This document shows positions 1 to 5,879 of a DNA stretch of 5,879 bases, one piece after another; positions within the stretch are counted from its first letter, which is position 1; each line of letters opens with the position of its first letter. The stretch spans positions 1 to 5,879 of the forward strand of contig NW_021829754.1 of assembly GCF_006345805.1 (NCBI RefSeq), in the 5' to 3' direction. The notes below the pieces were generated by a model. The model saw only the letters and a program-made list of their open reading frames with translations. It was not told where the DNA came from and made no database searches. The stretch comes from Octopus sinensis (taxonomy: Eukaryota). Made by a program: the position numbers and the translations under genes.

Positions 1-314
1 TTTTAGTCGAGCAAATCGACCCCAGGACTTATTCTTTGTAAGCCTAGTACTTATTCTATCGGTCTCTTTTGCCGAACCGCTAAGTGACGGCGACGTAAAC
101 ACGCCAGCATCGGTTGTCAAGCAATGCCAGGGAGACAAACACAGACACACAAACATAGACTCACACACACACACACACACACACATATAGATATATATAT
201 ATATATACATATATACGACGGGCTTCTTTCAGTTTCCGTCTACCAAATCCACTCACAAGGCTTTGGTCGGCCCGAGGCTATAGTAGAAGACACTTGCCCA
301 AGGTGCCACGCAGT

Positions 315-325
315 GGGATTGAACC
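315..325 (-). promoter_or_regulatory. RNA polymerase III B-box of SINE copy 1
   Basis: GGTTCAATCCC fits the consensus GGTTCRANNCC and lies 32 nt downstream of the A-box, a tRNA-like spacing. Confidence 0.85.
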
Positions 326-357
326 TGGAACCATGTGGTTCATAAGCAAGCTACTTA

Positions 358-368
358 CCACACAGCCA
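358..368 (-). promoter_or_regulatory. RNA polymerase III A-box of SINE copy 1
   Basis: TGGCTGTGTGG fits the consensus TRGCNNARYGG with one mismatch and lies ~10 nt from the element 5' end. Confidence 0.8.
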
Positions 369-378
369 CTCCTACGCC

Positions 379-578
379 TTTATACTTTATTTTTTTTATC
401 TTTTACTTGTTTCAGTCATTAGACTGCGGCCAGGCTGGGGCACCGCCTCGAAGAATTTTCATTCGAATGAATTGACTCTAGGATTTAAATTTTTGAAGCC
501 TGGTACTTATTCTATCAGTCACTTTTACCGAACTGCAAAGTTACGGAGACGTAAAACGGTGGTGGGGGACAAGCAAAG
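379..578 (-). mobile_element. 3' tail of SINE copy 2 (same family), ending in an A-rich terminus
   Basis: It shares blocks with 1-150, for example aagcctggtacttattctatcagtc vs aagcctagtacttattctatcggtc and ccgaactgcaaagttacggagacgtaaa vs ccgaaccgctaagtgacggcgacgtaaa, with a ~20-bp deletion. The minus strand ends AATGACTGAAACAAGTAAAAGATAAAAAAAATAAAGTATAAA. Confidence 0.85.
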
Positions 579-662
579 ACACACACACACACACACACAC
601 ACACATCTCTCTCTCTCACTCTCACTCACTCACTCTCTCTCTCTCTCTCTACACAACACACA

Positions 663-698
<36 letters not shown>
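579..698. repeat. Compound microsatellite (CA)n-(CT)n/(CTCA)n-(CA)n-(TA)n, the internal tract of SINE copy 2
   Basis: Read directly. It occupies the same position relative to the SINE tail as the 160-213 tract in copy 1. Confidence 0.9.
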
Positions 699-700
<2 letters not shown>

Positions 701-888
701 CGGAAAGTTTACGAAAATAAACAAAAGACGAAGGCAGGTGGAGTACAAACAAACAAATGTATTAGTATAGCGCTCAGGAATAGAAAAAGTCTTTTACGTT
801 TCGAGCCTACGCTCTTCGTCAGAAAGATACACAGAAAAAAACAAGGAGAGAAACAAAGAGAGAAAAAAATGCGTGTAGGAGCTAACGA

Positions 889-893
<5 letters not shown>
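699..893 (-). repeat. Direct repeat / pseudo-LTR copy A
   Basis: Runs aacggaaagtttacgaaaat ... gcgtgtaggagctaacgatctat and is near-identical to 920-1108. It carries a private 12-bp duplication (aaacaaggagag/aaacaaagagag, 839-862). Confidence 0.95.
790..827 (-). ncRNA. Minimal type I hammerhead ribozyme, intact catalytic core
   Basis: Minus strand reads UCUUU-CUGACGA-A-GAGC-GUAG-GCUC-GAAA-CG-UA-AAAGA. Stem I is UCUUU/AAAGA (5 bp), the core is CUGANGA, stem II is GAGC/GCUC with a tetraloop, then GAAA, a palindromic ACGU in place of stem III, and a GUA cleavage triplet (predicted cut between 795 and 794). Confidence 0.85.
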
Positions 894-919
<26 letters not shown>

Positions 920-921
<2 letters not shown>

Positions 922-1108
922 CGGGAAGGTTTACGAAAATCAACAAAAGAGGAAGGCAGGTGGAGTACAAACAAACAAATGTATTAGTATGGCGCTCAGG
1001 AATAGAAATAGAAAAAGTCTTTTACGTTTCGAGCCTACGCTTTTCGGCAGAAAGATACACAGAAAGAAACAAGGAGAGAAAAAATGCGTGTAGGAGCTAA
1101 CGGTCTAT
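920..1108 (-). repeat. Direct repeat / pseudo-LTR copy B
   Basis: Runs aacgggaaggtttacgaaaat ... gcgtgtaggagctaacggtctat and is separated from copy A by (TA)n at ~891-920. It carries a private 6-bp duplication (aataga x2, 1001-1012). Confidence 0.95.
1018..1055 (-). ncRNA. Minimal type I hammerhead ribozyme, degenerate copy
   Basis: Minus strand reads UCUUU-CUGCCGA-A-AAGC-GUAG-GCUC-GAAA-CG-UA-AAAGA. It is identical to 790-827 except for core A6->C and a G->A change breaking the first stem II pair. Stem I arms, ACGU and the GUA site are intact. Confidence 0.75.
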
Positions 1109-1210
1109 CATGGCGTTCTGACTTCAGGCAGAAGTCAGAGGTCAGACGTTAGACGCTAGAGGGATAGTAGGGGAGACAACAGGGTCAAGTGACTTCACCC
1201 CAACACGAAG

Positions 1211-1362
1211 GTGCGTGTGTGTATAAGAGAGTATGTATGTGCGTGTGAAAGAGGGCTGGTGGTCTGGACGTGTGTATGTATGTATGTGTGGGTGTGAAGA
1301 TATGGGGATGGGTGTGTGGGTGGTGTGTTGTGATATGATATGTGTATGTGTGTGAAGGTGTA
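1211..1362. repeat. Degenerate (GT)n/(GTAT)n-rich low-complexity tract
   Basis: Read directly: gtgcgtgtgtgt, gtatgtatgt, gtgtgggtgtg and similar. Confidence 0.7.
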
Positions 1363-1580
1363 ACAAAGATGTACTCGCTTTAATTGATTAATGAAAGTAT
1401 CATTGCACAGAAACCGTTTTCGTCAGATGACCGCATAGATTTCACACAGAAAGGACAAACTACTCTAACATATTCGGATCTCCAAATATTTACATTGATT
1501 CTGCTGCTAGATCGACCTAACAAGGTGCCTCAATTTAAGTACCTAATTAAACCTTAATCTTAATTATATATATGTATGTA

Positions 1581-1737
1581 TACGATTGGCTTCTTTCAGT
1601 TTCTCTCAACGAAATTCATTCACAAGGCTTTGGTCAGCCCTAGTTGATAGTAGAAGACACTTGCGCAATGTGCCACTGCAGGGGACTGAACCCGTAACAA
1701 TGTCGTTGGAGAGAAAGGTTCTTACCACACAGCCATG
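1581..1737 (-). mobile_element. 5' head and body of tRNA-derived SINE copy 2 (more diverged)
   Basis: A-box TGGCTGTGTGG (1735-1725) and B-box-like GGTTCAGTCCC (1692-1682). Shares blocks with 214-378: ggcttctttcagtttc, tcacaaggctttggtc, atagtagaagacacttgc, cttaccacacagcca. Confidence 0.88.
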
Positions 1738-2805
1738 AGACAGTAAGGTGTGATTTGGCGTAAATCTGGCCGGTTTTTCGTCAAGATCTAGCTAATCTTC
1801 TAAAGCTCATTAGCTAATCTAGCTAGTCTTGTAAATCTAGCTAGTCTTGTAAAAGTCTTGTATGATCTGAAGACGGACATATTTGATTGCTGTTTCTAAT
1901 AACTCTAGCTACGATGTAGAGATCGTCTGCGCGTTATTTGAAGAGAGACACATCCTGTTGATATTTCCAATAGCTGTAGCTACCATGCAGAGGTCTCCCT
2001 TGATGACTGCTACATACATAAGACAGTAAGATTTGATTGAAAGAGAGATTTGATGGCTATTTCTACCAAGCTCAGCTGGAATGTGGAGTCGTCTGCGCGT
2101 GGTTTGAAGAAGACGAACGTATTCCGTTCCTATTTCTTATAGGTCTACCATGTAAATATTTCGCTTGTTAAGTCATACATACATATATACATTCATAAGA
2201 CAGCAAAGTATGATTTAAAGGGATATTTGGTTGCTATTCATTCCAAATTGAGTTGAAATGTAGAGTCGTCTGCGCGTGATTTTCAGAAGATAGATTTGGT
2301 TGCTATTCGTAATAGGTCTAGCTACCTTGAAGAGGTCTCTCTTCATGACTCCTACATACGTATATATACGTAAGACAATAAAGTGTGAGTCAAAGGGAGA
2401 TTTGGTTGCTATTTCTACCAAAATATCAGTTAAAATATAGAGTCGTCTGCCCGTGATCTTCAGAAGACAGTTTGGTTGCTATTTCTAATTAGGTCTAGCT
2501 ACTTCGTTACTACATACATACATACTTATATACATACTACATACATACATATATATATAAGACTAGCGTTTAATTTGAGAGAGATTTAGCTGCTATTTCT
2601 ACCCAATTTTAGACGCACGTACAGGACACCCTTATTGGCACATACGTACATAGAGACATTCACAAGACAATAAAGGTATAATTCGAGCGGCTTTAGCTGC
2701 TGTTTCTCTCATATTTATTTACCGTGTAGCGGTCTCCTTCATTGGTTTACACATACACATATACATACAAACACAAGACGATGGGGCGTGATTTCATAGA
2801 GATTT
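1736..2805. repeat. Degenerate ~177-bp tandem (satellite/minisatellite-like) array
   Basis: tcgtctgc(g/c)cgt recurs at 1923, 2089, 2266 and 2443 (spacings 166, 177, 177). (t/c)aagac...gattt recurs at 2019, 2196, 2371, 2558, 2663 and 2774. An atttggttgctatttcta-like motif occurs about twice per unit. Confidence 0.85.
1816..1851. repeat. Perfect 18-bp tandem duplication (aatctagctagtcttgta x2) with degenerate flanking copies
   Basis: 1816-1833 equals 1834-1851. Partial copies lie at ~1787-1804 and ~1854-1862. Confidence 0.9.
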
Positions 2806-2811
2806 ATGTCT

Positions 2812-2812
<1 letters not shown>

Positions 2813-2842
<30 letters not shown>
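2813..2842. repeat. (TA)n microsatellite
   Basis: Read directly. Confidence 0.95.
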
Positions 2843-2845
<3 letters not shown>

Positions 2846-3123
2846 TTCTTTACATTCTTCCATTGTATTATGGTCAGTTATGGTCAAGACTGGTCAGTAA
2901 TAATACATTTTCTTCGTTATTGTTATTAGTTGGTGTGAATAGCAGAGATGAGGTAATATTTTTCCCCGGCAGACTGTCGGACGGAGGTCAGGGAGTCGCA
3001 GCGGCGTTAGCGGTGGTGAAGGCGGTGACGTGGGCCCTGGCGGCGGCTACAACGGGGATGGTGGTCACAATAGAGCAGCGTCAATGGTGCTGTTGGTATT
3101 ACTGTACGACAAAAGGCTAGGCG

Positions 3124-3237
3124 ATATGTATGTGTGTATATATGTGTATATATATATATATATGTATGTACTGTATGTATCATCCTAATGGTCATCATAT
3201 TTGGTCGAGCATGCTGTGACATATATACATACATACA

Positions 3238-3268
<31 letters not shown>

Positions 3269-3354
3269 TACATATACACATATTTTTTATACCATATACA
3301 TATAATATATACATATACAATATATACACATATACATATATAAATATATATATA

Positions 3355-3398
<44 letters not shown>

Positions 3399-3526
3399 TA
3401 TACATATACATATATAATATATATATATCCCTATACACATATTATACATATACATATATATATATATATATACATATATATAGGCATTCATATATATATA
3501 TAGTATCTATCTATCTATTACATGTG

Positions 3527-3577
<51 letters not shown>

Positions 3578-3612
3578 CATAAAACATATGAGACACTAGT
3601 CTATCTCATATA

Positions 3613-3672
<60 letters not shown>
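3124..3672. repeat. Interrupted (TA)n/(TACA)n microsatellite field
   Basis: Read directly, with short unique interruptions. Confidence 0.9.
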
Positions 3673-3676
<4 letters not shown>

Positions 3677-3777
3677 CACGTTACGTATGATGGTCTGGGA
3701 GCGGAGCTGGGAAAGTTCGGCAGGCAGCCATATTTGATTGTGATATCTAAACAGTAACATCAAACGCGAAAACCTAA

Positions 3778-3905
3778 TTTCTTTCATTTTCTTTTTTCGT
3801 TTTTTCCCTTCCTTCCTTCCTTCCTTCCTTTGTTCCTTCCATCCTTCATCCTTCCTCCTCCTCCTCCTCTTCGTCTTCCTTCTCTTCTCATTTTTCTTCT
3901 CGTTT
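3778..3905. repeat. Polypyrimidine tract with (TTCC)n, (CCT)n and (CTT)n
   Basis: ccttccttccttccttccttcc, cctcctcctcctcct; almost purine-free on the + strand. Confidence 0.9.
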
Positions 3906-3920
3906 ATCAACTCCCATATC

Positions 3921-3998
3921 GTTACTGTTGTTGTTGTTGTTGTTGCATTTGCGATCGTGGTTGCGTGTGTGGCGGTGCTGTTGGTGGTGGCGCTGTTG
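3921..3998. repeat. (GTT)n and degenerate (GGT/GGC)n trinucleotide repeats
   Basis: tgttgttgttgttgttgttg followed by ggcggtgctgttggtggtggcgctgttg. Confidence 0.8.
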
Positions 3999-4486
3999 TA
4001 TGTATATATATATATATTATATATATATGTATATATTATGTATATATGTATGTTATATATATATATAATGTATATATCTATGTATATATATTTATATATG
4101 TATATATATATGTATATATATATATGTATATATATATATGTTATAATATATGTTATAATATATATTGGATATATATATAGATGTATATATATATAATATA
4201 TGTATATTATATATATGTATATATATATATATATGTAATATATATATATAGTATGTATATATATATGTATAATATATATGTATGTATATATATATATGTT
4301 GTATATGTATTATAATAGTATATTATATGTATATGTATATATATAATATGTTATATAATGTATTATATATATATATGTATGTATATATATATTATATATA
4401 TATATGTATATATATATATCTGTATGTATATATATATATGTATGTATATATAATATGTATATATATTATGTATATATATAGTATAT
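3999..4486. repeat. Interrupted (TA)n/(TATG)n microsatellite field
   Basis: Read directly. Confidence 0.95.
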
Positions 4487-4506
4487 CGTGTTTGTTCCGG
4501 CTGATT

Positions 4507-4635
4507 TTGTTGTTGTTGTTGTTGTGTGTGTGTGTCTGTGCGTCGTTCTCTTTGTTGTGTTCTTATTATAAATAACAATGTTGTGCTTGTTCTCGTTATC
4601 GTCGTGGTCGGCGTTCTTCTTGTTCTTATTAATAT
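4507..4635. repeat. (TTG)n, (TG)n and degenerate GTT/GTC/CTT trinucleotide low-complexity sequence
   Basis: Read directly. Confidence 0.7.
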
Positions 4636-4675
4636 TGTATACGAGCTTCCTAAATGCAGATATAGTCTCAAACAT

Positions 4676-5180
4676 TATATATATATATGTGTATATATAT
4701 ATATATGTGTGTGTGTATATATATATATGTGTGTATATATATATGTATGCGTATATATATGTATATATATATGTATGTAGGTATATATATATATGTGTGT
4801 ATGTATATATATATATGTGTATCTATATATATATGTGTACGTATATATATGAGTGTATATATATATGTGTATATATATATGTGTGTATATAAGCATGTAT
4901 CAACATGTAGACATACGTAAATGTATGTGTCTGTGTGTATACATATGTGTGTGTTTTTATATATATATATATATATATATATACCATTATGCATGTGTAG
5001 TCGTGTGTGTATATATGTATATGTATGCACATGGATGTTCATATCCATATATATATATATATATATAGATATTATATATATACGTGTGTGTGTGTATGTA
5101 TAACGATGTATAAGTTTGTGCAAATACATATGCTCGTGTGTGTGTGTGTGTGTATGTGTGTGTCTTTCTACCTGAGTATG

Positions 5181-5226
<46 letters not shown>
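4676..5226. repeat. Compound (TA)n/(TG)n microsatellite field ending in pure (TG)n
   Basis: Read directly; pure (TG)n at ~5188-5226. Confidence 0.95.
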
Positions 5227-5229
<3 letters not shown>

Positions 5230-5332
5230 GAGAGAGTAATTATCGAAAGTGTCCATAGTAAAAACGACGATAACATTGAAAAACTTCCTCCCGTTTTTTG
5301 CTTTGTATTTTCGCTTATTCTTCGCCGCTGCC

Positions 5333-5433
5333 ACGATGACGATGACGGCAACTAGCGATGACGACGACGACAGCTAACGATGACGACGACGACGATCATA
5401 ACGACAATTATGATGATGACGATGATAATGATG
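5333..5433. repeat. Degenerate (GAC/GAT)n trinucleotide repeat
   Basis: gatgacgatgacg...gacgacgacgac...gatgatgacgatgataatgatg. Confidence 0.85.
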
Positions 5434-5498
5434 TGAAGAATATGATCTGAACTTTTTTCACTTTTCGCAGTAGCTAAACAAACCGTCACACATATATG

Positions 5499-5587
5499 TA
5501 TCTATCTATCTTCTATCTATCTAGCTAGCTATCTCTATATATCTATCTATCCCTATCTGCCTCTCTGTAGCACTGTGTGTCTGTCTG

Positions 5588-5645
<58 letters not shown>

Positions 5646-5737
5646 CGTCTGCTTGTCTGTCTATCTATCTAGCTAGCTAGCTAGATATGTATGTATGTAT
5701 GTATGTATGTATCTATCCATCTGTCTATCTATCTATC

Positions 5738-5783
<46 letters not shown>

Positions 5784-5827
5784 CTACTATCTATCTATCT
5801 ATCTATCTCTGTATCTATCTATCTATC
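5499..5827. repeat. (CTAT)n [GATA-type] tetranucleotide array with (CTGT)n, (CTAG)n and (GTAT)n variant blocks
   Basis: Read directly. Confidence 0.95.
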
Positions 5828-5879
5828 AACATATCTGTCTCTCAGTGAATCACTTTATCTATCGACCCACTTCCCTCTC

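Follow-up and report, generated by a model that had tools for sequence, protein, structure and literature searches.

The window, a stretch of 5,879 nucleotides of Octopus sinensis DNA (contig NW_021829754.1, positions 1 to 5,879), carries a minimal type I hammerhead motif of a Penelope-like retroelement (PLE) family in which core position 6, an A in the window copy, is U in about 97% of otherwise perfect genomic copies. The explanation that we favour, with somewhat more confidence than doubt, is that U6 is the normal core of this family, that the A6 of the window copy is a mutation acquired after insertion, and that the U6 ribozyme still cuts slowly when two copies are paired, probably with the help of a protein.

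Read on the minus strand from 827 to 790, the motif consists of UCUUU (stem I), CUGACGA, an extra A, GAGC-GUAG-GCUC (stem II), GAAA, CGU, A17 and AAAGA, exactly as described in an earlier note, which had recognized all elements of a hammerhead in order within 38 nt (Table 1). The core fits the CUGANGA of the minimal hammerhead ribozymes (min-HHRs) of metazoan PLEs, stems I and II comprise 5 and 4 bp (within the 3-7 bp of that class), G10.1-C11.1 and an extra base after A9 are present, and the 3′ part, which reads GAAACGUA in copy 1, conforms to GAAANNUH with palindromic positions 15.2-16.2 and without a loop III. The scissile bond lies between 795 and 794. The pattern and folding statistics of these 38 nt are modest: the core pattern matched once in the window (0.10 expected) and also in 10 of 200 shuffled sequences, the folding energy was not beyond that of shuffles (z −1.32), and the covariance-model search that the earlier note had advised came back empty, with no hammerhead found by the Rfam models at E ≤ 10 in either the whole window or positions 740-880. 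Therefore, the case for a hammerhead rests on the family and not on the 38 nt.

Table 1. Features of the two element copies and their hammerhead motifs in the window (strand: −, minus;., none assigned).
Feature	Position	Strand	Evidence or remark
(TA)17 at 3′ end of copy 1, likely insertion target	666..699	.	
Copy 1: 3′-terminal 191 nt of the pLTR, 5′-truncated	700..890	−	40 scored genomic matches, 86-100% identity (the 100% match is copy 1 itself); common 3′ end at (TA)n, variable 5′ ends
Minimal type I hammerhead motif, copy 1	790..827	−	Sequence; pattern test; 13,947 genomic anchor matches
Parts of the copy 1 hammerhead	stem I 827-823 with 794-790; core 822-816; extra A 815; stem II 814-803; GAAA 802-799; A17 at 795	−	
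Palindromic ACGU at positions 15.1-16.1, predicted to pair as stem III with a second ribozyme copy	796..799	−	Sequence; self-duplex worth only −3.7 kcal/mol; commonest letters the same in 7/7 subfamilies
Core position 6	819	−	A here; U in 11,935/12,329 otherwise perfect copies; U in 96.0-99.9% of contig depth in four runs
(TA)15 separating copies 1 and 2	891..920	.	
Copy 2: ~450 nt of 3′ UTR + pLTR, 5′-truncated	921..1372	−	Family matches start ~1372; 88% over 424 columns to ORF-linked L101; 86% to copy 1
Damaged hammerhead motif of copy 2: position 6 is C (1047) and G10.1 is replaced by A (1042)	1018..1055	−	

In a 158-nt context, stems I and II of the window copy seldom form (P 0.01 and 0.06; 0.55-0.76 in a young copy), and the minimum-energy fold of two strands of the motif is not the active dimer. 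In the monomer, U6 is predicted to pair with A15.1, hiding the palindrome (P 0.42-0.98); an inactive fold created by U6 is only a lead, since the A6 motifs of sister families hide their palindrome too.

The family itself was traced to a retroelement by walking upstream in longer copies until a coding region was reached. A genome search with the endonuclease part of this region gave 15,111 first-look candidates, 150 of which were scored, and 20 stretches were retrieved, chosen among the candidates with the longest open frames. The hammerhead motif stands on both sides of the ORF, and so in both pLTRs, in 7 of these 20. One such locus (L092) has two repeats, 96% alike over 795 columns, around a single ORF of 1009 codons that matches RVT_1 (E = 1.3e-7), contains the DKG motif as PADKGG and ends in a C-terminal GIY-YIG endonuclease, the domain match to the latter being weak and under Pfam's cut-off (E = 0.0078). 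The element's protein also has a CX4CxxC linker, within the CX2-5CxxC pattern, and the CCHH residues of the endonuclease, and the element shows partial-tandem pLTRs, 5′ truncation and microsatellite targets. The definitions given in the available text of PMC8557442 put such an architecture in the C-terminal EN+ Neptune or Nematis type. Three further loci (L255, L260 and L271) encode proteins 47-57% identical to that of the window family and bear the published hammerhead of a Neptune element from Acropora, so Neptune appears the most likely clade from these sequences. The earlier note's reading of a minimal type I hammerhead, with an additional base following A9 and a palindrome for stem III, in the pLTR of a Penelope-like element is borne out by the pLTR-ORF-pLTR copies, and the placement in a PLE pLTR is as good as certain. 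A reading of the two adjacent window copies as a non-LTR retrozyme was rejected, as they are truncated ends of an ORF-bearing element.

Several other arrangements were seen among the loci retrieved. Some copies (L170, L174 and other loci) extend ~30-40 nt beyond the end of the pLTR into the 5′ region of the element; these overrun copies resemble the PLE ‘tail’ that has been linked to an internal start of reverse transcription (PMC11167929). Inverted pLTR copies that bear the hammerhead lie beside full elements (L108, 7185-7337; L255, L256, L260 and L271), an arrangement described for PLEs. At L037 (~1126-1560), a reverse transcriptase fragment is fused straight to the 3′ UTR and the rest of the ORF is skipped, which makes it an internally deleted copy. 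Near family copies there are also a frame that by eye resembles a mariner-type transposase (L020, 263-889, plus strand) and a reverse transcriptase fragment of a distant PLE, 24% identical to the window family (L004, 2043-2850, plus strand).

Across the genome searched for family copies (G000, 2.72 billion bases), 12,329 copies fit the pattern exactly outside position 6, a count that excludes copies with other changes in the pattern; 11,935 of them have U at this position (~97%), 115 have A (0.9%) and 279 have C or G, with G in 10 of the first 100 listed of this last class. An anchor of stem II plus GAAACGU, which leaves the first core free, had 13,947 matches (none for the reversed control), and U6 was found in 99 of the first 100 listed. 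When copies were picked without any ribozyme letters in order to remove anchor bias, U was present in 111 of 115, C in three, G in one and A in none; this sample pooled 30 old copies found by their flank pattern, minus five truncated in or before the motif, with other ribozyme-blind picks. The motifs beside the longest open frames are likewise U in 26 of 27 and C in the remaining one, with A in none. The earlier note's core reading, CUGACGA, thus stands for the window copy but not for the family, whose core is CUGUNGA.

The rare A6 copies have the properties expected of decay. Flank T has turned into C in 1.10%, A in 0.44% and G in 0.34% of cells, and the A:C ratio at position 6 (~0.46) fits this neutral decay (0.44% vs 1.10%). 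On a tree of 173 copies, built with the ribozyme columns left out from a sample deliberately enriched in A6, the 54 non-U tips at position 6 require 38 changes (shuffled mean 48, minimum 41), while position 7 takes 18 (shuffled 83) and position 17 takes six (shuffled 47), so positions 7 and 17, with far fewer changes than when shuffled, mark subfamilies and A6 does not. The A6 tips are slightly more clustered than in any shuffle (38 vs a minimum of 41), which runs against a post-insertion origin; we put this down to sampling, as the A6 copies came for the most part from older subfamilies, so that slight clustering is expected. Since A6 copies turn up across the subfamily tree, at a frequency close to the neutral T>A rate and with all four position 7 letters among them, the A6 of the window copy is very probably a T>A mutation that followed insertion.

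Outside the window family, A6 is the rule. A generic A6 pattern had 9,072 matches in the same genome (413 in the control), and most of those listed belong to sister families that share stem II but have a 3-nt loop and a stem I of GUUU/AAAC; U6 combined with a 3-nt loop is rare, at 75 matches, mostly deletions within the window family. Among 80 related loci from metagenome contigs, a search with position 6 free found 19 motifs in 15 loci, and A was present in 19 of 19. The distribution of these sequences indicates that U6 is derived and that A6 is the ancestral state in the sister families. The closest protein relatives of the element are ~55% identical. L172-L201 represent at least two PLE-like sister families, which combine A6 cores and the same stem II with loops of 3 nt, and whose 3′ ends at (TA)n are homologous; further, unrelated minimal hammerheads occur in L005, L104, L176 and L188.

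Within the window family, the motif has been kept as subfamilies succeeded one another. Seven subfamilies were distinguished, with a spread around their commonest letters of 1.9% to 12.6%, and the commonest letter differs between them at 1 of 31 constrained core and stem columns, the outermost letter of stem I, versus 50 of 142 flank columns (p = 1.4e-4, a guide only, as subfamilies are not independent). In this comparison of core and flank conservation, which the earlier note had proposed as a test of its reading, the core is the better kept. U6 is retained in all seven subfamilies; at position 7 the commonest letter takes four states, and at position 17 it is A or U in 7/7 and never G, these being the two places in the core where the published consensus permits variation (N7, H17; PMC7151607). 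No change between subfamilies is seen in loop II or the extra A either, so the constraint on the motif is wider than catalysis alone needs. At position 7 (window 818), the lineage went through three or more changes (U/C, G, A, C, U), with none at its neighbours; this turnover is above the expectation from the 35% of flank columns that changed, possibly as a result of rate tuning.

There are no compensatory stem changes within the family; among 11 hand-picked rows from five families, 3 of 9 stem pairs change on both sides, in rows that had already passed a stem filter, and the change of a stem I pair from C-G to G-C in a sister family is also found in rows chosen by core alone. By eye, no conserved partner of loop II near stem I was seen in the alignments.

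Data from other organisms show the same preference at position 6. A young copy is nearly unchanged in five organisms. In four sequencing runs aligned to the window copy, one of which may stem from the window's own species, the share of U in contig depth at position 6 is 99.9, 96.7, 96.0 and 98.3%; position 7 shows every other letter, and for position 17 U is the sole alternative listed. In one of these organisms (D), depth is ~300,000 over the motif and ~100 in the flanks; the motif is a conserved island with U6 amid diverged surroundings.

The copies in the window are atypical of this family. The motif of copy 2, absent from the earlier note, has lost the closing pair of stem II. Given their 86% likeness and their separate places in the tree, copies 1 and 2 probably inserted independently and mutated independently at position 6, with copy 2 probably entering the same microsatellite as copy 1; (TA)4+ is found within 45 nt of the aligned end in 140 of 173 family copies. 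With two truncated copies, one of them damaged, the locus is probably inert.

Other features of the window lie around these copies. Four very common interspersed repeats (1-135, 215-380, 380-565 and 1560-1745) are each present in 59-69 of 321 loci, with 80% likeness between 198-368 and 1565-1735; we take them to resemble tRNA-derived octopus SINEs, and ARAGORN found no tRNA. A degenerate tandem array at 1876-2760 repeats every 177 bp at 2176-2502, shows sub-spacings of 70/106 bp and has no match among the 321 loci compared. The segment directly upstream of copy 2 (1372-1560) has weak matches (76-84%) in one locus, L154; its likeness by eye to an endonuclease remnant was rejected when 120 related PLE proteins gave no tblastn match to the window.

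The explanation favoured here would work as follows. Transcription from the upstream pLTR would yield an RNA with two motifs ~4.5 kb apart, whose ACGU palindromes could pair to form stem III, and cleavage after position 17 would then release a unit-length RNA late in the cycle. By lowering the unaided rate, U6 would let uncut RNA survive for translation and copying, and the ribozyme would be a slow one that needs a partner copy and probably also the element's protein. Retention of cleavage in vivo by the U6 form seems rather more probable than its loss. Counting against it are the near-invariance of A6, a ~100,000-fold slower rate in an A6C hammerhead, the weakness of minimal PLE hammerheads and the inactive fold predicted for two strands. 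The fuller proposal, that an active U6 hammerhead class, changed at a position regarded as invariant, has been fixed throughout the history of a still-young, high-copy animal retroelement, with a brake released by its own protein or by Mn2+, and forms a pool missed by CUGANGA searches, is put forward tentatively and with slightly more doubt than belief.

The most serious competitor, which we consider unlikely but well worth weighing, is that the U6 motif does not cleave and descends from an active A6 ribozyme as a folded RNA, kept as a site at which the RT-EN protein binds or is positioned. Changes of A6 strongly lower activity (the text available from PMC3088659; PMC7151607), a PLE hammerhead still allows insertion in vitro after catalytic mutation (PMC11167929), more than 12,000 family copies arose with U6, and loop II and the extra A are likewise fixed. 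However, the only repeated changes are at positions 7 and 17, which are free for catalysis, the commonest letter at 17 is never G, and G8, G12 and the unpaired core are fixed across subfamilies in which 35% of flank columns changed.

Two other readings carry much less weight. It is improbable that the constraint acts on DNA, with the 38 nt overlapping the pLTR promoter or an endonuclease recognition site and the hammerhead shape surviving as a relic: a promoter and start site do lie in PLE pLTRs, as stated in excerpts of PMC8557442 and PMC6765202, and there is almost no compensatory stem change within the family, yet the conserved island matches the borders of the motif (contigs of other organisms have their highest depth there and their loose ends at its edges), the sister family swaps a stem I pair, and the changes that are tolerated obey hammerhead rules. 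Even less probable, and largely refuted, is that canonical A6 marks the functional form of an active sub-lineage, with the U6 copies as its dead descendants. The ancestral A6 of sister families and the many A6 copies returned by a search with the window copy would fit such a lineage, but that return is unrepresentative because the search is biased toward the query's rare words, none of the 27 ORF-adjacent motifs or the 115 ribozyme-blind copies has A, and A6 copies, with every letter at position 7, are dispersed over the tree.

Cleavage by PLE hammerheads is weak, one of them depends on the protein of its element, and one review-style discussion raises the question whether they are simply parasites of the element. 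The window family offers a natural experiment on the role of these ribozymes, in which seven successive subfamilies kept the core and stems with U6 and changed at positions 7 and 17. Should the U6 form cleave, both the consensus for hammerheads and the standard descriptor are too narrow, and elements recorded as having no ribozyme deserve re-examination; should it not, the family clearly exemplifies a ribozyme fold that has been retained for a function other than catalysis. In either case, only the mutant ~1% of this family is within reach of a CUGANGA descriptor, which demands ^cuganga where the family core has U6. There is also a caution for the reading of single copies, as the eye-catching canonical copy was the exception.

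Full-text literature searches brought up, among their listings, no report of a U6 PLE hammerhead or of the window family, and no kinetics of a U6 hammerhead were found in the literature searched; variant surveys may bear on the matter. The largest survey of such hammerhead variants is reportedly that of Lunse et al. in 2017. Relaxed cores were used by Arkhipova et al. (2017), according to the passages available from PMC8557442.

The nearest known relatives are the min-HHRs of metazoan PLEs (Cervera and de la Pena, 2014; PMC4209133), which are also of type I with palindromic positions 15.2-16.2 and no real stem III, have an extra base between 9 and 10.1, G10.1-C11.1 and a NUH triplet, and occupy both pLTRs as well as thousands of dispersed truncated copies. 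The difference lies in the core, which is CUGUNGA in the window family and a required ^cuganga in the published descriptor; all 56 of 56 published PLE representatives carry A6, but the descriptor forced that (PMC4209133 supplement). The only core change reported in that study is U3-A8, and cephalopods are not among its listed hosts. Even with A6, minimal PLE hammerheads, having no stem III, show no activity as monomers and weak cleavage as dimers (PMC4209133). The Acropora digitifera Neptune hammerhead (PMC4209133 Table S1, Fig. S3) has a near-identical layout with a 4-bp stem II ending GCUC-GAAA-CGU, and differs in A6, in loop II and stem I, and in a C at position 17.

Other retroelement hammerheads are more distant. 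The PAc hammerhead of Poseidon from Anolis carolinensis, which cleaves only with the element's protein, shares with the window family a place in a PLE pLTR, AT-rich targets and a short tail past the pLTR in some copies (PMC11167929). PAc belongs, however, to a Penelope/Poseidon clade without the zinc-finger linker, and its ribozyme overlaps the start of the ORF, whereas that of the window family lies several hundred bases upstream. Catalytic mutants of PAc still insert in vitro, and no reads ended at the cleavage site in the anole element (PMC11167929). The animal non-LTR retrozymes, as presented in the available parts of PMC7229834 and bioRxiv 10.64898/2026.07.22.740005, consist of short tandem type I units that the two window copies resemble in looking like a dimer; unlike them, the window copies derive from an autonomous element as its truncated ends, have (TA)n between them, differ in length and are only 86% alike.

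A natural pyrimidine at core position 6 has a precedent in the C6 hammerhead of phage Bcep176 (PMC7151607 and the available text of PMC3088659). The activity of this natural C6 ribozyme is low but real, according to that text of PMC3088659, and good in Mn2+ (PMC7151607); in another hammerhead, A6C lowers the Mg2+ rate ~100,000-fold at 0.3 mM (PMC7151607). The phage case is a single sequence with C and not U, and is not of the minimal dimer type, whereas in the window family U6 is fixed in a high-copy animal retroelement. The hammerhead class is known, and U6 in a PLE family is a variant of it rather than a plain member.

Follow-up and report, generated by a model that had tools for sequence, protein, structure and literature searches.

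Minimal hammerhead ribozymes (min-HHRs) of Penelope-like elements carry a set of hallmarks, namely a nucleotide separating position 9 from 10.1, a G10.1-C11.1 pair, a palindrome at 15.2-16.2 and a short helix I (PMC4209133). For the schistosome examples given in that report, helix II is 7–8 bp long, and dimers of intact min-HHRs are described as giving only low cleavage in vitro, mostly at non-physiological Mg2+ (PMC4209133). Craig et al. (2021, PMC8557442) describe a preference of Penelope-like elements for (TA)n targets and their occurrence in partial tandems. In the in vitro insertion experiments described by Frangieh et al. (2024, PMC11167929), hammerhead catalytic mutants leave insertion of a Penelope-like element unimpaired, and no reads are reported to end at the cut site. 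Perreault et al. (2011, PMC3088659) describe a natural core variant with C at position 6 whose activity is low but can still be detected.

Here, we analyse a stretch of DNA from Octopus sinensis, hereafter the window, which is an entire 5,879-nt contig of the 2.7-Gb assembly. The earlier note on this DNA had reported two motifs in the same orientation, sharing stem I arms and ACGU palindromes, with predicted cuts 228 nt apart, and all of these features are seen in the minus-strand read. In the account that we favour with reasonable confidence, the motifs lie in two separate copies of one retroposon, one full-length and the other 5′-truncated, which were likely inserted successively into (TA)n. 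Their core would then be a likely degenerate relic of Penelope-like min-HHRs and not a working double ribozyme.

Two copies of a dispersed retroposon

The sequence of motif D fits the canonical minimal type-I hammerhead, with an ACGU palindrome replacing helix III. The full consensus of CUGANGA, GAAA and U16.1 H17, with A at position 6, is found in motif D (822–816, 802–799 and 796–795), while motif U has C6. Since there is a palindrome and no helix III hairpin, pairing would be possible only with a second copy. Motif U is motif D shifted by exactly 228 nt, with identical stem I arms, and the two differ at 2 positions over 48 nt, 6 and 10.1. The substitution at 10.1 breaks the G10.1-C11.1 pair, which is formed by G814 and C803 in motif D. 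Both motifs have the additional A after A9 and an open stem I of 5 bp with nothing further paired. The 228-nt spacing simply equals the length of the repeat unit plus the (TA)15 tract.

Table 1 Positions in the window of the retroposon copies and of the hammerhead-like motifs within them.
Feature	Position	Strand	Remarks
Copy A, full-length (~480 nt) non-coding retroposon	890–1372	−	Head contiguous with unit in 19/19 other loci
Copy A, CA-rich head	1372–1114	−	
Copy A, 3′ unit	1113–921	−	
Copy A, (TA)15 tail	920–891	−	
(TA)15 microsatellite, forming the copy A tail and probably targeted by copy B	891–920	.	In other loci, 5′-truncated copies also abut (TA)n
Copy B, 5′-truncated copy of the same family	666–893	−	Begins inside ...ATAGATCG..., within the (TA)n tail of copy A
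Copy B, own (TA)17 tail	699–666	−	
Motif U, hammerhead-like	1018–1055	−	Minus-strand read and printed 48-nt segments; predicted cut 1023/1022
Motif U, C at position 6	1047	−	
Motif U, additional A	1043	−	
Motif U, A at position 10.1	1042	−	
Motif U, ACGU palindrome	1027–1024	−	
Motif D, hammerhead-like	790–827	−	Minus-strand read; descriptor match; among 96 genomic CUGA copies
Motif D, stem I arms	827–823 and 794–790	−	UCUUU and AAAGA
Motif D, core C3 U4 G5 A6 C7 G8 A9	822–816	−	A6 at 819
Motif D, additional A	815	−	Between A9 and G10.1
Motif D, stem II GAGC/GCUC	814–811 pairing with 806–803	−	4 bp, loop GUAG
Motif D, G12 A13 A14	802–800	−	
Motif D, A15.1 C15.2 G16.2 U16.1	799–796	−	Palindrome ACGU; helix III loop absent
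Motif D, A17	795	−	Places the predicted cut at 795/794

The hammerhead-like strand is the sense strand of the element, which belongs to a family of at least 8,892 core copies in the 2.7-Gb genome. A 25-nt core gives 8,133 exact matches in the genome compared with 0 for its reversed control, and the copies are dispersed over many contigs in both orientations. They end in a common 3′ sequence, ...CCGTTA(TA)n, and many are 5′-truncated, in which case they border on (TA)n or a different microsatellite. A retroposon made by target-primed reverse transcription is recognised by its fixed 3′ end, by 5′ truncation of variable extent and by dispersal, and with the truncations abutting (TA)n, the pattern is therefore that of target-primed reverse transcription into (TA)n. 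A Penelope-like (or other) reverse transcriptase would have mobilised the family in this way. When loci are picked by the head alone, it runs straight into the unit in all 19, so the head belongs to the element, whose full length is 1372–890. In 16 of these 19 loci, the element starts sharply at 1372/1373.

GC content over the units is 31–38%. The open reading frames listed for the window are microsatellite-derived frames only, with no reverse transcriptase among them. ARAGORN finds no tRNA-like part, and an Rfam scan of 1090–1400 finds no tRNA or SINE head. A literature search with the core sequence as a text string returned nothing relevant.

Copies A and B share 90% identity. Copy A is 96% identical to a copy at another locus (L023) and 94.6% identical over 459 nt to a further one (L122), and copy B is 95% identical to a third (L013). 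The indels that separate A from B, of 13 nt and 6 nt, are each shared with other members of the subfamily. Because each copy is nearer to copies elsewhere than to its neighbour, a doubly intact tandem ancestor at this locus is unlikely. The earlier note had proposed just such an ancestral dimer, and the proposal is made improbable by the comparison of 90% mutual identity with 95–96% identity to copies elsewhere, the pairing of a full-length with a 5′-truncated copy, and a family core that has U at position 6. On the simplest reading, copies A and B represent two insertions into one microsatellite and not a duplicated or rolling-circle dimer.

Same-strand partners within 150–800 nt occur at 4 of 30 loci in a sample of cores that was not selected (2 of these loci overlap), at 1 of 30 in a CUGA sample and at 4 of 30 in a window-like sample. 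Tandem pairs are a minority, and the copies do not form the arrays of sister monomers by which retrozymes are defined. Only two close CUGA-CUGA pairs exist genome-wide, spaced 620 and 312 nt.

Other arrangements of the core were seen along the way. Two copies of a diverged subfamily of the core (L058 and L059; G000:C1:14476424 and 14477086) lie head-to-tail, 662 nt apart, with near-identical units. Further pairs in the 25-nt core listing are spaced 746, 798 and about 1,540–1,590 nt, so longer-unit tandem forms of the superfamily exist. Around 786–817 (minus strand), word depth in public runs is highest over the core (792–820), and many contigs diverge just beyond 817 and 786. A core of ~30 nt is common to families with differing flanks, and it is therefore the most widely shared module of the superfamily.

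The rest of the window is also rich in repeats. Parts of a second, unrelated dispersed repeat (family 2) are present three times, at 2–384, 399–555 and 1565–1735. Of 29 other loci, 19 have parts of family 2 within 1.5 kb of their hammerhead-like unit, with varying positions and orientations, and the repeat is either extremely abundant or prone to sharing insertion sites. A 177-nt tandem repeat at 2176–2502 (1.8 copies, 83% identity) is unrelated to the hammerhead-like unit. More than half of 3100–5830 is microsatellite, including (AT)n of 450–490 nt, (TATC)84, (GT)45 and TA/TG mixtures. Rfam matches to miRNA families (mir-297, mir-466, mir-1277 and others) are artefacts of the microsatellite tracts in 3100–5830 and were set aside.

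The base at position 6 across the family

The usual core box of the family is CUGUNGA. Of the copies that otherwise match a 28-mer exactly, 96 (1.1%) read CUGA and 8,796 carry a base other than A at position 6; among the first 100 listed of these 8,796, the base is T in 98 and C in 2. CUGA is found in none of 32 rows in the first 30 core matches on contig 1, a sample that was unselected on the box. Full-length copies picked by the head read CUGU in 19 of 19 cases and CUGA in none. At 819, the U6 base accounts for 99% of word depth across four public runs, whose contigs are of uncertain RNA or DNA nature. Given 8,796 non-A copies against 96 with A, and samples in which CUGA does not occur, the ‘intact’ core of motif D is a 1-in-100 variant.

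The rare A6 copies look like products of neutral change. By hand count, position 7 is A in 39, U in 29, C in 22 and G in 6 of the 96, corresponding to ~1% of each N7 subfamily. On a poorly resolved tree of 33 copies, A6 does not cluster, requiring 9 changes compared with 9.9 when shuffled. Tandem partners are not enriched around A6 copies (1/30 versus 4/30). The spread of A6 over all N7 subfamilies matches what scattered neutral T-to-A changes would be expected to produce in copies that are ~90% alike, and the CUGA box of motif D would be one such change. In a first genome search, 20 of 33 copies had CUGA, a high share that is probably a product of word-based candidate choice with an A6 query and that we do not take for a subfamily.

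The census also bears on motif U. The earlier note had described the upstream copy as altered and the downstream copy as intact; C6 and the broken 10.1 pair are indeed present in motif U, and motif D is canonical. The direction that it gave to the change, from A6 to C, is the part that has to be revised, as a transition from U6 is a likelier source for the C6 of motif U than a change from A6. The core and its flanking box are common to subfamilies with diverged flanks. This hints at constraint on the master copies, which the description of the core as a relic leaves unexplained.

More generally, a ribozyme that looks like a textbook example can be a 1-in-100 variant of a repeat whose standard form lacks an essential core base. 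As an ‘intact’ core can be a rare variant, single-locus readings of hammerheads in repeats need a family census.

Probable ribozyme descent, predicted cleavage and rival readings

We searched with a min-HHR descriptor that called for the box and then, after one base that may be absent, a stem II with a closing G-C pair and no fewer than 4 bp, GAAA, pairing of 15.2 with 16.2, U, H and again no fewer than 4 bp in stem I. This descriptor finds motif D and has 0 matches in 60 Mb of Markov-random sequence; a version that accepts any non-A base at position 6 likewise has 0 matches in 60 Mb. The motif is therefore not an accident of random sequence, and it is present twice because it is carried by a repeat. 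By a rough estimate, fewer than one such motif per genome would be expected by chance. All four min-HHR hallmarks, which are independent of one another and were unplanned, occur in motif D.

Rfam hammerhead models give no match at E ≤ 10, either over the whole window or over 640–1210 alone; models with a helix III may penalise min-HHRs. The only Rfam matches in the window, in 640–1210 and in 1090–1400 are microsatellite-driven miRNA look-alikes, which were discarded. Across 58 copies, no pair in stems I and II is changed on both sides, and 94.7% of cells are paired, compared with 94.8% after shuffling; the family is young, and this null result therefore says little either way. Among full-length copies, conservation of the hammerhead segment does not exceed that of the remaining element (0.965 versus 0.971). 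On balance, the core is likely to have descended from a true min-HHR.

Penelope-like elements are abundant in this genome, and apparently intact ones are present, as indicated by long open frames ending in GIY-YIG. There are at least 5,029 first-look GIY-YIG candidates, of which 147 of 150 scored match at E ≤ 0.001, and the domains are often C-terminal in long open frames of up to 883 aa. A search for a Penelope-like parent found a copy of the unit in 4 of 30 sampled GIY-YIG loci, with inconsistent position and orientation. Around the same 30 loci, a simple descriptor detected no hammerhead-like motif at distances of up to 1.5 kb.

These results bear on whether the likeness to a hammerhead could be coincidental. 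The element would then be a SINE-like module, for example a hairpin for a partner reverse transcriptase, that was never a ribozyme and in which a rare T-to-A change mimics a hammerhead. U6 in ~99% of copies and in all sampled subfamilies would be expected under such a scheme, and the lack of an Rfam match, of covariation and of a Penelope-like parent among the 30 sampled GIY-YIG loci is consistent with it. However, coincidence would have to supply every other core position together with the four independent hallmarks, in a motif that the descriptor does not encounter in 60 Mb of random sequence, non-A position 6 included, and that we estimate to arise less than once per genome by chance. The (TA)n targeting and partial tandems are, in addition, traits of Penelope-like elements in the description of Craig et al. 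(PMC8557442). We therefore regard coincidence as unlikely and prefer descent from a min-HHR.

A dimer of the two motifs would behave as the earlier note had reckoned: the D core would serve the GUA at 1023/1022, and the altered U core would serve the one at 795/794. Pairing in trans is possible, since the stem I arms and ACGU are identical in both copies. The predicted energies are less favourable, with −12.3 kcal/mol for the U-D double-hammerhead fold versus −21.6 kcal/mol for the best dimer fold, and −15.9 versus −26.0 kcal/mol for two D segments. The D monomer is predicted to favour a fold in which ACG of the box pairs with CGU. As a natural C6 variant is described as retaining activity (PMC3088659), the U core is weakened but not provably dead. 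None of the public runs on record as RNA contains the stretch. A read-through transcript would at best undergo weak cleavage, which, if there is any, would be expected at 1023/1022 by the D core in a dimer.

A stronger version of this idea holds that the locus is a decayed retrozyme-like double hammerhead, in which the D core still cuts read-through RNA at 1023/1022 and an ancestral dimer released a unit RNA of ~228 nt. The fit of motif D to the descriptor, the identical arms and palindromes, the low but measurable in vitro cleavage described for dimeric min-HHRs (PMC4209133) and the residual activity of the natural C6 variant (PMC3088659) all speak for it. What makes it very improbable is the history of the units, which are not sisters (90% alike versus 95–96% to copies elsewhere), are full-length in one case and 5′-truncated in the other, and come from a family with a U6 core in which just two close A6-A6 pairs exist genome-wide. 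The gap between −12.3 and −21.6 kcal/mol points the same way, as do the missing loop-loop contacts and long arrays of canonical retrozymes (PMC7229834). What remains of the retrozyme-like double hammerhead of the earlier note is the architecture, which matches that of the minimal type-I hammerheads known to depend on dimers in Penelope-like elements and animal retrozymes; a tandem of sister units is not supported.

The U6 core might itself be functional. Subfamilies whose flanks have diverged still keep box and core, with variation only at N7, and we accordingly leave a small chance for this. In its narrow form, a non-canonical or attenuated hammerhead has been kept by selection on master copies. 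The CUGUNGA box and 25-nt core shared by subfamilies with diverged flanks would fit this form, as would the occurrence of all four bases among subfamilies at position 7, the only one that the hammerhead box leaves free, and rare active core variants are known (PMC3088659). Yet the same source describes the core as nearly invariant in nature and most core mutations as drastically reducing activity (PMC3088659); the variation at N7 is partly CpG decay, and the copies decay neutrally (0.965 versus 0.971). We consider this narrow form extremely unlikely. A wider formulation fares little better and is still quite improbable: selection would have kept the U6 core as a hammerhead that is non-canonical or deliberately attenuated, or its ribozyme fold would have been put to new use as a module recognised by reverse transcriptase, and the A6 copies, among them the one with motif D, would be switched-on variants.

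The favoured account of a degenerate min-HHR relic, carried in two separate insertions, sits well with what is described for insertion. Penelope-like insertion that proceeds without catalysis (PMC11167929) is in keeping with the spread of a family whose core has U6. The octopus family thus adds a large natural example to the evidence, as presented in PMC11167929 and PMC8557442, that hammerhead catalysis is dispensable for Penelope-type spread. Its ~8,800 U6 copies and 96 A6 copies form a ready natural comparison for such dispensability.

Comparison with known systems

For metazoan Penelope-like elements, Cervera and de la Pena (2014, PMC4209133) describe min-HHRs within pseudo-LTRs, with which the octopus motifs share most of their architecture. 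Both are type-I and have no helix III or loop 3, and in both 15.2-16.2 is palindromic and helix III can form only between two copies (PMC4209133). The unpaired nucleotide between A9 and G10.1, the G10.1-C11.1 pair and a helix I of 4–5 bp are likewise shared, as are a huge dispersed copy number, motifs that are mostly single and a low GC content (PMC4209133). Unlike the min-HHRs of that description, the octopus family has U6 and not A6 as its standard, and a helix II of 4 bp and not 7–8 (PMC4209133). A further difference is that the sample of 30 GIY-YIG loci yielded no Penelope-like open reading frame or pLTR with the octopus core.

Animal non-LTR retrozymes, as described in PMC7229834 and bioRxiv 10.64898/2026.07.22.740005, also consist of a short non-coding unit (150–450 nt) with a type-I hammerhead-like motif. 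They resemble the octopus element in low GC content (31–38% in the octopus units), in co-existing with Penelope-like elements and in occasional head-to-tail copies (PMC7229834; bioRxiv 10.64898/2026.07.22.740005). The retrozyme motifs differ in being canonical hammerheads in which loop 1 contacts loop 2 and helix III forms a hairpin (Cervera and de la Pena 2020, PMC7229834; bioRxiv 10.64898/2026.07.22.740005). Retrozymes are described in arrays from dimers to large multimers and as circular RNAs (PMC7229834; bioRxiv 10.64898/2026.07.22.740005), whereas the octopus copies are mostly solitary or 5′-truncated and the two units in the window are not sisters.

The third point of comparison is the (TA)n-targeting derivatives of Penelope-like elements in the Neptune and Naiad clades (PMC8557442). 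The octopus element resembles these, as they are described, in its bias for (TA)n, partial tandems, 5′ truncation and spread without a canonical hammerhead. It departs from the tail copies described for Neptune and Naiad (PMC8557442) in lacking a coding part and in ending sharply on the 5′ side at ~480 nt. The closest known systems are the min-HHRs of Penelope-like elements together with their short non-autonomous or truncated derivatives, from which the octopus family is set apart by one unusual trait, its family-wide U6.
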